A DNA stretch of 64,000 bases from a phage: the NCBI GenBank assembly GCA_018015315.1, contig GCA_018015315.1_3629.1; one strand, 5' to 3'. Below the pieces are notes generated by a model. It made no database searches. It saw only the letters and a list, made by a program, of their open reading frames with translations, and was not told where the DNA came from. This document shows, one piece after another, positions 1 through 64,000 of the stretch. The position numbers and the translations under genes were made by a program. Each line of letters opens with the position of its first letter. Within the stretch, counting starts at the first letter, position 1.

Positions 1-660
1 ATACTCACCTAGAGGGTGTGCGGCATTAAAGATGCACAGTGGACGGCTGACGTAATAGTCTCCGGGTGTATAAAAATTGTTGAGGTCTTTCACTAGAACA
101 TTCTTATCAGTCACTTCATTTATAACATCATGCATATCGCACATCTTTATATGTTTGAGGATTCCATCCCCCGTCACAAAATAAAAACTTGCTGAGACAC
201 TTTCGGCATAGATCTTACTAGATCCGTTGTAGTTGTATTTTACTCGGATGCTAACGGGGGTTTTTCCTGTCGCGTTAGCCATCATCCAAAGAAATGGCAG
301 CTCATACTTCTCCTCTGAGGAAACAAAAGGTGAGGTAGCCAGAGATCGAAAACCTCCAGAGAAGTTGAAAGTTACAGAACCGCTCCGGCGGTATGATACC
401 GCGTATTCTACTTTTATATCGACGTACCCATTGGAATAGGTGTGTCCTTCATTATCTAAATATGTCCACTTATCAGACCCAGATACCAATCTACGCTCAA
501 TAACCTTCATCACTACAGGAATTAGTGGGTTGGTACAAACCGCTTTTGAAGTAGCTTTATCATCTAAAGCCTCGTAAATTGCAGAAAGGATGTCCCCAGC
601 TGAAAGATTGGTTGTTATGTCCTGTTTCCACCGCGTACTAAAACTGTTAAGATTTGCCAT
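1..660 (-). CDS. hypothetical protein, 5' part only (continues past window start)
   Basis: Reverse-strand frame open for all 220 codons from ATG at 660 to the window edge; AGGAG-like RBS upstream at 667-671 on the minus strand. Not in the ORF track because no stop lies inside the window. Confidence 0.5.
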   Translation of the reverse strand, partial: MANLNSFSTRWKQDITTNLSAGDILSAIYEALDDKATSKAVCTNPLIPVVMKVIERRLVSGSDKWTYLDNEGHTYSNGYVDIKVEYAVSYRRSGSVTFNFSGGFRSLATSPFVSSEEKYELPFLWMMANATGKTPVSIRVKYNYNGSSKIYAESVSASFYFVTGDGILKHIKMCDMHDVINEVTDKNVLVKDLNNFYTPGDYYVSRPLCIFNAAHPLGEY

Positions 661-736
661 GAGGGAGTGCTCCTATGTTAGTTTTATTTCTAATGGGTGC
701 ACTATATCGGAGATTTAGAGTAAAGTCAACACGTTT

Positions 737-1780
737 TTGATGTTGACATCTATTGAAACAATTGATACGATTTCTTCACTTACAGAGCACGAGAGACAAC
801 TCATGAATCTTGAAAAATATTATACACCAGAAGAGTTAGAGCGCCTGCTCAAAAAATATAGACGCAAACAGAATAATGCACGGAAACGAGATATAGAGTT
901 CGACCTGTCATGGGAAGAATACCTCCTATTTGGTAAAAAACTTTTAGGAGATGGAGTATGCGACTATACCCTTATACCTTTTGACATGCACACAGATGAA
1001 AACGGGCTGGGAAATCCTTTCTACCCATCTCTGGAGCGGATAGATGATGAAGGTCCTTATGCGGTTGATAACTGTTGTGTAGTGGGATTGAGATGCAACT
1101 CTCTAAAGGACTGTCTGGTAGATAAAAAGACTGCAGTCTTGATTAAAGACGAAACTGATCGAAAAATTGTCCAGCAGATGATGCTCCACCTGAGCGAAGA
1201 GCGTATGGAGAAATTGAAAGGTGATTATACTTTTGAAGATTTCATCTTGCAATATGGAACGGAAGAGGATAAACTAGCACTCTTTGACGAAGAAGAGGAG
1301 GAAGATATGCTACCGATGTCTAAAGTTACTTATCGTGCACCCAAGAAGCACATTTCCGACATTGTAAACGAGCCTATCACAGAAGAGATTGAAGAAATGA
1401 CGCAACAGGTGCATGAAGAGGAAAAAGAGACTCAGGAGGTCGAAGAGGAGCTTACAGAAGAGGTTCCTGCACTACCTGATGATGTTGAGATTGCCAAAGC
1501 TTACACTTTCTATTGTCAAACGTTCTACGATGTAGGTATGAAAGTTGATCTGTCGTTCAGCCAATTTAAGAGTTCGTATATTCGCAAATGCTGTGCTTTA
1601 ACTGGTGAACGTCTTGGAGCTGGACTTAAACCCCTGTTGGTGACCGACTGGAATAAAGGTTTCACTAAAGGAAACTTTATGGTAGTATCTCCAATTATGG
1701 AGAAAGCTATGACAGATCTTATGAAGACCACCCGCATGACAATGACCGAGTTGGCAGGTATTTTCAAACACGTTAAATAA
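737..1780 (+). CDS. hypothetical protein with an internally duplicated Cys-containing domain and acidic linker
   Basis: 347-aa ORF; N-terminal segment (FDLSWEEY...GVCDYT) and C-terminal segment (VDLSFSQF...KCCALTGE) look like two copies of one domain, separated by an E/D-rich stretch. Exact start uncertain. Confidence 0.5.
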   Translation: MMLTSIETIDTISSLTEHERQLMNLEKYYTPEELERLLKKYRRKQNNARKRDIEFDLSWEEYLLFGKKLLGDGVCDYTLIPFDMHTDENGLGNPFYPSLERIDDEGPYAVDNCCVVGLRCNSLKDCLVDKKTAVLIKDETDRKIVQQMMLHLSEERMEKLKGDYTFEDFILQYGTEEDKLALFDEEEEEDMLPMSKVTYRAPKKHISDIVNEPITEEIEEMTQQVHEEEKETQEVEEELTEEVPALPDDVEIAKAYTFYCQTFYDVGMKVDLSFSQFKSSYIRKCCALTGERLGAGLKPLLVTDWNKGFTKGNFMVVSPIMEKAMTDLMKTTRMTMTELAGIFKHVK

Positions 1781-1792
1781 TGACAGGGGCCA

Positions 1793-3274
1793 ATGGCCCC
1801 TTCTGGAGTTTTAATGGATATCAGAAGTTCAGAAATCATTGCCTCACAAAAAGATGATGCCCTGAGAATGTTGCAGGCTGCACGTATGTATCTCCTTGAA
1901 AAGCTGCCGTTTTATGGCACACTGCTGTCAGGATTGCAGTTCGTAGAAAACCATACATGGTGCTCCACCATGGCAACCGACCATAAACGCATCTATTACA
2001 GTCCTGAGTTCATTATGGGGTTGGCTGATGAACGTAAGGCTATTCTTAAGGCTTCTCTAACTGACGAGCAGTTTGAGATGGCTGAGGTTTTCTATTCCCC
2101 CAAATCTGTGAAAGAGGTGGCCTTTCTTCTGTCGCATGAGGTGGGGCATATTATCTGTGATCACCTGGTCCGTGGTAAAAGCTTTGAGCCGGAACTGTTC
2201 AATATTGCTTGTGATCACGTTATCAACACAGGACTTGTGGTTGACTTTAGCAAGCCTCCTTGTGTTTTCTTCCCGAAGGGGAAAAGCACTACGTTCGTGA
2301 AAGGTAAGCCTTTTGGCTTCTTAGCCAGCTGCTACTGCGATATGAAGTTTCATGGATGGATTGCTGAGAACGTTTATGCAGTTCTTGATAAGCAAAGAGA
2401 TCAGAATAACGGTAAAAGTAAGAACGGTAAAGGTGAGAACTCTCAAGGTGATAAGCGACAAACAGATGATCACATGAGTGGGAACGGTGGCACCAGTGAT
2501 GATCTTGGAAAAGCTATAGGGTATGATCAGCCACAACCTGTAATCAGCCAATCTGATAAAGATCAGGCCATGCAGGACTCTGGTGATATGCTGGAGGCAG
2601 CAATGCAAGCGTCCGGAGGCCGTTGCCCCGAGGCGGTGCGTGAGTTTGTCAAGAACAGAGGTAAGCCTGTAATCAACTATATAGACATCATTAAGCAACG
2701 CATGTTGTCTAAACGAAAGGCTGAACTGACCTACAGAAAACCTGGTCGCCGATCTGGGTCTTTGACCAGCACAATGCGAAAAGTTGGGGCTATAAACAAG
2801 AACCAGCACGTTATTGTTCCTGGTCGTAATCCGGAAAACACTATAGATATTGTGGTGGCTTTAGACGTTTCTGGCTCGATCTCTCAAAGAACTTTAAAGA
2901 AAATGTTCAATGAAATCACCGGATTGTGCAATCTGTATAAAGAGTTTAAGGTTACAATGTTCTGTTGGTCAACTGAGGTTGGAGAGGTTAAAGTATACAC
3001 TCGCGGCAACATAGACGAGATGATTAACTATGAGGTCCACTCAACATGGGGCACAACAGCTGCTTGCGTGTTCGAGTATCTGGATGCCAACATACCGAAT
3101 GCAAAAGATGTCATCGTCCTGACCGACCTATACTTTGAGCATAACTTTGAACAAAAGGTTGTTGACAACAAGTGGAAAAAGTACGATACTTTATGGGTTC
3201 TAACCGAAGGGTATAATAAAAATTATATCCCGAGCTTTGGGAAAACTGTGGAATTAATCGAGTACGCTAAGTAA
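1793..3274 (+). CDS. putative Zn-metallopeptidase / von Willebrand A domain protein
   Basis: HExxH motif (SHEVGHIICDH) in the N-terminal half; vWA MIDAS-like motif DxSGS (LDVSGSIS) in the C-terminal half; 493 aa. Confidence 0.7.
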   Translation: MAPSGVLMDIRSSEIIASQKDDALRMLQAARMYLLEKLPFYGTLLSGLQFVENHTWCSTMATDHKRIYYSPEFIMGLADERKAILKASLTDEQFEMAEVFYSPKSVKEVAFLLSHEVGHIICDHLVRGKSFEPELFNIACDHVINTGLVVDFSKPPCVFFPKGKSTTFVKGKPFGFLASCYCDMKFHGWIAENVYAVLDKQRDQNNGKSKNGKGENSQGDKRQTDDHMSGNGGTSDDLGKAIGYDQPQPVISQSDKDQAMQDSGDMLEAAMQASGGRCPEAVREFVKNRGKPVINYIDIIKQRMLSKRKAELTYRKPGRRSGSLTSTMRKVGAINKNQHVIVPGRNPENTIDIVVALDVSGSISQRTLKKMFNEITGLCNLYKEFKVTMFCWSTEVGEVKVYTRGNIDEMINYEVHSTWGTTAACVFEYLDANIPNAKDVIVLTDLYFEHNFEQKVVDNKWKKYDTLWVLTEGYNKNYIPSFGKTVELIEYAK

Positions 3275-3289
3275 GAGAGGAGGTTATTT

Positions 3290-3553
3290 ATGGCAACAGA
3301 GTTAAAATTTGCATCAAACCGTAAAACTAAGAAGTATCTGTCCTCAGTAGCTCCAGGCACTGTGGTGATGTTTGTTGATGAACTTGGGGATGTGAATACA
3401 GCACTTGTTGTAAAATCACATCCTGCAAACATATATGTTGGGGTATTTGACCTGTTCAGAAAGGTGTTTGTAGAACTACCTCACAGTTTGGTTGTTACAG
3501 AAATGGATGCCTGCATAGAAATTCTTGGCGAAGTTATGGTGGAGGAACAATAA
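3290..3553 (+). CDS. small hypothetical protein, paralog 1 of a tandem array of four
   Basis: 87 aa; GAGGAGG RBS upstream; shares size and motifs (GTVV..., V.E.D..I.ILGE) with the next three ORFs. Confidence 0.6.
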   Translation: MATELKFASNRKTKKYLSSVAPGTVVMFVDELGDVNTALVVKSHPANIYVGVFDLFRKVFVELPHSLVVTEMDACIEILGEVMVEEQ

Positions 3554-3819
3554 TGGCTACTAGCATTGTATTCAATTCTAAGGTGAAGAACAAAAAGCGT
3601 GCAGACAGTTTTCCGTGTGGGACCGTGGTAAGTTGCGACGGAGACGGCATTCAAAACATAGTTATGATTGTCAAAACAGGAGAACATTGTGTGTGGGGGT
3701 TCGATTTAGAAAATAATGAGTTGTACGATCTGCCGCCAAACATGAAAGTTACAGAGCTTGACACCAAAATTACCATCCTTGGAGAGGCAAGCTATTCAAA
3801 AGAAGGAGGAGAACAATGA
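3553..3819 (+). CDS. small hypothetical protein, paralog 2
   Basis: 88 aa; start overlaps the previous stop (ATAATGG); same motifs as paralog 1. Confidence 0.6.
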   Translation: MATSIVFNSKVKNKKRADSFPCGTVVSCDGDGIQNIVMIVKTGEHCVWGFDLENNELYDLPPNMKVTELDTKITILGEASYSKEGGEQ

Positions 3820-4079
3820 CCACAAAAATCACTATCGCAGAACCGAAAGCTAACACTCAACCTATCGAAAAGTTTAAGTGCGGTGAGGTGGTAACATTCA
3901 CACCAGATAATGAAGATGCTAAGATTTTCGCAATGGTCACAGCTGAGTGGATGTGTGACAACACCACACAGGTTCTGCGTTTTGACACCTATCTTACCGA
4001 CGAAATCAGGAACGACAAGATCGTGACTGGTGTGGATACTGAGATTGTTTTCTACAAGAGCTTTTTAGAGGGTTTCTGA
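3816..4079 (+). CDS. small hypothetical protein, paralog 3
   Basis: 87 aa; ATGA start/stop overlap with paralog 2; CGEVV motif in the same position. Confidence 0.55.
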   Translation: MTTKITIAEPKANTQPIEKFKCGEVVTFTPDNEDAKIFAMVTAEWMCDNTTQVLRFDTYLTDEIRNDKIVTGVDTEIVFYKSFLEGF

Positions 4080-4080
4080 T

Positions 4081-4314
4081 ATGGCAAAAATTCGTAAATT
4101 ATCCAGCAATCAGGTTGTGAAAGACTTTGAATCTGGAGAGATTCTGTATGTTCGTGATGCAGATGACGAATGTGAAGATCTTGTTATGTTGGTGGGGCAC
4201 GCTGAGGACGGATGCATCCAAGCTGTTTTTCTTGAAACAGCTATGGTGCACTGGATAGAGCTGGACCTGAAAGCACGAAAACCTAAAGCAGAAATCCTGA
4301 TTTACGAAGATTAA
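4081..4314 (+). CDS. small hypothetical protein, paralog 4 (more diverged)
   Basis: 77 aa; similar size and acidic character, weaker similarity to the other three. Confidence 0.5.
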   Translation: MAKIRKLSSNQVVKDFESGEILYVRDADDECEDLVMLVGHAEDGCIQAVFLETAMVHWIELDLKARKPKAEILIYED

Positions 4315-4330
4315 CAAAAAGGAGAGAGCC

Positions 4331-4780
4331 GTGTTGAGCAAACGTGAATGCGACAGCATTAGCCTGAATTCTTATAAGAAACAATGGTTTGGAGTGGAAG
4401 TTTGCCGACTGCGGCTAGGCTCCTACCTGAACTTCGTTTATTATGAAAGCGATAGTCGTATCGTTTCTTATGAAGTGTTCTACACTAAGAACACCTTCGA
4501 ACTGCGCCGTAAAGTGGATGGTGGGAGAACTACCCCCCAGAATAATTGGGAAACTATCCTACCTACAGATGTTATAGGAAGTCCACTGAATGTATCTGAA
4601 GATGAAAATCTTATGGTTCATGCTATGATGGGACTTGACAGCTTAGAGCTGGCGATCTATGATATGTCCATCGAAGCAGTTAAGCTGGACTACATCGAAA
4701 ACACTTTAGAGGAAGGTATCAAGAAGTTTCTCAGTGAGAAATTAAAAGACCACTTTCATAAGGAGCTATACCTGTTATGA
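4331..4780 (+). CDS. hypothetical protein
   Basis: 149-aa ORF, GTG start with AAGGAGAGAG RBS; same strand and tight spacing as neighbours. Confidence 0.5.
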   Translation: MLSKRECDSISLNSYKKQWFGVEVCRLRLGSYLNFVYYESDSRIVSYEVFYTKNTFELRRKVDGGRTTPQNNWETILPTDVIGSPLNVSEDENLMVHAMMGLDSLELAIYDMSIEAVKLDYIENTLEEGIKKFLSEKLKDHFHKELYLL

Positions 4781-5022
4781 AGACCCGTAAAGAACGTAAC
4801 AAAATTTTACCTGGAGCTCTAGAACACCTGATGAAGTGCAGATCTATTTGGCACTCTGCCAAGGAAGGGCAGAAGGTGGTTGTGGTTAGTGACAATACCA
4901 ACCCGTTTGGAGATTATACCACTATGATGGCCCCGTATGTCCGTGATGGTGTTGTGGAAGTGGTCCCTTACAACGGTCTGCATGAACGGCACTTTGAAAG
5001 CACTTTGCTAGTGGAGCTATAG
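4777..5022 (+). CDS. hypothetical protein
   Basis: 81-aa ORF with start/stop overlap to the upstream gene. Confidence 0.45.
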   Translation: MKTRKERNKILPGALEHLMKCRSIWHSAKEGQKVVVVSDNTNPFGDYTTMMAPYVRDGVVEVVPYNGLHERHFESTLLVEL

Positions 5023-5024
5023 TC

Positions 5025-5591
5025 ATGGCGGTCAATGTGGCTTACAACACAGGAAAGCTTGACAGAGACATTGGGTGTCTTGTCCTTTCAGATACAGAAG
5101 AGTATTGGGGTTATGGGTTGCTGTCAGACCCACACCCGAGCAACCTTGTATCAACAGTGCTATACCGCTACGACCCTGTGCCAACGGTACACGACAAAGA
5201 CATTCACGACCTCCGGATCAAGTGTCTGGAAGATCTGCTGAACAATGGTTGCAACGATCTGCGGGTAGCCAAAGAGAAGCTTACAAACATTCACAAAGAG
5301 GAAGTGATGAGCACCCTCAGTAAGAGATCAGTGCACAAAAAGATGATGCTGAACTTTGCAATGGGTATCTACATGGACGGGTATAAGGGAGGTGATCCGA
5401 TTCTCAAGCTTCGCTGCCCAACACTGTGGGAAAGAGTGGTTGACAGTAAGGACGGTACTGCCCTGCTTGAGCTACACACTGCAGGTTGGATTTGGAGGTA
5501 TGTGGACGGATACCCTCTGTGGGCATGTGGACCTGGGGAATTTGTTGACAGACCTAGCGCGGTGGTGGACTTACTATTGCAGTTTGAATAA
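5025..5591 (+). CDS. hypothetical protein
   Basis: 188-aa ORF in the operon frame series; shorter overlapping ORFs in other frames judged spurious. Confidence 0.5.
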   Translation: MAVNVAYNTGKLDRDIGCLVLSDTEEYWGYGLLSDPHPSNLVSTVLYRYDPVPTVHDKDIHDLRIKCLEDLLNNGCNDLRVAKEKLTNIHKEEVMSTLSKRSVHKKMMLNFAMGIYMDGYKGGDPILKLRCPTLWERVVDSKDGTALLELHTAGWIWRYVDGYPLWACGPGEFVDRPSAVVDLLLQFE

Positions 5592-5648
5592 AAAGGTGAG
5601 TTATAAGGTATTCATACACCTACCAACAATACAACAGGAGAGACTGAG

Positions 5649-5924
5649 ATGACGAAAGAAGAGGCCGACGTATTAGATTTTGCACTAGAGGCTACGCAGG
5701 AGGCTTTGGTGTTAGCTTGGAAAATGAACCAGCGTGCTGCAGAATGCAACCGCCGCATCAATGAGATTCTGGGCATGTCCATGTATGATTTCACTATGCA
5801 TGCTGGAGAGATTCCTGAATTAACTGCAGAGATGAATGATCTTGACAATAAGATTAATATCATTCTGAAGACAGCAGAAACAACTCACCAAACCGCCCGT
5901 AAATTTATCAACGAGAAGGTGTGA
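5649..5924 (+). CDS. hypothetical protein
   Basis: 91-aa ORF; AGGAGAGA RBS upstream. Confidence 0.5.
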   Translation: MTKEEADVLDFALEATQEALVLAWKMNQRAAECNRRINEILGMSMYDFTMHAGEIPELTAEMNDLDNKINIILKTAETTHQTARKFINEKV

Positions 5925-6400
5925 ATATGGACTACAGCTACTGCGGGGAAGAAGTTCCTTTTAACTACAGCAATCTTACCACGAGCAATCCATATGAGAC
6001 TCGCCACGGCACACACATCATTGCCATTGACTTTGATGGAACGTTTAATGCGAGCCCTTTCATCTTCTCCCGCCTGATCAGGGATCTGAAGAAGGAGAGG
6101 TGGACAGTCTACCTTGTGACTTCTCGGTTCATCACTCAAGACAACGTGGACATTGAATATTGGCGCAAGGAGCTTGATGTTGGGGTGTTTTATACTGGCG
6201 GTGTTCAGAAGGCAGCCTACCTGGCGCAGTTTGATATCTACCCAGATATCTGGATTGATGATTCTCCGGCATGTATTCCGGCTAAAAATCAGTTAGAGTT
6301 TGCAATGAAGGAGATTGAGTACAAGTCTGATGCTAAGCGGAACGGATGGCCCTTTATTATTGAAGATTACCCAGACCCTGAGCCGGAGAAAGAGCCATGA
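5921..6400 (+). CDS. HAD-superfamily phosphatase (putative nucleotidase or 3'-phosphatase)
   Basis: HAD motif I DxDGT (IAIDFDGTF), motif II (VYLVTSR), motif IV (IWIDDS); 159 aa. Confidence 0.65.
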   Translation: MNMDYSYCGEEVPFNYSNLTTSNPYETRHGTHIIAIDFDGTFNASPFIFSRLIRDLKKERWTVYLVTSRFITQDNVDIEYWRKELDVGVFYTGGVQKAAYLAQFDIYPDIWIDDSPACIPAKNQLEFAMKEIEYKSDAKRNGWPFIIEDYPDPEPEKEP

Positions 6401-6567
6401 AACGAAGATATCATTACCTGATGTGGAAGTTATATCATGGTGCTGCTAAAGCTTACCGCACCGTGTTTAGCAATGACAATCACTGCATTATGTTACACCT
6501 TACCGCCATTAAACATCACAATGAGTGGATTCGTGCAATCGTGATAGGTGACAAAGACTTTAAGTAA
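6397..6567 (+). CDS. small hypothetical protein (56 aa)
   Basis: ATG overlaps the stop of the HAD gene (ATGA); open to TAA at 6565-6567; below the track size cutoff. Confidence 0.3.
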   Translation: MKRRYHYLMWKLYHGAAKAYRTVFSNDNHCIMLHLTAIKHHNEWIRAIVIGDKDFK

Positions 6568-6618
6568 GGTATGCCTCAAAAACGTAATAGTGTGGCTTTC
6601 TAGATGGAGACTGACTAA

Positions 6619-6999
6619 ATGTGCAAGTGTAAATCATATAATTGGAAAGTGAAAGGTGCCAAGCATCCAAATGTTATCGTTGATGTGCCTAAAAAGCTCC
6701 GTGACGGCAAAAAACGTGTGTGCCTTGATAAGTGCATGGCTAAACCTATCATGAGTCTATGGGCGGCAGGATTGAAAACTCTAAACTGCTGCTGTGGTCA
6801 TAACAAAGATGTTCCAAGCATCATTATCCCAGAAGATGCAGATCCTAAAGCTTATGCCAAAATACTGACCCGCTATCCCAGCACCTTCCTGATCGGAAAA
6901 TGGTGTCACGATGAACTTCAATGGTGGATAGCCTATGGTAGTATAGGCACTACTTTTGGCTTCCCAGCTTTGTCAGAGCGCTATGTCAAAGTGTCATAA
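6619..6999 (+). CDS. Cys-rich hypothetical protein (possible Zn-binding)
   Basis: 126-aa ORF with CKCK, CLDKC and CCCGH cysteine clusters. Confidence 0.5.
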   Translation: MCKCKSYNWKVKGAKHPNVIVDVPKKLRDGKKRVCLDKCMAKPIMSLWAAGLKTLNCCCGHNKDVPSIIIPEDADPKAYAKILTRYPSTFLIGKWCHDELQWWIAYGSIGTTFGFPALSERYVKVS

Positions 7000-7007
7000 T
7001 AGAATTT

Positions 7008-7028
7008 AAGGCCTCAAACGAGGCCTGT
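7008..7028 (+). terminator. putative hairpin terminator after the 6619..6999 gene
   Basis: AGGCCTC-AAAC-GAGGCCT perfect 7-bp stem; downstream T-tract is weak. Confidence 0.35.
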
Positions 7029-7103
7029 GCCTTCATAAATTGCCCCACCCTATGTGATTGCCTTCCTGAAACAAACACCCTCTTAAATCGCTTAAAATTA
7101 AGC

Positions 7104-7132
7104 TTGACATCAACGCAGAATTTTTATATGAT
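7104..7132 (+). promoter_or_regulatory. sigma70-like promoter
   Basis: TTGACA (7104-7109), 17-bp spacer, TATGAT (7127-7132); about 30 bp upstream of the 7163 start. Confidence 0.55.
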
Positions 7133-7162
7133 TATCCCACCAACCAAGCAGAGGAGACTGTC

Positions 7163-7570
7163 ATGGATAATCTTACAAATATAAAAGTCGAAATTGTTAA
7201 GCTAAAATTCTTAGGCTTTCGAGACCCCAGCTCTATAACAGCTATAATCATGGATACCCATTTTACAGCAGGCAAGGAATACACTGCCGTCCGTTATACT
7301 TGCGGGGATCATAAATCTGCCTACAGTGTTAATACAAACCTCGGTGAGGGATATTTTATCCGTGATATTACGGATCATTTGTGGGGAATGTGGGAGTTGG
7401 TGAAGGAAGAGGGTAACTCACTCCCCAAAGAGATTTGGGTGCATACCTTCCACACAGGTAAGTTTGGAGGCACGGAACATAAATCTATTCACTACGATGA
7501 AGAAAGCGCCCTCAAGCAACAAGCTGTTCTTGGCGGGTCTGTAGAAAAATTTATTAAATGCGAGGACTGA
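7163..7570 (+). CDS. hypothetical protein
   Basis: 135-aa ORF downstream of the promoter; AGAGGAG RBS. Confidence 0.55.
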   Translation: MDNLTNIKVEIVKLKFLGFRDPSSITAIIMDTHFTAGKEYTAVRYTCGDHKSAYSVNTNLGEGYFIRDITDHLWGMWELVKEEGNSLPKEIWVHTFHTGKFGGTEHKSIHYDEESALKQQAVLGGSVEKFIKCED

Positions 7571-7573
7571 TAA

Positions 7574-7774
7574 ATGGCTGATTTTTGTAAAGACTGTTCT
7601 GAAGAGTTGTTTGGTCACGATTGCGGAGATCTGGAAGGACTAATCACAGAAGATCAGTGGAAGGAAGGTTATGCAGCACCTGTTATCTGCGAAGGTTGCG
7701 GCTATATCTACGTTGACCACAAAGGTAAACGCGTCCAGCCGTCTGAAGATGGGTCGTGTTGGGAATATTATTAA
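7574..7774 (+). CDS. small Zn-ribbon-like protein
   Basis: 66 aa with CxxC...CxxC (CKDC, CEGC). Confidence 0.5.
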   Translation: MADFCKDCSEELFGHDCGDLEGLITEDQWKEGYAAPVICEGCGYIYVDHKGKRVQPSEDGSCWEYY

Positions 7775-7786
7775 TTATAAAAAGAA

Positions 7787-7810
7787 AGGGGCCGTTTGGC
7801 CCCTTTTTAT
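7787..7810. terminator. bidirectional rho-independent terminator between convergent genes
   Basis: AGGGGCC-GTTT-GGCCCCT stem flanked by A-tract on one side and T-tract on the other, so a U-run follows the hairpin on both strands. Confidence 0.7.
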
Positions 7811-7820
7811 TTACCCTCCG

Positions 7821-10800
7821 TTAACGAGAGAAAGTTGCATAAGCTTCAAGATCATACTGCTGATCACCAGGAAGCATGGCACCTATGGAGCCAAACCCCA
7901 TGACCCTGCCTTCTACTGCCAACTGCAGTCTGAACCCTACCCATCCGGAACTTCTTGCAGCCTCGATGTTATCGCTATACCCGAAAGTAGCAAGCTCGTC
8001 AACTCCAGATCCGAACAGCAACTGGATCTGATTTCTCGGAAGCCCTATAATTTCAGGAATATATGCTCCGAAGTACACCATTTGCCCTACTTTAGGACCG
8101 CTGCCATACTCCATCGGTCTGCTTGCAGAGAAAGTCTTCATTCCTGAAGTCCCTGCCGGATTTGGGTATGCCCCGTTTGTTGCTCTGCCTATCCACATTC
8201 TCCACTGTGGTGTCATCTGTTTGACAGTGAAAGATGTTGAAGACGTCTTGCGGCCTGCATCATCCGTAACTACAAACGTTATGTTGACATTACCGGGCGC
8301 TTTAAATGTTACCAGTCCTGTGTTAGCATCAACAGTTGCTATGCCAGTATTACTACTTTCCCAAGTCTTTCTGATCCCTGTTACGTTGGAAGGGGTGATA
8401 GAGGGTTCCTGCATCTGCAGTTTACCGCCAACAATACCTATGCCATTGCCAGGGTTATACAACACCCCAACCTCATCTACAATATTCCCAGCCTTGAGGC
8501 TGTATTTTCTTGAGAAGTTGTAGGTTCCGTTATAAGTATGTGTCCCTGAGAATGTGACATCGGCCTTGCCGTGGGAGATGCAAACCAAAGCATACTTCCT
8601 GTCAGGCAATGTAGCCCCGGTCTCTGGGTGAGTTTTACCCACTTGGAACACGCCAGGATCGGTAGAGTCGTGGCTATCCCTGATAGAGCTTGGACCACCC
8701 ATTAACTGAGACAAGCAATCCCTTACCCACGTCCAGTTATTATCACTGGAGAAGTCAACAGTCAAATCAAACACAACCCACTCGTTAGGCTTCCAAACAG
8801 GTGTTGTAATAGACTTGCCTACGCCACCACCCTGAAGGGTAGATGACTGCTCAGTGATCAATGCTGCATAAGCCAAAGTCCCTAAACGCAAGGTCTGGCT
8901 TGCGGTTCTCACCACCTTAGAATCGGCATCTGTGAAGTTGTTGATAACCTGGAAGGTGCCATAAGTGTTTTTACAGGTGATTCTTGCATTCAGTGTGTCA
9001 ATCTTTCTCACATCTGCCATGGCAGTGTTAGACACAGAGAAGTCAGAAGCTTTGGCTGAGTTTGCTGCAACAACCGGAACAACGTTAAGAGTTGCGTTGA
9101 ACTGGCAAGCAGGAGTAACCAGCAGCCTGTTATCACCTATTTGCTTCCATGAAACACTTTGAACAGGTAGATTCCATTTGATACCTGAGAAAACTTTAGC
9201 AACCCTTGGTCCCAGAGCTCCAGTCCTGTTGTCTTTACAACACATAGACATGGTGATCGTTGACGGAGTGGCCTGACCAAACAATTGCTGTGCTTTTGCA
9301 GAAGACATGGTGTAGAAATTGTCCTTAACAAACTCATCAGCTGCTAACGATCCGTCAGATTTCCACCACTGCACCTGATACCCTGTCTTATCCCAGCCCC
9401 CAACCTGCTTCAAGTCTTCCCAAGAGATTTCCAGATCTCCCGTGGTAGGATTGATTGCAGCAGTCCCTGGTGTGCCGGATGACCACAATGGAATATCGAA
9501 CCACGCTGGTTTAACAGATTGCACTGCGTTAGGACCTATTGCAGCAGCAAGTTGTTGGCCCATCAATACGCGAGCATCTTTTACCAGACCCCACTCAATC
9601 ATGGATCCAGAGTAACCTTCTTTCTTGTAGGCCGAGGATCCGTTTAAGTGGATAAGTCTGCTTGTGCCGAAGTTATACGCTCCACCACCGTTGTCGTCTG
9701 CAAAGTTGTACACAATTCTATCCCTGGTGTCTTTCCACGCTCTACCACCTATTTCATAGTTGTGGTCATAGCAACGTTGCAGTGTTGTCCAGCAAATGAT
9801 AGCCATCCTTCTGCCATTGCTGAAGCCGAAGGCATTATCGTTAAGCTCTCTCCACAAATAGCAGTTGGTAGTCCACATGGCTCTGTGGATGTTAAACCAG
9901 TTGACAGATCTTGCAGCATTGTTGTAGTCGGTTCCCTCTAGAGTAGGCCACACTGCATTAACCAGCATGTCTTCTGTCCCCGCATCCATCAGGAATCCTC
10001 TTACCTTTTTACCCATTCCTACTCTGTCTTTAGCAATCCAGCTGCCAAACAGTCTCAGTTTGGGGCCAATAACAGTTTCCTCCGGATGCTCAAGAGAAAC
10101 ATATTTCAAGTGTACTGTAGGATCACCATAGGTGCCATCGCAGACACTTTTGTGCATGTTTTCACCAAGGTCCAGACGAATACCTGTAAGAGTTTTTGTG
10201 TTGTCTGTGAGTTTGTCTGTCAAGTCAAACTCATACCACCACCATCCAGCACCTAACAATACCTTCTTACAACGCTGTGCATCTGTATCAGATATTCTCT
10301 TATCCCCTGCAAAAGGCGAATCTGCAAATTGGTAGTGCAGAGCAATTTCAAACGGGTGTGTTGATGTTCCGTTTTCAGCAGGAACTTGCTTACCTATCAG
10401 GTCGCACTTAATGATCATCACGACACGTCTGTATCCATTGGCTACCGGAACGTCGAACGGATACTTCTCTCCGTTCATATTTGCATGGACAGACGAGAAG
10501 ACTATATACGGGTCAACAGCATTACCCAGGGTTTCAGGACCAGGGATCATTTTGTATTTCTTGACTTGCCCCATAATATAGTCGCTGCCATAGGTTGCAG
10601 CCTCGAAGCAAGATCCCCCGTTAGGTAGTTCCCCCGGACCCCAGAAAAATGCGCCATAACAGTTATAAAACCACTTGTTAGGGTCGTATTTGTTCTTGAA
10701 GGTCTGAACCTCGTTGGCCTGTTTTGTCAAGAAAACCTGCGTATCTGTGAAGATTGCAGGGTTTACTCTCGCCTGACGCGGAGGGTAACCTGTAGTCTGG

Positions 10801-13457
10801 TTAAACCACTGATTACAAGAGATATCTCTCATATAGTCATAATCGGAATATTTGTTTGCATCTTCGTTCCAACACAGGTTCAGGTTGGTGCCGCCCATGC
10901 ACACAATATATTCTGTGACATATTTATCACTTCTGGTTGGGATTCCTATGAACCATCTGTTAACAGGCTCGTCCCAAGCTGTCCGCTCATCTTTAACGCA
11001 GATAGCGATCCAGTCATGTGTTCCTGTTTTCTTGCACACATCGCGCTTCATACCATAATAAAACTCTTTAGTATTTGGCTCAGGTGCATTTATCAGGTAA
11101 CTCCACGCCTGATTTGCATAGGTTCCATTGGTGCGAGGATCATGGTCAAAGGCATACATGATGATCCTTTCTCCACCAAGATGTTCACCGAGGGTAACTT
11201 TGATGTTTACATCACCGTAACCGTTACGAACTATATCCATATTGTCAATAGAGATGCCTCTAGGGGTGTAGGCAATTTTCAGAGAACTATCTTCACTGGT
11301 ACCACCCAGAGTAATACCTATATTGTTTGTTGTTCCATCAACATATTTTACTGTAGCTTCCCAACGTATCCCGAAATACCCTGCGTTGTGGCTAACAACT
11401 TTCAGTGTGCGAGCACCTGGGTGAGGCTTACCAGGATCAGGCCATGGATCAGCATGCTCGTGCACTGTTAACGATGTTCCGTTCTGCTCGTTAACCTGCA
11501 GCATCTTCCCGCCTTTGCCGTTAGGGTTGAACTCCCACAAGGCTTGTGTTTTCACAAGATTGTCATAGATACTGCGTCTCTGGTCGTAGATCTCCTGGGT
11601 CACATCATACGTGGTAGATCCGGCATCTTGCCTGTGAAGCCTAACCATATATGCTGTATCGCTTTCTGGAGCAGGCTGAGAGCCGTTAAGCCCAAAGTAT
11701 ACAGTATCGTTTACATGGAACTGTTTCTTCCTGCCAACAGTGTGCCATTTGCCGTCTGACGGATATGCAGGAACTATAATGTTCCAGTTTAAGTTTCGTG
11801 TGGTGTGGGTTCTTCCAGCGCCATGTTTATCATGATAGGTGATCTTGACAGAATACAGACCGCGTCTGTTGATGTTACGGTTATGCTGGGTAACCACAAT
11901 CTCGTTAGCACCGCCATGGTTCCAGTTAGTAGAGAACTGATAGTTTGCATCTGTAACAACAGTACCTGCAGCGTTCACGAGCTCAATCTTGTCAATAATG
12001 AACGTAGCACCCTCCGGTTGAGGTTTCAACTTCATTTTGACAGTGTCGCCAATGTATATATTGCTAACACTGCTTACACCATTGACATCAAAGATGTCTT
12101 CGATACTCCAGCTATCTACCGGAACATTTTTATACCAATTCTCAGGAATCTCTGTGAACCCTTGGCTGTTAAGTCTGCCGCCGAACAGGTTATTAGATCC
12201 TGAAAAACTACCACGTGGTATTCCTGACCACCAAAGCTTTCCATTTACCACACAGAATGTGCCTAAGAAACCTTCCCTGTGGATCCCTTGAAAATAAACG
12301 CTTTCTGTCCAGCTTACTGGCTCTGTCTGTTCAACAAACTTAGCTGTTGCCAGCGCTCTGTAATGAATAAAATTGGCCCTAGGATTATTATTAGCAGATT
12401 GAGCACCAATATCGTTACACAGGTTTCTGGAGAAACCACGGTACTGTTTTGTACCATTATTGAAGAAAATTCCACTAGTCCCGTACCCGCGAGCCATAAT
12501 TACTTCATGGGTATAGGTGATGTTAAGGCTTCTCCACGTGTCGTCACCCCAAACATCCTGACCATAAAACACATTAACAAGTTGTTGGTCATCAGGTTTG
12601 TGCATCCTTTCTGTGGCTATAATTGCCCCGTTAGGACCACACATAAACCCTTTCCACTCCTCATCTGCAGGAATGCCTCTCAAATCGTTACGAGTAATCT
12701 GCACAGGAGGCCAAACAAGGTCGTTTCTATTGTTATTTCTCAGAAAGTCGTATCCAGCAATCCAGAAACCTCTAGGACCACCGAAAATAACAGAGTTGTC
12801 ATGCACCTCGCAGTTGATGCTTGGGTTTTTCCAAGGTCCTGTTTCAGGATTTTCCGATGTCTCACCAATCTTTACAGGGGTTGCATGCTGATTTTTATCT
12901 ACATGCAAAGATCCGTAGGTGTTGTTACCAGATCCATATAGGTTAAGTATGCCAGTGCCTTCTGCCTCTGCAATAACCCAGACAGTGTTGTTAATACCAC
13001 CCATCACCTCAATAAGGCGCTCTGGGTGGGTGTCAAGGTGCAACCCTTTAACAATCTGTTCCGGAAGAGGTGTCCACTCGTTTACGCAAACATCATTACC
13101 GCCTGCCGCAGTGGATCCGATAAGACCTGCAGTGCAGCCGATGTAGAAAAACTGGTTATCAAAAGTCCGGATCACAAACGCACGGTCTGCTCTCCACACA
13201 TGATCAACATTCCAGGCTGTTTCGCTTGGGTAGTTTATAGGGTTACGATCCCCAGTGCGACACTCCCCGAACTTGTTATAGCCCGTAATATTAAGCTGAC
13301 CATCATCAAAAAGTATAGCTAAGCTATTTACATAGGATACTGTGTTGCTTGTACCATCACTGTTGTCTATTGGGTATGACAGAACAGCAAGTTCCTTAAT
13401 TCCACCCCTCTTATCGAGGAAATGACGACCAAGTTTTAGCAAAGGGATTGGAAGCAT
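7821..13457 (-). CDS. giant tail fiber / virion-associated protein (1878 aa)
   Basis: 5.6 kb ORF at the distal end of the tail-fiber block; bacterial Ig-like segment near the C-terminus; GGAG RBS upstream. Confidence 0.65.
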   Translation of the reverse strand: MLPIPLLKLGRHFLDKRGGIKELAVLSYPIDNSDGTSNTVSYVNSLAILFDDGQLNITGYNKFGECRTGDRNPINYPSETAWNVDHVWRADRAFVIRTFDNQFFYIGCTAGLIGSTAAGGNDVCVNEWTPLPEQIVKGLHLDTHPERLIEVMGGINNTVWVIAEAEGTGILNLYGSGNNTYGSLHVDKNQHATPVKIGETSENPETGPWKNPSINCEVHDNSVIFGGPRGFWIAGYDFLRNNNRNDLVWPPVQITRNDLRGIPADEEWKGFMCGPNGAIIATERMHKPDDQQLVNVFYGQDVWGDDTWRSLNITYTHEVIMARGYGTSGIFFNNGTKQYRGFSRNLCNDIGAQSANNNPRANFIHYRALATAKFVEQTEPVSWTESVYFQGIHREGFLGTFCVVNGKLWWSGIPRGSFSGSNNLFGGRLNSQGFTEIPENWYKNVPVDSWSIEDIFDVNGVSSVSNIYIGDTVKMKLKPQPEGATFIIDKIELVNAAGTVVTDANYQFSTNWNHGGANEIVVTQHNRNINRRGLYSVKITYHDKHGAGRTHTTRNLNWNIIVPAYPSDGKWHTVGRKKQFHVNDTVYFGLNGSQPAPESDTAYMVRLHRQDAGSTTYDVTQEIYDQRRSIYDNLVKTQALWEFNPNGKGGKMLQVNEQNGTSLTVHEHADPWPDPGKPHPGARTLKVVSHNAGYFGIRWEATVKYVDGTTNNIGITLGGTSEDSSLKIAYTPRGISIDNMDIVRNGYGDVNIKVTLGEHLGGERIIMYAFDHDPRTNGTYANQAWSYLINAPEPNTKEFYYGMKRDVCKKTGTHDWIAICVKDERTAWDEPVNRWFIGIPTRSDKYVTEYIVCMGGTNLNLCWNEDANKYSDYDYMRDISCNQWFNQTTGYPPRQARVNPAIFTDTQVFLTKQANEVQTFKNKYDPNKWFYNCYGAFFWGPGELPNGGSCFEAATYGSDYIMGQVKKYKMIPGPETLGNAVDPYIVFSSVHANMNGEKYPFDVPVANGYRRVVMIIKCDLIGKQVPAENGTSTHPFEIALHYQFADSPFAGDKRISDTDAQRCKKVLLGAGWWWYEFDLTDKLTDNTKTLTGIRLDLGENMHKSVCDGTYGDPTVHLKYVSLEHPEETVIGPKLRLFGSWIAKDRVGMGKKVRGFLMDAGTEDMLVNAVWPTLEGTDYNNAARSVNWFNIHRAMWTTNCYLWRELNDNAFGFSNGRRMAIICWTTLQRCYDHNYEIGGRAWKDTRDRIVYNFADDNGGGAYNFGTSRLIHLNGSSAYKKEGYSGSMIEWGLVKDARVLMGQQLAAAIGPNAVQSVKPAWFDIPLWSSGTPGTAAINPTTGDLEISWEDLKQVGGWDKTGYQVQWWKSDGSLAADEFVKDNFYTMSSAKAQQLFGQATPSTITMSMCCKDNRTGALGPRVAKVFSGIKWNLPVQSVSWKQIGDNRLLVTPACQFNATLNVVPVVAANSAKASDFSVSNTAMADVRKIDTLNARITCKNTYGTFQVINNFTDADSKVVRTASQTLRLGTLAYAALITEQSSTLQGGGVGKSITTPVWKPNEWVVFDLTVDFSSDNNWTWVRDCLSQLMGGPSSIRDSHDSTDPGVFQVGKTHPETGATLPDRKYALVCISHGKADVTFSGTHTYNGTYNFSRKYSLKAGNIVDEVGVLYNPGNGIGIVGGKLQMQEPSITPSNVTGIRKTWESSNTGIATVDANTGLVTFKAPGNVNITFVVTDDAGRKTSSTSFTVKQMTPQWRMWIGRATNGAYPNPAGTSGMKTFSASRPMEYGSGPKVGQMVYFGAYIPEIIGLPRNQIQLLFGSGVDELATFGYSDNIEAARSSGWVGFRLQLAVEGRVMGFGSIGAMLPGDQQYDLEAYATFSR

Positions 13458-13469
13458 TGTGTTCTCCAG

Positions 13470-13497
13470 ATAAGAAAACCGCCCCGTCAGGAGCGGT
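13470..13497 (-). terminator. rho-independent terminator after the 581-aa fiber gene
   Basis: 7-bp stem with one G-U pair, UGAC loop, then UUUUCUUAU on the minus-strand transcript. Confidence 0.5.
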
Positions 13498-13505
13498 TAG
13501 ATATA

Positions 13506-15251
13506 TTAACGTTGTGCAATTACTACGTCTACAATATCACCAACACCACAATACGTTAATTGCAGCAAGGTAACACTGTTAGCCTTGTTGTTAATAACAG
13601 GTGTTGCCGACAGGATAGCATACTTATCGTGCAAAGTCACGTTGTGACCTACAGCATCCTGAATGACATAGATAACTGCAGTGAATGGATAAGGTTTATC
13701 TTCCGCTGATGTCCCAGGCCACTGACCTATTGTAAAATCCCCTTTAGCGTGGACAACATACATACTGGCCTGCCCGTTAGGTGTCCATGTCCCACTGGAC
13801 GCGTCAACCTCCTCTAAATCAAAATCTACCTTTCCTGCGTGGAAAGTAGGGGCAGTAATGGTTTTACCCGCCTCAATTTCTTGAGAGGTGGTTATCTTAC
13901 CGCTGGAGTTAATGCCATTACAAACAAAGTTGACATTAGAGAAGTCTGGCAGCCACCCAGTCACTGTGCCGGATATTTCAAGGTTGTGAAGGTAGGTGGT
14001 TCCCGTACCTGCTGCGTTTAAACTAACATCTCCATTTACCTGCAAGTTTCGGGTAACGTTGCAGTTTTCAGAGTTTGCAGTTGTTGCAGTTAAAGTGGTG
14101 GTTGTCAGCTCGGTAATTGTACCTTTATTAGCTGTAAGCCCTTCTCCTTCAAAAGTTGCACGCTCATTAACTCTTAAGGTATTCAGAGCTATGTTTTGGA
14201 TAGAGGCCGTACCTCGAATAACTACAGACCCGCCAACCTCCAAATCGCCATTTATCAATGCATCACCAGTGCTTTCAATATAGCTAGGGTAGATCATGGT
14301 GCCATCGACAGAGTATGTTATCCCTGTAACGGTACCTGTCACCTCAAGGTTCTTAACCCTGGTGGTCCCATCGACCTGCAATGTCGGTTCGGTTGCTGCC
14401 TTCATGGCATTACCACGAATGTACACGTAGTCAAAAAAGTTATTACCCAGACCATCAAAATGCACATCGTTATTATTAGCCACTGGTTTCCCAGAAGTTA
14501 TAGTGTCAGCTATAACCCTGTGGGTGGACACTTCATGAGGTTGCAGCTCTGTACTTCTCCAGTCTGCATGCTTAGGATCGCTCCACGCAAAAGTAAGTGT
14601 AGAAGTATTTGCCGTGAGGATTAGATTCCTAAAGCGTGCAGTAGAATCTGCCCCATTAACAGGTCCATGTAAGGTAAGGGTGCCACCAACTATGGTGTTA
14701 GCAAGTTCTGTAAGACCTTTTACCACCAAAGACCCTACAGTAACCTTCATCCCCTCCATAGCTTCAAATATGCTATCTACATAGTCAACAACAAACTCTG
14801 TGTTTGCTATAGACTCAGACTTATCGTCCATTGGAGGCGTAGGTACTCGCGGGTCACCTTCGAACCTTGGGCTGTTAAGTTTTGCGTAGTATTTTGCCAT
14901 TACTGCAGAGTCGGTATATAATCTCCAGTTTGGAGATTGTGAAGGATCTGCTGGCATTCTAACCGGGTTAGATTTTGATGCTGCGGGAGCGTACCACCAC
15001 TGAGGGCCTGTGTCCCCTTTAAACTCATATAGCTGGTTAAAAACTGTTGTGGATGCACCATACGCCCAAGGGATCGGCGGCGTTTTAAAATAAAGGGTGT
15101 CAAGCATGGCTTTTCGTACCGTAGGGATGGTGGTCCCATCCTCTACGACAACTTCATCCACAGCGTTACCGTTGACAATCAGGTGCAAACGTTCAGAATC
15201 AACAATTACTTGATCTACCGCCTGCTCAAAGCTTGTCATGTCTTGCGCCAT
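13506..15251 (-). CDS. tail fiber protein
   Basis: 581 aa; Thr/Gly/Asn-rich repetitive beta-strand-like sequence typical of fibers; sits in the fiber gene block. Confidence 0.6.
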   Translation of the reverse strand: MAQDMTSFEQAVDQVIVDSERLHLIVNGNAVDEVVVEDGTTIPTVRKAMLDTLYFKTPPIPWAYGASTTVFNQLYEFKGDTGPQWWYAPAASKSNPVRMPADPSQSPNWRLYTDSAVMAKYYAKLNSPRFEGDPRVPTPPMDDKSESIANTEFVVDYVDSIFEAMEGMKVTVGSLVVKGLTELANTIVGGTLTLHGPVNGADSTARFRNLILTANTSTLTFAWSDPKHADWRSTELQPHEVSTHRVIADTITSGKPVANNNDVHFDGLGNNFFDYVYIRGNAMKAATEPTLQVDGTTRVKNLEVTGTVTGITYSVDGTMIYPSYIESTGDALINGDLEVGGSVVIRGTASIQNIALNTLRVNERATFEGEGLTANKGTITELTTTTLTATTANSENCNVTRNLQVNGDVSLNAAGTGTTYLHNLEISGTVTGWLPDFSNVNFVCNGINSSGKITTSQEIEAGKTITAPTFHAGKVDFDLEEVDASSGTWTPNGQASMYVVHAKGDFTIGQWPGTSAEDKPYPFTAVIYVIQDAVGHNVTLHDKYAILSATPVINNKANSVTLLQLTYCGVGDIVDVVIAQR

Positions 15252-15260
15252 GATTTCTCC

Positions 15261-15527
15261 TTAAGCTTTTTGCTCTTCGTTTTTAACGTGGTCAGGGTGC
15301 TGGCAACCCCACCGGAGCGAGATGAATTTGCTAATAAGCTGGGGGCAGGCTACTGAAGGTGCATATATCCACGCATACCATTCAGGAAGCGTATCATTAT
15401 ACCCCATATGAATAAACACCCCAGTCATCACCGCCATGCCTATGTTCGACCATAGCTTAGATTGGGATACTTTCGTAGGGTCATCAGATGCCGCAACCAG
15501 TCCCCATAAAAACTGAGTTAGTTTCAT
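15261..15527 (-). CDS. small membrane protein (candidate holin-like or fiber-associated)
   Basis: 88 aa; hydrophobic segments (LWSNIGMAVMTGVFIHMGY, WYAWIYAPSVA) and charged C-terminal tail (HVKNEEQKA). Confidence 0.4.
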   Translation of the reverse strand: MKLTQFLWGLVAASDDPTKVSQSKLWSNIGMAVMTGVFIHMGYNDTLPEWYAWIYAPSVACPQLISKFISLRWGCQHPDHVKNEEQKA

Positions 15528-15538
15528 TTACCCTCTTT

Positions 15539-16585
15539 TTAAGCATAAGATATAGTGATCCATTGACCATTTACAAGTTTTTGGATAGCACCTGTCCAGT
15601 AGTCACCTTGATAAGGGTGTTTATAAGCGTAGTTACCAGAGCACATCACATGTCCAGGGTAGACTCTTGACTCTCTGTAGGTGGTTTTGAAACGGTTTGC
15701 TATCCTTACATCATCAACCCCTCTGCTAGGCATAGGAATAGTAAGGTTACCACTACTGTCTGCGCCGTTACCATTTACCCTGCGGACCACGTTTCTTCCA
15801 CCAACTGTTGCATATTGGCCCCTGACGGTTTCATCGTTACAATCAACTCTTCCACCTATTTGAGCGCTTCCGCAGGATTGTTGTCCATTAACAGTGGCTC
15901 TTGGTATAGTAACTGCATTGGCATTTGCAGAGGAACTTTTTGCATCGTTGCATTCAAGATTTCCTTGGATAGCCAGTCTTGCACGGTTGGCAGTTATAGC
16001 ATTGAGCTTCATAGCCGAAAACACAGGATGCCCACCAGAAGGTTGAAATCTCCAACGGAACCCGTCTATTTGGTGAGAAGGATCATCAAGGTCTGTGCCG
16101 TCAGCACCGCCGATGTTGTCCATAATCCAGAAGTCCATAGTCGTCTTGTCTGGAGTTATGGTGGTATATATTGCCGCATTGTCTGTTGACGCAGATGCAA
16201 ACTCGATTCTTTGAAGACCTAAAGTTTGAGTCTGAGTCATTATGTCTCCAGACTTGTCAACATACAGATCGTCCATTTCTTCAGGCGAGTATACATTGAG
16301 AACTTGACGTGCAGCAGCTTTGTCTGGAACGTCTGCTAGATTATTAGTGACCCTTAAGAATCTATTGTCCCATCCTGGGACAACATCCTCTGTTAAATGC
16401 TTTAACCACGCAGAAAGCATGTGAAGTTCAAAGTTAACAACTTCACATGCCACTCTTTGTGTCATATCCCAACCTTTCAATCTCTCTTCTTTTTTTGGTT
16501 GAGATTTATTCAACTCTCCCGTATTTTCAAGCACAACATCCTGATTGGCCCAAATATCAAGAGGGATAACTGGTTTAGTCATCAC
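15539..16585 (-). CDS. tail fiber protein, paralog A
   Basis: 348 aa; N-terminal region and C-terminus (QKLVNGQWITISYA) paralogous to 17597..18637; KSGDxMTQ motif like the GDTMTG motif common in phage fibers. Confidence 0.65.
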   Translation of the reverse strand: MMTKPVIPLDIWANQDVVLENTGELNKSQPKKEERLKGWDMTQRVACEVVNFELHMLSAWLKHLTEDVVPGWDNRFLRVTNNLADVPDKAAARQVLNVYSPEEMDDLYVDKSGDIMTQTQTLGLQRIEFASASTDNAAIYTTITPDKTTMDFWIMDNIGGADGTDLDDPSHQIDGFRWRFQPSGGHPVFSAMKLNAITANRARLAIQGNLECNDAKSSSANANAVTIPRATVNGQQSCGSAQIGGRVDCNDETVRGQYATVGGRNVVRRVNGNGADSSGNLTIPMPSRGVDDVRIANRFKTTYRESRVYPGHVMCSGNYAYKHPYQGDYWTGAIQKLVNGQWITISYA

Positions 16586-16671
16586 GTTCTCCTGAGAAAA
16601 TTCCTTAGGACTATTTTAACACTTTAGGGAACAAAATGCAAGAACGGAGTCCTTTCCGTCCTGACCTTTGT

Positions 16672-16986
16672 TTACCTTTTACTATGCTCTACAAGCATGT
16701 GCAAAATCTTTTGTACATCAGCTCTGATGCCGGAGACATCTGTCCTAACATCCTGCTTAAGGTCGTTAATATCGGCCTCTAGCTTGCTTAACCGAGTCTC
16801 GATAATAGAATCAAGTTTATCTTTTGTAACCATACTGTTTTTCACTAAGATGAGGTCTTTCTCCAGTTCATCCAACCTCTTGGAAATGCCTTTCCATTTG
16901 GTGTGCCACTGGTTGAAAGCCCATACACAGATCGGGACAACGGTACCCATGCAGATACCGTACAATGCCGCCAAATCCAACTCCAC
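16672..16986 (-). CDS. membrane-anchored coiled-coil protein
   Basis: 104 aa; one N-terminal hydrophobic helix (LAALYGICMGTVVPICVWAF) followed by heptad-like charged sequence. Confidence 0.4.
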   Translation of the reverse strand: MELDLAALYGICMGTVVPICVWAFNQWHTKWKGISKRLDELEKDLILVKNSMVTKDKLDSIIETRLSKLEADINDLKQDVRTDVSGIRADVQKILHMLVEHSKR

Positions 16987-16997
16987 AACACCTCCTC

Positions 16998-17582
16998 TTA
17001 GAGGGTAGGTCGCTCCGGGAAGAAAATGTCAGGGGCTTTAGATGTATCTATTTCAAGAAGTTTTACCCTGTACATTTTCAAATCTCTGATGTTACGTTTC
17101 TGGTCATCAGTAAGATCATATTCAAGGTCAATCATGTCTTGATAGGCACCAATTCTAGCAGTAGCCCAAGCAAGTTCTGTCTCTATGACACCCTCTGCCT
17201 GTTGAACAAAGAATTCATTGTCTGTGACAAATTCATCACCAACTAAACGCAAAGCGTCGTGGTGAAGCATAATGTTTTCTGGTACCTCTTCTTTTTTGGC
17301 GATAACCACACGAAGACCTGGAGCAGGCCATAGGGCATCAGGTTCTTCTGTAGATGTCTTAAGAATTCCCTTCTCGTCAACAAGTAGGAAGATACAACCA
17401 GGATTTTCTTGTCGTAATGTTCGTGACTGCACATACCAATCGCCATCATCATTACGTAAAAAATACCCAGTGTATGCGGTGTAATCCTCAACCTCTTGAG
17501 GGGTCAGCTCCTTGGTTCCCTTGTTGGGGAGGTATTCGCCAGATCCCGGTTGGTAAAGTTTAAACTCTTGAAGTATTTTCAT
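16998..17582 (-). CDS. tail fiber assembly protein (Tfa-like chaperone)
   Basis: 194 aa; C-terminus (LKMYRVKLLEIDTSKAPDIFFPERP) matches the conserved C-terminal signature of tail-fiber-assembly proteins; directly downstream of a fiber gene. Confidence 0.7.
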   Translation of the reverse strand: MKILQEFKLYQPGSGEYLPNKGTKELTPQEVEDYTAYTGYFLRNDDGDWYVQSRTLRQENPGCIFLLVDEKGILKTSTEEPDALWPAPGLRVVIAKKEEVPENIMLHHDALRLVGDEFVTDNEFFVQQAEGVIETELAWATARIGAYQDMIDLEYDLTDDQKRNIRDLKMYRVKLLEIDTSKAPDIFFPERPTL

Positions 17583-17596
17583 GCTAGTCCTCCGAT

Positions 17597-18637
17597 CTAT
17601 GCATAATTAACAGTGATCCATTGACCATTTACAAGTTTTTGTAAAGGTCCTGCCCAGTAGGTTGAACCACGCATCTCTTTTTTGTCACCGAAATGCCAAC
17701 CTGTGACAACGTAGCCGTTGCGAATTGGAGATTCGGAAACGCCGTCAACAAGTCTTGCACCGATTCTGATGTCTTGCACACCTGTCTGCGGGATAGTGAT
17801 CGTTACATCACCGTTGCCGTTAGCTGTCACTCCATTCACGGAGCGCACCACATTTCTGTTACCGACAACACAGTGCTGGCTTCTTACAACCATACTGTCA
17901 CAACTTGCACCACCATTAATATATACTGACCCAGCCGTCAACTGACTAGCCACATTACAGTTGGTGAATGTTGCTGTATTGCTGATAGTAAGGTTATTGC
18001 ACCTCATGTTATCGACAACTTCAACATTGCCTACCACTTTCAACAGCGCACGGTTAGCCGTGATCGCGTTAAGGTACATCAAAGTGAACTCTGGATTAAT
18101 ATCCGGCTGAGTTGGCTGGAATCTCCAACGAAACGCATCTACTGTAGATGTACCACCATCATCAAACGACCCAATATTATCACTTAACCCGAAGTCGAGA
18201 GTTGTCTTATCTGGGCCAATAGTTGTCTCTATCCAAGCCTTATCTGTCTCGGCAGCTTTAAAGTTGATACGTTGCAAACCCAATGGGCCTGTCATTGTAT
18301 CACCTGTAACTTTTACATACCTGGCGTCTGCCTCTTCCTTAGTAATAATCCCAAGGTTTCTACGGGCAACAGGAATGTTCAAAAGATCACTCAAGTTATT
18401 ATCACGTACCAGATAACGGCCTTCTTGAGCGGGGATCTGCTCGTCAGCAATGTATTTTGCCCAAGTTCCGAGCATATTGAAAATATAGTTAAGTTCTTCA
18501 CATGAGGGCTTTTGACCAAGATCCCAACCTTTTCTCCACAAATCATCAATCGGGCGTAGCCTGTTCTGTCTGTGGGTGTTAGGCAGAACCTGATCCTCCT
18601 CTGCCCAAATCTCTAATGGAAAACTAGGTTTTGACAT
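17597..18637 (-). CDS. tail fiber protein, paralog B
   Basis: 346 aa; VTGDTMTGPL motif; C-terminus QKLVNGQWITVNYA nearly identical to paralog A. Confidence 0.7.
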   Translation of the reverse strand: MSKPSFPLEIWAEEDQVLPNTHRQNRLRPIDDLWRKGWDLGQKPSCEELNYIFNMLGTWAKYIADEQIPAQEGRYLVRDNNLSDLLNIPVARRNLGIITKEEADARYVKVTGDTMTGPLGLQRINFKAAETDKAWIETTIGPDKTTLDFGLSDNIGSFDDGGTSTVDAFRWRFQPTQPDINPEFTLMYLNAITANRALLKVVGNVEVVDNMRCNNLTISNTATFTNCNVASQLTAGSVYINGGASCDSMVVRSQHCVVGNRNVVRSVNGVTANGNGDVTITIPQTGVQDIRIGARLVDGVSESPIRNGYVVTGWHFGDKKEMRGSTYWAGPLQKLVNGQWITVNYA

Positions 18638-18649
18638 TTTATCTCCTGA

Positions 18650-20722
18650 TTATGAGAAGTCTGGCGGGACAACATCCTCTACATACCCTTTCAGAGCAAC
18701 CTGCCCCATATGAAGCACGGTAGAATCTCTAGCGGTAACAGTGATGCTGTCAGACATTACTTGCGGATATGCCCACACATACTGTTTTACCTCAGGGTAT
18801 CTATACTCTATAGTTGCCATGTTTCCGCAAATACATCTCCATAAAAATTCTTGGTAATTCCTGGTTGGGTCGTAGCCATATACCGGAGCAAGCTCTTTAC
18901 TAGGAACGAACCCTGCAAGGTATTGTATTTCAGACGGTTGCCAACCTAACTTAACGATAGGTATGTTTACAGACTCTTTTGCCTTTTCAATACCTCCCTG
19001 CATCACCCAATCGTAGCACTCAGTGCAGAAGAAATCAAGAGCACCTGCTTCCTTTTTATATTGGTCAGCAAGGTTCAGCTTTTGCGTAAGCTCGGTTTCC
19101 ATAATGGTTGGGAAAAACAGCAAAGCTGTCATCTGAGCTGATGCAGCGTGTGCTTTTATTGCCTTTGAAATAGCAGCAATACGAGCGCCAAGCTTACCAC
19201 GACAAAATGCTACATACTTGTCGTAAACACCGCCAGTTTTAGGATCGTCAATAGTCCCAATATCTAAGGCATACTCTCCTGTCTCATCATAAAACGCCTG
19301 TTTTGTAGGGTAATCATAAATACAAGGTCTACGAGTATCGGTATTGTACCACCACCACGGTTCACCAACCTGCATAATCACTGGCAGGTTGTTTCTCATA
19401 GCGACTGATGCAAAATTCTTAAATACTGCAGTAAGGAAATTCATACCCTCTTCAATGGTTGGAGACAGGAGGTAGCTACAAGGTGTATATCCTGTTTTAG
19501 CGTAGTTATCATTCCAGTCTCTTTGGGTCCATTCCAACGGGCAGGCATCGCTGTAAAGCTCAAAACTTACAGACTGCATAACGTCGAAGTTATGTCGTTT
19601 GGCATTGTACATAAAATCATCATGCCATTTATAAGCTGCAGCGTTTAGCGCCCCTGTTCTGTTTATAGACCATTGGGTTCCTGACCATGTGTAGTCATAA
19701 TAATGACTCATACCAACATAATGGTTTATGGTTCCGGTATAGCCCAGACGCTTGATATTGTTCAACACCCTTAAAGGAGATACGTTCCACATATCGTCAT
19801 ATGCGGTGCAGATCCCAACGTCGTGCTCTTTAACCTGAATATTGTTAAGTTGCATCATTTTCCAGCCCGTGTCTGGCTGAAGCAGATCTAGGCGCAACTC
19901 ACACTCTACATTTTCCGTTCTCGGGTCTGTGCTATTACTTACCCAGTCTTTAGGCATGAGCGGTATTAAAATTCTTCTCACCTGTCGAGGATCAACACCC
20001 ATCATGTTGTTGTTCTGATCCATCCCGACGCAGTCCTCGAAATCAATATGAATCTCTGCAACATTCTTATCCTCTGAGATGCTGACAGCATATTGAGCTA
20101 AAGGAACATAGATGATTGTACCATCAACAAGGTCTACAGTCATAATCATCTTTTCAGGAGTGGAGAAGTTGCTGGCATTGGTTATTGACATTCTGAACCA
20201 AAGCTTGGTGTTTCTCATCTCATAGTGATCATCAAACCCAATACCGAAATGGTCATACTTGTCAACTGTTTCCCAAATGCACCCAGCCATACCTCCATAT
20301 GTTCTTGACACTAAACGGTTAATACAACAGTTGTCATCTGCAACAATACAGGTACTTTCAGTCTGCTGAGTGGTTGTAACCCAATATCTTGGGTGAAACA
20401 TTCTCTCCTCGACAGTATCCCAAGATATTCTGTCAAGATTCTCATCTGAAACTATTGTACATTTCGCCCTTTGTGTCCCAATCATCACCCCTTGAGATTT
20501 TGATGAAAACTCCATAAAGAAGCTTCTTGGTAACCTGTTGGGTAATTTGTCAACAATTTCCACTGGGATTTCAATACTGGTTGCCCCAACTGGGATAGTT
20601 ATATCGCCCTCAACATGATCATAATCCCTACCAGGAACGGCAGTATCCTGAACTGTGCGGTAATGAAACCGTGCAGCCATTGTAGAGTAATCACGGTAAG
20701 GTTTAAAAACAGCTGTTGCCAT
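18650..20722 (-). CDS. tail-associated protein with Calx-beta-like N-terminal segment
   Basis: 690 aa; N-terminal DYDHVEGDITIPVGATSIEIPVEIVDK resembles a Calx-beta repeat; Trp/Tyr-rich remainder suggests a carbohydrate-active fold. Confidence 0.5.
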   Translation of the reverse strand: MATAVFKPYRDYSTMAARFHYRTVQDTAVPGRDYDHVEGDITIPVGATSIEIPVEIVDKLPNRLPRSFFMEFSSKSQGVMIGTQRAKCTIVSDENLDRISWDTVEERMFHPRYWVTTTQQTESTCIVADDNCCINRLVSRTYGGMAGCIWETVDKYDHFGIGFDDHYEMRNTKLWFRMSITNASNFSTPEKMIMTVDLVDGTIIYVPLAQYAVSISEDKNVAEIHIDFEDCVGMDQNNNMMGVDPRQVRRILIPLMPKDWVSNSTDPRTENVECELRLDLLQPDTGWKMMQLNNIQVKEHDVGICTAYDDMWNVSPLRVLNNIKRLGYTGTINHYVGMSHYYDYTWSGTQWSINRTGALNAAAYKWHDDFMYNAKRHNFDVMQSVSFELYSDACPLEWTQRDWNDNYAKTGYTPCSYLLSPTIEEGMNFLTAVFKNFASVAMRNNLPVIMQVGEPWWWYNTDTRRPCIYDYPTKQAFYDETGEYALDIGTIDDPKTGGVYDKYVAFCRGKLGARIAAISKAIKAHAASAQMTALLFFPTIMETELTQKLNLADQYKKEAGALDFFCTECYDWVMQGGIEKAKESVNIPIVKLGWQPSEIQYLAGFVPSKELAPVYGYDPTRNYQEFLWRCICGNMATIEYRYPEVKQYVWAYPQVMSDSITVTARDSTVLHMGQVALKGYVEDVVPPDFS

Positions 20723-21408
20723 TAACCCTCCTGTCTAGTTGCGTTTACTGTAATACTTTCACAATAAATGGTTGTGGTGTCCCAATCAGGTCTTACGTCA
20801 GGAACATACAGCAAAGTAGCCAGCCCACCAACTCCGAATTGGTTTTCTTCCCACACTGATCCGAAGCCAAGAGCTGCAGAGTCACCTTCAAAACCAAAAG
20901 CTTGCCCTTGCGATTCTGTAAGACGCAAATGACAAGGCAGTGGTAGCATGTCTAAGATCTGATCAATAGACTGCAATATGTCAAAGCAAGTTTTTCTAAT
21001 ATTTATGTCAAACCTGAAGTTGTCTCCTTTCCACGTATCGAAATTGTTTCTTCCGAACAATTGTCGCAAGGTGGAGATGACATCTTCGCGAGTCCCGCCC
21101 CTTGATGCTGCGGCCTGCTGAATAATTAGTGTGGCACGAAAATCAGCATCTGAAAGTCCATTCCTAAGAATACCGAGTTGATTACCAACTTCGTCAAGGT
21201 ATCTTCCGCTGGCATTATTAAGCAATCTTCCTTCAGCCAAACCTACCAGCATCTTATCAACATCCTCCAACCTTTTAAGGTACACGGTTAAGAATGTGAC
21301 TAAATTAACCTTCTCAGCCAGAAAATCTCCAGGCAGGTAGTCAAGACCTCCCTGAACAAAATCTGGCAGAGTGTGGATGTGGTTAACATCCGACTTAATC
21401 TCTGCCAT
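20722..21408 (-). CDS. hypothetical tail/baseplate protein
   Basis: 228-aa ORF, start/stop coupled to the downstream gene. Confidence 0.5.
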   Translation of the reverse strand: MAEIKSDVNHIHTLPDFVQGGLDYLPGDFLAEKVNLVTFLTVYLKRLEDVDKMLVGLAEGRLLNNASGRYLDEVGNQLGILRNGLSDADFRATLIIQQAAASRGGTREDVISTLRQLFGRNNFDTWKGDNFRFDINIRKTCFDILQSIDQILDMLPLPCHLRLTESQGQAFGFEGDSAALGFGSVWEENQFGVGGLATLLYVPDVRPDWDTTTIYCESITVNATRQEG

Positions 21409-21419
21409 ATCTCGCCGCC

Positions 21420-22910
21420 TTAAATAGTTTGTTGGAAAGTTATATTACTTTCATCGAGGTCAAACACCTCGGTCATGTTTGCAACAATATCGTTTGCAGT
21501 GTAAGCTTCATCAGAAGCCCCCACAGGTTTAACTTGAATTACCAGTCTATTAAATCTACCTATCGACACAGCAGCAGATGCAGCACCAACCAATTGGATA
21601 TTGTACAACGTATCTGCAACATCCAGTCCGTTAACAACCTGCAAAAGAGCCTCTACAATGGCATCTTTTTCGGTTGTGGAAAGCGCAGCACCGGAGTAGG
21701 TAATTCTTACATCCAGGCGGTAGGTATTTGCCTTGGAATAATAAATTCTTTCAGTTTGACCGTCAGATGTAGTTACATCGTAGAAAATATTACCATAAGT
21801 TCTGTTCGTACAGGCTATAGTTTGGTAAAGTGCTTGGCAAATGTCCTCCGTTGCACCACCAAACACAACCACTTGGAACTTGTAAGGAGGTATACCTTTA
21901 GCATCAGTTTTATCGGTGTTGTTGGAGAACACTCTCACTTTCTCAACACCTTTCACCTCGCTTACCGCGCTAAGGATTGCAGGACGGGTAGCCTTCGATG
22001 TTAACTGTTTAGTGCTGGAAGCTCTTAAGCGATACTCGGAATCTTTCTCAACATCCCTGCCCTCGTTGAATCTTTCGCGGTTGGTAAGCTTGATAAATCC
22101 ACTGGGAGTAGGTGACATTGTTGTCACGGTTTCTGCCTCTCTTGACAGCTCACCAGCCTCGTTAGCGATAACATCCAAGGTGATGGTTCTTTCCCCTACA
22201 ATCGGGGATACTCTGAAATCTACCCTACTATTAAGTCCAACTTGATCAAGATTCGAATTGTACCCTATCCACAACGTTCCTGTCAACATATCGATCTGAA
22301 TCAAATCGTCGTTCAACAGGGTTGTATTATCGACAATGAATTGCTTAATCTCTCCGTAAAAGCTTGGCAGATCAGAAGAGTCCAGAGCCTTATCTGTTAA
22401 AACCAAACTTTTTGTTTTGATACTTCCATCTGTCTGGTTGGTAATTTGAAAGTTGTATTTACCAATCCTTAGGTCTGGAGCATTTATTCTGTGGGCAATA
22501 AGATTCCCTGCCACTTGCACATCATTACTAAGAACAAAGTTGCCACTATCCAGCGTATAAGTTTTGGAATCATAAATCATATTGTACGGCACAGTTGTGT
22601 TGATCGTCAACTGGCAGGTACCTGATGATTTAGAACGGCCTCTTCGGTAAATACCTTGTCTTCCAAGAAGTTCGTCTAGGTAAATACCTTCTGCCCCATA
22701 CAGCGTCTGTGATGCGTATACAGATGCTGCCATAAGAATAAGTTGATACTCTCGCTCGTTGAAGATAGTGGTCAGCTTATCTGCAACGGAGTTACTCTGT
22801 ACGTTGAAGTTTTCGCCAAAAGCACGGATCAGGCTTTGCTTAGTTTCAACGATTAGGTCATTTAGGGTTGGTATAACGAAACCAGCCTCTGTCAATCCAT
22901 ACTTAGCCAC
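21420..22910 (-). CDS. putative baseplate or tail fiber structural protein
   Basis: 496 aa; GTG start with GGAGGAG RBS just downstream of a strong promoter; first gene of a fiber sub-operon. Confidence 0.5.
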   Translation of the reverse strand: MAKYGLTEAGFVIPTLNDLIVETKQSLIRAFGENFNVQSNSVADKLTTIFNEREYQLILMAASVYASQTLYGAEGIYLDELLGRQGIYRRGRSKSSGTCQLTINTTVPYNMIYDSKTYTLDSGNFVLSNDVQVAGNLIAHRINAPDLRIGKYNFQITNQTDGSIKTKSLVLTDKALDSSDLPSFYGEIKQFIVDNTTLLNDDLIQIDMLTGTLWIGYNSNLDQVGLNSRVDFRVSPIVGERTITLDVIANEAGELSREAETVTTMSPTPSGFIKLTNRERFNEGRDVEKDSEYRLRASSTKQLTSKATRPAILSAVSEVKGVEKVRVFSNNTDKTDAKGIPPYKFQVVVFGGATEDICQALYQTIACTNRTYGNIFYDVTTSDGQTERIYYSKANTYRLDVRITYSGAALSTTEKDAIVEALLQVVNGLDVADTLYNIQLVGAASAAVSIGRFNRLVIQVKPVGASDEAYTANDIVANMTEVFDLDESNITFQQTI

Positions 22911-22943
22911 GTCACTCCTCCGGTATGAAAATCTCTACAAGGT

Positions 22944-22972
22944 ATTTTACCAAATTTTGTAACAATAGTCAA
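22944..22972 (-). promoter_or_regulatory. sigma70-like promoter
   Basis: Minus strand: TTGACT (22967-22972), 17-bp spacer, TAAAAT (22944-22949); followed by GGAGGAG RBS. Confidence 0.55.
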
Positions 22973-22983
22973 TCTGAGCATAA

Positions 22984-23008
22984 AAATAAACCCCGCCGAA
23001 GCGGGGCT
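22984..23008 (-). terminator. rho-independent terminator after the 1279-aa gene
   Basis: CCCCGC-CGAA-GCGGGG perfect stem followed by UUUAUUUUUAU on the minus transcript. Confidence 0.7.
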
Positions 23009-23015
23009 TTAAAGG

Positions 23016-26000
23016 TTAGTCGTGAGACTCGTTCCAAGGTCCCTGGAAGCTGGAGTTAGAACGACTAACAACCACAGTAGGACAGGATATTGTAATACCT
23101 GTCACGTTTGACGTTGACCACGGGGTGTAGATTTCAATAATAATGTCTATAGTCTGTTCACCTAGACCTGTTATCCCAACTGCACACATGCCATCGTTGT
23201 CGTTTCCGTACTTCTTGCCAGCAAGGAGTTGATGACCAGCTATCCACGCATTTAGTTGGGAGTTGGCACGAGTACCGTTCAGTTTAAAGAAGAATGTTAC
23301 GTTCTTACCTTGACCTGAAACGTTATCTACGTATCTCCACCTCCAACGGCAAACCCTCTGCTGGGAGTTATATACTGGAGCACAATCTCCGTAAGTCCTG
23401 TGTGCAACAATTGCACCTTCAAACTGGTTAGCACGAATAACAGAAGCTTCTACACGACCACGGAATGTACCTCCGGTTGCATCTATGGTGCCTCTAAAGC
23501 TACCATTATTGGCATAAACATCTCCACGGAAGGTACCACTAGTGGCGTTAACTGCCCCTGTGAAGTTACCAGAACTGGCGTTAATGTTGCCTTTCACCCA
23601 CACATCCATAAATTGGGCATGCCCGTTCTTGTTAATATACCAACCGTATTTATGGTACCCGTTGCCATCGTAGTTGTTTGACGAAATTTCTTGTGCAATC
23701 TTGGCAGAGGAGATCGTGCCATTCTCTATAAAAGCGTCTTTCAAGAACGCTTGGTTGTTCTTGATTGCGAAAGCAAGGGTTGCTGTTCCGTTTCCGGGGT
23801 TGTATACCGCAAAGTTGTTTGCACTAACCATGAAGTATGATTGAACTTGTCCCCCAGACCCCTCCATGCCCAGCTGGATACCTGCAACATACTTATTCCC
23901 TGCGGAGTCTACCTGTATCTTTGTTCCCCATTGAGCATTTACTTTGCCCTCTAAGTCGGTTACAGCCTTAGATGTTGTAGCTACTGCAGCTCTAAGCTCA
24001 GATACATCACCAACATCATCAATTATTTCCTGTTTAGCAACCGCAAGTTCTTGGCGAATAGCTGACGCGGTACCGTTAATAAGATCCACAGTGGCTTTAT
24101 TAGTATCAGAAATTGTAGCATCAAGTGCTGTTTTTGTGGAGGTAAGTTTCCCATCCAAGTCCTTAATTGCCTGCTTGTTGGTAGAGATCTCTCCACGGGC
24201 AGAAGTTATCTGCTCTGACAGTGCAGATGTTTTCTGATTCAATAAATCTGTGGTGGCCTTATTGGTATTAGCGATCAAAGTATTGAGATCAGTTTTTGCA
24301 GTGGTTATCTTACCATCTAACGTGGTATAGTTCTTAGATACCGTCACATTTGTCTGACTGATCTTTTGATCCAGGGTTTCAGAGGTCTTGTTCAAAAGAT
24401 CCACTGTTGCCTTGTTGGTGCTTAGGATACTTGCATCAAGCTCTGTTCTCTGAGTATTGATCTTGCCATCTAGAGTTTTATCTCCAGCAAGGTATCCGCT
24501 CTCAACACCCCCTATTTGCTCTACCAGCTCACCCTTGGCGGCAACCAATTTTTCATCTAAAGCCTCTGTCTTTTTGTTCAAAAGATCAGTAGTTGCTTTA
24601 TTGGTTGTCTCGATCAGGGATGCCAGTCTACCACTTTCAGTGTTCAGGTCGTTAGTAAACTTATTTTGTGCAGCAACAAGTTTCTTATCCAGTGCTGTAA
24701 TGTTACCATTGACATCCTCAAACTTCTGAGTTGTCTCTGTAACTACCGCGCCTATCCTATCCCCGAGTTGCTGGAATGCTTCATCTACCCTACCATCCAT
24801 GTATTTATTGAGCTCTGTGACCCGATTTTCAACCTCTTCGATAGAGGAATCTAAAGTGCTCATCAACTCTTTATAAGTTTCTGTCTTTTTAAATTCAGCA
24901 TCTATCTGAGGCATCAGATCTTCAATGGATGTATAGCAGCGTGCAGCGCATTCTACAAACTGAGAACTACCAAAAGCGTTTGTGGTTCTAATGTACCAAT
25001 AATAAATCTTATCGTTCTGCAGACCTTCAGATGTCCAAGTTGAACCAACACCCATACGCGTGGCTTTTGAAGTAACGGTTGCATCACTGGTATCTGGCAA
25101 TCTTGTCATCCCAGATGTCCAAAAGTCGTACTGGGTGCTTACACTAGCCAAGTCTCTGCTGTGCGGGATCAGGGTAATAGCAAAGTATCCCTGTTTAACC
25201 TCCACAGAAACAGGAGCTTCAGGTGCCTGAATGTTGAACTCACAATATGCTTCCGGAGATACACCACCTTTATAAGATGTTGCAACAACAGTGGCTGTGT
25301 AGAATCCTTTAGTCAGACCCTCAACACGGACAAACTGCTCAACTGTCTGTGCTGTCCAAACAATCTCTCCGTTCTTTCTTACCTGCACAATATTTTGAGC
25401 GTATGTCCCAACGTTGTCCCAAGCCAAAACACCGTGAGTTACTTCTCCAGCTTGGAGAACGGAATATCTGAAGTTTTGCGGTTGAGCTACACCAGATGGA
25501 GATATTGGAATATCTACATCGCCAGAATCCGGAAGTTGCCCTGTGGCATCATTCCACTCTTTAGCATCTTGACGAAGTTTTACCTTGACACCGCCCTTTT
25601 TAGTAAACTCCCATTCAAGAACTCTCATTTCTTGGCCCACTATACCAATACTTGGGAGGTCCATTGTAACGTAACGACCAGGTTTAAATTTGAAACCTCG
25701 CATATTGCAGGTGACTTCAATAATCCTGCCAGCTCTGGCACGTCTTAGGAAGATTGCAGAAACACGCTGAGCTTGATAAGGACTGGTAACAAAGCGATAG
25801 TCTATATCGATTATCTTTCTTTCTCCATCCTTCTCTATCCACTCTGGGACAAACACTGATGGAAAATCTGTTTCAGAATACCCTTTGGTCGGACTAGTGA
25901 ATCTGCCAGTTATTGTGTTGGATCTTTTGTCAAATGAGGCTTCCGGATAGATCTTAACCTCACCACAGACACAGTCCTCACTCAATGTCATTGTTGCCGG

Positions 26001-26855
26001 ACCATAGTATGCACCAACCAGCAAACCATACTTACCAGCAACATAACTAAGGTCTGCACCGCAAGCTTTCAGCATTTCTGCCATAATACTTGCTGGGGCC
26101 TCATCCATGTCAAACTCACCGTTAATGGTGTAACGTCGCTCACTGGTTCCGTCAGCGTTTTTTACTGCCTCGTCGCATATGTTGGCAGCCTCCTTAAAGG
26201 ACTCCCAGTTGATGGTTTCGTCAGGACATTTAAGGTACGTTCTTAAATAGTCTAGGATCACCAAGGCAGCGTTATTGGTATACACCTCTTTACTGATACG
26301 AGGATCATAGCATTTTTTACCAACCTTGACAAGTGTAACGTTTGGCAACCCAAAAGGAAACTTGTTAGGGTCAAACCTGAAGCTGGCACGTAGCCAACTG
26401 ATCCCTCTACCTATCATGTCTGGTGACCATGATGGGCAGTGTGTACCCATGAAAGGATCAGATGTTTTTCTGTCGTTATGTAGCTCCCACGATACCAGAT
26501 CTCCATACGAGGAAATAGGATTACCGTCGATAAGTATATCTTCTATACCTTCCAGAGGGTGATTGGCAAGAACAATAGCACAATGGAGGGTTCTGTCGCT
26601 ATCCTGCTCCAAAAACGCAAGCAATCCGGATGTGCGTGTCTTCCCATACACTACAGAGCAGGGTGCAGCAGAAGATCTGAGAAGCTTTTGTCTATCTTGC
26701 TGACTTCTGTAAGATTTGTTGCCCTCAAAAATCTTATCCAGAGTTCTGGTGGTAACAGTGTTCAGGCTGTCAGCCAGAGCTGCCTTGGATGCGTTCCAGT
26801 CATAACTTGAAGATCTTGCAGAAGCAACGATGTTATCAATCATTGCAATTGGCAT
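23016..26855 (-). CDS. central tail fiber / host-specificity (J-like) protein with internal tandem repeats
   Basis: 1279 aa; about five ~38-aa repeats (TNKATTDLLNKKTEALDEKL and variants) in the middle; C-terminal Gly/Asn/Thr-rich fiber-like region. Confidence 0.6.
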   Translation of the reverse strand: MPIAMIDNIVASARSSSYDWNASKAALADSLNTVTTRTLDKIFEGNKSYRSQQDRQKLLRSSAAPCSVVYGKTRTSGLLAFLEQDSDRTLHCAIVLANHPLEGIEDILIDGNPISSYGDLVSWELHNDRKTSDPFMGTHCPSWSPDMIGRGISWLRASFRFDPNKFPFGLPNVTLVKVGKKCYDPRISKEVYTNNAALVILDYLRTYLKCPDETINWESFKEAANICDEAVKNADGTSERRYTINGEFDMDEAPASIMAEMLKACGADLSYVAGKYGLLVGAYYGPATMTLSEDCVCGEVKIYPEASFDKRSNTITGRFTSPTKGYSETDFPSVFVPEWIEKDGERKIIDIDYRFVTSPYQAQRVSAIFLRRARAGRIIEVTCNMRGFKFKPGRYVTMDLPSIGIVGQEMRVLEWEFTKKGGVKVKLRQDAKEWNDATGQLPDSGDVDIPISPSGVAQPQNFRYSVLQAGEVTHGVLAWDNVGTYAQNIVQVRKNGEIVWTAQTVEQFVRVEGLTKGFYTATVVATSYKGGVSPEAYCEFNIQAPEAPVSVEVKQGYFAITLIPHSRDLASVSTQYDFWTSGMTRLPDTSDATVTSKATRMGVGSTWTSEGLQNDKIYYWYIRTTNAFGSSQFVECAARCYTSIEDLMPQIDAEFKKTETYKELMSTLDSSIEEVENRVTELNKYMDGRVDEAFQQLGDRIGAVVTETTQKFEDVNGNITALDKKLVAAQNKFTNDLNTESGRLASLIETTNKATTDLLNKKTEALDEKLVAAKGELVEQIGGVESGYLAGDKTLDGKINTQRTELDASILSTNKATVDLLNKTSETLDQKISQTNVTVSKNYTTLDGKITTAKTDLNTLIANTNKATTDLLNQKTSALSEQITSARGEISTNKQAIKDLDGKLTSTKTALDATISDTNKATVDLINGTASAIRQELAVAKQEIIDDVGDVSELRAAVATTSKAVTDLEGKVNAQWGTKIQVDSAGNKYVAGIQLGMEGSGGQVQSYFMVSANNFAVYNPGNGTATLAFAIKNNQAFLKDAFIENGTISSAKIAQEISSNNYDGNGYHKYGWYINKNGHAQFMDVWVKGNINASSGNFTGAVNATSGTFRGDVYANNGSFRGTIDATGGTFRGRVEASVIRANQFEGAIVAHRTYGDCAPVYNSQQRVCRWRWRYVDNVSGQGKNVTFFFKLNGTRANSQLNAWIAGHQLLAGKKYGNDNDGMCAVGITGLGEQTIDIIIEIYTPWSTSNVTGITISCPTVVVSRSNSSFQGPWNESHD

Positions 26856-27280
26856 TAATACCTCCAGACATCAACAACGATAGAATCTTTCATGTCGAAC
26901 ATAAAGACCCCTTTATCACCTTTCGCCCAAATCTGGTTGTTCCAGAACACACCAGCGGTGAGCCCGTTCAGACCTTCGAAAATGACAATATCTCCACGCT
27001 GAACCTGTTTAGGAGTATCCAGCCGAGTCATAAAGAGATCAAAAATAGTAGGCAGGTGTGTGGTTTTGAAACGGAGCATGCACCATCTTTTGCTTTCCAA
27101 CTCTGTTTTATACGTTCCTTCGAAGTTAGAAAGAAAATCTGTTCCGTACTGGGCATCAACACACTTAGCTGCAAAGGTGCAACAATCGTGGAATCCCCAT
27201 TCAAAAGGTATGGTGGCCTCTTCGTCAAACACTTTCCACAATCTTTCTTGCCAATCCACTAAACGAGGGTGTGTGCTCAT
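26855..27280 (-). CDS. hypothetical tail protein (possible peptidase-like fold)
   Basis: Start moved to the second ATG (MSTHPRL), which has a GGAGG RBS; HDCC and GDIVIF motifs faintly resemble NlpC/P60-type proteins. Confidence 0.45.
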   Translation of the reverse strand: MSTHPRLVDWQERLWKVFDEEATIPFEWGFHDCCTFAAKCVDAQYGTDFLSNFEGTYKTELESKRWCMLRFKTTHLPTIFDLFMTRLDTPKQVQRGDIVIFEGLNGLTAGVFWNNQIWAKGDKGVFMFDMKDSIVVDVWRY

Positions 27281-27846
27281 TAAACCTCCCAAATGATCGG
27301 GCGGCTCGCCACCTGATCCACATATTTAAAAAATCTGTCATTATCGTTTCTTGAGCTGTGGCTTTCCTCCGTGTACCTATAAGGAAAACCTCTTAACCAA
27401 CTGTTGAAGATGGAAGAGATGGATATGGACAAAGCACTATTCTCACCTGTCTGAATAGCCATATCTGTTATAAGGCCGTCAAACAAGCCATTAGTTGTAA
27501 CAGGCAGACCATTCTCCATAGCGGTAATGTACAACGTGGCACGACAACCAGAATACTCCGTCTTCAGCAGATCACCAACATACTTAGGATCAAACCCGTT
27601 CAATGTTGCTACCACAGATCCGAAGTTGGTGGCATCTTTCTCAGACACAGCAGTTAATGTTGCTGATCCACCTATCCCTATAAAATGTTGCCCCTCAATT
27701 ACTACAACACCAGTGCCTGAGCACACCCTGACAGTTCCTGTCGGTAGCTCCAGCTTTGCAGCAATTAAGATCTCAACACCATCAAGCTCCAGCTTTTCAA
27801 GAAATAAATTATCTAATGGCGCTCTGATCATCTTAGAAATCCTCAA
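27280..27846 (-). CDS. hypothetical tail protein
   Basis: 188-aa ORF; coupled to neighbours. Confidence 0.5.
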   Translation of the reverse strand: MRISKMIRAPLDNLFLEKLELDGVEILIAAKLELPTGTVRVCSGTGVVVIEGQHFIGIGGSATLTAVSEKDATNFGSVVATLNGFDPKYVGDLLKTEYSGCRATLYITAMENGLPVTTNGLFDGLITDMAIQTGENSALSISISSIFNSWLRGFPYRYTEESHSSRNDNDRFFKYVDQVASRPIIWEV

Positions 27847-28423
27847 AGAAGTTGATAACTATATTATCACCTTTTTGCATAGCATCGACTTTTTGCTTAA
27901 TTTTATAAATATCTCTGATATGAAACCTACCCTTTGGGGATTGAGTTATTATCTTCATAGTATCCCCTGCGGCAATAGGTTTCCTAAGTCTTGGAGATAT
28001 GCTTATAACAGCAGCCCCAACACCATCGCTGCGTACTGGAGCTGTTACTACTTTCAACTCATCGTTCACAGATATTTTATCACCAGCTCTGGCTATGTCT
28101 CTGTTTGGCTCCCACCCGACCGTCTTCAAAAAATCGTCGTTACCAGTAGGCCCAAGAGCGATTGGCTCATTAGCTGTTACCGAGTGACCGTAAGTTTTAA
28201 TGAGAAATATGTTCCCATCTTTATATACCTGATCAACAAAGCTCTTAAGCTCTAACAACTGTGACTCGCTGATATTGGAAACCGTCAAAGTGCCTTTCCA
28301 GTTAGGTGTGGCATAGGTTACTTTTTGCGTTTTACCTGTAAACGGACTTTTAAACGTAACAATATCTGCTAGCAGCTCCAATCTAATATCTGGAAGGTAT
28401 CTAGGCCTTTCCCATAAAAACAT
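27833..28423 (-). CDS. hypothetical tail protein
   Basis: 196-aa ORF; GGAGG RBS; preceded by a promoter-like element. Confidence 0.5.
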   Translation of the reverse strand: MFLWERPRYLPDIRLELLADIVTFKSPFTGKTQKVTYATPNWKGTLTVSNISESQLLELKSFVDQVYKDGNIFLIKTYGHSVTANEPIALGPTGNDDFLKTVGWEPNRDIARAGDKISVNDELKVVTAPVRSDGVGAAVISISPRLRKPIAAGDTMKIITQSPKGRFHIRDIYKIKQKVDAMQKGDNIVINFFEDF

Positions 28424-28454
28424 TGTGCCTCCAGGTTAAACAATCATGATAGTT

Positions 28455-28483
28455 ATTTTACCAGATTTTAAGTTAATACGCAA
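28455..28483 (-). promoter_or_regulatory. candidate extended -10 promoter
   Basis: Minus strand: TGG-TAAAAT (-10 at 28455-28460) with weak -35 TTGCGT 17 bp upstream. Confidence 0.35.
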
Positions 28484-28485
28484 TA

Positions 28486-28515
28486 TAAACAAAAAGCCCC
28501 CGCCGAAGCGAGGGC
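28486..28515 (-). terminator. rho-independent terminator after the 110-aa gene
   Basis: 8-bp stem with one G-U pair, UUCG loop, then UUUUUGUUUAU. Confidence 0.55.
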
Positions 28516-28520
28516 AATAC

Positions 28521-28853
28521 TTAAAATACTTCCAAGGTAGACGCTGGAGGGTCGAACATGTTCAATTTCATCGACTCTACAACTTTTCCGCTTTTTGAGA
28601 TAATGTTTTCTGCACCTTCGTCCAGAGTTAAAACATTAACATAAAACAATTCGCTTTTCTCACAAACAGGATAGACAACCATGTTGCCAAACTCATCTTC
28701 TGCCTCATAGGTATCTCCCGTCTCTGTGTAAACAAAGCCAGCAACCTCTACAAGAAGTGTGTTTTGCAACACCTCATTTTCGTAAAAGCCGATTTCATCC
28801 ATGAAACCGTTAAAGTCCTCCCTGTCAGTGAACCCGAGGGTAAAGGTATTCAT
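28521..28853 (-). CDS. small acidic protein (possible tailspike chaperone)
   Basis: 110 aa; ATGA-coupled to the 1479-aa gene upstream. Confidence 0.45.
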   Translation of the reverse strand: MNTFTLGFTDREDFNGFMDEIGFYENEVLQNTLLVEVAGFVYTETGDTYEAEDEFGNMVVYPVCEKSELFYVNVLTLDEGAENIISKSGKVVESMKLNMFDPPASTLEVF

Positions 28854-31800
28854 TATTCAACACTCTCCATCATAAGTTGGGTATCTGTCAGCGCAGAGTT
28901 CCAAACTCTTATGTCCTTAATATGACCAAACAAATGTCTTTCTCCTGTTGCCGTTTGACCACCGATACGGATGAAAGCTCCTCCTGCCAGGAACTCCCAA
29001 GAAGACTGTGTTTCAGTGCTCACCAGTCCGTTAGCAAAAGAGCAAGTTTTACCGTCTTCTTTTATCCTGAACCCCATCTTCAGTTTACGCGCTTTAGCCA
29101 TCTCGTAGACACGTCTGTTTGACCCTCCAATATCGCAGTATGGATACCCATCCTCTGCAATATTTGTTGCAGAACCAAACCCGAGAATAAAAGCTGCGCT
29201 CGTCTGGTGTCCTTCTGTGTCTATAACCCTAGGGGCTGCGTTAGGAGCTTTGCCCCAACCTCTCCAGTTAGCATCCACAGTAGCGGCGATAGTGAACGGT
29301 CTAGGTGCTAAGTTATCCGTCATCGGGAATTTGCAAAGGTCTGCCGCTCTAGTTACAGGTGAAGATCCTGTGGGAATAAACGAGGACTCGCAAGAACCTA
29401 ACTCAAATTGAGGTATTGCAACATCAACCCAATCCCCTACAACATGCTGAGCACCTTCAGGTGGAGAAATCTGGAACTGGCACCCGATATTCTTGTCAGA
29501 GGCCACTGCCTCAAACGTAGCGGCAATCCTTACCCAAGCAGGTCCGGCTGTTTGCCATCTCTCAGCTTTTACTTTAATTCTCCCAGCTGCACCACCTGTT
29601 GTTTTAACTTCAAGTGTTGACAGGTTAACATAAGCGTCACCTTGGAATACTGTGGTGGATCCGTCATACATGTCGAATCTTACACGTAATCTCTGGTTCG
29701 CTTTACCTCCCCTTGCAATAATAGACCCAGTACAGAATTTCTCAGCACCTGTCACATCGGCACCTCTGGTGGCTGGAACTGTAGCAAGGTTTAACGCTGT
29801 TGTTTCCACACCGGATGCAGTGTTTACTGTAAATCTTGCACCTTTTGTGCCGTTGGTGTTTGTTACAGTACCACCAACAGTAATCTGTTGACTGGCTCCC
29901 CACTTGCTAGGATCTTCACTGTTGAGCATCAGGTTTGTCCTTTGCCCTTCAATGAGCAAACCATCTCTTTCGAAACGAGGTTGGTTAGCCTGTGCAACAA
30001 CCATAACACCACGTTTAGTGAAATAGGTCGCTGTAGACGGTCTGGAGAACACCATCTCACCTTCACCTAATACAGGTTTCAGGTTAGAAGTCAAAGGCAA
30101 CCACAAGTCAGGCATCACCGGAGCAGTTGTGCTTTCTGGGAAGCTTGTTCTCTTCCACTGGCTCCAAGCCATTCCGTTTCCAATGTTATTGTAATACCTT
30201 TCCCATGTTCCGCCAAGATACATCTTGTAGATCTGGATACAACCAGTGCCTTCGTTAGCAGAGTTTCTCAGCACGATCAGTGTGCCAGCCATCTGCTGTC
30301 CCGGCGGGTAGTTTCTTTCCGCTGTGGCGTTGGCATTTGCCTCTTGATGGTAAATACCTTCACGATCTGCCTTGTAATCGTTAAGGTTGTTAGTTCCCAA
30401 TCCTTGACCACGGTGCTGAATAACCTTGTTCCACGCTCTGTGGTTTCCCTGCTCTATGGAACGGGTATACAACTGGTCTAAACGACCTGCGATCTGGAAG
30501 GCATAGTTTCCAGAGAATGCCACAGACAACCCACCAACAACCATCGAACCTTCAGGTCCGTTGACATTGCCAGCCATTATTTTGGACGGGTTATTGTTGC
30601 CGAACTGGTTGTTCCAGTCAGCCCCTGTGTGGCATACAAAACCACCAGGTGCAGAGAAAGTGCCGTCTTTGTTGAAGTTATAGAATCTATGAGCAGAACC
30701 TACAACATCACGAACAATAACTTGACCCGCTTCTGGAGTAGATCTAAACTCCGCTTGACCTTTGAGATCAGCACCATTACCACATTTAGAGGTAAACGTA
30801 CCGTTAGTTAGATCCTCTGTTCCATCCGATGCACACTGGAATCCTGCATTAGAGAATAACGCCTTTCTAGGACTTCCGTAGCACAGATAGTCAATACCGT
30901 CTGCCCAGAGCTCAACTTTAGGCATGTTCATTTTGCTCATCACCGCATAGCGTTCAGCTGAGCCTATATAGTGCCACTGTGTGCCACCACCAGTGTAGAA
31001 TCCAGAGGTACCTTTGAAGTCAACAATAGGTCTGGTGTTGGTATTGTTATCTCCAAGAACAGCAAGATTCAAATCTGCCGACTGGAGAGGTGCAACAAAC
31101 TTAACCCCGTCCTGATTGTTTGTTACAGAACCAACCTGGTAGTCTTGTTCTTTGGTAAACACCTCTAAAACATTTCTACTTGCGTATATGCTGACAGGGA
31201 AAGCACGCGCCTCTGCATAGAAAGCAACATATTCTTGTTTACCCCTTGTTGGAGCAACCATCCCAAGAATTGCTTTTTCATTCTGGTAGAAATTTACTAC
31301 TCCGTAGAAAGAGTCCCCTCTATCTGTCCACCCACCAGTTCTATAATGACACTGTAAGGTAGCACAGTTCATGGGGTCACCACCAGATGACGACCTAGTA
31401 ACTATGGTAATATCGGTGCCAGTAGCTGGAGCATAATACGGATCTGTTCTAACTATAATTGGGTAGTATTTCCCATCTTCCATCCCTGCGGTTCTTGGCA
31501 GCGTTAAGAAATCTTTTACGCCTGCAGCTATAGGAACTCTAAACAGATTCTGAGCCTCTGCCAAAGTTGTAGCCCCAGTACCACCTGCGGCTTGCGGTAA
31601 AGGTTCCCACTTGGCCTTCCGGTTGTTATAAACACCCCATTCCAGAGTGCCGTTACCGGATTCATCCATCCCGCCATCCCAGATGACCATCTTGGCGGCT
31701 TTCTTGGATCCCCAGAAGCCTCTTTCTGCTCCTGAACTACGGATCCACTCTCCGAGTCCCCAGTTTGTCAGCTGACCAGTAAGATCCCCAACCTGCATGT

Positions 31801-33292
31801 ATTTAGGGCAGTCTAGCACGCCGTCTTCGCGGAAACCTAAATATCTATGGGTTTCAGATCCTTTTGCACCTTTGTGCAGGTGGATTGTCAACCAAGCCTT
31901 ATTGTCGTTTCTTACCTCAGAATAGATCCTATAACCATGCTCAAGAACACCATCAGTATTATATTTATCTCCATGGAGAATACCTGAGGCAGATTTAACA
32001 TCTCCAGAGTATTGAGCTAAGTAAAGGTGCCCGAAGGCTGGTGAGTTGTTTTTACCAAGGCCGATATGAGATCTGAAGGTATCATCGTTACGAGGTCTGA
32101 CCATCGGCTGCCATGCAGTCCACTGATTTGTGTTGGCCTGATAGGTTCTCAAATACCAAACATCTACGTTAGAGAATGGATAGTATTCCTGACGACAACC
32201 TGCACCGCCGTTAGCATTGTTCTGCCAAACAATCAGGTGACCAGCACCAGAACCTGCTGGGTAACCATTTGCCTCGGTGGCATTGGCAGTCATGGGCTGG
32301 TAGTATACACCATCCTGATTGCCAGTCAAATTGTTAATATTGAAATTTGCCTCAAGGGCTGCACGTTGTTTATAAAAAGTTCCTAAATTAATACGTGCAC
32401 CTGCGGCATCTCTGGCACCTGTACCACCTTGCTCTATAGCAAGAGGTTGCCATGAAGATGTCTGTTGGTTCCACATGCCCCAACGACCTGTTGCATCAAG
32501 CTGCAAGTACCCGGCTGTGTTTACATCATCACCAGCACGAATAACGGTTCTTGTTGGGCTGTTTGCCTCTAGGCGTTTAAATTCATCACGAAGTGCTATT
32601 CTTTTTGTTGTTGCTACACCGTTGGTTACTGCAATGGTGTACATAGCTCCGGAGGTAGCGCCACGGAAAATACCATCAACAGTTGTAGTATCACGACGAG
32701 ATACCACACCGTTCAGGAATTTTTCACCAGCTGCTACAGAAGGGTAGTTAGTAGTTCTTCCCTCTTCAATAACTGCAGGGCCAACAAAATTGACAAGGTG
32801 AATAACATCGCCTACAGTGTGCACGGTACCAAAATCTACCCGCTGTGCAAGTGCTTTAGCATCGTTGGCGGTCTTAACTGTAACATCCATTACATCCTGG
32901 ACAGACTGGCCTTCAGCTGTCATAATCATGGATGCGCCAATAGTTGATTCCAGCTCCTCTCTTAATGATGGATCTGTATATACCATCCATGCAGCATCAG
33001 TAATCCCACCATCGGAGTACGGTGAAGATAGTGCAGGAACGGTGTGCGGAAATTCGCCTTTCCAACGCAGGTAGAGGTCTTCCTCTTCGAAGTAGGCAAA
33101 ATCCATTGGGCCGTTTAACTTACCACCTTCCTTAAAGGAGATTACATGAGAAACAGTCCCATCCACATGGACAACATCGCCAATTTTTACACGACGGGTC
33201 AGGTCTGGTTGTTGAACAACCAGGTAATCATCCTCTGTCACTGCGGTAGTGGCAGGAAGAGATTCAATTCTGACAACTTTAATATCAGCCAT
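28853..33292 (-). CDS. large tailspike / tail fiber protein (1479 aa)
   Basis: N-terminal ~100 aa homologous to the 222-aa protein at 35927..36595 (DDYLVVQQPDLTRRVKIGDVV / FKEGGKLNGPMDFAY); long Gly/Thr/Asn-rich body. Confidence 0.65.
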   Translation of the reverse strand: MADIKVVRIESLPATTAVTEDDYLVVQQPDLTRRVKIGDVVHVDGTVSHVISFKEGGKLNGPMDFAYFEEEDLYLRWKGEFPHTVPALSSPYSDGGITDAAWMVYTDPSLREELESTIGASMIMTAEGQSVQDVMDVTVKTANDAKALAQRVDFGTVHTVGDVIHLVNFVGPAVIEEGRTTNYPSVAAGEKFLNGVVSRRDTTTVDGIFRGATSGAMYTIAVTNGVATTKRIALRDEFKRLEANSPTRTVIRAGDDVNTAGYLQLDATGRWGMWNQQTSSWQPLAIEQGGTGARDAAGARINLGTFYKQRAALEANFNINNLTGNQDGVYYQPMTANATEANGYPAGSGAGHLIVWQNNANGGAGCRQEYYPFSNVDVWYLRTYQANTNQWTAWQPMVRPRNDDTFRSHIGLGKNNSPAFGHLYLAQYSGDVKSASGILHGDKYNTDGVLEHGYRIYSEVRNDNKAWLTIHLHKGAKGSETHRYLGFREDGVLDCPKYMQVGDLTGQLTNWGLGEWIRSSGAERGFWGSKKAAKMVIWDGGMDESGNGTLEWGVYNNRKAKWEPLPQAAGGTGATTLAEAQNLFRVPIAAGVKDFLTLPRTAGMEDGKYYPIIVRTDPYYAPATGTDITIVTRSSSGGDPMNCATLQCHYRTGGWTDRGDSFYGVVNFYQNEKAILGMVAPTRGKQEYVAFYAEARAFPVSIYASRNVLEVFTKEQDYQVGSVTNNQDGVKFVAPLQSADLNLAVLGDNNTNTRPIVDFKGTSGFYTGGGTQWHYIGSAERYAVMSKMNMPKVELWADGIDYLCYGSPRKALFSNAGFQCASDGTEDLTNGTFTSKCGNGADLKGQAEFRSTPEAGQVIVRDVVGSAHRFYNFNKDGTFSAPGGFVCHTGADWNNQFGNNNPSKIMAGNVNGPEGSMVVGGLSVAFSGNYAFQIAGRLDQLYTRSIEQGNHRAWNKVIQHRGQGLGTNNLNDYKADREGIYHQEANANATAERNYPPGQQMAGTLIVLRNSANEGTGCIQIYKMYLGGTWERYYNNIGNGMAWSQWKRTSFPESTTAPVMPDLWLPLTSNLKPVLGEGEMVFSRPSTATYFTKRGVMVVAQANQPRFERDGLLIEGQRTNLMLNSEDPSKWGASQQITVGGTVTNTNGTKGARFTVNTASGVETTALNLATVPATRGADVTGAEKFCTGSIIARGGKANQRLRVRFDMYDGSTTVFQGDAYVNLSTLEVKTTGGAAGRIKVKAERWQTAGPAWVRIAATFEAVASDKNIGCQFQISPPEGAQHVVGDWVDVAIPQFELGSCESSFIPTGSSPVTRAADLCKFPMTDNLAPRPFTIAATVDANWRGWGKAPNAAPRVIDTEGHQTSAAFILGFGSATNIAEDGYPYCDIGGSNRRVYEMAKARKLKMGFRIKEDGKTCSFANGLVSTETQSSWEFLAGGAFIRIGGQTATGERHLFGHIKDIRVWNSALTDTQLMMESVE

Positions 33293-33327
33293 TCTTTCTC
33301 CTGAAAGGGGGCAAACAGCCCCCTATG

Positions 33328-35925
33328 TTAAAGGTACAATCCACGGTATTGAGCATAAAGGCCCAGACCGCGAAGGATTTCGCCAGAGTGATAGCCCACC
33401 GGATCAGAAACTGCCCAGCAGCCGTTTAAAACATTATCCCCATTGATGAAGTGGTGCTTTTGCAGTAGCTTCATACAGGCTTCTACAACAATGTCTATTT
33501 GAGGTATTGTCTCTGAATACCCGCACAGACCTAGCCAGCAGCAACCTGCAAGCCATTCACCTACCACCCACATCCTGTCCCCTCTGTCTTGATAAGAATA
33601 TCCCCCAGAGGTGTTAAAGTCTGTAGGCAGATTTCCTGAATGAGATGACTGGAATCTGTTGAGGAACCATGCCCATTTCTGGCAGAACAGGAATAATCTT
33701 TCATCAACAGGTTCTTTATGTTTCTTGAGCTCATAGATTGTGCGGCACGCAGCAACAAAAGATCTTGACTGGAGCTTAGAGTTATCTACCATCTCCCACC
33801 AACCAGTCAGCCCTTCATTACCTCTCTGCCATACATAACGCGAGGCAACTGGACCCTCTGTCTTAAATGTATTATTATACCAGACTTGAGCGTCATACAG
33901 AAAGCCTATTGTATTTGACAATCTATGGCGATCTATGTTTTCTGCACCCATGCAGTATACTGCTGGGTATTGCATGCCAGGGTAGGGCCAATTTGGCTTT
34001 TCCTCTAAGAGATAGTTTTCCTTATCTATCACCTTTCCGGCAGGGAACACACCTGGTGTGTGCCTGTATGCACCTTGCTTGTAGTTTCTGACATAGCAAT
34101 CACCAACCTTAGCGGTTGATTCTGTCTTGCTTGCCATCCATACGCTAAACCATATTAGATAAGCATCCCTATCTGCAATATAGAACTGCGGCAGCGTGTT
34201 TACGCAGTACAGATCAAACAAGCCATTACCTATCTGCCTGTCGCTTAGGCTGAAATCTACAGAGGTGAGCCCCTTAGGATTAGCAAAGAAAGGTTTAATC
34301 TCTTCTTCGGTGTGATGAGGTTGTGTCGGATCTAGTTTGAAATCTCCTAGAGTAAGAGTTTCTGTTATCCATTGTCCATTAGTGGCATATAGATCAGCAT
34401 ACCATAACCACCTATCTTTGTCAAGAAATTTGACCCTTACCATCTCATCATCTGATCGATAAGTTACTGAGTTTAAAGAAATCTCTCTCCCAAAATTGAA
34501 AGTTACTTTACCTCTTGCTATATTACAACGGGTGAAGTTGTCAGAGTGGTTGTAAATGTCGGTATCATACTGCATACTAACACTAGCGCCACCGCTTACG
34601 ACAATGTTTTCCTCTTTAGGTAAGAGATACGGATTACCGTCTTTACCAACTACCTCTACGAAATCAGTAACCTTGGCAACTATTTCTGTTACCTCTGCCC
34701 CTCCAAAAGGAACCCCTATCCTGTACTGTTTTTTGTTATTGTTGCCATCATTAAGGATGAAATGTGGCTGGAACAGAACCCCTTCTCCTCCGAAATTCAT
34801 AACAATTTCAGCATCTCTGCCTATTTTGTATGTAGTCCCTTTTTGAATTATTTCGCAAGGCTGGCGTGCGTTCATTCTAAAATTGATATACCCGTCACTG
34901 TCCCTGCTCATGGCAGGAACTGTTCCTGCAACAAGGCAAGTACCATCTGTAAACGGTGCCTTAATCAACGTGGTCTTCCTAAACAGTTTGTCGTAGGCGT
35001 TTATATCACTGAAATTAAGCAATTTGTTGTAAGACTGTTTAAACGCGGTGTAATACTTTTCCTCACCTGTCAAGGTGTAGAGTTGATAACAAGCGTCACA
35101 CCACATTTCTTCCCCGTCCAACTCTGGGGCCTGATTATCTGCAACCACGTTTATAGGATTTACAATTACAGGGGATCCTGCAGGTATCACCGATCCGCCC
35201 TGCTCTTGAGGTAATCTTACACAATAGGTCACCTTGTGGCTGCCTGTAACACCCTTATCTTGTAATTGGATTGTGCCGAACTCTACAGACGTATGACCAC
35301 TGTCGGCTATGCTACCGTTAGCCCAATAGCGGTTACCATCCCATGCTATGTACCACTCAACCCACCAACTTAATCCGGATGTTGTCCAATCTGGGTTAGC
35401 ATCTGTGCCACCGTAAACATCAGAGTCTACAGTGTTTCTTCCTAACACACCGTTATACGCTTGGAATGCCTTGTCAAGGTATTCCCCCCATGTCGGAGAT
35501 CCAGCTGGGATTTTTCCTCTACCGTTGGTAAAAGACACCACCACATCTTTAAACCCACCATGTGATGGAACCCCATCTGTGGATAGAGGGTAGTGGGACA
35601 ATCTTTGCATTTTACTTTCTACTGCATATGCACCCAGAAGATGGCTATTGTAAGCTTCCCAAGCATCTTTTGCCCTATCCAGATAGAAATCGCTTTTCGA
35701 TGCCCTGTATGCTTCAATGTATCCCAGAATCAACACAGCTTGGGACTCATGCATTGCCCAATCATTATTTATCTTATTACCTGCCCACCCTGCAGCTATA
35801 AGACCATCAGGGTTTACTAGCTTATTTTGTGTAGAGGTGTTGGTAATACCTGTGTTGTTATCGAGGCACTTCCTGTGCCCCTCAATCATCTGAAATACGT
35901 TATCAATGTTATGTTGAATACGCAT
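33328..35925 (-). CDS. virion-associated putative glycoside hydrolase / depolymerase
   Basis: 865 aa, rich in aromatic residues; lacks the shared N-terminal anchor domain; coupled 1 nt after the 222-aa gene. Confidence 0.5.
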   Translation of the reverse strand: MRIQHNIDNVFQMIEGHRKCLDNNTGITNTSTQNKLVNPDGLIAAGWAGNKINNDWAMHESQAVLILGYIEAYRASKSDFYLDRAKDAWEAYNSHLLGAYAVESKMQRLSHYPLSTDGVPSHGGFKDVVVSFTNGRGKIPAGSPTWGEYLDKAFQAYNGVLGRNTVDSDVYGGTDANPDWTTSGLSWWVEWYIAWDGNRYWANGSIADSGHTSVEFGTIQLQDKGVTGSHKVTYCVRLPQEQGGSVIPAGSPVIVNPINVVADNQAPELDGEEMWCDACYQLYTLTGEEKYYTAFKQSYNKLLNFSDINAYDKLFRKTTLIKAPFTDGTCLVAGTVPAMSRDSDGYINFRMNARQPCEIIQKGTTYKIGRDAEIVMNFGGEGVLFQPHFILNDGNNNKKQYRIGVPFGGAEVTEIVAKVTDFVEVVGKDGNPYLLPKEENIVVSGGASVSMQYDTDIYNHSDNFTRCNIARGKVTFNFGREISLNSVTYRSDDEMVRVKFLDKDRWLWYADLYATNGQWITETLTLGDFKLDPTQPHHTEEEIKPFFANPKGLTSVDFSLSDRQIGNGLFDLYCVNTLPQFYIADRDAYLIWFSVWMASKTESTAKVGDCYVRNYKQGAYRHTPGVFPAGKVIDKENYLLEEKPNWPYPGMQYPAVYCMGAENIDRHRLSNTIGFLYDAQVWYNNTFKTEGPVASRYVWQRGNEGLTGWWEMVDNSKLQSRSFVAACRTIYELKKHKEPVDERLFLFCQKWAWFLNRFQSSHSGNLPTDFNTSGGYSYQDRGDRMWVVGEWLAGCCWLGLCGYSETIPQIDIVVEACMKLLQKHHFINGDNVLNGCWAVSDPVGYHSGEILRGLGLYAQYRGLYL

Positions 35926-35926
35926 C

Positions 35927-36595
35927 TTAGATAGCTCCTGCGATAATCAGTGCCCCGTACCAAGTTAACCCGTTGTCGTAGGTTTCCAACTTGAAAATAT
36001 CTGTTGCACCAGCTGTAAATGTTAGGATAGGATCTCTTCCGTAGGACCATTTAACATTACCAGGCCAATAGACTTTGTTGCCGCCAGAGGTCTGAGTAAT
36101 GCATACGGTTATAGTTCTCGCCACCCCTTCAAGACCTTCTGTTTGATTTTCAAAAGAGATTGTGGTATTTGAAGTTAGTCGAACCTTAAAGGTATCCGCA
36201 ACTTCAAGATCCATATCAAGCTGACCACCGATAGATCCGTAATCAACTATTCTGCCAGAAGAAGTTGCAGCAAGCTCACCAAAAACAGACCAGGCATTTG
36301 CAGACACGCCCCCAGCACCCTCTACGGTGGAGTCTGGGAGGATTATTTTAGGATAATCCCCGTTCCACGTGTAGTAGCGCTTAGTCTCTGGGTCATAAGC
36401 AAAGTCCTTCTTGCTCTTAAGATAACCACCCTCTGTGAAATAGACTATCTTAGTAATACTAAGATCGTTGACAACATCGTCAATCTTAGCCTTTCTTGTC
36501 CCATCAGTCTGGTTGACAACCAAGAAGTCATCACTCAGGACTGTTTCTGCATCTTCAAGATCTGGAATTGGTATTGTAGGATAAGCTACAGCCAT
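35927..36595 (-). CDS. tailspike N-terminal anchor-domain protein
   Basis: 222 aa; N-terminus homologous to that of the 1479-aa tailspike. Confidence 0.55.
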   Translation of the reverse strand: MAVAYPTIPIPDLEDAETVLSDDFLVVNQTDGTRKAKIDDVVNDLSITKIVYFTEGGYLKSKKDFAYDPETKRYYTWNGDYPKIILPDSTVEGAGGVSANAWSVFGELAATSSGRIVDYGSIGGQLDMDLEVADTFKVRLTSNTTISFENQTEGLEGVARTITVCITQTSGGNKVYWPGNVKWSYGRDPILTFTAGATDIFKLETYDNGLTWYGALIIAGAI

Positions 36596-36604
36596 GATTT
36601 CTCC

Positions 36605-37321
36605 TTAGTTAACATCAATAGCACGACCAGACTGGTTGGCAATAGCCTCATCATTGGAGGTAGCAATAACACCAGAGTATTCGCGCTCATCTGGAGCAAG
36701 CGTCCAGGTATTGCGGTTAATGGTTTGTTCTGCCTCAGTCATCAGCAGATCTTTATCCTGAGTCAACAGAGAGCCTACAGGGATCGGGTTTTCCATCTCA
36801 GGGCCAGCATACTGGTTCCACCATGTGGCATCTCCTGTTCTAGGCAATCTGAAGTTGATCAGATAGTACAGTTTATTAGCCCACTTAATCCAACCCTCAT
36901 CATCACAGAGAGAGGTTGTCCCAGAATCAGGCTGTGGGTAGGTGAACTGATCAAGACCTACGAAAGCCAGCCTTACAATCTCGTTCTCTTTGGTAACAAC
37001 CTCAAAGAACGCTTGGTATGTTCTCGATCTTCGATCCATGGTAGACTGGAAGTTTATGATGTTTAGCACATCCGGCTCTTGTCTTGCCACTTCCATGATC
37101 TTGTTATCAAGAACAGTCTTCATGACCTTCTTACTGAGAAAGTCCATATAAGGGAAGCCAAACAACTCGTCAAAGTACCAGCTCCCCTTCCACGTATTAA
37201 ACCTCATCCACAAGCGCTGGCGCAGACTTACCTGGTTTGAATCTATCAACTCAAGACCTTTGTCTATCGCCAAATCGCCTGTCTGTGGGTCCATCAATAT
37301 ATCACTATAAAGCGTAGCCAT
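36605..37321 (-). CDS. baseplate wedge protein (gp25/GPW-like N-terminal domain)
   Basis: 238 aa; N-terminal GDLAIDKG...LRQRLWMRFNTWKGSWYFDELFGFPY resembles the GPW/gp25 family signature. Confidence 0.55.
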   Translation of the reverse strand: MATLYSDILMDPQTGDLAIDKGLELIDSNQVSLRQRLWMRFNTWKGSWYFDELFGFPYMDFLSKKVMKTVLDNKIMEVARQEPDVLNIINFQSTMDRRSRTYQAFFEVVTKENEIVRLAFVGLDQFTYPQPDSGTTSLCDDEGWIKWANKLYYLINFRLPRTGDATWWNQYAGPEMENPIPVGSLLTQDKDLLMTEAEQTINRNTWTLAPDEREYSGVIATSNDEAIANQSGRAIDVN

Positions 37322-37333
37322 GAAAGCCCTCTA

Positions 37334-38011
37334 TTAGTGCGGTCCACTTGTCTCGCCATCAGGGCAAGAGTGGGTATGACCTTTATATTCTGCATAGAAT
37401 GAATCCAAATCCACGCCAGCAGCAGTTATAATTCTACCAGATGGGTCTATTGTAGCACCATTCATTCTGATATTTCCATCCACAGCAGCTCGCAAATTGG
37501 CAGCACCGTTAGTGAAAGAGAACTCTCCGCTGCTGTCGCACCGTAATGTCCCACCAGGTGTTTGAAGCTCAAAATCACCAGAAGGTGTCAGTTTAAAATA
37601 AACCCTATCATTCCATAACTCTACGTTATCAGGATCGATCTGTAAAGCGTTTGAGTCTGAATGAACAGAGGTGATTGCCCACCCAGGAAACAGGCCGTGA
37701 GTTTGTTGATCATCGTTATTGTTTTCATTTCTCTCTGAAAACTGCAATCCTACAACATCTCCAGCCTTAATAGGAAGTGTTAACCTTGCCTTTCCGCTGT
37801 TTGCAGACATCACCTGAATTGGAACGTCATAGATAAGAGGGTATCTCTCCACATCCCCGTCATCAAACGTGGTTTCAGCAATTGGCTGCACGGCTGCAGA
37901 AGGGATACTGTAGTCTACACTGACAACTCTGGCCCTGATACTGGTGTGGTAGTCCCTCATTATTTTTTCTATGAAGGATCTTACAGCAGCATCTTTCCTA
38001 TTTATTGCCAT
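37334..38011 (-). CDS. putative baseplate central spike protein
   Basis: 225 aa; position in the baseplate block; C-terminal HTHSCPDGETSGPH suggests a metal-binding apex. Confidence 0.45.
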   Translation of the reverse strand: MAINRKDAAVRSFIEKIMRDYHTSIRARVVSVDYSIPSAAVQPIAETTFDDGDVERYPLIYDVPIQVMSANSGKARLTLPIKAGDVVGLQFSERNENNNDDQQTHGLFPGWAITSVHSDSNALQIDPDNVELWNDRVYFKLTPSGDFELQTPGGTLRCDSSGEFSFTNGAANLRAAVDGNIRMNGATIDPSGRIITAAGVDLDSFYAEYKGHTHSCPDGETSGPH

Positions 38012-39015
38012 TATACCTCCTCAGTTTTGTCAACAACTCCACCCACTGTTTCCCCAAGGCCAAGCTCTGTAGTGTAATCACCACCTTCTATGGTGCCCTT
38101 ATGATGCACCGTGATCACCTTATAGAAGCCTGTATATTGCTTGCTTTTAAGATAAATAGTGGACTCTGGGAGGATAGCTCCGTTAAGGCATGTGGTTACA
38201 GTAAGGCCAACATCCTCTCTCGGGTTTTTCTTTTTCTTTTTAGATGTCGAACCACCTTTGGCAGCAGCTTTAGCTTTTCGTTTTTTAGCAGGTTCTGGGT
38301 TTTTAGGGGTAGGAGACCCGTGCATCCCAGACTCTGCACTTATTTCAAACACAGAGTCTTTGAACCTTTTTCCAACCTTGGTCCAATACAAAGCCCCATC
38401 CTGAACGCTAAATGTGGAGTTGGTCAGCCTTGCAAACCTGCGGAGGTTCTCTGCAGTGTTTCCAGAGAAAGCCATAGAGTATTGCAAAGTCTGGTTTCCA
38501 AAACCAACAACCCTACCTTTTGGCAAGTTCATATCCTTCAGCAGGTCATTAAGCACAGAGTTCAGAGGTGTGCCTTTCTGATAAGATCTTGTGCTTTGGC
38601 ACTTAATGATGTTCTCAGTGCCATCCCCGAAGATGAACTTAGTTTTTCTGGTCGGACCTTCCCATCTGTCTTCAACAAACTCCACAGTTCCGGAGAATAT
38701 TAACTGGTTCTCATCATCATAGCCAGCCTCAAACATAACTGCAAGGGCATCAGCCTGATGCATATCCAGATAGTTAACTGTATCGTCAGACAGGTTGTAA
38801 ACTGTCACATAACCTTTGTTTGGCTCTTTGGTATTGTCCTTTTGTATGTCAAACTCTATATTGGCAGCACCAGTGTCTGAGCTAACTTCATAAACTCCGG
38901 AATCACTCTCCCCTTTCTTTTCAACAGATTTTGGGATATTGGTTTTTGATTTACCACCATGCTCTACCGGACGACCAAACAATAATCGCCATGTTCTACG
39001 TCTGTACTCTGCCAT
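38011..39015 (-). CDS. putative baseplate hub protein
   Basis: 334 aa with a Lys-rich linker; ATGA-coupled. Confidence 0.45.
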   Translation of the reverse strand: MAEYRRRTWRLLFGRPVEHGGKSKTNIPKSVEKKGESDSGVYEVSSDTGAANIEFDIQKDNTKEPNKGYVTVYNLSDDTVNYLDMHQADALAVMFEAGYDDENQLIFSGTVEFVEDRWEGPTRKTKFIFGDGTENIIKCQSTRSYQKGTPLNSVLNDLLKDMNLPKGRVVGFGNQTLQYSMAFSGNTAENLRRFARLTNSTFSVQDGALYWTKVGKRFKDSVFEISAESGMHGSPTPKNPEPAKKRKAKAAAKGGSTSKKKKKNPREDVGLTVTTCLNGAILPESTIYLKSKQYTGFYKVITVHHKGTIEGGDYTTELGLGETVGGVVDKTEEV

Positions 39016-39395
39016 TATTCTAACCCTTGCTGTTCCTTGTAAAGATCAACCGGGGTGCCGTATACAAGTTGTAGCTCAGATCTCGCCCCAAGGTTATATC
39101 TTCCAACTCTACCCCAATATTGATCGTCTTTAAACGACAGCACCATCAGTCTTCCTTTCGGTAAATCATCTCTGTAATGCAGTCCGTCTAAAATATCTTG
39201 GCAAGCTGTTACTTTTCTGGTTACTAAAGGGCTATCACCTACTGGACCAAGAGATAACCACCAGGACTCATCCCTCTCATTCCATTGCATACGCATTTCA
39301 TACGTTTCATTGTCTAAAACAACACGCATGGTTTGGTCAGGAAAGCCGTCAATGTCCCACACAAAGGTGATTATGCACCAATCTTTAAGCTCCAT
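39015..39395 (-). CDS. hypothetical tail protein
   Basis: 126-aa ORF. Confidence 0.45.
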   Translation of the reverse strand: MELKDWCIITFVWDIDGFPDQTMRVVLDNETYEMRMQWNERDESWWLSLGPVGDSPLVTRKVTACQDILDGLHYRDDLPKGRLMVLSFKDDQYWGRVGRYNLGARSELQLVYGTPVDLYKEQQGLE

Positions 39396-39407
39396 TATAC
39401 GCTCCCC

Positions 39408-40319
39408 TTATTTCCCGTTAACTTTGTTGTAGTTTCCCTGCTCAGATGGGACTATGGTAGAAGGTCTTCCATATTCCTGATAATACCAATCCGCAGCCGA
39501 TTGGGTAACACCGTTTTCATCTGTCCACATCATAGATTTGTATGGCTGCCACTCCTCTGCAGCGTTTGTGGATGCAGTGTCTGCGAATGCTCCTGTGTCC
39601 CTCTTGTTACCTACGTTACTACCATTCTTACAGTCGTTGACAGCGCCTTTTTGTTGGGTCTTGCCTACTTTCTTAGGATTGCTGTATACAGTTGCATTAA
39701 CAACCTTATTCAAGTAGAATGTGCGGAACTCTGTAAGTTCTACATCAAACACCATTGCAGCGCCTTCACCAACAGACTTGTTGGCAGAAAGACTGGTTAT
39801 GATGTAGTTCTCAAGAAGTCTCTCCTCGGTAACCAAAGAAACCAACTGTCGCTTATTGATAATCTCAGTCAAAGCCTCCAATGCAGCGCCTGGTCGCATA
39901 GATGCTGCAGGGTTTTTAGAGTCAGTATTCCTATCAATGTAGTTTTGCTCATAGATTATGTGTGGGGATGTATTTACCCTACCAGTAAAAGAAAATACAC
40001 CATCTTTAATTACAGCGTGGTCTGACAGGGTAGATTTATCTTCCACCGCAAACCCAGTCTTATCAACAGAATGTTTGAAAGAGTAATTCTCAACCTGATC
40101 GAAGATAATGGCAAGATCGTTAGTAAAGTTTTTACCCTTCATCTCCGTATTGCGACCGCCATAGTTAAGACCGCTGACAAACATAGTGTACTTTACATCG
40201 CTTTCAGTTTGCTGCTCTGCCTTTTCAGCCTTTGGAGATTTAACCTCTTGAGGCTTGTACAGGTCTTTTTCATCAACTATATTGCTTGGCATAACCTCTC
40301 CAGGACACTCCGATACCAT
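39408..40319 (-). CDS. hypothetical tail protein (distal tail)
   Basis: 303-aa ORF immediately downstream of the tape measure gene. Confidence 0.5.
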   Translation of the reverse strand: MVSECPGEVMPSNIVDEKDLYKPQEVKSPKAEKAEQQTESDVKYTMFVSGLNYGGRNTEMKGKNFTNDLAIIFDQVENYSFKHSVDKTGFAVEDKSTLSDHAVIKDGVFSFTGRVNTSPHIIYEQNYIDRNTDSKNPAASMRPGAALEALTEIINKRQLVSLVTEERLLENYIITSLSANKSVGEGAAMVFDVELTEFRTFYLNKVVNATVYSNPKKVGKTQQKGAVNDCKNGSNVGNKRDTGAFADTASTNAAEEWQPYKSMMWTDENGVTQSAADWYYQEYGRPSTIVPSEQGNYNKVNGK

Positions 40320-40361
40320 CTAAATATTGTATCATAAAATAGCCGTTTTTACAACACCGAT

Positions 40362-40386
40362 AAAATAAAGGGGGCCGGAGCCCCCC
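40362..40386 (-). terminator. intra-operon hairpin terminator/attenuator after the tape measure gene
   Basis: GGGGGC-CGGA-GCCCCC perfect stem followed by a U/A-rich run. Confidence 0.45.
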
Positions 40387-40397
40387 TGCACAGTTTA

Positions 40398-42734
40398 TTA
40401 CCAAAGGTCGGTAGACATGAAGTTGATATCTTTATTGTTCTCCCACTCAAGTTTTGCATCAAATATTTTGTTAAACTCACCCTCATCTATTGAAATCGTG
40501 ATTTTCCCATCACTGATCTCTAAAGGTAGCATTTCCATAGTTCTTAATTGAGAAGCAAAACCAGGGCCACCCGGCAACGGAAGAGTCCCGCCAGGCAAGG
40601 TGTCCAAAGGATTAACAAACCCGTTACCTCCCGATATGATATCTTTGCGAATCATATCGCTGATAGTATCCAGCTGCTGATTTCTTTCACTTAGTGGGTT
40701 GTAACGGTCATTAAATAATTCCCCGGCGCTTAGTATTGTACCGATAATACCCAGCTTACCGAGCAGACCAACTTTGCCACCAGGTGTCTTGAGGCCACCT
40801 CCACCTTTTCCTGCCGGAGCTCCACCACCAGACCCTTCTGTAGTAGCGGCACCCGCTGCTCCAGCTGCACCCCTTAGAGAGTTAAGGAATTTAAAGGTTT
40901 TTACAAGCATGGATGCCATGACAAAACCTTTTGTTAGGGCGTTGACTACCAGCATGATGGCAGCAGCAAACCCTGCCCATTTAGCATAGCTAAAGGTGTC
41001 ATGAAGCTCTTCAGAATATTCCTTCGTCTTAGCTGTTATGAATCCCCATTTAATCCCCCATTCAAGGAAAAACATGCGGATCTTGACTATAGTGTTGTTT
41101 AGTTCACCAACTACCCAGTTAAGGCCTCTCACAAACCCGCTAACAAAATCACCAGAGGCATCCCACACAAATTGCAGAGTCTCACCAGTGCGGATTAGTG
41201 TATAATAGAACTCTGTTAGTTCGTCAGACCAACGGGTGAACAGTTTCTGACGAGTCAGTTCGATGAAGGTTTTCAGTCTGTTTTCTGCCAGCACGTTAGA
41301 CTTCTGCATTCTTTCATAACCAGCTGCAGATGCCTCGTTCATGTACTTAGCCACATACTTCATGATCTTGGCTGTTTTAACCTCACCTTTCTTCATCATG
41401 TCCATGAACTGATCCATGGAGAGTTCAGAAAGACCAAAAGCCTCTTTGGTGGCCTTGATAAAAGGTTCGTATGCACCAGGCAATGCTTCAGCAAGTTGTT
41501 GCTTCAGTTCTTCGGACATTACTTGTCCCTTGCCAAGCATCTGTTGGATTGCCATAATACCGCGCTGGTATTTTACCTCATCGGCACCATAAGCAGCAGC
41601 ATACTGGGAGTATGCAGAAAACAGCTCATGCACTTCCTGATTTGTCATCTGGTTTTTGGCGTTTACCGACATCTGGGCGTAACCTTGAAGACCAGATTTG
41701 AGATCAAAACCAAGACGCATAGCCTCTTGCTGGACAAACGCAACCTCACTGTTAGCTTTGTTTGGATCTCCAGTAACAGCTGTAAGAGCAGCACTTGCCC
41801 CCTCCATCATGTGACCGGATCTGTTAACCGCAGCAAATCCAGAAAAAGCCGTATACGCAGCTGTTGCATTAATAACAGATCTACGTAGGTCTCTCATGGC
41901 ATCGCCTAGTGTAAGCGTTTGGCTGGTGGCGCTTTTAAACCCAGACTGCAGCGCTGACAGGTGGGCGTTAAAGGTTGACTTCTTCATCTCCCCGCGAGCA
42001 AACCTGGACTCTAACTCTGAGTATCCTGGCAAGCTTCCACGGAATCCGGCCCCATACTTGGCAGAAAGTCTTATCGCTGAGTTGTAGAGGTGGGTTCTCC
42101 TTGCCTCACGATCCGACATAAGCCTATTATCCATACCAGCTTTACTGTCTCTTCTTAGCTGTCTATGATAACGATTCATAGCGGCTGTCTGAGCTTTCAC
42201 AAGGTTAGGGTCGGAAGCCACACCACCCATATTAGGGTTACCGGGGATATATTTGAAAGATTTGGCATTAGCCAAAACTCTTGCCTTAGGTGCCTTATAA
42301 CCACCGTAAGACACTGGTGCAGATTTGGCAGCCTTTTTGGCCTCTTTAGCTTGCTGCTGGTAGAACTTACGCATCCTAGCCATTTCTGGATTTTTAGCGG
42401 TAAGATTACCTACAGCTTGTTTACGTCTCGCATTCTCCCTACGTTCTATTGCAGCCCTTACTGCAGCCTCTTTCTTGGCCTGTGCTACGCTCTCTCTGTG
42501 CAGTTTAGCATTTGCCTGAGATTGCTGTCTGGCAACCCTCTGCATTGTCTGCTGGGTTTTAACAGCTACCGCCTGCCATCTACTCATGGGGTTGGATGAG
42601 TTAAAATCCTCGCCCAGTTTCCTGAACTCCCTCCCAATACTGCGAATTTTCTCTACAGCTTTTTTGTAGGAGGAGTTCTCTATCTCAAAGCCAATCTTGT
42701 TGACTGTTGTGGCAACTATTTTGTTTGTAGCCAT
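40398..42734 (-). CDS. tail tape measure protein
   Basis: 778 aa; Ala/Lys/Gln-rich helical N-terminal half, hydrophobic segment, Gly-rich stretch; directly downstream of the chaperone genes. Confidence 0.8.
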   Translation of the reverse strand: MATNKIVATTVNKIGFEIENSSYKKAVEKIRSIGREFRKLGEDFNSSNPMSRWQAVAVKTQQTMQRVARQQSQANAKLHRESVAQAKKEAAVRAAIERRENARRKQAVGNLTAKNPEMARMRKFYQQQAKEAKKAAKSAPVSYGGYKAPKARVLANAKSFKYIPGNPNMGGVASDPNLVKAQTAAMNRYHRQLRRDSKAGMDNRLMSDREARRTHLYNSAIRLSAKYGAGFRGSLPGYSELESRFARGEMKKSTFNAHLSALQSGFKSATSQTLTLGDAMRDLRRSVINATAAYTAFSGFAAVNRSGHMMEGASAALTAVTGDPNKANSEVAFVQQEAMRLGFDLKSGLQGYAQMSVNAKNQMTNQEVHELFSAYSQYAAAYGADEVKYQRGIMAIQQMLGKGQVMSEELKQQLAEALPGAYEPFIKATKEAFGLSELSMDQFMDMMKKGEVKTAKIMKYVAKYMNEASAAGYERMQKSNVLAENRLKTFIELTRQKLFTRWSDELTEFYYTLIRTGETLQFVWDASGDFVSGFVRGLNWVVGELNNTIVKIRMFFLEWGIKWGFITAKTKEYSEELHDTFSYAKWAGFAAAIMLVVNALTKGFVMASMLVKTFKFLNSLRGAAGAAGAATTEGSGGGAPAGKGGGGLKTPGGKVGLLGKLGIIGTILSAGELFNDRYNPLSERNQQLDTISDMIRKDIISGGNGFVNPLDTLPGGTLPLPGGPGFASQLRTMEMLPLEISDGKITISIDEGEFNKIFDAKLEWENNKDINFMSTDLW

Positions 42735-42747
42735 GGTTTCCTCATAA

Positions 42748-42786
42748 TAAAAAGGGCCAGATCCCAGAAAAGGAATCCGGCCCTTA
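42748..42786 (-). terminator. hairpin (terminator or RNA-stability element) just upstream of the tape measure RBS
   Basis: 9-bp stem with one G-U pair, then UUUUUAUUAU, then GAGGAA RBS and ATG. Confidence 0.4.
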
Positions 42787-42788
42787 GA

Positions 42789-43037
42789 TTATCCTCTCCT
42801 GCGCTTAGCTTTCGCAGCAGCTGCGGCAGCCTTCTGCTCCCGCTCCATTTCCCTGTTTTGGACGGTATCTAGGAATTCTTCAATATCAAGATACTCACAG
42901 AGCTTCAGGAAATACGCCATATCTGCAAGATTTAGCGATTCAAAATTTTCCCCTTTGAAATTCTTGAGCACCCTGCACCAAAGAAAGTCGAACCAGTTGA
43001 GTGAACTGTTCTTGGCTGCCCACTCACTGGCCCTCAC
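42789..43037 (-). CDS. putative tail assembly chaperone (second ORF)
   Basis: 82 aa, GTG start; sits between the first chaperone ORF and the tape measure gene, as lambda T-like ORFs do. Confidence 0.4.
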   Translation of the reverse strand: MRASEWAAKNSSLNWFDFLWCRVLKNFKGENFESLNLADMAYFLKLCEYLDIEEFLDTVQNREMEREQKAAAAAAKAKRRRG

Positions 43038-43048
43038 AACAACCTTGC

Positions 43049-43522
43049 TTATTCCTGCTCTTCCGGAGTCTGATCCAGGTTGTTCACCTGCTGAATCATA
43101 CCCATCTGCTGTAACATCTCCAGAAGGCTTCCTAAACCGTCTTGTGTGAAAAAACAGCCGTAGTTAACCTCCAGAACCTTACCTGCCAGCTTAATCATCT
43201 CCAGCAGATGCCCCGCAAACACAACATCCGGGTTAAGCTTATCCACACCATCTACGGTAATATCTTCGAACAAGATTTTAAATAGCTCTTCAATAGAGTT
43301 ATCATCAAGTTCTTGGAACAGGTAAGCCAGAGCAGTAGGAAGGACCTCTGCCATGTTCTGACCGCCTGAGATAATAGATCCACCGATAGCACCTAGCGGG
43401 ACAGCCACAATCTTACCGATTTTAGGCATGTTTTTCATTGCTTTCATCGGTCCCCAATGGGTGATCACAAAGTTGTGCCCTGCTAAATCAATCTCTGTTG
43501 TAGGTCTAAAGTTTATAGCCAT
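43049..43522 (-). CDS. putative tail assembly chaperone
   Basis: 157-aa acidic protein between the tube and tape measure genes. Confidence 0.5.
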   Translation of the reverse strand: MAINFRPTTEIDLAGHNFVITHWGPMKAMKNMPKIGKIVAVPLGAIGGSIISGGQNMAEVLPTALAYLFQELDDNSIEELFKILFEDITVDGVDKLNPDVVFAGHLLEMIKLAGKVLEVNYGCFFTQDGLGSLLEMLQQMGMIQQVNNLDQTPEEQE

Positions 43523-43635
43523 TTTATAGCATCCTTATTAGTCATGTTGTGCACCATATTTGTGTATTTTACCATGATTAGGGTGCATTGTCAATTTAAC
43601 CTTTCAAGCAATTCAAGAACGTGTGTCAAAACCAT

Positions 43636-43668
43636 AAAAGCAAAAAGCCCCACCCGAAGGTGAGGCTT
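43636..43668 (-). terminator. rho-independent terminator after the tail tube gene
   Basis: Stem with UUCG tetraloop followed by UUUUUGCUUUU. Confidence 0.65.
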
Positions 43669-43683
43669 ATGCTAAAGTTGCCC

Positions 43684-44157
43684 TTAGATAATACCTGCAA
43701 GACCTGCTAGGCCAGTAAGAGCACCAGTGATGTTATCACGGTTGAGCCATGCATCCAGAATACCGATATCCCAGTCCAGTTGACCTACTTCGGTTCCGTA
43801 AGTCAGGTCAGGCTGTTTCTGGATCCAACCGATTGTGGAAATACCAGGACCCTGGCTACCTTCCAGCAGAACCGGGAAGAATACCAGACCAGTAATCGAT
43901 GCCTGTTTCTGCCAGTCAGAAAGGTAAGCGTTCCATACAGAAGTGTTCTGCAAAGATACAGTCATAACACCAGATTGGTTACGAGACAGGGCCGCAGACA
44001 TTTCGCCATCCACACCAACGTGAGGGTAGATGTTGTCTTCGTTTCTTGAAACAACGATCTTGGTGTCAGCAGCGAAGCCAGTGACACGCTGCTGCATCAG
44101 GTACAGTTTGACCTTTTTAGGATCATAAGCATAAGGAGTTAAAATTTGAGTTTCCAT
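43684..44157 (-). CDS. tail tube protein
   Basis: 157 aa, directly downstream of the putative sheath gene and followed by a strong terminator. Confidence 0.6.
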   Translation of the reverse strand: METQILTPYAYDPKKVKLYLMQQRVTGFAADTKIVVSRNEDNIYPHVGVDGEMSAALSRNQSGVMTVSLQNTSVWNAYLSDWQKQASITGLVFFPVLLEGSQGPGISTIGWIQKQPDLTYGTEVGQLDWDIGILDAWLNRDNITGALTGLAGLAGII

Positions 44158-44167
44158 CTAGTCTTCC

Positions 44168-45544
44168 TTATTCAGTCATTGCAACAGCATTGGTGGATTT
44201 AGAACCAACTTTGTCCAGAAGGACGTTGATCCGGATACGAACGAAGTGCAGGGCGTTGTTATACACCAGTTCTACTTTCACACCTTCCAGAACACGAGCA
44301 GCCAACTGATTGGTTGGAATCTCTGCACGTTTAGGAACTGTGATGATCGGGTCGTAGAACACATTGTTGTCTTCGTCAAAACCTGTCAGGATCGCACCAT
44401 TCTTAATGCCAGTGTTGATTGGGTTGTTCATCAGGACAGACTTGATAACCGGAAGATCATCATCAGACATCTTCATGCTTAAACCCATGTTGGAGCGACG
44501 ATGCATGTACCCAAACATAGATTCTTCAGATCTGAACTTGATCCAGTGTGCAAAACGAATAGCGTCTGCATACTGACCTGAAGCACACTTACCTTCCCAG
44601 AAAGCACCAACACCGTTAATCATTCTGTAGAAGTTAACGTGGTTTTCCCAAATAGCCATACGCTGAGTTAAAGTCAGAGACGGTGCAATCACACCTGGCA
44701 TCTGTTTTAAGTGCAAGCTGTCGCCGTAAGACGGATCGTTGGATGCCATAGCACCTATGATACCACCCTCCGGGAAGTCCTTATCTGCACGAGGATCGTA
44801 CATGCCGACACTGTCATATTGTGCAGCTTTCAGTTTGGTGGCGATGTTATTATCTTTACCCGTCACATCTTCTGCAGTAGAGTAGACATGCAGCTTGTAG
44901 TTAGCCTGAGCCCACTTAGCACATGCTTCAATGTCGGTGTGGTCTTCATGGCACAGGAAGTACCAATTGTCACGCTCAGCATTGATCTTATCAACTACTG
45001 TAGAAGGTTTTTCAGCATTGGCGATATTTTTGATTGTATAGTTACCAGTATGGTAACCAACAGTACAGTCACCAGTGATGGTGAGAACACCTTCAGAAGC
45101 CTCTACAGTGATATCGTCCAAGTTATCATCTGCTTCGATTTTAGTCTTCATTGACTCTGCAATCTGAGTTGCAGCTGTTCCACCAGAGATAGGGACTATC
45201 AAAGAGGTATTGTAGCTACCTTTTGCAATAGTCATTACGACATCGGTATCAGCTGCGGCAGCAATACCTTTAAAATCTACAGTGGTCTTTTCTTTGGCCT
45301 GTCTGCCGATCATAACGTATTGTGGAGGGAATACACCACCAAAAGCTTTTGCTGCAAACTCATACGCTGCAGAGCCTTGTGCGAAACCATCTTCCACCAT
45401 CTGATCCAGCTCTGCATATACGCGAGCTCGCTCAGTAAAGTTGTTGTGGATAGCGATGAACAGGGGAGTTTCGAAACCTACAGTGTCAATAGGCTGGGTT
45501 CCGAGGTTAACTGTAACATCTACCACTTTATCTAAATATGGCAT
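44168..45544 (-). CDS. tail sheath protein
   Basis: 458 aa; sheath-tube-chaperone-tape measure gene order. Confidence 0.6.
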   Translation of the reverse strand: MPYLDKVVDVTVNLGTQPIDTVGFETPLFIAIHNNFTERARVYAELDQMVEDGFAQGSAAYEFAAKAFGGVFPPQYVMIGRQAKEKTTVDFKGIAAAADTDVVMTIAKGSYNTSLIVPISGGTAATQIAESMKTKIEADDNLDDITVEASEGVLTITGDCTVGYHTGNYTIKNIANAEKPSTVVDKINAERDNWYFLCHEDHTDIEACAKWAQANYKLHVYSTAEDVTGKDNNIATKLKAAQYDSVGMYDPRADKDFPEGGIIGAMASNDPSYGDSLHLKQMPGVIAPSLTLTQRMAIWENHVNFYRMINGVGAFWEGKCASGQYADAIRFAHWIKFRSEESMFGYMHRRSNMGLSMKMSDDDLPVIKSVLMNNPINTGIKNGAILTGFDEDNNVFYDPIITVPKRAEIPTNQLAARVLEGVKVELVYNNALHFVRIRINVLLDKVGSKSTNAVAMTE

Positions 45545-45616
45545 TTGTTTCCTCTTAATATCTGTGCACGGATATCAAACACGCAGTGTAATCATTACAC
45601 TACACAATTATAACGA

Positions 45617-46168
45617 TTACTGACCACTGTCTGTAACCGCTTTACCAGAATTGGGTGAAGGGAAGTGTGTGGTTATTTCAGCCTTAATTCCCTGAAGATC
45701 CTCAAAAGCCCCAATGTCTGTTTCAACAAACCTTACGTTAAATGTCAGCATCACAGTGGCTCTATTTTCATACGTCTGCTTATTCAACGGCACTCTTTGA
45801 GGTGAGATTGTTGAATTGTTAGAGTAGGCAAAGCACGATCCCAGAGGGAAATACTTGTCATAAAACATTGGAAGGTTTATTGCTTGCAATACTCTGCTAA
45901 GTGCAGCATATGCCCTGCCACGATAAGCTGTTAACAGATAAGTAACAGTGTAGCTGTGGGTGACGTAAGCATTACCCTCCGCATCTTGAAACTCATTATC
46001 TTCCCAAGTGGTGGGATTGATCGCCAAGGTTTGTAAAAGCACAAACTCACCTTCCGGCTTCGGTATGGTAGAGCTTTCTGCCAGAACTACAGTTCTTCCT
46101 GTGGCAACCTTGACAAGCTTAGCAATGATTGTTTCAAGATCAGAAAAAACTTTTTCGAAAGCTTCCAT
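45617..46168 (-). CDS. putative tail completion / terminator protein
   Basis: 183-aa ORF between head and tail genes. Confidence 0.4.
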   Translation of the reverse strand: MEAFEKVFSDLETIIAKLVKVATGRTVVLAESSTIPKPEGEFVLLQTLAINPTTWEDNEFQDAEGNAYVTHSYTVTYLLTAYRGRAYAALSRVLQAINLPMFYDKYFPLGSCFAYSNNSTISPQRVPLNKQTYENRATVMLTFNVRFVETDIGAFEDLQGIKAEITTHFPSPNSGKAVTDSGQ

Positions 46169-46593
46169 CAGTCTTCTCCTTCAGGCTCTTCTACCACAAA
46201 AAATCTATATCTCCCACCACCAGAGGTAACATATGCATCGCATTTTAAAACGGTAAACCATTTCAAGTCACCACGGATGTCAGGCAGCTGAATTTGATCA
46301 GCCATTGCATATGTTCCTTCATCTGGACTATACAACTTGGTTGAGGAGTAGACTGTAAAAGCCTCGTACTGTCTGTCACCTTCTGGATTTATTTGAGAGG
46401 AGTAATCTTTAGCTGCCCTTCCTGTCAACGGCTGCACAACACACTCTAAGACATCAAACTCTTCATACTCAAGTTCTAACCCCTCGTTAGCAAAAGGACC
46501 ACCAACTGTTTTGTTATACACTCTGTGGCGACCTTTGAATGTTTTACGGGGTATTAGCCTGTTCTTTCCTATCAGCTTATAACCTGCTGCCAC
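46168..46593 (-). CDS. putative head-tail joining protein
   Basis: 141-aa ORF, ATGA-coupled. Confidence 0.4.
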   Translation of the reverse strand: MAAGYKLIGKNRLIPRKTFKGRHRVYNKTVGGPFANEGLELEYEEFDVLECVVQPLTGRAAKDYSSQINPEGDRQYEAFTVYSSTKLYSPDEGTYAMADQIQLPDIRGDLKWFTVLKCDAYVTSGGGRYRFFVVEEPEGED

Positions 46594-46602
46594 TCAACCC
46601 CC

Positions 46603-47079
46603 TTATTTTTGCTGTCCAATTTTAAAGGTTGCAGATTCCAGCAGCACATCGTAATGCCGCATAGCCTCGTTGAAGCCCTTCTCTTGTGCCCACTGCTCAC
46701 TAACAGTAGGGTTACTAAACTGACCAGCCTCAATAACAAACTGGATAGCTTTGGCCCCTGTGTCCCCCATCTGCTTAAGAATAGCCTCTGCACTTGATCC
46801 TCTAGCCATAGCTCTCAACAATTTTTCTGTCAAGGTCTGTAGTTGAGTGCTGTGAAATGCAAAAGCTGTCTCCATGAAATTGCGAACAGGCAGCCCGTTC
46901 CAACCGAAGTTGTGAATGGCTGCCAATGTTGCCATATTTAAGCCTGACGGGTGAGGTTCGTCATAAAAGCCGTAGGTTATTGTTTTACTTTCAAGTCTCA
47001 CAAGTTCTTTGTAGAAGCGATCTAAACGCTTTAGGTTGAACCTTGTTTGACATTTAACCTTTAGCATTATATCTCTCAC
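46603..47079 (-). CDS. putative head completion / connector protein
   Basis: 158-aa ORF in the head-tail joining block. Confidence 0.4.
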   Translation of the reverse strand: MRDIMLKVKCQTRFNLKRLDRFYKELVRLESKTITYGFYDEPHPSGLNMATLAAIHNFGWNGLPVRNFMETAFAFHSTQLQTLTEKLLRAMARGSSAEAILKQMGDTGAKAIQFVIEAGQFSNPTVSEQWAQEKGFNEAMRHYDVLLESATFKIGQQK

Positions 47080-47120
47080 TAATGTATTTTACCACAAAGA
47101 TACATCAAAAGCAACAATTT

Positions 47121-47741
47121 TTAAAAACTGCGTTTGCGTCTTGGGTGGCGAGGAGGTTGGTTATTTAGACCGCTGATAGGTGTAATCCCCTGGACATCGA
47201 ACGGTCCGTTGCTGTTTTCATTAAATTTAACCCGAATTCCTTCGTCTACACGAACACCACCAATGATAATCATTCTGCTGTAAGCATCTAGCTCAGAATC
47301 TACATAATCTGGGTGTGCCAGCAGCCAATCAAGAAAATCTTTCCACTGAGCGTAGGAAGATCCACCACGAATCTCTATGGTCTCATCACCTATTTTTTCC
47401 AGACGAGAAGTTATACTTGCATTACCGCTGGAAACTTCCTGCATCATCAGCCACCGCACAAGCTGCACAAGCACATTGTACTTAAGCAGGGGTAGCTTAT
47501 CAGGGTCTGCCGGATAATTTAGTTTCAACTTCTCCATGTCAAGGAATGTTTTAATTACCCCATCAGGGAGTGTTTCCTCATCAACATTTCCAAGCAATAA
47601 CCTCATAATATCAATAAGAGGTTGGTCTGGATCAGGTTCTGGGGGCACAGGATCTTCTTTTGGTGGTTCTTCTGGGGTATCGACTACACCATCATGGTTA
47701 GGCGGTGACGGGATAATCTCTTCATCTTCATACCATGCCAT
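47121..47741 (-). CDS. hypothetical virion protein with Pro/Glu/Asp-rich N-terminal linker
   Basis: Start set at the internal ATG (MAWYEDEE); the longer track ORF would run through the terminator hairpin. Confidence 0.45.
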   Translation of the reverse strand: MAWYEDEEIIPSPPNHDGVVDTPEEPPKEDPVPPEPDPDQPLIDIMRLLLGNVDEETLPDGVIKTFLDMEKLKLNYPADPDKLPLLKYNVLVQLVRWLMMQEVSSGNASITSRLEKIGDETIEIRGGSSYAQWKDFLDWLLAHPDYVDSELDAYSRMIIIGGVRVDEGIRVKFNENSNGPFDVQGITPISGLNNQPPRHPRRKRSF

Positions 47742-47754
47742 TTGAAAATACCTC

Positions 47755-47790
47755 GTAAAAATAAAGCCCCATTCCTGATTTGGAAGGGGC
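47755..47790 (-). terminator. putative terminator
   Basis: GCCCC...GGGGC stem with a bulge, followed by a U-rich run. Confidence 0.4.
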
Positions 47791-47800
47791 CTTAACAAAA

Positions 47801-48655
47801 TTATGCCAGTGCAGCCTCAAAATCTTTCATCATATTTTGGAAAGTTTTTGCCTTACTTAAGGTAACACCGTGCTCTTTAGCGAAGGTTTGGAGTGCATCT
47901 TTCGAACCACTTTTGTCATCTTCGTTGTTAAGAGCTGCGGCTTGGTGCAGTATGGCATCAACATCGCCGTGAGAAGATCTTGATTCTTGTGCCTGCTCAG
48001 GATCCTGTTCAGTACCTTCCGTACCCTCCTGTGCGGTCGGGCCTGGTGATTCCTCACTGCCACCACCAGGTTCAGTAGGGCCTACAGGTGGCTCCGGCTC
48101 TGGTTCAGGTTCTGGGGCTACTGTAGAAGTCAGCCCAAGATTTACAACCTGAGAACGTTTCTTAGGCCACTCAATGGTGAAAGTCTGGGTATCTTCTGCA
48201 TAAGCAACATCGCATTGCTCATCGTTTATGGTCACTTTTTTGGGCATCCCTTCAGGGTCCCACAGATGGCCCTCTGCCACTGAAACTTTGAAAGCGGCAT
48301 CTACCTCTTTAAACACTGACGGGGTGAGTGTGATATTGACATCACCGCTTTGCAGTGTTAAAGTGCTTTCATCAAGGTTCTCTGTGAAGAACAGAAGAAT
48401 AACACCCATACGGATAGTTGAGATACCAGTATCAATTGGCAGGCCTGTGTGTTTTGCAATCTTCTCGAAGAAGTCTACAATCGTTCTGCATGGATAGTGA
48501 ACACTTCCAATAACGAACTCTGTTGGTGGCAGCAGGGCTGATAAACCAACATTGATTTCTGGATTGTATTGTGCTAAAAATTGATAAAAACTTAACTGAT
48601 TGTTGAAAACTCTTAATAGAGGATCATACTCGACTGGATATACAACTCTATTCAC
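47801..48655 (-). CDS. hypothetical head-associated protein with PEPEPEPEP linker
   Basis: 284 aa; two domains joined by a Pro/Glu repeat and Gly/Glu/Thr-rich region. Confidence 0.5.
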   Translation of the reverse strand: MNRVVYPVEYDPLLRVFNNQLSFYQFLAQYNPEINVGLSALLPPTEFVIGSVHYPCRTIVDFFEKIAKHTGLPIDTGISTIRMGVILLFFTENLDESTLTLQSGDVNITLTPSVFKEVDAAFKVSVAEGHLWDPEGMPKKVTINDEQCDVAYAEDTQTFTIEWPKKRSQVVNLGLTSTVAPEPEPEPEPPVGPTEPGGGSEESPGPTAQEGTEGTEQDPEQAQESRSSHGDVDAILHQAAALNNEDDKSGSKDALQTFAKEHGVTLSKAKTFQNMMKDFEAALA

Positions 48656-48680
48656 GGGACACTCCTGTTAAACCCTAATA

Positions 48681-48713
48681 AATAAAAAGGGGAGGGGGAG
48701 AACCCCCTCCCCA
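48681..48713 (-). terminator. strong rho-independent terminator after the capsid gene
   Basis: Perfect 10-bp stem GGGGAGGGGG/CCCCCTCCCC with AGAA loop, followed by UUUUAUUUAUU. Confidence 0.75.
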
Positions 48714-48736
48714 TATGGGATGAATCACCTTAGTGA

Positions 48737-49753
48737 TTAGTCACCACCTTTCAGAGTTGCTTTAACAACCAGCTCTGGACGGGTGTTAACTGCCAGCATA
48801 GAGGTTTCAGATTCGATTTTCTGTTCTCTCAGGTAGGCAGAGTGTTTATACCACATATACAGCTCTTGAGCTGGGGTATTTGCATCTTCCACAGTGTCAG
48901 CCGGGGCAAAGTGCAGCTGGAACATCTGATCGATACCCATAGGCATCAGGCGAGCCTCACCGTCCGGAATGTTGCCAGAAATATCTTCGATAAAGGTCAT
49001 ACCCTTGTGTTCAAACACACGGTAAATGCTTTGTTCGCCACCTGCACCCAGACGACGACGCAGCGGTTCCTGAGAAGAGCTGTAGTAGGTGTAGGCCAGC
49101 TCTACCAGTGGGTGATGAACCAGTGCAGAGAAGAATTTCGGAGAGCACAGCGCGATGATGTTATAAGCACCAGCGTTGTCACCAGCCTGCAGAGCAATGT
49201 GCAGACGTGCATCTTCGATTACTTCCATCGGGTCCTGTGCTGCATTTTTAGGATCGATTTCGATAGATTTCTGAGAAACGCCCCACAGCGTGTAATAGTC
49301 ATACTGGCAAGTTTTGTCACCAGGTGCATAGGATTTACCCAGAATTGCAGAAAAAAGAGCTTTTTCACGCAGGGTTTCGTGGCTCAGACGAATACGACGA
49401 ACTACACGAGTAACCACGTCTTGCACAGTTTTCGGTGCATCTGGGGTGAAGTAGCGACGAAAGTTCTGAACGTCCGCAGCAGTAATGCCCTTATCCAGCG
49501 GGAAGAACGGGATGTTCAGGTTTTTGATCTGTGCACGTTCGCTATCAACGTAGTTACGTTCACCACCACGACGGCGAGCGGCGATATCACCAACCACTTC
49601 ATCAACACGTTCGATCTGTGCGATTGTTGAGGTGCCGAGATGGGTTTCAAACAGATCCATACCAGTGATCAGGCGATATTGGCGCGGAACCAGTTCAAGA
49701 GTAGCACCTAAATCAACAATACCAAAATCATCTTTACGCATTATTTTCTCCAA
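48737..49753 (-). CDS. major capsid protein (putative)
   Basis: 338 aa; follows scaffold and decoration-like genes; flanked by the strongest terminator in the window. Confidence 0.65.
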   Translation of the reverse strand: MEKIMRKDDFGIVDLGATLELVPRQYRLITGMDLFETHLGTSTIAQIERVDEVVGDIAARRRGGERNYVDSERAQIKNLNIPFFPLDKGITAADVQNFRRYFTPDAPKTVQDVVTRVVRRIRLSHETLREKALFSAILGKSYAPGDKTCQYDYYTLWGVSQKSIEIDPKNAAQDPMEVIEDARLHIALQAGDNAGAYNIIALCSPKFFSALVHHPLVELAYTYYSSSQEPLRRRLGAGGEQSIYRVFEHKGMTFIEDISGNIPDGEARLMPMGIDQMFQLHFAPADTVEDANTPAQELYMWYKHSAYLREQKIESETSMLAVNTRPELVVKATLKGGD

Positions 49754-49787
49754 ATAACTTTAAAATTTGTTTCCCAAAGATCTAGGA

Positions 49788-50162
49788 TTATTCCTGAACT
49801 TTGTTGCCTTTGGCTTCGAGAGCTTCCAGAACTGCAGCAGGTGCAGCTTCGCCGCTGGCTACTTTCAGGTGTTTTTTAGCGAAAGTAACGCCACGAACAG
49901 CAACGACTAATTTGTATTTCTGACCCACAGTCAGAGGCTCTGCCAGATTAACTTTGCCAGCAGAGTCCGGCAGAAGTGCACGGTCAACCAGAACACCAAA
50001 TGTGTCTGTACCATCTTTGTTAGCCAGAGTGCCAGTTTTGGTAACTACTGCGCCAGCAACGTGATCAGCAGTAAGGGTAATTTCAATCTCTTTAAAGTTG
50101 AAACCTGCATCGCTTGCATCTACTTTGCCGAGCACGATATCAGAATATTGAGTGGTGATCAT
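49788..50162 (-). CDS. putative head decoration / stabilisation protein
   Basis: 124-aa Ala/Val/Gly-rich protein immediately upstream of the capsid gene. Confidence 0.4.
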   Translation of the reverse strand: MITTQYSDIVLGKVDASDAGFNFKEIEITLTADHVAGAVVTKTGTLANKDGTDTFGVLVDRALLPDSAGKVNLAEPLTVGQKYKLVVAVRGVTFAKKHLKVASGEAAPAAVLEALEAKGNKVQE

Positions 50163-50183
50163 TATTTTCCCCTATTAAGCAGA

Positions 50184-51164
50184 TTATTTATTAGATTCTT
50201 TACGTGCACGAGCCAGAGCTTTAGCGACGTTTTCAGCAATAATATCTTCAGCAGATTTAGCAATGTCATCTACTACGACATCACCATCTTTGCCTTGCTC
50301 GGTGGTTGCGAACTCTTCTTTAGCTTTTTCAACTTTAGCTTCCAGTTCAGCAATACGAGCTTGAGCTTTTTCCAGCAATTCAACAACAGGAGCGTTAGCT
50401 TTATCCAGCATGAATTCGACCAGAGATGCGTGGTCTTCTTCAGTGGTGAAGCTTAACGCCTGAGCTTTTTCCAGCATTTTAGCTTTTTCAACTTCTACCT
50501 GAGCCTTGATGATTTCTTCAGCTTTTTCATTGGTAGCTTTCAGTTCTTCGAACTGTTTCAGCAGGTCCAGGTACTCTTGAGACTTGGTTACGTCTTCCAC
50601 CGGATTCTCCTCGGTATTTGCGGATTTATCAACATTGTCCACAGCGTCTGTAACAACTTCTTCTGTGGTTTCCTGCGCCGCTTTAATAAGTTTCCCTTCT
50701 TCATCGAAGAGATCAGCGGTCATCTGCTCAAAAACTTGTTGGGTTTTCAACAGAGTGTATTGGTCAACAATACTTAAATCTTTACCTTCTTTAGCAGCTT
50801 TGTGAATGGTTACGTTATCACAACGTTCTTCTAACCACTGCACACAAGCCTCTGCATCAGCCTGTGCCCACTCCCAATCTGGGTGTTCTTTTGCCCAAGC
50901 TTCTTCCTCAATCTCGAACCCAAGCAGGTGAGCCAGTGCCTTAGCATCGTCATACCACATATCGAAAAAACGACGCAGGTATTCTTCAAAACTGAGCTCC
51001 ACAGTAACTTGGCGAAGTGCCTTAACAATATCGTCTGTTAACTGCTCAGGCTTAAGATCGCTCTTCATTAAAAGAGATACAGGCCGATTGTTAGCGCTAT
51101 AGCCTTGCGCCTTATGGCACAGGGCAATACCCTTCTCTTTAATAGTGATTGTTTTTTCAGACAT
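50184..51164 (-). CDS. scaffolding protein
   Basis: 326 aa, highly acidic and Ala/Glu/Lys-rich; located between the protease-position gene and the capsid gene. Confidence 0.6.
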   Translation of the reverse strand: MSEKTITIKEKGIALCHKAQGYSANNRPVSLLMKSDLKPEQLTDDIVKALRQVTVELSFEEYLRRFFDMWYDDAKALAHLLGFEIEEEAWAKEHPDWEWAQADAEACVQWLEERCDNVTIHKAAKEGKDLSIVDQYTLLKTQQVFEQMTADLFDEEGKLIKAAQETTEEVVTDAVDNVDKSANTEENPVEDVTKSQEYLDLLKQFEELKATNEKAEEIIKAQVEVEKAKMLEKAQALSFTTEEDHASLVEFMLDKANAPVVELLEKAQARIAELEAKVEKAKEEFATTEQGKDGDVVVDDIAKSAEDIIAENVAKALARARKESNK

Positions 51165-51595
51165 TATTCATTGCCCTCTTCTACAACACTGATCCCGAAA
51201 TTTACATTGGTAATTTCGCCCGTCTCTTCATCAACATTACCTGTTGCCTGAATGCTTAGGCCACCAACAATGCCAGCCTTCTTAGCTTCCCATAATTCAG
51301 GATTATTGTATTTAACTTTAGCAACCCAAGAGCCAGCCTTGATGACCTGCTCAGTACCAATTACTACAACATCAAACTCTTCTTGAATCCACGTCTTTTC
51401 AATAGTGAAAGCATCTGTAGAGGTCAAGTGGAAAAGGTTTTCAGAAACTAGGCCTGCGGCGTATGCTGCGTCCCAATTATCTTTAGCCTTTTTGATGGTG
51501 TCTTTACTCATCCACTCACCGTGAGCGTCTTTAGTGTCCGGTTCGTAGATGATTTCGTAGGAAATCATTTCTTCCTGTGGCATCTTATTCCCCAT
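51164..51595 (-). CDS. putative prohead protease / head morphogenesis protein
   Basis: Sits in the portal-protease-scaffold position; the track ORF (start 51736) overlaps the portal gene by 85 nt, so an internal ATG start is assumed. No catalytic motif identified. Confidence 0.35.
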   Translation of the reverse strand: MGNKMPQEEMISYEIIYEPDTKDAHGEWMSKDTIKKAKDNWDAAYAAGLVSENLFHLTSTDAFTIEKTWIQEEFDVVVIGTEQVIKAGSWVAKVKYNNPELWEAKKAGIVGGLSIQATGNVDEETGEITNVNFGISVVEEGNE

Positions 51596-51650
51596 GTGGA
51601 TTATTTTATCACGCCAAAGGAGGTTTTGCAACCCCCTGTGTTGATAATTT

Positions 51651-53207
51651 TTAATTTTCCATGTTGGATATGGAATTATCTCTGGTTGATGACATCTTAG
51701 AAGTGCCGTTGCCAGCGGATCCTGCAGCCATTCCATCGCCAGCCCTACTGATGTCCTGGCCCAAGAGCTTCATTAGCTCTTCCTGATCCATGTCCTCGTC
51801 AAATCTTTCATCAAACCCACCTACTTCAAGAATCTTATTAATTACTGCAGGAGTTTTTGGCAAGTAACCTACAGCACCGATCCTCTGGACAAACTTGGAG
51901 AAGCTCTCCATGTCCACCTCTTCAATCAGGCCAGGTTTCAGTTTAGGCATATCATCATCTTCAAGGATGATACCATTCAATGCCAGAAGCTGTGGAATAA
52001 GATCTTTATTGAAGGCCTCAGTGATAATATCTATATCACGCTGAACAAAATGACCATGGATAGACTGTTTTGACTCAGACAGAGAGAAGGATCCGACGTT
52101 ATCGTTACCGAGGTTAATAAAGCCAGCACCGAAACGGTCAAGAATCGCCTTCTTACGGGCATCAATCAAATCTTTAGTTGAATACTGCTTGCCCATACCG
52201 TCAACCCCCTTCAGGGTCATGGAGTAAAGCTCTTTACCAGACTTATCTCTATCAGACGGAAGTATAAAGAAACTTTGCTCCCCACTATGGGCGTTTGCTG
52301 CGTCAAGCATAAGATCTGCAACCATTCTCCCTTCCATTGAATTCGGGTCAATACTGGCCTTGTTCAAAATATTGGAAGGAATTTTCAGCTCAAGCACACC
52401 ACCAAGGTCTTTGGAACAGCCAACAACCTCAAGGTTTTCAATCAAAACTTTCTCACGGAAAGATCTGTAGCAACCTATCATCGGTGACACACCTGCAGGG
52501 TTAGATTCTGTTCCTGACAGAGTCATGAGCATAAGCTTTTTAGCAGGGATGAAAATTTCAGGCTCATTAAAGCCTTTTGAAGGCATTGCAGCGAGAGGAC
52601 CAGCCCAGCGTGCATTCTGCGTGTTTAGAAATGCATTAGGTGATTGATAAATACCTGTCAGTGTTCTACTATTCTTGTCAAAGACAAACGGCTCTGATCT
52701 GGACAAACTGGCCTGTGGTCGGAACGCAATCTTATCAATAAGAAGCATCCCGGCGTATTTACCTTCTTTCTCTCTGCGGTATACTTTCTCAAACAGTGAA
52801 AAACCATACTCGTTAAAGGTAGCTGCGCTTCTTGCAATATCTCGAAGAGTTTGTTGGTTTGCCAAATTACGCAAAGAATACTCTATAAGCTCGGCAGCTT
52901 TCTTAGAGTCTTCACTTTTAACATTATAAAGGATCTTAAAATCATTAAATGCTTTCGTGATGAAAACATATTTTGTATCTAAGGCAGTAGCAACTGTGGA
53001 ATCACATTTCATAGTCTCCACTGTGGCAATCAGTTGAGGCCAACGCAATTCCTCAACCATCATAGATTGTGATTCTGCCATAATTTGGGAAAGTGCGCCA
53101 GAACCGATCTCACTCATACGAACATTATGAGTTGGTGCGCCTGCGTTCCCAGATTTATTCACAGTTTTGGCTGTGGCGTTGTGTTTCCTGCGGTTCTTTT
53201 TGGACAC
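51651..53207 (-). CDS. portal protein
   Basis: 518 aa, immediately downstream of the terminase large subunit gene; basic N-terminus and acidic C-terminus. Confidence 0.65.
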   Translation of the reverse strand: MSKKNRRKHNATAKTVNKSGNAGAPTHNVRMSEIGSGALSQIMAESQSMMVEELRWPQLIATVETMKCDSTVATALDTKYVFITKAFNDFKILYNVKSEDSKKAAELIEYSLRNLANQQTLRDIARSAATFNEYGFSLFEKVYRREKEGKYAGMLLIDKIAFRPQASLSRSEPFVFDKNSRTLTGIYQSPNAFLNTQNARWAGPLAAMPSKGFNEPEIFIPAKKLMLMTLSGTESNPAGVSPMIGCYRSFREKVLIENLEVVGCSKDLGGVLELKIPSNILNKASIDPNSMEGRMVADLMLDAANAHSGEQSFFILPSDRDKSGKELYSMTLKGVDGMGKQYSTKDLIDARKKAILDRFGAGFINLGNDNVGSFSLSESKQSIHGHFVQRDIDIITEAFNKDLIPQLLALNGIILEDDDMPKLKPGLIEEVDMESFSKFVQRIGAVGYLPKTPAVINKILEVGGFDERFDEDMDQEELMKLLGQDISRAGDGMAAGSAGNGTSKMSSTRDNSISNMEN

Positions 53208-53309
53208 AAGCTTTACCCCTCAAAACAGTATAACAAAATAGCCCTCGTGTTAGAGGGCTAGTATCTCCGATTAATCTATTCTACCACATCTAATTAAGAT
53301 TGGCAACAC

Positions 53310-54857
53310 TTAGATAAAACGCTTGAACATAGAAGGTGATGAGATTGATGGAATCACACAAGGAAGTGCTACCTCCTCTTTCTCCAGGAAATTAATTGCA
53401 GAAGCTACACAGTCAGCCCAGTCGTCTTTTCTGTTAAATGTTGATCTTTCCCCGTTGAATTTTTCAAGTTCGGTCAGAAATGCTTCCAGAGTATCAGGAT
53501 GGAAACTGGATTTTACAATCCTCACCATCCCTTGTTGGGCAAGATTGGCAAAAGGTGAGAACCTTGTCAGTTTAGACTTGTTGGAAGGCATTGGGTCTTC
53601 TTCAACCCTGAACCCTTCTGCGAGCAAGGATCTGGATGAGGTTAAGAACTCACTCTTACCTGCCTGACCAGGGTCCACAGAGAATACGATTATACAATCA
53701 TCACCATCAAACTGCGCCTGTTTCCTGATGATCACATCTCGTTCACCAGCCTTTTTACAGAACTTGCCTTCCAGACCTGTGGAATACCTCCCGTCATCCA
53801 CGTTTTCAGGACAATAATCCCCTGACAGGTAATAAAATCCGTCGCTATCTTTACTTACCTTAACACTGGCGGTAAAGTCAGGAAATTTATTACCGGAAGT
53901 TCTCTCGGTTCCTGCCTTATCCCATGCCCTGCAAGATACTGATCCAAGGGGTACTCTATCGGCATCACGAAGGAAAGATCTTTGAAAATAGTTTGCACCC
54001 TCAGGCTTTGCAAACCAGTTACCATGGAGAAGCTGAGCTTTTTCCAGCTCTGGTAGACCTTCGAGGAAAGCAAGGTATTCTGGGTTGTCTCTCAAACAGA
54101 CAGGATTATCGAATATTGTTGCGCCTATGAACGAGAATGACAACGGTCTTGGCTTGATCTCCACACCCAGTCCGTTAACCGTGGTGTATTTCTCTATCAA
54201 CTCTTCCTTAGAGTCTCCCCAAATAAATTCACCGTCGCGTCGGATAAAATATCTTTTCTTACCACATTTCTCCGGATCTGGATACCCTTCATCGTCCAAC
54301 CACCATCTAACCAGTTTGGCAAGCATGTGTTCTGAATCAGGGTTACAGCTGATAACCATCCTTGATGGATACTTTGACTGAGATCGCAGACGAGACATCA
54401 GGTAGTCTATCTGCTCCCATTCGAACTGCGTGCCCTCATCGAAGCAAACCATGGTGTACTCAAGCCCCTGATGGTTAAGCTTATCTTGTACATACTCCAT
54501 GTGGCAGTATTTTACAACAGCTCCCTTTTTGCTTCTATCCCACTTGCCAGTGCTCGGATCAAACCGTGGAAAAATGAACTTATGATCCTTCTCTCTAAAC
54601 TTTGGCTTAATGTTTTCAGGCAGATCACTATAAATAGCTACTGCTTTAGGCCATAGTCCACCCTCACCTTCCAACTGCGGGGTTGTTCTTCGGAACATAA
54701 CCACAGAGCTGTGGGGGTCATCAATAATTTTAAGCGGCATCAACTGCAAGAGGAACGACTTGCCAGACCCTGCGGCACCGCCGATTACCAAAATATCTGC
54801 ATCGTTTTCGAGGATCATCTTCTGCTTTTCAGAACACGGTCCGTAAATCTTAGACAT
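53310..54857 (-). CDS. terL: terminase large subunit
   Basis: Walker A (VIGGAAGSGKS) near the N-terminus, Walker B-like hhhhDE (MVCFDEG), acidic C-terminal nuclease-like domain; 515 aa. Confidence 0.85.
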   Translation of the reverse strand: MSKIYGPCSEKQKMILENDADILVIGGAAGSGKSFLLQLMPLKIIDDPHSSVVMFRRTTPQLEGEGGLWPKAVAIYSDLPENIKPKFREKDHKFIFPRFDPSTGKWDRSKKGAVVKYCHMEYVQDKLNHQGLEYTMVCFDEGTQFEWEQIDYLMSRLRSQSKYPSRMVISCNPDSEHMLAKLVRWWLDDEGYPDPEKCGKKRYFIRRDGEFIWGDSKEELIEKYTTVNGLGVEIKPRPLSFSFIGATIFDNPVCLRDNPEYLAFLEGLPELEKAQLLHGNWFAKPEGANYFQRSFLRDADRVPLGSVSCRAWDKAGTERTSGNKFPDFTASVKVSKDSDGFYYLSGDYCPENVDDGRYSTGLEGKFCKKAGERDVIIRKQAQFDGDDCIIVFSVDPGQAGKSEFLTSSRSLLAEGFRVEEDPMPSNKSKLTRFSPFANLAQQGMVRIVKSSFHPDTLEAFLTELEKFNGERSTFNRKDDWADCVASAINFLEKEEVALPCVIPSISSPSMFKRFI

Positions 54858-55144
54858 TAACCTCTCTCCTTTGGAAACAGTGTTCTAATATAGTCTTGCA
54901 AAATGATCAATTTAGCTCTATCATTGCTACAAGACAAATTATTATCCCTCATAATGCCAGAATTTACTGCATCTGGAGCACCTTTCTTCAAAGGCATAGC
55001 TTTAGCAGGTGGTTTCATGGCACCTTCCGGGGGTTTAACAATCAACCTTCCTACATCTGGAGGGTCAATCTTGTATTCTCTCTCAACGCTGGTTGCACAC
55101 CCACATAATAACAAGCACACAATAAACAGTGTAGCAACTCTCAT
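54857..55144 (-). CDS. o-spanin (Rz1-like outer-membrane lipoprotein)
   Basis: 95 aa; signal peptide with lipobox LLLCGC; Pro-rich mature part; overlaps the i-spanin stop by 4 nt. Confidence 0.6.
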   Translation of the reverse strand: MRVATLFIVCLLLCGCATSVEREYKIDPPDVGRLIVKPPEGAMKPPAKAMPLKKGAPDAVNSGIMRDNNLSCSNDRAKLIILQDYIRTLFPKERG

Positions 55145-55539
55145 CTACCCTCCTGATTAATACTCTCATTATAAATATCTATAAGCTGATCAGGGAGTGT
55201 TGACTTCTTACCCTCAGGTGACTGGAGGTAAATAATCTGCTTTTCTTTACCTGCCTTCTCAGCCATATTTAATTTATCCTGTAGATCAGAAAGGGATTTT
55301 TCAAGGTTTTTAACCTCCTCTGCGTGGCCCATTTTAATTTTGTCGGCCTGCTTTTGTTGCTGATCAAGGATCCGTTCCCACTTTAACTCTGTTGCTGACA
55401 CACCTTCTTGGTAGGCATCATTAAGCTTAGAGTTAAACCAATACACGGCCCCAAGATAAGCTGTACCTATCGCAGCTGCAAAAACTAAACCTTTTATGAT
55501 CCCTCTATACCTGCTCAGCCATGTTAAAACTGAAATCAT
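55141..55539 (-). CDS. i-spanin (Rz-like)
   Basis: 132 aa; N-terminal TM helix (GLVFAAAIGTAYLGAVYWF) followed by coiled-coil-like charged sequence. Confidence 0.6.
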   Translation of the reverse strand: MISVLTWLSRYRGIIKGLVFAAAIGTAYLGAVYWFNSKLNDAYQEGVSATELKWERILDQQQKQADKIKMGHAEEVKNLEKSLSDLQDKLNMAEKAGKEKQIIYLQSPEGKKSTLPDQLIDIYNESINQEGR

Positions 55540-55554
55540 TTTAAGGCTCCAGAA

Positions 55555-55590
55555 ACGAAAAAACCCCGCAGCTATACAGCTAACGGGGCG
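55555..55590 (-). terminator. rho-independent terminator
   Basis: CCCCG...CGGGG stem with structured loop, followed by UUUUUU. Confidence 0.5.
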
Positions 55591-55644
55591 GGTTAAAATT
55601 GAGTAACCTAAATAGATCGAAACTAACTAAAAGGAGACTAATAC

Positions 55645-55914
55645 TTATCGAGGCACTCGGTGGATGATTCTAACAGTAACTGCATTTTCATTCATCAAGT
55701 ATGCATCTACATCTCTGTAAATATAAAACTTCTGCTCACTATCAACAACACAAGCTACCGCCCCTTCAGAGTTGTCTTCAAAAAAGACCACCACTGCATC
55801 GCAGCTGAGTTCATGATATGACTCTCGAAGATTTACAGCCAGAGGATTGAAATCGTCACGAAAATCTACGGTATGGGTTGGATTTACACGCTCTACAATT
55901 TTAAGTGTATACAT
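55645..55914 (-). CDS. hypothetical protein
   Basis: Start set at the internal ATG (MYTLKIVERV); the longer track ORF would overlap tRNA-Pro. Confidence 0.45.
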   Translation of the reverse strand: MYTLKIVERVNPTHTVDFRDDFNPLAVNLRESYHELSCDAVVVFFEDNSEGAVACVVDSEQKFYIYRDVDAYLMNENAVTVRIIHRVPR

Positions 55915-55960
55915 TTTAAAGGTTCCTTTTGTTTGTATATGTTTAAAGTATAACTGAAAG

Positions 55961-56037
55961 TGGTCTCCACGGAGTGATTCGAACACTCGACCTCCTGATC
56001 CCAAATCAGGCGCTCTACCAAGCTGAGCTACGCGGAG
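55961..56037 (-). tRNA. tRNA-Pro (anticodon UGG)
   Basis: Hand-folded cloverleaf: acceptor CTCCGCG/CGTGGAG, D-stem GCTC/GAGC, anticodon stem CCTGA/TCAGG, loop TTTGGGA, T-arm GAGTG-TTCGAAT-CACTC, CCA encoded. Confidence 0.75.
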
Positions 56038-56048
56038 TATTTACTATT

Positions 56049-56123
56049 TGGTGGCCCTGGGTGGAATTGAACCACCGTCTGGCGATTATGAGTCGCTTGC
56101 TTGAACCTTCCAGCTACAGGGCC
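56049..56123 (-). tRNA. tRNA-Met (anticodon CAU; could be Ile-lysidine type)
   Basis: Acceptor GGCCCTG/CAGGGCC, anticodon loop CTCATAA, T-arm GGTGG-TTCAATT-CCACC, CCA encoded; D-stem only 3 bp. Confidence 0.65.
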
Positions 56124-56124
56124 T

Positions 56125-56200
56125 TGGTGCTGATGGCAGGACTTGAACCTGCAACATATTGATTACAAATCAATTGCACTACCAATTGTGCTACATCAGC
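56125..56200 (-). tRNA. tRNA-Thr (anticodon UGU)
   Basis: Perfect cloverleaf: acceptor GCTGATG/CATCAGC, D-stem GCAC/GTGC, anticodon stem ATTGA/TCAAT, loop TTTGTAA, T-arm GCAGG-TTCAAGT-CCTGC, CCA. Confidence 0.8.
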
Positions 56201-56205
56201 AAAAA

Positions 56206-56304
56206 GGTGCTAGGTGATGGAATCGAACCATCTATGTATTCAACGACTACCTCGTCTATTTTCAGGATTAAAAATCCTCGCCCTTGCCAAAGGGCTTACC
56301 TAGC
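56206..56304 (-). tRNA. atypical tRNA-like gene (possible anticodon UUU, ~30-nt extra region)
   Basis: Perfect acceptor (GCTAGGT/ACCTAGC), D-arm (GCCC-TTTGGCAA-GGGC) and T-arm (GATGG-TTCGATT-CCATC), but 4-bp anticodon stem and an unusually long region before the T-arm. Confidence 0.4.
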
Positions 56305-56402
56305 TCAGTATGTTGACCATGTTGCTAGTCGGCGATGACGACTGTAACATTTGATAATCCGGTTCTGCTTCCGGCTTTCGCTTAATTACAAGGTCAACAA
56401 TG

Positions 56403-56493
56403 TGGCAGAGGATAATGGAATCGAACCATCATCGAGTCATCCTCAACGGGACGGTTTTCAAGACCGCTTGAGCACCATTGCTCCCTACCCTCT
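56403..56493 (-). tRNA. tRNA-Ser (anticodon UGA), long variable arm
   Basis: Anticodon arm GCGGT-CTTGAAA-ACCGT, variable-arm hairpin, T-arm GATGG-TTCGATT-CCATT, acceptor AGAGGGT/ATCCTCT with one G-U pair, CCA encoded; D-arm spacing unusual. Confidence 0.6.
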
Positions 56494-56610
56494 TTTATTA
56501 TAAACAATACTGATAATGACACTGATTTTCGAGCAGTTAGTGACTAGTATAAACGACGATAAATACCAATGCCATTATCTGTATGATTTATGCATCTAAA
56601 AATATAAATT

Positions 56611-56697
56611 TGGTGGGGAGTGGTGGAGTCGAACCACCCGAGTCGCAATGACAATAGATTTACAGTCTACACCGCTACCTCTACGGGATAACTCCCC
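56611..56697 (-). tRNA. tRNA-Tyr (anticodon GUA), long variable arm
   Basis: Acceptor GGGGAGT/ACTCCCC, anticodon arm GTAGA-CTGTAAA-TCTAT, T-arm GGTGG-TTCGACT-CCACC, CCA encoded. Confidence 0.7.
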
Positions 56698-56701
56698 AAT
56701 T

Positions 56702-56776
56702 TGGCACCCCGTACTGGACTCGAACCAGTGTCAACGGCTTAGAAGGCCGCTGCTTTATCCACTAAGCTAACAGGGC
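56702..56776 (-). tRNA. tRNA-Arg (anticodon UCU)
   Basis: D-stem GCTT/AAGC, anticodon arm GCGGC-CTTCTAA-GCCGT, T-arm ACTGG-TTCGAGT-CCAGT, CCA encoded. Confidence 0.75.
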
Positions 56777-56872
56777 ACTGGGTGGCTTTCTTTTACACCT
56801 TAGCCGCCAGAAAAGGTGGGAGACCATGTTTACAATATTACACTGTTAAGCAAAGTTTGTCAAGAAAATATT

Positions 56873-57211
56873 TTAGCTATTGCTAACAGGCTGTATTTCT
56901 GTGGTGAATGGCATAAAAGGTGCTGGTTTTTCAGCCTCTTCTACTACCACCTCTTCCTCTTCACCAAACATCTCATCATATTCTTCCTGCATTCGGTCTG
57001 CCTTATCAAGAACATACTCTGCAATGCTTTGACGAATATTTTGTTTGGTTTTCGGGTCCAACATCAGCTCTCTTAGAACTTTGTGAGCTTCTGGAACCAT
57101 CGCTATAAAAGATTCCTTCATATCAAGGATGTTCTTCTCTAGCTGAATGGCGTTGGACTCCTCTTTCAGAGGTCTGCCTCTACGGCGACGCTTTTTAGTT
57201 GTATCCGCCAT
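56873..57211 (-). CDS. small protein with basic N-terminus and acidic C-terminus
   Basis: Start at the internal ATG (MADTTKKRRRRGRP) with GGAGG RBS, 25 bp downstream of a consensus promoter. Confidence 0.55.
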   Translation of the reverse strand: MADTTKKRRRRGRPLKEESNAIQLEKNILDMKESFIAMVPEAHKVLRELMLDPKTKQNIRQSIAEYVLDKADRMQEEYDEMFGEEEEVVVEEAEKPAPFMPFTTEIQPVSNS

Positions 57212-57239
57212 GTTTCCTCCATTATCACGTGATAGGTGG

Positions 57240-57268
57240 ATTTTATCATAGCAAATACTGATTGTCAA
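57240..57268 (-). promoter_or_regulatory. near-consensus sigma70 promoter
   Basis: Minus strand: TTGACA (57263-57268), 17-bp spacer, TAAAAT (57240-57245). Confidence 0.6.
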
Positions 57269-57555
57269 GTTCGCCGCAGGGTGGTATTCCCTGCGACTTG
57301 TCCAGCGTCCTGGACCAGCAAGACCCAACAAGTGGGTTACCAGAGCCCATTACCGCGCTTTGGCTAGACCTTATTACAGGTTGGCTGGGGTCACATCGTC
57401 ATGTGCTGGCTGCCCCTACCATTTTAAGTGTGGTGCACTATCAAGCTCTCTAAGGGGAACTCAGCCTTCTCCGAACCCTGTTTCAAAGCATCCGGAGATA
57501 AAGCCATCAAATTCATCTTTAAATTGGATATTCATCATGATACACGAAAACAACC

Positions 57556-57798
57556 TCATTGTAAAGCACAAATAAATAAAACATACTTAATTTGTTTGTT
57601 ATCAGGCTCAGGGTAGAAGTAGAAGATCTTGCTATCACCGATCTGAACACCACCATCCCAACAGCATAGCCCATAACCCGTATTCATACAAGCTAAGTCG
57701 TTGGCAAAATCTATTGCATCATCCAGTGCACGAAATTCACCTTCATCTTCTAAATAATCCTCATTCATGGAACGAAAAACGAGCTTAACCTTAAACAT
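57556..57798 (-). CDS. hypothetical protein
   Basis: 80-aa ORF. Confidence 0.45.
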   Translation of the reverse strand: MFKVKLVFRSMNEDYLEDEGEFRALDDAIDFANDLACMNTGYGLCCWDGGVQIGDSKIFYFYPEPDNKQIKYVLFICALQ

Positions 57799-57874
57799 AG
57801 CATTACCTGTAGACCTCGTAAGTTAAAATTGTATCACATCATATTGCAGATCTTATCAGGTAACATTATTTTTG

Positions 57875-58084
57875 TCAACAGATTCCGGCCTTATCTCGCC
57901 TGTCTGTGTATTCTTTAATCGCAACCTCATCTGCATTAGTGACCAGGTCTTCAAAGTAACTCTCAAGCTCCTCGTCAATGTCAGGAGACCAGCCCTTTTT
58001 CCTGTCAGTGTGAATCGCAGACTTGTTAAACTTAGTACAGTTCTTTGCTACCGGATTGTTCATTAAGCACCCCTCAGCGTTCAT
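57875..58084 (-). CDS. hypothetical protein
   Basis: 69-aa ORF overlapping the upstream gene end by 11 nt. Confidence 0.4.
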   Translation of the reverse strand: MNAEGCLMNNPVAKNCTKFNKSAIHTDRKKGWSPDIDEELESYFEDLVTNADEVAIKEYTDRRDKAGIC

Positions 58085-58652
58085 AGTAAATCTTATTTAA
58101 CATTACCTCATCCTTTGCAGAAAGGATATCTAGATATGCATCACCGAATCTACCTGCAACAACCTCTGCATGATACATCACTTCGTTAATATCGTCAAGA
58201 GTGATAACTGGATGACCGTATCTCTCTGAGTATTGTCTCAGAGTGCGATGTAGGGAGTCATCATCATAGGCAGACTTTTTAATATCACAAACACGACGAA
58301 TAGCCTTGATGTCGAAAAACCCTGTACGATACCAACCAAGAAAAAGGTTTCGTGCAGTGTCAACATCTACATCAATACCATTAAGAACCTTATCTACAAG
58401 ATAGCTGTCATCCTTTGGACCAGCTTCCTTAGTGCGAATGTAGTTGCCATCTTTTCCAGGTGACATCTCCTTCTCATCACCAACCTGCATGCCATCATTT
58501 GGCGGTGTTAGCCACTTATCCGGATGCTTACGATCACGAGCGTTAGAATGATTACGCTGGAAACCAGGCTTCCACTTGAAAGTTTTCTCCATCTGTTCTT
58601 CATTCTGATAACGTTTTGCAATCTTTTCACGGTCATCTTTGCGTGAACCCAT
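58074..58652 (-). CDS. hypothetical protein
   Basis: 192-aa ORF with GAGGAGG RBS. Confidence 0.55.
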   Translation of the reverse strand: MGSRKDDREKIAKRYQNEEQMEKTFKWKPGFQRNHSNARDRKHPDKWLTPPNDGMQVGDEKEMSPGKDGNYIRTKEAGPKDDSYLVDKVLNGIDVDVDTARNLFLGWYRTGFFDIKAIRRVCDIKKSAYDDDSLHRTLRQYSERYGHPVITLDDINEVMYHAEVVAGRFGDAYLDILSAKDEVMLNKIYYER

Positions 58653-58780
58653 AGCTGCCTCCTCTTCAAGTTATAGAAAAACTCACTGTATCACTTTGTA
58701 ACGAGCTTTTCTATCAAACTGGTGCGATTGCATTACCTGGTATAGTTTATATAGCTGTGGAGCGATTTAGGGGCCTTCTT

Positions 58781-59025
58781 GTCAGTTTCCACACATAAAC
58801 TTCATCCAAGCTCGCGCGGGAGACTCTCAACCGACTCCTTACGGCGCTGGCAAGCTTTCGTCGGTGGTCCACATCAGTGCTCGGCCTTTGGCCTGCGCTA
58901 TCGCTTCGCTCCCACACATGTTAACAGACCTGCATGTATGCACTTCTGTTATTGTGTGCACCAAGGAGGCCCGGCATCTCGCCCATCGTAGGCGAGTGCC
59001 AATGAAGGGCCGACACTACCTATAG
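58781..59025. ncRNA. candidate structured non-coding RNA (GC-rich island, strand unknown)
   Basis: About 245 bp of GC-rich sequence in an AT-rich intergenic gap; ends can pair (GGCCTTC...GAAGGGCC); several internal hairpins; no credible ORF or RBS. Confidence 0.3.
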
Positions 59026-59155
59026 TAAGTAATAATTTTAAAACATGGTACTTAGGATCTAGTATATTCTACATAAGTTAAGTATATGTACTTAGTACCA
59101 TAAGTACTAGATCTTTTATTTTTTATTATTTAGTTATTTTAGTTATATTCTTTAT

Positions 59156-59236
59156 GTGTCCGTATCACGGACAGTTAGTGTCCGTATTACGGGCAGATGT
59201 GTCCGCGTGACGGACAGTAGTGTCCGTATCACGGAC
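59156..59236. repeat. array of four palindromic iterons (TGTCCGT-NNN-ACGGACA)
   Basis: Units start at 59156, 59178, 59199, 59220 (21-22 bp periodicity); units 1 and 4 identical, 2 and 3 differ by 1-2 bases; beside an AT-rich stretch with inverted repeats (GATCTAGTA 59055-59063 / TACTAGATC 59104-59112). Confidence 0.7.
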
Positions 59237-59312
59237 AGTTACTGACCTCTGTTCCAGAGCGAACATAAAACATACGAATCCTTATAGTACAGATATTTAA
59301 GTTTTTACTGGT

Positions 59313-59663
59313 CTAACCAGTTGTTGACATTCGAATAACCTCTTCTGGTGGCAAAACTTTGGAAAATGTACATCTTTTACCTCTCCCTTGTGTGGATATT
59401 TCAACCACTCCTGCACATTCTAAAGTTTTAACGCACGCTGCTGCTTTTGTTTTCTTTATCCCAACATCTGCTGCAATTTTCCTTGTGCTTGGTGTGAAGC
59501 GTGAATTTCCTCCAAGCTTATACCAGTTGTGCAGGTAGCAGTATACGATCTTGTCATATAAGTCAAGAACAACAACCTCCCCAGTTGTGTCATTCAAAAC
59601 TTTTGACATAGACAGTATTTCAAGGGGGACTTTAAGATATAGCAGCTTATCCCCATCTTTCAT
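59313..59663 (-). CDS. putative helix-turn-helix DNA-binding protein
   Basis: 116 aa; HTH-like segment TRKIAADVGIKKTKAAACVKTLECAGVV; adjacent to the iteron array. Confidence 0.55.
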   Translation of the reverse strand: MKDGDKLLYLKVPLEILSMSKVLNDTTGEVVVLDLYDKIVYCYLHNWYKLGGNSRFTPSTRKIAADVGIKKTKAAACVKTLECAGVVEISTQGRGKRCTFSKVLPPEEVIRMSTTG

Positions 59664-59710
59664 ATCTCCTGATTCTCCTTGTGTGGCAATTTTCTTTAAA
59701 ATAGCAGGGA

Positions 59711-60265
59711 TTACTCCCCGCTGTCAATAGCAAGACTCATTGCAATAAGGTATGCCTCTTCTAATGGTAAGAGTCTCCCCCACACATCCCAACCGACATC
59801 AAACTGCCTGCCAAACAACTGCTGTGTGGTTCCGTGAGCATGACCGAACAGTTGGACTGATCCGTGAGGCTTTCTGTTCCACTTTGCAAACTGGTAATGG
59901 CTCATACAGATCAAATTCTTGTTGTGGCGAAGCTCGTAATAATCTACAACCTCATGACCGAACTCTTTCATAATTCTGACAGTCGTCCTTGTGTCATGGT
60001 TACCACGAACAAGAATAATATGTCCGTTCAACATATTTAGAACATCTGGGAGCAATTTGTTGATATTCTTATCATTAGTGCACGCAATATCTCCCAAGTG
60101 AAACACAGTGTCTGCAGGCGACACAACAGAGTTCCACTCGGCGATGATTCCCGCATTCATACTGTCAAGATTGTGATCATACTGAGATCTGTGTTTTTGA
60201 CATGAATCAAACTCCATGACCCGCTGGTGGAGAAAGTGTGTGTCGCTTGTTACAAAGTATTTCAT
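59711..60265 (-). CDS. calcineurin-like metallophosphoesterase
   Basis: Start at the internal ATG (MKYFVTSDTHF); motifs D-x-H (SDTH), GD (HLGDIA), GNHD (RGNHDT), GHxH (GHAHG). Confidence 0.7.
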   Translation of the reverse strand: MKYFVTSDTHFLHQRVMEFDSCQKHRSQYDHNLDSMNAGIIAEWNSVVSPADTVFHLGDIACTNDKNINKLLPDVLNMLNGHIILVRGNHDTRTTVRIMKEFGHEVVDYYELRHNKNLICMSHYQFAKWNRKPHGSVQLFGHAHGTTQQLFGRQFDVGWDVWGRLLPLEEAYLIAMSLAIDSGE

Positions 60266-60272
60266 ACATTCC

Positions 60273-60683
60273 TCATTTAAGTTTAATGCAGTTTTTAAGC
60301 TGGCGTTCCATACGATCCACAACCTTGTCTGGAACATCATGAATGCTTTTATTACCGTGGCGGTTTTCAACCACGATCACGGTATAACTATACCCATGAC
60401 TGATTGCCATGTCAACATATTCCTGCACATGTTTTTCTTTTGTAAACGTATTACTTACCACGATACGGTCGTATCCCATACGCATCATATCTTCTACGTT
60501 ATCTTTGCACCATTTTGCTGCGAGTGTTACTTTACTTGCATCCCAGTTGTAATTGCCGTCATCGTCATACCAGAACATATCGTTCTCAAAATGTGGATAC
60601 AGACCTTCTAAAGATAGCGCATTTGCCAGTGTTGATTTGCCAGACCCTGGCAGACCACGCACGATATATAGCATTTTAGACAT
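60273..60683 (-). CDS. P-loop polynucleotide kinase-like protein
   Basis: Start at ATG (MSKMLYIV) with GGAGG RBS; Walker A GLPGSGKST at residues 10-18; ~136 aa, the size of a standalone 5'-kinase domain. Confidence 0.65.
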   Translation of the reverse strand: MSKMLYIVRGLPGSGKSTLANALSLEGLYPHFENDMFWYDDDGNYNWDASKVTLAAKWCKDNVEDMMRMGYDRIVVSNTFTKEKHVQEYVDMAISHGYSYTVIVVENRHGNKSIHDVPDKVVDRMERQLKNCIKLK

Positions 60684-60711
60684 AGCAATCCTCCGTTTTA
60701 ATTTTAATGAT

Positions 60712-60740
60712 AGTATACCTAACTGTTTTGTTAATTTCAA
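60712..60740 (-). promoter_or_regulatory. sigma70-like promoter for the kinase/phosphoesterase pair
   Basis: Minus strand: TTGAAA (60735-60740), 17-bp spacer, TATACT (60712-60717). Confidence 0.55.
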
Positions 60741-60783
60741 GTGTTGACACTAGGTTATTTGTGTGGCAGGATAGACTGACAAA

Positions 60784-61719
60784 ATGACAAATGAGGAACG
60801 TATGATGAAGTATTTTAATGCAGATGACCTAGTAGACAAAGGTCTTGTAACCAGTCGGTATTATCCAGATCTTGGATTAAAGATCTATAAATATGCCAGA
60901 AAAGTATTCTACAACAATCTGTGGCATTTGTCTCCGCGTTTACTGGAGTGCCGAGGTATTGTTGTTGGCAATGAGGGGAATGTTGTGGCATGGCCTTTCA
61001 CAAAAGTATTCAACTTAGGAGAAAACTCCACCAACCTACCGGACAGTAAACTTGTTACTGCGGTAGAGAAAAAGAACGGATTCCTCGGTGTGGTATCATC
61101 TCATAAAGGTGAACTATTGTTCTCAACAACCGGGTCTCTTGATTCTCCATATTGTAACCTTGCAAAGGAAACCATCCAAGAGCAATGTGGTAATTTAGAT
61201 CTTATCAAGAAGGTTATGGGCAATGAAAACATGACATTCATGTTTGAAATTTGTCACCCTTCAGATCCGCATATTGTTCAAGAAGACCATGGCGCATATT
61301 TGATAGGTTGCAGATATAATGATTCTGGAATAATGCTACCAGAAGCAGCTTTAGATGGGATTGCCAAATACCTTGGTGCAAAACGTCCTCACACTGTGCG
61401 TGAAATCCCGTTCAGCTATGCAAAAGAATTAGCTGCAGAAACAAGGGGCGAAGGGTATATGATCCGTAAGCCTTACTACCCTTATGACCTGCAGCTGAAG
61501 ATCAAGTCTCCATACTATTTGGCACGGAAGGCCGTAATGAGAGGTAAAGCATGGAAGATTTGGGATGACGATATTTTTAAACGTGTTGACGAGGAGTTTT
61601 ACGGTATGGTAAAATTTATTCGTAGCAACTATACAGAAGATGTGTGGAATTGCTTATTAGAGCAGGAGCGTCGCGAGATACTGGACTGCTATTTCCACAA
61701 CGAGGACTACATGAAATGA
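60784..61719 (+). CDS. RNA ligase (Rnl-like nucleotidyltransferase)
   Basis: 311 aa; candidate motif I lysine in VEKKNGFLG (KxxG); divergent from the kinase/phosphoesterase operon. Confidence 0.6.
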   Translation: MTNEERMMKYFNADDLVDKGLVTSRYYPDLGLKIYKYARKVFYNNLWHLSPRLLECRGIVVGNEGNVVAWPFTKVFNLGENSTNLPDSKLVTAVEKKNGFLGVVSSHKGELLFSTTGSLDSPYCNLAKETIQEQCGNLDLIKKVMGNENMTFMFEICHPSDPHIVQEDHGAYLIGCRYNDSGIMLPEAALDGIAKYLGAKRPHTVREIPFSYAKELAAETRGEGYMIRKPYYPYDLQLKIKSPYYLARKAVMRGKAWKIWDDDIFKRVDEEFYGMVKFIRSNYTEDVWNCLLEQERREILDCYFHNEDYMK

Positions 61720-62066
61720 AGAAGTGGATTGTGTGGCTTGATGATTTTAGAGATCCGTCAGATTATGGACTCCCAGACGCTCTGTGGCTAAAGAATTCTT
61801 CTGAATTTATGGATTTTCTTAATGATAAGAGAAAGCTCTACAGACGCGTATCTGAATGGTATTTTGACAATGATCTAGGTGAAGTTCTTGAAGGGTACGA
61901 CTGCTTCTCTGCGCTAGAGGAGAAACTTGTATTCGGAAAGCCACCACTTATTGACAACGTGATTATTTTCGTGCATACTTCTAATCCATCGGCAGCTCGT
62001 AAATTTATGCTTGCTGCTGACTCATTCAAGAAGTTTGGAATAGAGATCAAACAAAACATCTACTGA
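61716..62066 (+). CDS. hypothetical protein coupled to the RNA ligase
   Basis: ATG overlaps the ligase stop (ATGA); 117 aa. Confidence 0.5.
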   Translation: MKKWIVWLDDFRDPSDYGLPDALWLKNSSEFMDFLNDKRKLYRRVSEWYFDNDLGEVLEGYDCFSALEEKLVFGKPPLIDNVIIFVHTSNPSAARKFMLAADSFKKFGIEIKQNIY

Positions 62067-62074
62067 GGACACTT

Positions 62075-62836
62075 ATGCGACGACTGATTATTATCTCCGG
62101 TGCTGGTTTGAGCGCTGAATCTGGTATTCCCACTTTCCGATCTGGTAGCACTGCAATGTGGGAGAATTTCAGCATCGATGAGGTGTGCAACATCCACACC
62201 TTTGCCAAGAACTACTATAAGGTGCATGACTTTTACAATGCACGTCGTGTAGCTCTGGGCAGTGTTGATCCTAACCTTGCACATCTTCGGATCGCTGAGT
62301 GGTATTCCCGCTGGTCTGGTCGTGTGATCAACCTTACCACCAATGTAGATGATTTGCTGGAGCGTGCTGGTGTAAAACATGAAGATATTTTACATGTCCA
62401 CGGGTATTTGCCTGAAATCACCTACGAAGATGCTGAAGGTAATGATGTAATTAAAAATATCGGATACACGGAGGTAGATACAGGCAAGTATACCTGGGTT
62501 AAGCCCAATGTAGTGTTCTTCGGTGAGGTTGCTCCTAAGTATACAGACATGTATGACCTGTTGACATCTCTCACAAGCAATGATATGGTGATCCTAGTAG
62601 GTTGTTCTAACACAGTTATTAATTTTAACTGGGAATTGTTTCCTGCTACTTGTAAAGGCACAAAACTGCTGATTGTAAACAAGTATGACTCGCAGAGTGC
62701 AGATGGAAGTGGCATTTCACGTAGCGACCTTTATCAATATGAGGATCGCGGGATCCCTGTATGGTTTAACGGTGCTGTTGACGCTTTCTCTGATAAAGCA
62801 TTTATTGAAACTGTAGAAAACTTTATGGAACTTTAA
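62075..62836 (+). CDS. Sir2-family (sirtuin-like) NAD-dependent enzyme lacking the Zn-ribbon
   Basis: Sirtuin motifs GAGLSAESGIPTFRS, FYNARR, TTNVDD, HVHG, VVFFGE, ILVGCS; the CxxC...CxxC zinc module is absent. Confidence 0.75.
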   Translation: MRRLIIISGAGLSAESGIPTFRSGSTAMWENFSIDEVCNIHTFAKNYYKVHDFYNARRVALGSVDPNLAHLRIAEWYSRWSGRVINLTTNVDDLLERAGVKHEDILHVHGYLPEITYEDAEGNDVIKNIGYTEVDTGKYTWVKPNVVFFGEVAPKYTDMYDLLTSLTSNDMVILVGCSNTVINFNWELFPATCKGTKLLIVNKYDSQSADGSGISRSDLYQYEDRGIPVWFNGAVDAFSDKAFIETVENFMEL

Positions 62837-62849
62837 AAGGAGACCTTTA

Positions 62850-63563
62850 ATGCTGAATACTAAACTGATCGACAACCTGGAAAAACTGTCTCAGCCTGAA
62901 AACTACCTTTGGTCTGCCAACTGGGTGGAAAACTGGAACCGTGTGGCAGCTAAAGTGAAAAAATCATACACACCATTCGAATTACAGCTTAGCTTCATTG
63001 AGGAAGAGTTCAATGAGGTTTTGGAAGAGCTGGAGAAAGGTGATGGTGGAGATCACCTGCTAAAAGAGGCCTGCGATCTTCACGTTGTCACAAGTTATGC
63101 CGCTTATCTTGTTAATGATAATCACGAAAAGTGGTCAAACCTGTTTGATAATCCACGAGGTCTTAAGTTCAAGATCGGTGAGTTCTATGATACACTGATC
63201 GCTGCGAAAAACACATCCAAGCAAAGAGCGTCAGCTTACCGCTTAGCGGAGTTGTCAACAGCTTTGCTGTTCCAGCTTCGCGGCGATGTGTGTGGGATGA
63301 TGCGGAAGGTTCTCAAATCTAATGACAGTAAGTTTGCACGGATCAACCATCTACGATATTCTCACAGTGCCAGTGCAGATATGTCTACTGAATTGCTCAT
63401 AGAGTTAGAGATTGAAGATCTTGAGCGTCGTTTTGGTGGTCGCTACGAAGGTTTCGTTGCTAAAGAGGAGTTCTACAACGGTAATAAAGTTATTATATTC
63501 CTTGACAGTAAAGGTAAGATTATGAAGCCTTCGAGCTTCAAGGATGTAACAGAGTATATTTAA
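62850..63563 (+). CDS. MazG-like nucleoside triphosphate pyrophosphohydrolase
   Basis: 237 aa; EEEFNEVLEELEKGD...KEACD acidic metal-binding motif typical of all-alpha NTP pyrophosphatases. Confidence 0.55.
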   Translation: MLNTKLIDNLEKLSQPENYLWSANWVENWNRVAAKVKKSYTPFELQLSFIEEEFNEVLEELEKGDGGDHLLKEACDLHVVTSYAAYLVNDNHEKWSNLFDNPRGLKFKIGEFYDTLIAAKNTSKQRASAYRLAELSTALLFQLRGDVCGMMRKVLKSNDSKFARINHLRYSHSASADMSTELLIELEIEDLERRFGGRYEGFVAKEEFYNGNKVIIFLDSKGKIMKPSSFKDVTEYI

Positions 63564-63625
63564 CAACATAGCCGGGATTACCCGGCTTTACTTATTATGG
63601 AAAGTATGCAGTGAGGTAGTTAGTT

Positions 63626-63934
63626 ATGTACAAGCATTCCAGAGATCTTGAAAAAGATGCTGTGTTTGGCGACCAGATGAAGGAGCTGATCAAACTTATA
63701 GGTAGAATGGAAGATAAGTTTGACACTAAAATCTACATCGATAGCAAGATCTTCAACCACAAAATATGGACAAATGTGTGTGTTGGGCTACATGGTGATA
63801 AAGATATTGTAAATTTGGTTGTAATAAAGTTCATAGTGTGGCAGAATAGGACTATACGTTATTCCGATCCACACTTACTTGTTTATCCTATAAAAGACCT
63901 ACTACAGAAGGAGGACTGCAATGCCGTTATTTAA
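63626..63934 (+). CDS. hypothetical protein
   Basis: 102-aa ORF. Confidence 0.45.
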   Translation: MYKHSRDLEKDAVFGDQMKELIKLIGRMEDKFDTKIYIDSKIFNHKIWTNVCVGLHGDKDIVNLVVIKFIVWQNRTIRYSDPHLLVYPIKDLLQKEDCNAVI

Positions 63935-64000
63935 TCTTGCTAAACCTGTAGAAGCACACCAGTTTGATGGAAGCTCTTCATCAGTATCTGATCTGCAACG
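63921..64000 (+). CDS. hypothetical protein, 5' part only (continues past window end)
   Basis: ATG at 63921 with AAGGAGGA RBS; frame open to the window edge. Confidence 0.4.
   Translation, partial: MPLFNLAKPVEAHQFDGSSSSVSDLQ

Follow-up and report, generated by a model that had tools for sequence, protein, structure and literature searches.

We propose that a cluster of short palindromes and the A/T-rich DNA adjoining it form an iteron-type replication origin in an rV5-like phage, with an initiator that would be reduced to a DNA-binding domain; we hold this reading, which is drawn from sequence comparison, with moderate confidence. A first-pass annotation of the same DNA had offered operator arrays or origin iterons as explanations of the palindromes, with the A/T-rich flank as a possible unwinding element and the adjacent HTH protein as candidate binder. 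The origin reading is favoured by the apparent homology of the neighbouring winged-helix (wHTH) protein to PLE RepA and the RepA_N initiators, by the occurrence of the same arrays elsewhere, and by the conservation of the array and its A/T-rich flank.

The stretch of DNA analysed, referred to below as the window, is 64 kb long and comes from an rV5-like phage (Vequintavirus) infecting E. coli, whose whole genome measures about 135 kb. A database search returns about 119 near-identical rV5-like phage records; at this locus, database records hold only a bare 'repeat_region' feature or a homology-derived protein name, and full-text literature searches found no paper linking the repeats or the wHTH protein to an origin. 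The rV5 genome paper sought an origin by skew analysis without finding one, and reports switches of GC and AT skew that coincide with changes in transcription direction, one of them about 1.4 kb from the array (PMC3606486). GC skew is uninformative for an origin here, since it is confounded by transcription direction, as seen both in the composition of the window and in that paper.

Organization of the locus

All genes between 55000 and 60740 lie on the minus strand. The wHTH gene (59313-59663, minus strand, 116 aa), the homologue of rV5 gp075/ORF79, ends in a stop codon at 59313-59315, and the next ORF downstream is ORF77 (58074-58652, minus strand, 192 aa). The gap between these called ORFs (58653-59312) is 660 bp long, as first annotated, but about 285 bp of it belong to a separate conserved GC-rich element that had been overlooked. 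The annotation was also right to place an HTH gene beside the array; its implied geometry needs correction, as the array is situated past the 3' end of the gene, 76 bp beyond the stop codon, and not upstream of it. A hypervariable 22-bp spacer (59240-59261), which serves below as a near-neutral gauge of divergence, separates the 3' flank of the gene from the array.

The array consists of four copies of a 17-bp palindrome, TGTCCG-N5-CGGACA, located by pattern search at starts 59157, 59179, 59200 and 59221. Read in minus-strand order, these are the iteron nearest the gene (TGTCCGTATCACGGACA, 59221-59237), the second (TGTCCGCGTGACGGACA, 59200-59216), the third (TGTCCGTATTACGGGCA, 59179-59195) and the one adjoining the A/T tract (again TGTCCGTATCACGGACA, 59157-59173). 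The claim of four phased palindromes at 21-22 bp spacing holds, with three exact copies and a single arm mismatch in the third (ACGGGCA); the wording TGTCCGT-N3-ACGGACA (7-3-7) fits exactly at two of the four sites, the conserved core being 6-5-6. Start-to-start distances are 22, 21 and 21 bp and all copies share one orientation, so that the palindromes are also 21-22-bp direct repeats, set in tandem at whole helical turns. The array is flanked by GTTAG... on the plus strand and by CATAAAG... on the minus strand. With up to two mismatches allowed, the palindrome has one other match in the window (16366), and shuffled sequences average 1.22 matches per window; a cluster of four within 81 bp is therefore far beyond chance. 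When the palindrome was sought elsewhere in the full genome, as had been suggested, it was found at this locus only in about 135 kb.

On the side away from the gene the iterons are flanked by A/T-rich DNA, and positions 59050-59149 are 20% GC against about 44% for the window. The inverted repeats reported for this stretch are indeed present, as two pairs, ATGGTACTTAG/CTTAGTACCAT at 59045-59055/59091-59101 and GATCTAGTA/TACTAGATC at 59056-59064/59105-59113; they are interleaved and not nested, so one simple cruciform is impossible. The A/T-rich block that holds them (59045-59113) carries repeated GTACT motifs and two Dam (GATC) sites, is nearly invariant across the genus, and probably belongs to the origin. 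Between this block and the iterons lies a pure A/T tract, T-rich on the plus strand (59110-59155), which by composition and conservation is a candidate DNA-unwinding element. Its first 13 bases, GATCTTTTATTTT (59110-59122), agree with the 13-mer consensus of E. coli oriC, GATCTnTTnTTTT, and are the sole exact match in the window; about two matches with at most one mismatch are expected by chance, so that the match is not significant alone. The search for host-factor sites gave no evidence for involvement of DnaA or IHF: DnaA boxes are not enriched (one box with one mismatch, against 1.7 expected), and a motif search found no IHF site at the locus.

The rest of the gap is filled by the conserved GC-rich element (58745-59030, minus strand), which is 55-62% GC, about 90% conserved, single-copy and restricted to the genus, and is absent from the equivalent module of the sister genera Seunavirus, Mydovirus and Henunavirus. 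Its predicted fold has an MFE z-score of -3.0, and RNAalifold gives 86 pairs, only one of them covarying; an Rfam search assigned the intergenic region to no family at gathering thresholds, nor when E values up to 10 were allowed. The element may be a structured RNA, and its membership of the origin is uncertain.

The winged-helix protein

The wHTH protein matches PHROG 12838, 'replication initiation protein', at E 2.5e-80, with weaker PHROG matches to the N-terminal parts of phrog_8102, phrog_428 and phrog_270. The Pfam results weaken the origin reading: RepA_N (PF06970) does not match at E values up to 1 and Phage_rep_O does not match, while DUF6945 (PF22182) at 27.1 bits (cut-off 28) and HTH_36 at 24.5 bits (cut-off 25) fall just below their thresholds. 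The DUF6945 match is borderline, and we assign the protein formal membership of neither RepA_N nor DUF6945. Among PDB sequences it matches 4RO3, the N-terminal domain of PLE RepA, at E 1.4e-6 with 27-29% identity.

Winged helices readily cross-match in profile comparisons. The fold was modelled with AF2 from a 16-sequence alignment (pLDDT 81.5; a single-sequence model reached only 42). Foldseek again placed 4RO3 first (E 6.6e-6, TM 0.65), followed by the RepA_N initiators 4pql, 4pt7, 5kbj and 4pta over 112-115 columns (E 3.7e-4 to 2e-2, TM 0.50-0.56), a set of matches that includes a Rep-iteron DNA complex. Three partial matches to the proteasome lid cover 71-83 columns (E 3.4e-3 to 1.6e-2), and all other matches, including every transcription factor, have E values of at least 0.02 over 60-90 columns. 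The model thus has the N-terminal-domain fold of the solved RepA_N members, and by homology and fold an iteron-binding type of winged-helix initiator domain appears to be encoded beside iterons. A second domain that would recruit a helicase or primosome is absent: the chain stops after 116 residues, and AF2 models it as a single domain of the winged-helix type. Judged from sequence and model, the protein looks like the iteron-binding N-terminal domain of a RepA_N-like initiator without its C-terminal domain. ORF77, considered as a detached initiator C-terminal domain, had no match in Pfam, in PHROG (its own family excepted), in the PDB or, by phmmer, among ORFs neighbouring the arrays described below, which leaves the idea without support.

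Relatives found by tblastn and by a word-indexed protein search are all from Vequintavirus and 86-100% identical, too close for co-variation between protein and sites to be read. An exhaustive HMMER search added a few distant relatives of 182-228 aa at 25-35% identity, whose contigs (L010-L014) have no clear iteron arrays beside the gene.

Conservation within the rV5-like phages

The array and A/T tract are the best-conserved DNA in the neighbourhood. Compared with the most divergent lineage, the window is 97.6% identical in the array and 93-94% in the A/T tract; in the 22-bp spacer the figure falls to 54.5%, and at third-codon positions of the three neighbouring genes across the array from the A/T tract (wHTH, phosphoesterase and PNK) it is 71-79%. 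Nearly all substitutions in the array hit the central 5 bp, and the arms differ only by T/C exchanges at their third position, in two sites. The arms of the iteron nearest the gene are unchanged in nine of ten diverged relatives (TGCCCG in L047), those at 59200-59216 and 59157-59173 are invariant across the relatives, with a centre at 59200-59216 that varies by lineage, and the mismatched iteron at 59179-59195 is restored to a perfect palindrome in phage JEP1.

Related arrays in other viruses

An IMG/VR scan by the DNA pattern TGTCCG-N5-CGGACA alone, applying no protein criterion, returned 22 contigs from nine independent lineages, with two to seven copies each and a commonest spacing of 22 bp. 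In eight of the nine lineages the array lies within an ORF, directly after the part that encodes an N-terminal winged helix, and in five (L015, L016, L017, L028 and L032) there are PHROG matches to 'replication initiation (O-like)' at E < 0.001. The polarity in these lineages is always the same, from winged helix to iterons to A/T-richer DNA or secondary repeats. The rV5 layout recurs in the ninth lineage, L026 (a contig of 169 kb), with a standalone winged-helix protein of 120 aa (phrog_186, phrog_270), four sites that begin 3 bp past its stop codon, and then A/T-rich DNA. Profile-profile alignment by hhalign of the rV5 protein family with the array-bearing N-terminal domains gave a probability of 96.4% (E 1.3e-9). 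The arms TGTCCG/CGGACA common to the ten lineages may reflect common ancestry or shared specificity; they are not proof by themselves, since the search pattern required them and, among many origins, a few lineages could come to share any given 6-mer by coincidence. No obvious conservation is seen in the recognition helices of the array-associated proteins.

A comparable module occurs in Seunavirus, Mydovirus and Henunavirus, where a small winged-helix gene accompanies semi-palindromic repeats that are peculiar to each genus and spaced at 23-24 bp, with an A/T tract next to them. The A/T tracts locally resemble that of rV5 in sequence and contain 13-mer-like motifs of GATCT followed by a T-run, with a related motif, GATCTA(T/G)TATATTCTAC, in the Seunavirus module. 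The winged-helix proteins match that of rV5 by BLASTP at E 4e-6 in Seunavirus and at only E 0.02 in Hena1; the Seunavirus protein has no significant PDB sequence match, so its link to RepA_N rests only on similarity to the rV5 protein. Relative to the repeats, the winged-helix gene is in the opposite orientation from that in rV5, and the repeats lie directly upstream of its ribosome-binding site, between this site and the A/T tract. This flip in orientation implies that the conserved unit is repeats plus A/T tract, and not a promoter-operator geometry.

Comparison with known replication origins

The closest characterised relative of the wHTH protein, in both sequence and fold, is RepA of PLE, a phage satellite of Vibrio cholerae, for which iteron binding and replication were shown by EMSA and deletions, and whose replication requires the SF1B helicase of its helper phage (Barth et al., NAR 2020, PMC7145576). 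In both systems the host is Gram-negative and the replisome is encoded by a phage; rV5 has a PIF1/RecD-type helicase of its own (PMC3606486). They differ in that PLE RepA has a C-terminal domain, whereas the rV5 protein stops after the DNA-binding domain; in the iterons, which in rV5 have another sequence and no central poly-A tract; and in genomic setting, the rV5 element belonging to a virulent phage and not to a satellite.

The origin of phage lambda is built of four 19-bp iterons, all of them imperfect inverted repeats, and of an AT-rich region (PMC7466680). The rV5 locus shares with it four imperfect-inverted-repeat iterons (17-19 bp), an A/T-rich region on one side and the polarity from the coding sequence of a DNA-binding domain to iterons to A/T tract (PMC7466680); in addition, some of the initiator families to which the wHTH protein gives weak PHROG matches (phrog_8102/428/270) are also matched by the O-like ORFs that bear arrays, and identical TGTCCG-N5-CGGACA arrays lie inside O-like genes of other viruses. 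Unlike the lambda iterons, which lie inside gene O, those of rV5 are outside the reading frame of the putative initiator, 76 bp past its stop codon, and the rV5 protein lacks the C-terminal, P-binding domain of O, with no P-like loader nearby. The iterons of lambda have the 6-5-6 form TCCCTC-N5-GAGGGA.

The second-best whole-domain fold matches are the RepA_N initiators of the staphylococcal multiresistance plasmids pSK41 and pTZ2162 (4pql, 4pt7, 5kbj), although their sequence similarity to the wHTH protein is not significant (E about 1.2). RepA_N plasmid iterons are located inside the rep gene. As summarised in the PLE study, plasmid initiators of this type bind semi-palindromic iterons as dimers and carry a host-specific C-terminal domain (PMC7145576).

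Alternative explanations

The main competitor to an origin, which we consider possible though rather unlikely, is that the array serves solely as a transcriptional operator: the winged-helix protein, bound cooperatively to the four sites as a repressor or roadblock made early, would govern either read-through from the early operon or a promoter within the A/T tract, and hence the GC-rich element, ORF77 and tRNA genes, with no replication role. GenBank depositors named the protein a 'putative transcriptional regulator', it has no domain beyond DNA binding, and winged-helix dimers on phased palindromes are classic operators; as in phage-repressor operator arrays, several dimer palindromes lie on one DNA face with a small HTH gene adjoining. 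The position of the sister-genus repeats directly upstream of the ribosome-binding site equally suits autorepression, and this weakens the origin reading. Rep initiators, too, are known to act as autorepressors, which makes a regulatory role of some kind likely under the origin reading as well. In the window phage, however, the sites are 3' of the gene and would leave its own promoter unregulated, which argues against simple autoregulation, and a scan of 59030-59320, which takes in the array, its flanks and the A/T tract and covers sigma-70-like but no phage-specific promoter types, found no promoter on either strand. A palindrome found nowhere else in the genome leaves no regulon, an operator role is implausible for the arrays inside the mostly initiator-like coding sequences of eight of the nine other lineages, and the closest characterised relatives by sequence and fold are replication initiators and not regulators. 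The conserved A/T tract, moreover, would be left without an explanation.

It is very improbable that the array acts at the RNA level, with REP-like hairpins in the 3' UTR of the mRNA for the winged-helix protein serving as tandem terminators, 3'-exonuclease barriers or processing sites. Its position 76 bp after the stop codon in the direction of transcription would suit such a role, and the minus-strand RNA folds strongly (-44.6 kcal/mol, z-score -6.1), but palindromes will give a strong fold in any case. None of the hairpins is followed by a U-tract, and a terminator scan was empty at the array. The arms are essentially fixed, with no compensatory changes, a seventh would-be pair is not maintained, and the third site has a C-A mismatch on the transcribed strand. 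The same arms at 21-22-bp phasing in coding regions of unrelated viruses point instead to a property of DNA-binding sites.

There is likewise only a slight chance that the array is some other cis-acting DNA site for the winged-helix protein (a pac site, a partition or anchoring site, or a decoy titrating a host or satellite factor), as might be suggested by a single locus per genome with a dedicated small, putatively DNA-binding protein and by two metagenome contigs that end inside or just after the array. Such ends are most simply explained by assemblies breaking at repeats. Searches of the protein against Pfam, PHROG and the PDB and by Foldseek revealed no resemblance to small terminases or to ParB-type proteins, and its homology points to replication initiators.

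A model for initiation

Returning to the origin reading, we hypothesize that the winged-helix protein (116 aa), made early, binds as dimers to the four semi-palindromes of 17 bp. With sites 21-22 bp, or two helical turns, apart, all dimers would lie on one DNA face and could form a cooperative nucleoprotein complex, which would stress and open the adjoining tract of about 20% GC that begins with the oriC-type 13-mer; the phage's own helicases and replisome would then load on the opened DNA. Binding of the protein to these sites, melting of the tract and the start of replication here are all inferred from sequence. The model is weakened by a protein that is only a DNA-binding domain, as known initiators of this type carry a second domain. 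Lacking the C-terminal recruitment domain of lambda O, plasmid RepA and PLE RepA, the rV5 protein would have to bring about loading by origin remodelling alone or through a separate phage factor. A further point against the origin reading is that replication in large virulent myoviruses may start at several origins or depend on recombination.

More tentatively, and with considerable doubt, the rV5-like phages and the unrelated 169-kb phage L026 might share a 'headless' RepA_N-type initiator without a recruitment domain, initiation proceeding purely by opening of the A/T tract and through self-loading SF1B or DnaB-type helicases; the GC-rich element might supply a structured priming transcript or an R-loop. 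If this were true, origin remodelling alone would suffice for initiation, which would bear on how RepA_N and PLE initiators work. As a natural version consisting of the DNA-binding domain only, the rV5 protein would allow the contribution of the absent C-terminal domain to be probed cleanly.

The rV5-like phages are common in E. coli phage collections, and a mapped origin would aid the engineering of these phages, the reading of their coverage profiles and the understanding of interference by satellites and defence systems. The locus would extend the RepA_N/PLE type of iteron-binding domain to large virulent coliphages.

Location and structure of the palindrome array

The region 58650-59720 matches 119 phage records at 95-99.7% identity, all of them rV5-like myoviruses (Vequintavirus) with E. 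coli hosts. Eighteen GenBank records (MG0656xx) titled 'Campylobacter phage', with C. jejuni as the stated host, share 99-99.7% identity with E. coli rV5-like phages at this locus, and probably carry wrong host labels or represent phages from contaminating coliphage. All genes across 55000-60740 lie on the minus strand. In transcriptional order, the first two genes are one resembling polynucleotide kinase and one for a metallophosphoesterase; they are followed by the HTH gene (59663 to 59313), which encodes a 116-aa winged-helix protein, then by a gap, a 192-aa ORF of no assigned function (58652 to 58074) and, last, small ORFs and seven tRNA genes. The long intergenic gap noted in the first-pass annotation is indeed 660 bp between the called ORFs, and lies 3' of the HTH gene.

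Within it, four TGTCCG-N5-CGGACA palindromes start at 59157, 59179 (one mismatch), 59200 and 59221, spaced by 22, 21 and 21 bp. Shuffled sequence gives 1.2 matches per 64 kb with up to two mismatches allowed, as against four sites in 81 bp (59157-59237), so chance is excluded. The units are 21-22-bp direct repeats, each with an internal palindrome, and have polarity because the flanking bases are asymmetric (C...C on the minus strand). The first-pass annotation had described four copies of TGTCCGT-N3-ACGGACA beside the HTH gene: the number and spacing hold, but the 7-3-7 form occurs in two sites only and the conserved core is 6-5-6; likewise the array does adjoin the gene, but 76 bp past its stop codon, not before it. 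The palindrome search of the full genome that it proposed, run on the closest annotated relative, returned this locus as the sole occurrence, and none was found in the rest of the window; this is one cis-acting locus and no regulon.

The AT-rich flank was also correctly recognized: 59050-59149, adjoining the array, is 20% GC. The A/T tract opens with GATCTTTTATTTT (59110-59122), the window's only exact match to an oriC 13-mer, not significant alone. The inverted repeats at 59045-59113 form two pairs that are interleaved (A B ... A' B'), not nested, and so cannot yield a single cruciform. In this block, almost invariant within the genus, GTACT also occurs three times as direct motifs and GATC twice; binding sites for a second factor may lie here.

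The half of the gap away from the array is filled by a conserved GC-rich (55-62%) block of ~285 bp (58745-59030, minus strand), present in one copy and found in Vequintavirus only. The block has a better fold than its shuffled versions (z -3.0), with a long-range closing helix that includes one covarying pair, and has no Rfam match; it could be a novel structured RNA. In rV5 one arm of an internal hairpin is lost through an 18-bp deletion, and the short ORFs annotated here in some records are probably spurious.

Several other features were observed nearby. The locus lies amid a set of RNA-repair-like genes (59711-62836; also in the sister-genus contigs L037 and L038), comprising the AAA_33 polynucleotide-kinase-like gene, the metallophosphoesterase, a T4 Rnl1-type RNA ligase, a cREC_REC-domain protein and a Sir2-like deacetylase. 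A second GC-rich patch (57250-57450, 51-56% GC), partly outside called ORFs, lies between a 152-aa ORF (56873-57331) and the small ORFs that are found upstream of the tRNA genes. Inside the tRNA cluster, an odd 99-nt tRNA-like gene (56206-56304, minus strand) is given a 4-base anticodon (atcc) by ARAGORN, scores only 37.5 bits with the Rfam tRNA model, and is annotated as tRNA-OTHER or tRNA-Lys in different records; it may be insert-bearing, or a degenerate or unusual tRNA.

Conservation within the genus

The gap was aligned among ten diverged genus members, among them metagenomic lineages with no more than 86-91% identity in the protein. Between the window and the most divergent lineage, identity is 97.6% in the array and 93-94% in the A/T tract, compared with 54.5% in the 22-bp spacer just before the array and, at third-codon positions, 71-74% in the HTH gene, 79% in the phosphoesterase gene and 75-77% in the kinase-like gene. 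Substitutions in the array are confined to the central 5 bp, except for T/C at the third arm position of two sites, and no compensatory changes were found in the arms among the aligned members. This pattern is the signature of double-stranded DNA sites for a dimeric protein, next to a constrained A/T tract, and does not look like that of RNA hairpins.

The winged-helix protein and its relatives

Pfam matches to the 116-aa protein are borderline only (DUF6945, 27.1 bits, cut-off 28; HTH_36, 24.5 bits, cut-off 25). PHROGs assigns it to family 12838, 'replication initiation protein', and it aligns weakly with the N-terminal winged helix of larger PHROG initiator families; RefSeq names it 'replication initiation protein', GenBank depositors 'putative transcriptional regulator'. 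Searched against all PDB sequences, the protein matches 4RO3 best (E 1.4e-6, residues 12-90). An AlphaFold model (16-sequence alignment, pLDDT 81.5) predicts a winged helix with an N-terminal beta-hairpin, for which Foldseek again ranks 4RO3 first (E 6.6e-6, TM 0.65), followed by N-terminal domains of staphylococcal RepA_N plasmid initiators (4pql, 4pt7, 5kbj, 4pta), including a Rep-iteron DNA complex; ordinary transcription factors rank lower over shorter stretches, and three partial proteasome-lid winged-helix matches rank among the earlier ones. 4RO3 is the N-terminal domain of RepA from PLE, a V. cholerae phage satellite; EMSA and deletions showed that PLE needs this RepA to replicate and that it binds to iterons of the PLE origin, which are semi-palindromic (PMC7145576). 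As the best match in both sequence and fold is an iteron-binding domain, the nearest characterized relatives of the 116-aa protein are iteron-binding replication initiators. The protein lacks a second domain.

Phages of the sister genera Seunavirus, Mydovirus and Henunavirus carry a winged-helix gene of 105-122 aa, in some cases named 'replication initiation protein' by RefSeq (BLASTP against the rV5 protein: Seunavirus, E 4e-6; Hena1, only E 0.02). Each gene has its own semi-palindromic repeats: two of the TGCTCAA-A-TTGAGCA type, 23 bp apart, in Seunavirus, Mydovirus and the Henunavirus phage pEp_SNUABM_01, and three of the TATTCCC-N3-CGGGTATA type, spaced by 66 and 24 bp, in Hena1. An A/T tract of ~100 bp follows, with AAGATCT and 13-mer-like GATCT+T-run motifs and, by eye, local sequence resemblance. 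In these genera the repeats are next to the 5' end of the gene, in the window next to its 3' end; the conserved unit thus consists of binding sites and an A/T tract beside the gene, rather than of a promoter-operator geometry, and its persistence despite the switch favours a cis-acting origin. The RNA-repair-like set is conserved but rearranged in the sister genera, where the winged-helix gene is instead first in an operon with PrsA and nicotinamide phosphoribosyltransferase.

The same arrays in other viruses

A scan of 2.9 million viral contigs by DNA pattern only (two adjacent sites) yielded 22 contigs from nine independent lineages of 40% to 70% GC, with 2-7 copies of the same arms per contig and a commonest spacing of 22 bp (19 of 39 intervals), 21 bp being second. 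In eight lineages the array lies within an ORF of 130-530 aa, directly past an N-terminal winged helix, and PHROG 'replication initiation / O-like' matches (E below 0.001) were found in five of the nine (L015, L016, L017, L028, L032). The order is constant: winged-helix coding sequence, iterons, then A/T-richer DNA or secondary repeats. The in-ORF arrays share this plan with ori-lambda, where the middle of gene O holds an AT-rich region and four iterons of 19 bp, all of them imperfect inverted repeats (PMC7466680).

The ninth lineage (L026; IMG/VR contig 3300021399_000004, 169 kb, 40% GC) repeats the rV5 layout at 3987-4079: a standalone 120-aa winged-helix protein, matching DnaD-like and initiator PHROGs, is followed from 3 bp past its stop codon by four TGTCCG-N5-CGGACA sites (irregularly spaced, 34/24/18 bp), A/T-rich DNA and a GC-rich hairpin. 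With this unrelated large phage, the domain-only layout has a second, independent example. Profile-profile comparison links the rV5 protein family to the array-bearing N-terminal domains (96.4% probability, E 1.3e-9). Shared arms do not prove common descent, because the search pattern demanded them; the scan does show the usual identity in viruses of phased arrays with such architecture.

A putative replication origin of iteron type

We consider it rather likely, from comparative sequence evidence, that the locus is a replication origin of the iteron type. Dimers of the 116-aa protein, made early, would line up at the four sites on one face of the DNA, their complex would destabilize the A/T tract, and the phage replisome would then load. 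Without a second domain in the protein, loading would have to be indirect. Among the products of rV5 are a PIF1/RecD-type helicase and a DnaB-type helicase-primase (PMC3606486); PLE, too, requires a phage helicase for its replication, one of SF1B type (PMC7145576).

That the array is an operator only is possible, though we think it unlikely: such a role would be credible for a winged helix with no other domain, and the 5' repeats of the sister genera fit it. These would also allow autorepression, which is usual for Rep proteins. In the window, however, the sites are 3' of the gene, a scan of 59030-59320 for sigma-70-like promoters detected none on either strand, the genome of the closest annotated relative holds no further sites, the protein is homologous to initiators, and the A/T tract is conserved. 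RNA hairpins or terminators are very improbable, as arm sequence is constant and shows no compensatory changes, no U-run is present and a terminator scan made no call at the array; the strong RNA fold is uninformative because palindromes fold automatically. A packaging, partition or decoy site is hardly to be expected either, as homology lends it no support and the ends of two independent metagenome assemblies (L047, 168 bp past the gene stop; L048, inside the second site) are most likely artefacts of assembly at repeats.

An origin was sought in rV5 by skew analysis, which found only transcription-linked switches (PMC3606486). Our full-text literature search found no link of these repeats or of the 116-aa protein to an origin, and database records give no more than a plain 'repeat_region' feature or a protein name derived from homology. 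Iteron origins are already known; the twist in the iteron-type origin proposed here would be an initiator reduced to its DNA-binding domain.

Follow-up and report, generated by a model that had tools for sequence, protein, structure and literature searches.

In phage T4, Pnkp and Rnl1 repair tRNA, countering the anticodon nuclease PrrC. Fungal and plant tRNA splicing uses Trl1 (a ligase-kinase-2H CPDase), the NAD-dependent 2'-phosphotransferase Tpt1, and Poa1; a 2'-phosphate is required by Trl1 and not by T4 Rnl1. Defence-type SIR2 NADases (ThsA, DSR1/2, SIR2-HerA, SPARSA) are devoid of a zinc ribbon and use NAD+. The closest described system is the type 2 sirtuin-centred RNA-repair neighbourhood, which was defined by comparative genomics with Escherichia phage V5 and Proteus phage Mydo as prototypes, and whose sirtuin was proposed to remove an RNA 2'-phosphate with NAD, like Tpt1/KptA (Iyer, Burroughs, Anantharaman and Aravind, Viruses 2022;14:1977; PMC9503650, section 3.7.3).

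The window analysed here, 64,000 nucleotides of phage DNA, is a member of this neighbourhood. It carries the RNA-repair genes of an E. coli phage of the rV5 type, a cluster that encodes a kinase, a phosphoesterase, an RNA ligase, a cREC protein, a zinc-less sirtuin and a MazG-like protein. The combination is not new, although a first-pass annotation had not assigned it to any described system; the first idea of that annotation, removal of a junction phosphate by Sir2 with NAD, is the proposal already made in PMC9503650. Our preferred reading, with a probability of roughly 0.55, is an RNA-repair cluster with a co-transcribed NAD-dependent accessory, and this value excludes any specific sirtuin chemistry. 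The role in RNA repair is well supported; that of the sirtuin is one that we infer.

Source and layout of the locus

The window belongs to the genus Vequintavirus, with nucleotide identities of 99.4% to phage MiataMamis and 97% to rV5. As 122 phage records retain the cluster region with a nucleotide identity of 90-99%, the six-ORF pattern is not due to chance. All six ORFs are real, and each gave a significant family match in profile searches. The interval first given for the set, 60273-63563, was too short: the other genes lie where stated, but the phosphoesterase (59711-60265) falls outside it.

The genes form two divergent units adjoining a phage tRNA array (Table 1). Kinase and phosphoesterase constitute the minus-strand unit, and ligase, cREC, sirtuin and MazG-like protein the plus-strand unit, in which the four genes are packed with one 4-nt overlap and gaps of 8 and 13 nt and are followed by a hairpin. 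A sigma-70-like sequence (TTGAAA-17-TATACT, 60740-60712, minus strand) is located 29 nt upstream of the kinase start, and no consensus plus-strand promoter was found in the intergenic region. The hairpin AGCCGGGATTACCCGGCT is terminator-like on both strands, being a consensus match only with a weak T-tract, and is the probable end of the four-gene transcript. The tRNA array lies 3 kb from the repair cluster, and its tRNAs are likely clients of the repair system.

Table 1. Features of the repair locus and its surroundings, in window coordinates
Feature	Coordinates	Strand	Basis or remark
Phage tRNA array: Pro, Met/Ile, Thr, atypical Lys-UUU, Ser, Tyr, Arg	55961..56776	-	ARAGORN + Rfam
Calcineurin-type metallophosphoesterase, 184 aa	59711..60265	-	PF12850, PF00149, phrog_547
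P-loop polynucleotide 5'-kinase-like protein, 136 aa	60273..60683	-	PF13671, phrog_2071, phrog_505
Divergent intergenic region	60684..60801	.	separates the kinase/phosphoesterase unit (minus) from the ligase-to-MazG unit (plus)
ATP-dependent RNA ligase, Rnl1/Trl1 family, 305 aa	60802..61719	+	PF09511, phrog_562, AF2/Foldseek
cREC (cyclic-phosphate-processing receiver-like) domain protein, 116 aa	61716..62066	+	PF20274, phrog_1479
Zinc-less class-III sirtuin (Sir2), 253 aa	62075..62836	+	PF02146, phrog_2162, CobB/SIRT5 matches
MazG-like all-alpha NTP pyrophosphohydrolase-superfamily protein, 237 aa, C-terminal extension	62850..63563	+	phrog_671
GC-rich hairpin AGCCGGGATTACCCGGCT	63570..63587	+	directly 3' of MazG stop

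Kinase, phosphoesterase, ligase, cREC and MazG-like proteins

The kinase matched PF13671 (AAA_33, 1e-10), phrog_2071 (3e-58) and phrog_505 'polynucleotide kinase' (5e-10). Its P-loop residues G13, G15, K16 and S17 are invariant, as are E33, D35 and R108. The best PDB matches of its profile were the C. thermocellum Pnkp kinase domain (4GP7, 2e-7), Pnkp1 (4XRP) and T4 Pnk (1LTQ, 6e-6). PHROG 8238, a 737-position profile running from kinase to ligase, matches both the kinase and the ligase of the window. These relatives bear out the analogy drawn in the first-pass annotation to the fused bacterial kinase-phosphoesterase-ligase enzyme; the gene identities given there (kinase, phosphoesterase, RNA ligase, Sir2, MazG-like) likewise agreed with the profile and fold searches.

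The phosphoesterase matched PF12850 (1e-6), PF00149 (3e-6) and phrog_547 (7e-51), and its best solved relative is Aquifex aq_1665 (1XM7, 2e-10). The residues invariant in 16 homologues (D8, H10, G58-D59, G88-N89-H90-D91, H123, H142 and H144) are those of the metal-site motifs DxH, GD, GNHD, H and HxH. Translation starts at the ATG at 60265, with the ribosome-binding site GAGGAA in front of it and overlapping the kinase stop; a start at TTG 60370 was rejected. The protein is a candidate 2',3'-cyclic or 3'-phosphate end-healing enzyme, or a candidate processor of ADP-ribose phosphates.

The ligase matched PF09511 (RNA_lig_T4_1, 9e-15) and phrog_562 (9e-66). Although the ORF opens at 60784, the most likely start is 60802, where GAGGAA is followed by ATGATG and homologues begin; residues 1-7 of the AF2 model (pLDDT 92) are disordered. 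The top Foldseek matches of this model were all RNA ligases, namely Rnl3 (8UCH), T4 Rnl1 (9DO4/2C5U) and fungal Trl1-LIG (6N0T/8RBJ), with E values of 4e-12 to 1e-10 and a TM of about 0.6, and the fold is equally near to T4 Rnl1 and Trl1. Assignment as a DNA ligase was rejected, DNA ligases scoring only 2e-5 to 1e-2; profile and Foldseek results thus agree with the original call of an RNA ligase. K96-x-N98-G99 (with the motif I lysine), E223-G224 and K239-I-K241 are invariant.

The next gene, listed initially as an unknown 117-aa protein, encodes a cREC domain protein of 116 aa from 61716 (PF20274, E=9e-14, 52 bits with 27 required; phrog_1479, 4e-33). Its start shares 4 nt (ATGA) with the end of the ligase gene, from which the two genes are judged to be translationally coupled. 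Counted from Met 61716 as residue 1, D9-D10, D51-N-D53 and H87..N90-P91 are invariant and are kept even in a 30%-identical Demerecviridae homologue. No solved structure was detectable by sequence search. The protein is predicted to be a cyclic-phosphate phosphodiesterase.

The MazG-like protein, with the ribosome-binding site AAGGAG, matched phrog_671 (6e-22) but remained below the Pfam threshold for PRA-PH (13.7 bits, with 21.3 needed). In the PDB its profile met HisE (1YVW) at no better than E=0.05, over the EExxE...D helix pair. The name given at first is supported by the phrog_671 match and by the invariant E52, E53, E56 and D76; S157-N-D159 and G222-K-I-x-K-P are likewise invariant.

The zinc-less sirtuin and its possible roles

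The sirtuin matched PF02146 (7e-28) and phrog_2162 (1.5e-108). By sequence its best PDB matches were E. coli CobB (1S5P, 3e-21) and SIRT5, and the AF2 model (pLDDT 89) reached a TM of 0.75 with CobB in Foldseek. No PADLOC model was matched and PF13289 (SIR2_2) gave only 0.097; by these comparisons the protein groups with the deacylase-type class III enzymes, not with SIR2_2. The catalytic residues Asn90, Asp92 and His109 are present, and GAG..S.G..FR, Y54, R57, N90, D92, H109-G110 and FGE are invariant in the clade. The earlier description as Zn-less was confirmed by a 35-sequence clade alignment, every member of which has at most one Cys between His109 and Lys143. In addition, the canonical TQNID has become TTNVD, with an invariant Thr for Gln, and GTS..V.PA has become GCSN.VINF. 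The clade is acidic (median pI 5.1) and, among the top 120 homologues, confined to phages. It has kept the class-III Tyr54/Arg57 pair, which in SIRT5 and CobB binds an anionic group.

The linkage of sirtuin and ligase is limited by lineage. The sirtuin adjoins repair genes in rV5-like and Mydo-like phages, which are related and are the only ones with all six genes adjacent (13-15 of 81 sirtuin loci). In Mydo-like phages the order on one strand is phosphoesterase, ligase, cREC, kinase and Sir2, with a DNA ligase between Sir2 and MazG, and the proteins are 45-58% identical to those of the window. In Phapecoctavirus neither part is lost: cREC, phosphoesterase, ligase, kinase, DNA ligase and MazG lie together beside a tRNA array (Phapecoctavirus ukendt), and the sirtuin is 33 kb from the ligase. 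Several hundred records of T5-like phages contain the sirtuin and no ligase of this family; in T5, Sir2 is three genes from the HAD_SAK_2 'Swiss-army-knife RNA repair' phosphatase (4e-20). Pectobacterium phage DU_PP_V has Sir2 and, inside its tRNA array, a cREC gene. Pakpunavirus carries the ligase set without sirtuin, and in about 177 records of Pseudomonas phages ligase, kinase and phosphoesterase occur while sirtuin and cREC are absent. In several jumbo phages and four further metagenomic phage lineages, genes of replication and nucleotide metabolism surround the sirtuin, and neither ligase nor cREC lies within 8-10 kb of it; six loci combine phosphoesterase and sirtuin without any ligase. 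Among 50,697 phage records the counts of ligase and cREC were 200/216 for Escherichia, 41/39 for Klebsiella and 14/15 for Salmonella, and all enterobacterial phages bearing ligase and cREC fell within Sir2-positive lineages. Small ORFs and the DNA ligase are interspersed among the cluster genes in relatives. The genes are co-inherited in several phage genera, contrary to the refuting case named in the first-pass annotation, in which they would never be inherited together.

The restriction of the six-gene adjacency to related myoviruses means that synteny may partly reflect common descent, and sirtuin and ligase are separable, as T5-like and Pseudomonas phages show; both points count against the preferred reading. 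In another reading the six have no joint function: each would be an early or middle 'nucleotide and RNA' gene in its own right, and common ancestry within a single phage supergroup would have kept them side by side. The restricted adjacency, the distant Phapecoctavirus sirtuin and the unrelated interspersed genes would agree with this. This is very improbable: four genes share translational coupling and a single terminator, the set of kinase, phosphoesterase and ligase recurs in unrelated phages and, as a fusion, in PHROG 8238, and cREC and ligase are nearly one-to-one in enterobacterial phages.

In the preferred reading, the cluster most likely repairs tRNAs and further RNAs that anticodon nucleases or ribotoxins of the host have cleaved, leaving 2',3'-cyclic-phosphate and 5'-OH ends. 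The kinase, a member of the Pnk-type family, would phosphorylate the 5'-OH, cREC and/or the metallophosphoesterase would open or remove the cyclic phosphate, and the ligase, of Rnl1/Trl1 type by family and fold, would seal the break. Should the product of cREC carry a 2'-phosphate, like that of the yeast Trl1 CPDase, the sirtuin might remove this group with NAD+ in a Tpt1/KptA-like manner, yielding nicotinamide and ADP-ribose 1'',2''-cyclic phosphate; speculatively, the MazG-like pyrophosphatase and the phosphoesterase could clear this by-product. In sirtuin and Tpt1 reactions alike, an oxygen nucleophile first attacks C1'' of NAD+, and the ribose 2''-OH attacks next. Such chemistry is plausible because of this shared start and because His109 and Tyr54/Arg57 are kept, and T5 (HAD_SAK_2) and DU_PP_V (cREC in the tRNA array) provide independent links of the Sir2 clade to RNA-end enzymes. 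Taken alone, 2'-phosphate removal by the sirtuin is nevertheless doubtful. The ligase fold is as near to T4 Rnl1 as to Trl1, the sirtuin clade is an acidic, otherwise well-preserved CobB-type enzyme, and a metallophosphoesterase able to remove the phosphate fully would make a 2'-phosphotransferase unnecessary. KptA is, moreover, already present in E. coli, which counts against a need for a phage enzyme. No experimental test of this activity in such clusters was found in the literature.

The sirtuin might instead be an NAD-dependent lysine deacylase of the usual CobB type, a deacetylase or desuccinylase acting on host or phage proteins during takeover and merely co-located and co-transcribed with a complete repair set. 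We regard this as possible, though rather unlikely. Its nearest relatives by sequence and fold are CobB and SIRT5, all catalytic and NAD-binding motifs are kept together with the desuccinylase-defining Tyr/Arg pair, ligase-free sirtuins occur amid replication and nucleotide genes in T5-like, Vibrio T4-like, jumbo and several uncultured phages, and the Pakpunavirus ligase set does without one. The clade departs from canonical sirtuins, however, precisely in the pocket (TTNVD, GCSN.VINF), and loss of the Zn-Cys4 module is invariant. Enzymes of RNA ends or ADP-ribose phosphates (cREC, HAD_SAK_2 or phosphoesterase) recur near the sirtuin in unrelated phage families, and here it shares one tight transcript with ligase and cREC.

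Side observations in relatives concern NAD. In Mydo-like phages a divergent NARP1-type pair (Prs-like Adps and Nampt-like Namat) lies next to the cluster, beside a regulator gene with weak homology to one that flanks the cluster of rV5. PAK_P1 has the same NARP1-type pair directly after its ligase and kinase genes, and in Aeromonas phage PAc an NMN adenylyltransferase is encoded at a distance of 4 kb.

From such neighbours it could be argued that sirtuin, cREC, MazG-like protein and phosphoesterase belong together as a module that processes NAD+/ADP-ribose metabolites and is directed against host NAD-based immunity or its toxic products (ADPR-1''-P, ADPR cyclic phosphate, cADPR-type signals), leaving ligase and kinase a separate job. 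ADPR-PP, an intermediate of NARP1, breaks down to ADPR cyclic phosphate (preprint 10.1101/2024.02.11.579819), on which cREC is predicted to act; an ADPR-1P phosphatase is a known phage addition to NARP1 (10.64898/2026.01.28.702374), and the phosphoesterase accompanies the sirtuin in the six ligase-free loci. We consider this module improbable. The sirtuin retains an NAD-consuming site and would worsen NAD depletion, not counter it, cREC is tied to the ligase by the ATGA overlap and to tRNAs in DU_PP_V, and the proven ADPR-1P phosphatase is a Macro domain, a family not present here. No NARP genes were found in the 64-kb window, and no PADLOC or anti-defence family was matched. The suggestion in the first-pass annotation that Sir2 acts against NAD-depleting defence thus gained no direct support, and the counter-measures proven for phages (NARP1/NARP2, Adpp) rely on other enzymes.

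Comparison with known systems

Nothing substantive separates the locus from the type 2 neighbourhood. The genus is the same (97% identity to rV5), and so is the gene set of distinct-clade sirtuin, T4-like tRNA ligase, cREC, nucleotide kinase, MazG-superfamily pyrophosphatase and calcineurin-like phosphoesterase, without an adjacent Macro domain in either. The present analysis adds the clade-wide Zn loss, the change from TQNID to TTNVD, the retained class-III Tyr/Arg pair, the operon junctions, the limits of linkage and the NARP1 adjacency in relatives.

With T4 Pnkp and Rnl1 the locus shares a Pnk-type 5'-kinase and an Rnl1-family ligase near phage tRNA genes, presumably for the same purpose. 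In contrast to T4 Pnk with its fused DxDxT HAD domain, 3'-end healing would fall to a separate dinuclear metallophosphoesterase. The ligase is only about 19% identical to T4 Rnl1, undetectable by PDB sequence search and shorter in the C-terminal helical region, and cREC, sirtuin and MazG are without T4 counterparts.

The three catalytic families are also those of the Pnkp-Hen1 system. The C. thermocellum Pnkp kinase domain is the best solved relative of the kinase profile (2e-7), the phosphoesterases belong to the same calcineurin/lambda-phosphatase superfamily, and PHROG 8238 unites kinase and ligase. However, C. thermocellum Pnkp joins kinase, metallophosphoesterase and ligase in one polypeptide, whereas here three separate genes occupy two strands, the nearest solved phosphoesterase relative is Aquifex aq_1665 and not Pnkp, and profile searches found no Hen1 2'-O-methyltransferase among the genes scanned.

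Among sirtuins, the protein resembles CobB, SIRT5 and Sir2Af1 in GAGxS, FR, the N and D of TQNID, HG, FGE and the Tyr-x-x-Arg pair, and differs from them in the absence of Zn cysteines throughout the clade, the invariant Thr for Gln and GCSN.VINF for GTS..V.PA. Like the defence-type SIR2 NADases it is without a zinc ribbon, but it matches no PADLOC model and sides with deacylase-type class III.

The functional template of the proposed mechanism is the Trl1/Tpt1/Poa1 pathway. The ligase belongs to the Pfam family of Trl1-LIG, to which its fold is equally near, and both systems have a P-loop kinase, a cyclic phosphodiesterase (here predicted), an NAD-using enzyme and possible disposers of ADP-ribose phosphate. 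They differ in that the CPDase would be the Rec-like cREC instead of a 2H enzyme, that the NAD-using enzyme has a sirtuin fold instead of the ART fold of Tpt1/KptA, and that the Macro protein (Poa1) is absent.

Genomic context and organization of the cluster

The 4.25-kb cluster region matched 122 phage records at 90 to 99% nucleotide identity, among them MiataMamis (99.4%), the BASEL phage EmilHeitz (98.6%) and rV5 (phage V5, NC_011041; 97.3%). By this similarity to rV5-like records the window is a segment of a Vequintavirus genome. Minus-strand structural genes, a tRNA array and small early genes are followed by the cluster, which lies where rightward transcription begins. All six ORFs claimed by the first-pass annotation were present, each with a significant family match, and their coordinates were slightly corrected (Table).

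Table. Genes of the cluster and NAD-reconstitution genes next to RNA ligase clusters of other phages
Genome	Feature	Position	Strand	Basis
Window	Calcineurin-type metallophosphoesterase	59711-60265	-	Metal-site motifs all invariant
Window	P-loop kinase	60273-60683	-	Best solved relatives of the profile are Pnk enzymes
Window	RNA ligase, Pfam RNA_lig_T4_1	60784/60802-61719	+	Pfam match, fold, motifs
Window	cREC (PF20274)	61716-62066	+	52.3 bits, cut-off 27
Window	Sirtuin (PF02146)	62075-62836	+	PF02146, 7e-28; closest to CobB/SIRT5
Window	MazG-like protein	62850-63563	+	PHROG 671; EExxE...D motif; sub-threshold in Pfam
Klebsiella phage Iguana (OR472445; L003/L088)	NAD-reconstitution genes	69.9-72.5 kb
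Pseudomonas phage PAK_P1 (L084)	NAD-reconstitution genes	6326-9164
Aeromonas phage PAc (L085)	NAD-reconstitution genes	1-902

As read from the sequence, a 4-nt overlap (ATGA) joins the ligase stop to the cREC start. The sirtuin gene is preceded by an 8-nt gap with GAGGA and the MazG-like gene by a 13-nt gap with AAGGAG; a GC-rich hairpin lies directly 3' of the latter gene. On the minus strand the kinase stop and the phosphoesterase start are 7 nt apart. A promoter search of the plus-strand operon gave no convincing sigma-70 site, and no regulatory RNA was detected in the cluster, tRNAs being the sole Rfam matches over 55.5-64 kb. The MiataMamis annotation lengthens the phosphoesterase (window 59711-60370), giving a 68-nt overlap with the kinase, and begins the ligase at 60784. 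RBS-supported starts at 60265 (phosphoesterase) and 60802 (ligase) are used in the EmilHeitz annotation, and these are probably to be preferred, as they are favoured by the sequence and by homologue alignments.

Properties of the encoded proteins

The ligase matched PF09511 with 55.6 bits (9e-15; cut-off 28.3). The top fold matches of its AF2 model (pLDDT 92) were all RNA ligases, namely Rnl3, T4 Rnl1 and fungal Trl1-LIG (E about 1e-11). RNA ligases were found in the fold search at E values of 4e-12 to 1e-8 and TM about 0.6, while DNA ligases reached 2e-5 and TM 0.4 at best. The first-pass annotation had allowed for this 311-aa ORF being a DNA ligase, which is ruled out by the Pfam and fold evidence; a separate ATP-dependent DNA ligase is encoded three genes downstream in relatives. 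K96-x-N98-G99 (motif I, KxxG), E223-G224 (motif IV) and K239-I-K241 (motif V) were invariant in 31 homologues. The protein scored 38 bits against the T4 RnlA equivalog TIGR02308 (cut-off 242), and PDB sequence searches with the single sequence or the profile gave no match, so that it was placed by fold search only. With 1682 homologues of about 300 aa it represents a separate subfamily. Its modelled fold is equally similar to Rnl1 (2'-OH type) and Trl1 (3'-end 2'-phosphate type), the scores not discriminating specificity.

Invariant residues of the kinase were G13, G15, K16, S17, D35 and R108, corresponding to the P-loop GxxGxGKS/T, the downstream Asp and the lid Arg. The best PDB matches of its profile were the kinase domain of C. 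thermocellum Pnkp, Pnkp1 and T4 polynucleotide kinase, and the predicted enzyme fits the polynucleotide 5'-kinase clade (T4 Pnk/bacterial Pnkp). The phosphoesterase, with scores above the cut-offs of PF00149/PF12850, carries the metal-binding motifs DxH, GD, GNH(D/E), H and GHxH; D8, H10, G58-D59, G88-N-H-D91, H123, H142 and H144 were invariant.

The 117-aa protein previously taken as unknown turned out to be cREC, a receiver-like domain with a predicted role in cyclic-phosphate processing, defined in a 2021 jumbo-phage paper from the group of Iyer et al. (PMC7824862). Its DD and DxD acidic residues were invariant. RNA ligase or tRNA genes are the neighbours of cREC genes, and histidine kinase genes were absent beside them. 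A PDB sequence search with cREC found nothing. For the MazG-like protein the earlier name is supported by PHROG 671 (6e-22) and by the invariant EExxE...(E/D)xxD metal motif (E52, E53, E56, D76), but not at the Pfam threshold (PRA-PH, 13.7 bits; cut-off 21.3); HisE was matched in the PDB at E=0.05.

The sirtuin had its nearest matches in CobB of E. coli and in SIRT5 (TM 0.75 to CobB). In an alignment of 35 members of its clade, 46-93% identical to the window protein, the invariant positions were GAG..S.G..FR (G9-A10-G11, S16, G17, F21, R22), Asn90, Asp92, His109-Gly110 and FGE, and likewise the class-III pair Tyr54/Arg57. The catalytic residues His109 and Asn90, whose loss the first-pass annotation had considered, are thus kept. 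Its description of the protein as a Zn-less Sir2 also proved right: the Cys4 zinc ribbon of the small domain is absent from the window protein and the clade, all 35 aligned members have zero or one Cys in the segment H109-K143, and the zinc cysteines of CobB align to a Cys-free stretch. In the model a three-stranded sheet is retained at the position of the zinc module. Two departures were invariant in the clade, TTNVD for canonical TQNID (Gln to Thr) and GCSN.VINF for GTS..V.PA. A defence-type SIR2 NADase or a known anti-defence protein was rejected as an identity for the sirtuin, with zero PADLOC matches.

Distribution and gene neighbourhoods in phages

About 1,000 of 50,697 phage records contained a sirtuin of this clade, the carriers being rV5-like, T5-like (57% identity), Mydo-like/Klebsiella 145-kb, Stephanstirmvirinae, Vibrio T4-like and jumbo phages. 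The window-type ligase subfamily occurred in 816 phage records and cREC in 356. Neighbourhoods were surveyed in 76 IMG/VR loci and reference loci with iterated HMMs built for each of the six proteins of the window cluster. Within 10 kb of the sirtuin gene, the ligase, kinase and MazG-like genes were located in only 13-15 of 81 loci and cREC in 10; the phosphoesterase was located there in 18 loci, six of them without ligase. All loci with the ligase set near the sirtuin belonged to rV5-like phages or their ~145-kb relatives, and they answer the earlier objection that these genes might never be co-inherited.

In Mydo-like and related 145-kb phages the genes lie on one strand, with the kinase between cREC and Sir2 and a DNA ligase between Sir2 and MazG; such rearrangement suggests that frozen synteny is not the whole explanation. 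Phapecoctavirus has the order cREC - phosphoesterase - ligase - kinase - DNA ligase - MazG adjoining a tRNA array, and the sirtuin gene is 33 kb off. Phosphoesterase, ligase and kinase were present, and sirtuin and cREC absent, in Pakpunavirus and an Aeromonas phage. T5 is without such a ligase; a HAD_SAK_2 phosphatase of the 'Swiss-army-knife RNA repair' type (4e-20) is encoded three genes away from its sirtuin, confirming the third configuration of Iyer et al. (2022). In four lineages of uncultured phages and in several jumbo phages, neither ligase nor kinase nor cREC was present within 8-10 kb of the sirtuin. One of these (L093) has the phosphoesterase 2.3 kb downstream of the sirtuin. Six IMG/VR and Logan loci (L052, L053, L058, L064, L081, L093) that lack ligase, kinase and cREC over the same 8-10 kb have a phrog_547-type metallophosphoesterase 0.7-6.6 kb from the sirtuin, a hint that these two may be linked without RNA ligation being involved.

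The survey shows that kinase, phosphoesterase and ligase are a robust and widespread heal-and-seal core, that in enterobacterial phages cREC and the ligase correspond nearly one to one, and that the sirtuin is not obligatorily tied to the ligase. Every cREC genome examined was sirtuin-positive.

Pectobacterium phage DU_PP_V (MF979564, L083; Demerecviridae, T5-related) encodes a 30% identical cREC homologue with the catalytic Asp residues kept (3992-4336), set amid the genes of a 15-gene tRNA array and 23 kb away from the sirtuin. An Rnl1-type ligase was not detectable near this cREC. The sirtuin of DU_PP_V is closest (60%) to that of Stephanstirmvirinae and not of T5, which suggests horizontal exchange. 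In phi92-type phages, as seen in Escherichia phage JohannJBalmer (Bas62, L089), the end of a 184-aa 'putative aminoacyl-tRNA synthetase' gene (3456-4010) overlaps the sirtuin start. This gene gave only a sub-threshold match to the PheRS B1 domain (E=0.022). Another gene of this kind is found 2-4 kb upstream, as is a Metallophos phosphatase (2.3 kb). This neighbourhood is possibly a further tRNA link. A nucleoside 2-deoxyribosyltransferase-like gene (PF15891, Nuc_deoxyri_tr2; 1e-33) is located directly downstream of the sirtuin in a 278-kb jumbo phage contig (L069, 10713-11195); this family is part of the TIR/DrHyd/SLOG group, whose domains process NAD and nucleotides. When the genes around the sirtuin in jumbo phages, Phapecoctavirus and Justusliebigvirus were scanned with Pfam, the few matches were Nuc_deoxyri_tr2 (one jumbo phage), PheRS-B1 (sub-threshold) and Metallophos. 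About 18-25 unannotated GenBank 'Campylobacter phage' records (MG0656xx; host C. jejuni) were 97-100% identical to rV5-like and phi92-like coliphages over the region compared; their host labels look wrong, and the records appear to be contaminating coliphages.

Proposed repair pathway and relation to known systems

The families, folds and operon structure of the cluster are established, and kinase, phosphoesterase and ligase, with or without cREC, are likely (roughly 80%) to constitute an RNA repair system. Established models of such repair are T4 Pnkp/Rnl1 against PrrC, bacterial Pnkp, and yeast Trl1/Tpt1. From this knowledge the cluster would repair RNAs with 2',3'-cyclic-phosphate and 5'-OH ends, and tRNAs are the most plausible substrates because of the recurrent closeness of the cluster to tRNA arrays.

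An odd tRNA gene lies 4 kb from the cluster (56208-56304, minus strand). It is 97 nt long, scored 37.5 bits against RF00005 and has the anticodon loop UUUUUAA (Lys-UUU), an anticodon stem of 4 bp only and an insertion of about 26 nt in the variable region, giving a class-II-like long arm that is abnormal for tRNA-Lys. ARAGORN returned 'tRNA-???'; the gene is tRNA-Lys in the EmilHeitz annotation and unannotated in MiataMamis. PrrC and PARIS have tRNA-Lys(UUU) as their classic target, and this structurally deviant form may be a nuclease-resistant substitute. An intron requiring the ligase for tRNA splicing was rejected, as the extra 26 nt are in the variable region and not in the anticodon loop.

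In the proposed pathway cREC would convert the 2',3'-cyclic phosphate into a 2'-phosphate, the Rnl1/Trl1-type ligase would then seal the break, and the zinc-less sirtuin would act as a sirtuin-fold RNA 2'-phosphotransferase. MazG-like protein and phosphoesterase, in relatives also NARP1, a phage NAD-reconstitution pair, would recycle the ADP-ribose cyclic phosphate. This would amount to a yeast-like 'heal, seal, NAD-dependent dephosphorylate' tRNA repair against host anticodon nucleases.

The published prediction that the sirtuin is an RNA 2'-phosphotransferase is regarded as tentative. In both the sirtuin and the Tpt1 reaction an oxygen nucleophile attacks C1'' of NAD+, and then the ribose 2''-OH attacks. 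This shared chemistry, the kept catalytic His and the anion-binding Tyr/Arg pair make a Tpt1-like role chemically reasonable. Caution is called for because the ligase fold is non-discriminating, because the metallophosphoesterase could strip the phosphate outright, and because the clade is acidic (median pI 5.1) and the protein has in other respects kept the features of a CobB-type enzyme well; a plain protein deacylase is considered about as probable as the 2'-phosphotransferase.

Three phage groups that are not related to one another have NAD-reconstitution genes immediately adjoining the RNA ligase cluster (Table). They encode a Prs-like 'ribose-phosphate pyrophosphokinase' and a Nampt-like 'nicotinamide phosphoribosyl transferase' (the NARP1 pair), or NMN adenylyltransferase. 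In Iguana they lie beside a weakly homologous regulator (E=9e-6), in the slot of the rV5 kinase and phosphoesterase. In Mydo-like phages the NARP1-type pair (Prs-like Adps and Nampt-like Namat) directly adjoins the cluster, and in PAK_P1 it comes straight after ligase-kinase. No mention of this adjacency was found in the NARP1 preprint (10.1101/2024.02.11.579819), which reports that the NARP1 intermediate decays to ADPR cyclic phosphate. Such observations would suit a module of sirtuin, cREC, MazG and phosphoesterase acting primarily on NAD/ADP-ribose metabolites, but the NARP genes are absent from the window and the ADPR-1P phosphatase with proven activity belongs to the Macro domains (10.64898/2026.01.28.702374), and we consider such a module improbable. 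RNA repair remains the preferred function.

If the sirtuin prediction is right, action on a nucleic-acid phosphate would be demonstrated for a sirtuin for the first time, and sirtuins would gain RNA 2'-phosphate as a new substrate class. It would also mean that a bacteriophage uses NAD-consuming tRNA repair of the eukaryotic style as counter-defence, and RNA-targeting immunity would be tied to the NAD-centred arms race. The cluster is carried by easily handled E. coli phages (rV5, BASEL Vequintavirinae). Literature searches to mid-2026 for experiments on a role of phage sirtuins in RNA repair yielded the 2021 and 2022 comparative-genomics papers only.

Compared with Tpt1/KptA, the sirtuin is proposed as a non-homologous, functional analogue only: no cluster protein matched PF01885 (ART fold, R-H-R-R tetrad), and the candidate has the sirtuin fold. 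Bacterial Pnkp-Hen1 combines kinase, phosphoesterase and ligase in one polypeptide, together with Hen1, whereas the window has three genes on two strands; a methyltransferase family (the Hen1 partner) was not found by Pfam and PHROG among the seven proteins scanned. The closest correspondence is with the type-2 sirtuin RNA-repair neighbourhood, whose prototype is from the genus of rV5 itself (Iyer et al. 2022, PMC9503650). The sirtuin is of a distinct clade without a Macro partner (no Macro match among the neighbours), the five companion genes all lie within 2.4 kb of it, and the phage is of the rV5/Mydo type of medium-sized proteobacterial phages (MiataMamis 99.4%, V5 97.3%). The first-pass annotation observed the cluster correctly and its first hypothesis was sensible, but it did not assign the genes to a described system, and its main hypothesis, 2'-phosphate removal, had already been proposed by Iyer et al. 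(2022). The value of the genome-scan finding is as a reminder of the published sirtuin-RNA 2'-phosphate hypothesis and not as a discovery; the cluster is already known, and the scan re-discovers a neighbourhood described with this phage as its prototype.

What the first reader, a model, noticed from the sequence alone, without database searches (positions are those of the whole stretch)
62075..62836. Sirtuin-like protein missing the zinc-binding module
The protein keeps the NAD-binding Rossmann motifs and the catalytic HG, but the segment where sirtuins carry CxxC...CxxC has no cysteines. That argues against a canonical deacetylase and for NAD hydrolysis, ADP-ribosylation or another activity.
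Basis: partly seen in the sequence, partly recalled or inferred. Interest (0 to 1): 0.7.

Follow-up and report, generated by a model that had tools for sequence, protein, structure and literature searches.

The report
Zinc-less phage sirtuin in RNA-repair operon
This is a real sirtuin gene of an rV5-like E. coli phage that has lost the zinc-holding cysteines but kept all its NAD-using catalytic residues; it belongs to a published phage sirtuin group that sits among RNA-repair genes, and its chemistry has never been tested.

Summary
ORF 62075..62836 (+, 253 aa) is a PF02146 sirtuin. The GAG, F21/R22, N90/D92 and H109-G110 motifs are intact, and residues 111-147, where sirtuins carry CxxC...CxxC, contain no Cys or His.

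The loss is clade-wide in phage homologues. The first knuckle is replaced by a longer turn and the second is deleted. The three-stranded sheet that carried the zinc is still predicted with high confidence (pLDDT about 95).

The fold and sequence are closest to class III deacylases: CobB, Sir2Af1 and SIRT5. They are not closest to defence Sir2 NADases or to SirTM. Zinc loss co-varies with a Q-to-T change in the QNxD NAD motif and with decay of the GTS motif.

The gene is the third of a four-gene unit: Rnl1-like RNA ligase, cREC, Sir2, MazG-like. A kinase and a metallophosphoesterase are transcribed divergently, and a tRNA cluster lies about 4 kb away.

Iyer et al. 2022 already described this neighbourhood for phage V5 and predicted Tpt1/KptA-like removal of RNA 2'-phosphate. 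I found no experimental test of that.

A plain deacylase remains a serious rival.

The parts
62075..62836 (+). Phage sirtuin gene (253 aa), derived from class III sirtuins, without zinc ligands
62099..62140 (+). NAD-binding GAGxSxxSGIPxFR motif (G9-A10-G11, S16, F21, R22)
   Evidence: These residues are invariant in alignment A1 of 54 clade members and conserved in both the zinc-containing and zinc-less groups.
62234..62248 (+). Class III Y54-N-A-R57-R58 motif (the YxxR that binds the acyl carboxylate in SIRT5 and CobB)
   Evidence: Y54, R57 and R58 are invariant in A1. The motif aligns with FYNARR of CobB and FYHYRR of SIRT5.
62336..62350 (+). T88-T89-N90-V91-D92: the sirtuin TQNxD motif with the Gln replaced by Thr
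   Evidence: Q is present in 73 of 88 zinc-containing relatives. Of 57 zinc-less relatives, 42 have T, 4 S, 3 A, 1 C and 7 Q.
62393..62404 (+). H107-V-H109-G110, including the catalytic histidine
   Evidence: H109 and G110 are invariant.
62405..62515 (+). Former zinc module (aa 111-147): no Cys or His; first CxxC replaced by a turn 3 aa longer; second CxxC knuckle deleted; beta strands kept
   Evidence: Column-wise comparison with relatives that carry four Cys. Strands 110-118, 124-128 and 142-146 are predicted at pLDDT about 95.
62600..62611 (+). G176-C177-S178-N179: the sirtuin GTS(G) NAD-phosphate motif, with the Thr not conserved in the clade
   Evidence: T is 100% in the zinc/Q group and only 10% in the phage group.
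60784..61719 (+). T4 Rnl1-type RNA ligase, first gene of the unit
   Evidence: PF09511 at E 9e-15. phrog_562 at E 9e-66.
61716..62066 (+). cREC (cyclic-phosphate processing receiver-like) protein; its start overlaps the ligase stop (ATGA)
   Evidence: PF20274 at E 9.8e-14. The overlap was read directly. Annotated at the same place in phage naswa.
62850..63563 (+). MazG-like nucleotide pyrophosphohydrolase, last gene of the unit
   Evidence: phrog_671 at E 5.8e-22. EExxE...ExxD motifs (IEEEFNEVLEEL, KEACD) are visible in the translation. No Pfam or PDB sequence hit.
63570..63587 (+). GC-rich hairpin followed by a T-rich tail: candidate terminator of the four-gene unit
   Evidence: Consensus scan only.
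60273..60740 (-). P-loop (AAA_33 / polynucleotide-kinase-like) kinase, transcribed divergently
   Evidence: PF13671 at E 1.7e-10. phrog_2071 and phrog_505.
59711..60370 (-). Calcineurin-like metallophosphoesterase
   Evidence: PF00149 and PF12850 at E about 4e-6. phrog_547 at E 7.7e-52.
55961..56776 (-). Phage tRNA cluster of 7 genes, about 4 kb from the module
   Evidence: ARAGORN. The same cluster is annotated in phage naswa.

Best explanation
The gene encodes an active NAD+-dependent enzyme of class III (CobB/SIRT5-like) sirtuin ancestry, carried by a Vequintavirus (rV5-like E. coli phage).

In its phage clade the structural zinc site has decayed. The first Cys knuckle became an ordinary turn and the second was deleted, while the small beta sheet and the whole catalytic apparatus were kept. 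Losing the zinc is therefore a structural simplification, not a switch of chemistry.

The enzyme is made from one transcription unit with an Rnl1-type RNA ligase, a cREC phosphoesterase and a MazG-like pyrophosphatase. A kinase and a metallophosphoesterase lie next to it.

Most likely it serves the phage's tRNA/RNA repair pathway as a non-homologous analogue of Tpt1/KptA, in these inferred steps:
1. An RNA 2'-phosphate, left when a 2',3'-cyclic end is opened and ligated, attacks C1'' of NAD+ in place of an acyl-lysine oxygen, and nicotinamide leaves.
2. The His109-activated ribose 2''-OH then attacks the phosphorus.
3. This releases RNA with a free 2'-OH plus ADP-ribose 1'',2''-cyclic phosphate.
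4. cREC and MazG-like then degrade that by-product.

Shown here: the identity, the fold, the conserved residues, the zinc-ligand loss, the operon and the recurrent linkage. Inferred: the RNA substrate and every reaction step.
For: Identity and fold:
- PF02146 at E 6.9e-28.
- CobB and SIRT5 are the best PDB sequence hits.
- The AF2 model has pLDDT 89.6.

Active site kept: GAG, S16, F21, R22, Y54, R57, N90, D92, H109, E151, S178 and N202 are invariant in 54 clade members.

Zinc site lost across the clade with the scaffold kept.

The clade differs from true deacylases:
- All NCBIfam CobB models score far below their cutoffs (122.6 against 243; 104 against 320).
- Q89 is replaced by T and the GTS Thr is lost.

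Operon: the ligase stop and cREC start overlap, the gaps around Sir2 are 8 and 13 nt, and a terminator-like hairpin lies right after the MazG-like gene.

The linkage recurs in other gene orders and other phage families:
- Jumbo phage G17 has Sir2, then a Nudix (Nudt16-like), then cREC.
- T5-like phages have Sir2 followed by a HAD 'Swiss-army-knife' RNA-repair phosphatase.
- One metagenomic T4-like contig has RlaP, Sir2, NADAR.
- Of 61 IMG/VR loci (21 clusters at 70% identity), 14 carry the ligase/kinase/cREC/MazG set and 29 carry HAD_SAK within 6 kb.

Iyer et al. 2022 (PMC9503650, section 3.7.3) independently described this neighbourhood for phage V5 and made the same prediction.

Mechanistic fit, from established knowledge of the sirtuin and Tpt1 mechanisms: both begin with an oxygen nucleophile attacking C1'' of NAD+, followed by attack of the ribose 2''-OH to form a 1'',2''-cyclic species.
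Against: - There is no biochemical evidence for any sirtuin acting on RNA, and none for this clade (literature searches found only the 2022 prediction).
- The acyl-lysine tunnel residues and the YxxR motif are fully conserved, which is just what a plain desuccinylase or deacetylase would show.
- A sirtuin substrate tunnel is narrow for an internal RNA 2'-phosphate. I could not inspect the model coordinates to measure the cleft.
- The linkage is not universal: 16 of 61 viral loci, and phAPEC8-like phages, show none of the RNA-repair probes near the gene.
- Nudix, MazG and NADAR neighbours would equally well clean up O-acyl-ADP-ribose from deacylation.
- T4-type healing by a kinase and phosphatase needs no 2'-phosphate removal, and a metallophosphoesterase is present.
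- E. coli already has KptA.
Confidence: 0.45

Rival explanations
1. It is an ordinary protein lysine deacylase (deacetylase, desuccinylase or lipoamidase, like host CobB). The phage would use it to reset acylation of host or phage proteins. The zinc loss would be a neutral structural change and the neighbours would be coincidental, or would clean up O-acyl-ADP-ribose.
For: - The best sequence and fold matches are all deacylases of class III.
- The catalytic His, N90, D92, the FGE strand and the succinyl-binding Y54/R57 are invariant.
- The zinc-module sheet is retained.
- Zinc has no catalytic role (PMC8556138).
- Several phage lineages carry the gene without RNA-repair neighbours.
Against: - It scores far below every curated CobB equivalog cutoff.
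- The Gln of QNxD, 100% conserved in 73 zinc-containing relatives, is replaced by Thr, and the GTS motif has decayed.
- Translational coupling with RNA-repair genes and recurrent linkage in three different gene orders are hard to explain by chance.
Confidence: 0.3
2. It is an NAD+ glycohydrolase, or an enzyme acting on small NAD/ADPr-derived molecules. For example it might destroy or make a nucleotide signal in phage-host conflict.
For: - Neighbours in various phages (Nudix, MazG-like, NADAR, cREC) act on ADPr-type small molecules.
- The changed NAD-contact residues T89 and C177 might alter how the co-substrate is handled.
Against: - The acyl/anion-binding Y54/R57 and the substrate strand are under strict conservation, which pure NAD hydrolysis would not need.
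- NAD+ depletion would harm a lytic phage.
Confidence: 0.1
3. It is a protein ADP-ribosyltransferase of the SirTM type that modifies a host or phage protein.
Against: - SirTM keeps its zinc and replaces the catalytic His by Gln. This protein does the opposite: H109 is kept and the zinc is lost.
- No macrodomain partner is in the neighbourhood.
- Identity to SirTM is only 13%.
Confidence: 0.08

Closest known systems
Phage RNA-repair-associated sirtuin clade (Iyer, Burroughs, Anantharaman & Aravind 2022, Viruses 14:1977, section 3.7.3)
   Same: It is the same clade and the same neighbourhood. The paper names Escherichia phage V5 as the prototype, with the sirtuin coupled to a T4-like tRNA ligase, cREC, a nucleotide kinase, a MazG pyrophosphatase and sometimes a calcineurin-like phosphoesterase. 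All five are found here. The window is a Vequintavirus.
   Different: Nothing differs in kind. The paper's main text does not mention the loss of the zinc cysteines, the deleted second knuckle or the Q-to-T change. Its functional proposal is purely computational.
Class III sirtuins: E. coli CobB (1S5P, 6RXJ), Sir2Af1 (1ICI), human SIRT5
   Different: There are no zinc ligands. QNxD is TNxD and GTS is GCS. The protein falls far below the CobB equivalog cutoffs. It is phage-borne and lies in an RNA-repair unit.
Tpt1/KptA RNA 2'-phosphotransferase
   Same: This is a proposed functional analogy only. Both use NAD+, both involve an oxygen nucleophile attacking C1'' and a 1'',2''-cyclic product, and both are associated with RNA ligase and cyclic-phosphate enzymes.
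   Different: The fold is unrelated (ART fold versus Rossmann sirtuin). There is no sequence similarity: the Pfam scan gave no Tpt1 hit. The activity has not been demonstrated for any sirtuin.
SirTM (macrodomain-linked ADP-ribosylating sirtuins, Rack et al. 2015)
   Same: Sirtuin fold with a non-deacylase activity.
   Different: SirTM retains zinc, has Gln in place of the catalytic His and is paired with a macrodomain. None of these apply here.
Defence-associated SIR2 NADases (ThsA, HerA-SIR2, DSR2, Avs5, pAgo-SIR2; Pfam SIR2_2)
   Same: They also lack the four-Cys zinc module and consume NAD+.

Membership tests
Sirtuin superfamily (Pfam PF02146 SIR2) | Profile match above the gathering score | tested here: met
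   98.2 bits against a cutoff of 24, E 6.9e-28, covering profile positions 1-178 of 180.
Sirtuin superfamily (Pfam PF02146 SIR2) | Catalytic His and NAD-contact residues (GAGxS, FR, NxD, HG, FGE) | tested here: met
   G9-A10-G11, S16, F21, R22, N90, D92, H109, G110 and E151 are invariant in 54 clade members.
Sirtuin superfamily (Pfam PF02146 SIR2) | Four-Cys (CxxC...CxxC) structural zinc site | tested here: not met
   No Cys or His in aa 111-147. The first knuckle is replaced and the second is deleted.
Sirtuin superfamily (Pfam PF02146 SIR2) | Gln of the (T)QNxD motif | tested here: not met
   T89 here. Q is 100% in the 73 Zn/Q relatives and T is 84% in the phage group.
Class III sirtuins (CobB/SIRT5) | YxxR motif that recognises acidic acyl groups | tested here: met
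   Y54 and R57 are invariant and align with FYNARR of CobB and FYHYRR of SIRT5.
Class III sirtuins (CobB/SIRT5) | Closest fold is a class III structure | tested here: met
CobB protein deacylase (NCBIfam equivalogs NF040867 and the PRK00481 models) | Score above the curated equivalog cutoff | tested here: not met
   104 bits against 320; 122.6 against 243; the other models are lower still.
CobB protein deacylase | Lysine deacylase activity | not testable with these tools
   Needs an enzyme assay.
Phage RNA-repair sirtuin clade (Iyer et al. 2022) | Phage-encoded, with no adjacent macrodomain | tested here: met
   The window is 99% identical to Vequintavirus genomes. The neighbours carry no macro domain.
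Phage RNA-repair sirtuin clade (Iyer et al. 2022) | Neighbourhood of a T4-like RNA ligase, cREC, nucleotide kinase and MazG, with or without a calcineurin-like phosphoesterase | tested here: met
   All five are present within 59711-63563. The description is in the paper.
Phage RNA-repair sirtuin clade (Iyer et al. 2022) | RNA 2'-phosphate removal (the predicted function) | not testable with these tools
   It is a prediction only. No experiment was found.
SirTM ADP-ribosylating sirtuins | Catalytic His replaced by Gln; macrodomain partner; zinc retained | tested here: not met
   H109 is retained, there is no macro gene nearby and no zinc ligands.
Defence-associated SIR2 NADases (SIR2_2 and PADLOC models) | Profile match to SIR2_2 or to a defence Sir2 model | tested here: not met
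   PF13289 scores E 0.097, 13.2 bits against a cutoff of 24.5. PADLOC returns only an unrelated weak hit at E 0.011.
Tpt1/KptA | Homology to the Tpt1 ART fold | tested here: not met
   No Tpt1 family appears in the Pfam scan. The fold is a sirtuin Rossmann fold. Only a functional analogy is proposed.

The most novel reading that the evidence does not exclude
The zinc-less, Thr89 phage sirtuins would be the first sirtuins whose substrate is a nucleic acid. They would be a non-homologous replacement of Tpt1/KptA, removing RNA 2'-phosphates with NAD+ during phage repair of tRNAs cut by host anticodon nucleases. On this reading, the clade signatures found here adapt the cleft to an RNA phosphate instead of an acyl-lysine. 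Those signatures are the deleted zinc knuckle, the Q-to-T change in QNxD and the decayed GTS motif.
Probability: 0.35. Interest if true: 0.8.

Novelty: already known. Interest (0 to 1): 0.4.

Why it matters
More than a thousand sequenced phages carry this gene (1,012 records). They include T5-like, rV5-like and jumbo phages that are used as models and in therapy. All annotate it as 'NAD-dependent deacetylase' by homology alone.

If the enzyme really works on RNA 2'-phosphates, three things would follow:
- Sirtuin chemistry would extend from proteins to nucleic acids.
- It would explain how these phages complete tRNA repair without a Tpt1 of their own.
- It would add a counter-defence step against anticodon nucleases.

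If it is a plain deacylase, it shows that a canonical sirtuin can dispense with its zinc. That is useful for understanding what the zinc module is for. Either outcome can be tested with one purified 253-aa protein.

Tried and rejected
- **A zinc site built from non-Cys ligands.** Rejected. The segment has no His. No Asp or Glu in it is conserved: only G130, Y131, W141, K143 and P144 are. Of 50 clade members, 21 have neither Cys nor His there.
- **'Module deleted'.** Rejected. The length and the strands are kept.
- **Zinc loss as the defining trait of the phage clade.** Only partly true.
  - A few Thr89 members keep 3-4 Cys. P0170 is on a phage-like contig and P0269 is on a cellular contig.
  - A separate cellular Gln89 lineage is also zinc-less: P0262 and relatives.
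  - So zinc loss happened more than once.
- **An active zinc-less deacylase as precedent.** My recollection that Lactobacillus Sir2La is one could not be verified; the preprint does not discuss it. An in-silico paper reports zinc-less SIR2 proteins in acetic acid bacteria, but without biochemistry.
- **Functional data on the QNxD Gln.** A search for SIRT5 Q140L found nothing.
- **Experimental papers on phage sirtuins.** Searches found only the 2022 computational study.
- **PDB sequence search with the MazG-like protein.** No hit.
- **Neighbours in phAPEC8, P0123 and Vibrio phage K566.** No informative families.
- **Cleft geometry.** I could not obtain the model coordinates, so it was not measured.

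Full report
**What is at the coordinates.** ORF 62075..62836 on the + strand is an ATG-to-TAA reading frame of 253 codons, preceded by GAGGA. It matches Pfam SIR2 (PF02146) over almost the whole profile at 98.2 bits, E 6.9e-28. It matches PHROG 2162 'Sir2' at E 1.5e-108. The window is an rV5-like E. coli phage (Vequintavirus). The 3 kb around the gene are 99.3% identical to phage MiataMamis and more than 96% identical to dozens of others. The protein is 100% identical to the annotated 'sirtuin domain NAD-dependent deacetylase' of phage EmilHeitz. tblastn finds relatives in 1,012 phage records: T5-like, rV5-like, phAPEC8-like, Klebsiella, Vibrio and jumbo phages.

**Checking the observation.** The protein has three cysteines (C38, C177, C193). 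There is none, and no histidine, in residues 111-147 between the catalytic H109-G110 and the F148-F149-G150-E151 strand. E. coli CobB aligns over this stretch with its cysteines in place. The loss is clade-wide. Among the 120 closest database clusters, 64 have no Cys and 25 have one Cys in this segment; one has two, and 30 escaped the motif pattern used to locate the segment.

I then searched 1.84 billion representative proteins exhaustively, which gave 5,496 hits, and aligned 145 of the best. In zinc-containing relatives the four Cys sit in fixed columns, each about 90-99% conserved. In the phage group the first CxxC is replaced by a turn three residues longer. The second CxxC knuckle is deleted, making the segment about eight residues shorter. 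The flanking strands, including a shared 'IGY' motif and 'KPNVVFFGE', are retained. Of 50 clade members, 21 have neither Cys nor His in the segment, so no alternative metal site is conserved.

**Structure.** AlphaFold2 on a 54-sequence alignment gives pLDDT 89.6 and pTM 0.88. Residues 110-146 score about 95 and form strands 110-118, 124-128 and 142-146, which is the three-stranded sheet of the sirtuin small domain. The low-confidence stretches are 23-27, which is the mobile cofactor loop in known sirtuins, and 206-211, a lineage-specific insertion. The zinc-binding capacity is therefore lost, but the module is not.

**Which sirtuin it resembles.**
- Sequence search of the PDB is led by E. coli CobB, SIRT5 and Sir2Af1, at E about 3e-21 to 1e-19.
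- Foldseek is led by CobB (E 1.4e-18, TM 0.75/0.83), then Sir2Af1 and SIRT5.
- Pfam SIR2_2, the defence-type family, scores E 0.097, and PADLOC has no Sir2 hit.

The protein is thus derived from CobB-like class III sirtuins and not from the defence NADases. Zinc-containing near relatives sit in cellular contexts. One is next to a lipoate ligase in a Mycoplasma-like contig, one is among purine genes, and one is next to a TonB receptor. Zinc-less Thr89 relatives sit in phage contigs.

**What is conserved and what changed.** In 54 clade members the following are invariant: G9-A10-G11, S16, F21, R22, Y54, R57, R58, N90, D92, H109, G110, E151, G176, S178 and N202. That is the full NAD-binding and catalytic set plus the class III YxxR motif. 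The enzyme is therefore under selection as an active NAD-consuming catalyst that recognises an anionic group.

I compared 50 zinc-less members lacking Gln89 (the phage-type group) with 73 zinc-containing Gln89 relatives. The discriminating positions are few. They are Q89 to T in the QNxD motif, T177 of the GTS motif (100% in the Zn/Gln group, 10% in the phage-type group), G179 to N, and positions 43 and 47. Across all 145 sequences, zinc-containing proteins have Q89 in 73 of 88 cases. Zinc-less ones have T, S, A or C in 50 of 57. All curated CobB models score far below their cutoffs. So this is a distinct subfamily with altered NAD-contact residues, not a CobB orthologue.

A rough neighbour-joining tree suggests that the Thr89 change and the zinc loss are not strictly one event. 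A few Thr89 proteins keep 3-4 Cys, and a separate cellular Gln89 lineage also lost its Cys.

**Gene context.** On the + strand the genes run as follows.
- 60784..61719: Rnl1-type RNA ligase (PF09511).
- 61716..62066: cREC (PF20274). Its ATG overlaps the ligase TGA.
- 62075..62836: the sirtuin.
- 62850..63563: a MazG-like pyrophosphohydrolase (phrog_671, with EExxE and ExxD motifs).
- 63570..63587: a GC-rich hairpin with a T-rich tail.

Divergently transcribed are a P-loop polynucleotide-kinase-like protein and a calcineurin-like phosphoesterase. Seven tRNA genes lie at 55961-56776.

The link to RNA-end and ADPr-processing genes recurs in other arrangements.
- Jumbo phage G17, whose sirtuin is 39% identical, has Sir2, Nudix, cREC.
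- T5-like phages have Sir2 followed by a HAD_SAK_2 RNA-repair phosphatase.
- A T4-like metagenomic contig has RlaP, Sir2, NADAR.

In 61 IMG/VR viral loci (21 clusters at 70% identity), 14 have the ligase/kinase/cREC/MazG set. A further 29 have HAD_SAK, 2 have only the phosphoesterase, and 16 have none of my probes within 6 kb. That retrieval was pattern-biased towards Thr89 members, and many loci are close relatives. These counts therefore illustrate recurrence rather than giving a statistic.

[quoted passage not shown] They propose KptA-like removal of RNA 2'-phosphates. This is exactly the locus in the window.

Their main text does not mention the zinc ligands. Five literature searches found no experimental work on phage sirtuins. 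The known ADP-ribosylating sirtuins (SirTM) differ in the opposite way: zinc is kept and the catalytic His is replaced by Gln.

**How it most likely works.** I commit, at about 0.45, to the RNA-repair reading. The steps are these.
1. After a host metal-independent nuclease cuts a tRNA, cREC or the phosphoesterase opens the 2',3'-cyclic phosphate.
2. The kinase phosphorylates the 5'-OH.
3. The Rnl1-type ligase seals the break.
4. The sirtuin removes the remaining 2'-phosphate by ADP-ribosyl transfer from NAD+. His109 promotes attack of the ribose 2''-OH on phosphorus. This releases ADP-ribose 1'',2''-cyclic phosphate, which cREC and the MazG-like enzyme degrade.

The parallel between the sirtuin and Tpt1 reaction paths comes from established mechanism. 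Its application here is inference.

The main rival, at about 0.3, is a plain deacylase. It is supported by the untouched acyl-lysine and YxxR apparatus. NADase (0.1) and protein ADP-ribosyltransferase (0.08) readings are less likely, for the reasons given above.

**Verdict.** A non-canonical role is nevertheless plausible on contextual grounds. The entity and that hypothesis are already published, so novelty is low. What this analysis adds is:
- the anatomy of the zinc-site decay (one knuckle replaced, one deleted, sheet retained);
- its co-variation with the Q-to-T and GTS changes in NAD-contact motifs;
- the placement of the fold nearest CobB, Sir2Af1 and SIRT5.

The function remains an open question that can be tested directly.

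Noticed in passing
window 62850-63563 (+): The MazG-like gene downstream of the sirtuin is annotated 'putative Sir2-like protein' in several GenBank relatives (for example naswa_15, and the SophiaRose, LL12 and navn records). It has no sirtuin similarity: no Pfam hit, and phrog_671 nucleotide pyrophosphohydrolase. This looks like a propagated annotation error.
   Followed up: partly
window 56206-56304 (-): Inside the tRNA cluster, ARAGORN calls a 99-nt tRNA-like gene with an odd four-base anticodon (atcc) and no assignable amino acid. It is annotated 'tRNA-OTHER' in phage naswa.
   Followed up: no
window 59156-59247: Four tandem copies, spaced 21-22 bp, of a unit with the palindromic core GTGTCCGTATCACGGACA. 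They lie in the intergenic region just downstream of the HTH/DUF6945 regulator gene (59313-59663, - strand). They look like operator or iteron sites, and the region is annotated as repeat_region in naswa.
   Followed up: no
L009 4917-7181 (metagenomic T4-like contig, Logan SRR14300940): A zinc-less Thr89 sirtuin (P0126) is flanked by an RlaP nucleotidyltransferase upstream and a NADAR domain protein immediately downstream. This is a fourth neighbourhood type linking the clade to ADP-ribose processing.
   Followed up: partly
L002 4993-6333 (T5-like phage EC122): Downstream of the T5-like sirtuin lie a HAD_SAK_2 RNA-repair phosphatase and then two tandem paralogues, each carrying two DUF7415 repeats of unknown function.
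   Followed up: no
Alignment A1 columns 49-75 (between query residues 45 and 46): About a third of clade members, such as P0012, P0047, P0082, P0097 and P0117, carry an insertion of about 20-27 residues in the helical part of the small domain ('FDAGYR...DEDG.DLY'). It is absent from the window protein, so the substrate-side lobe is variable within the clade.
   Followed up: no
window 62690-62760 (aa 203-228 of the sirtuin): The window protein and the T5-like members share a C-terminal insertion ('YDSQSADGSGISRSDLYQYE') that most other clade members lack. It is the lowest-confidence part of the model, with pLDDT below 50 at 206-211.
   Followed up: no
L006 2060-5427 (Mycoplasma-like contig, Logan ERR10093333): The closest zinc-containing cellular relative (P0135, 51% identical) lies near a lipoate-protein ligase gene. 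This recalls the lipoamidase role reported for CobB and SrtN. The locus translation did not match under genetic code 11, presumably because the organism uses code 4.
   Followed up: no
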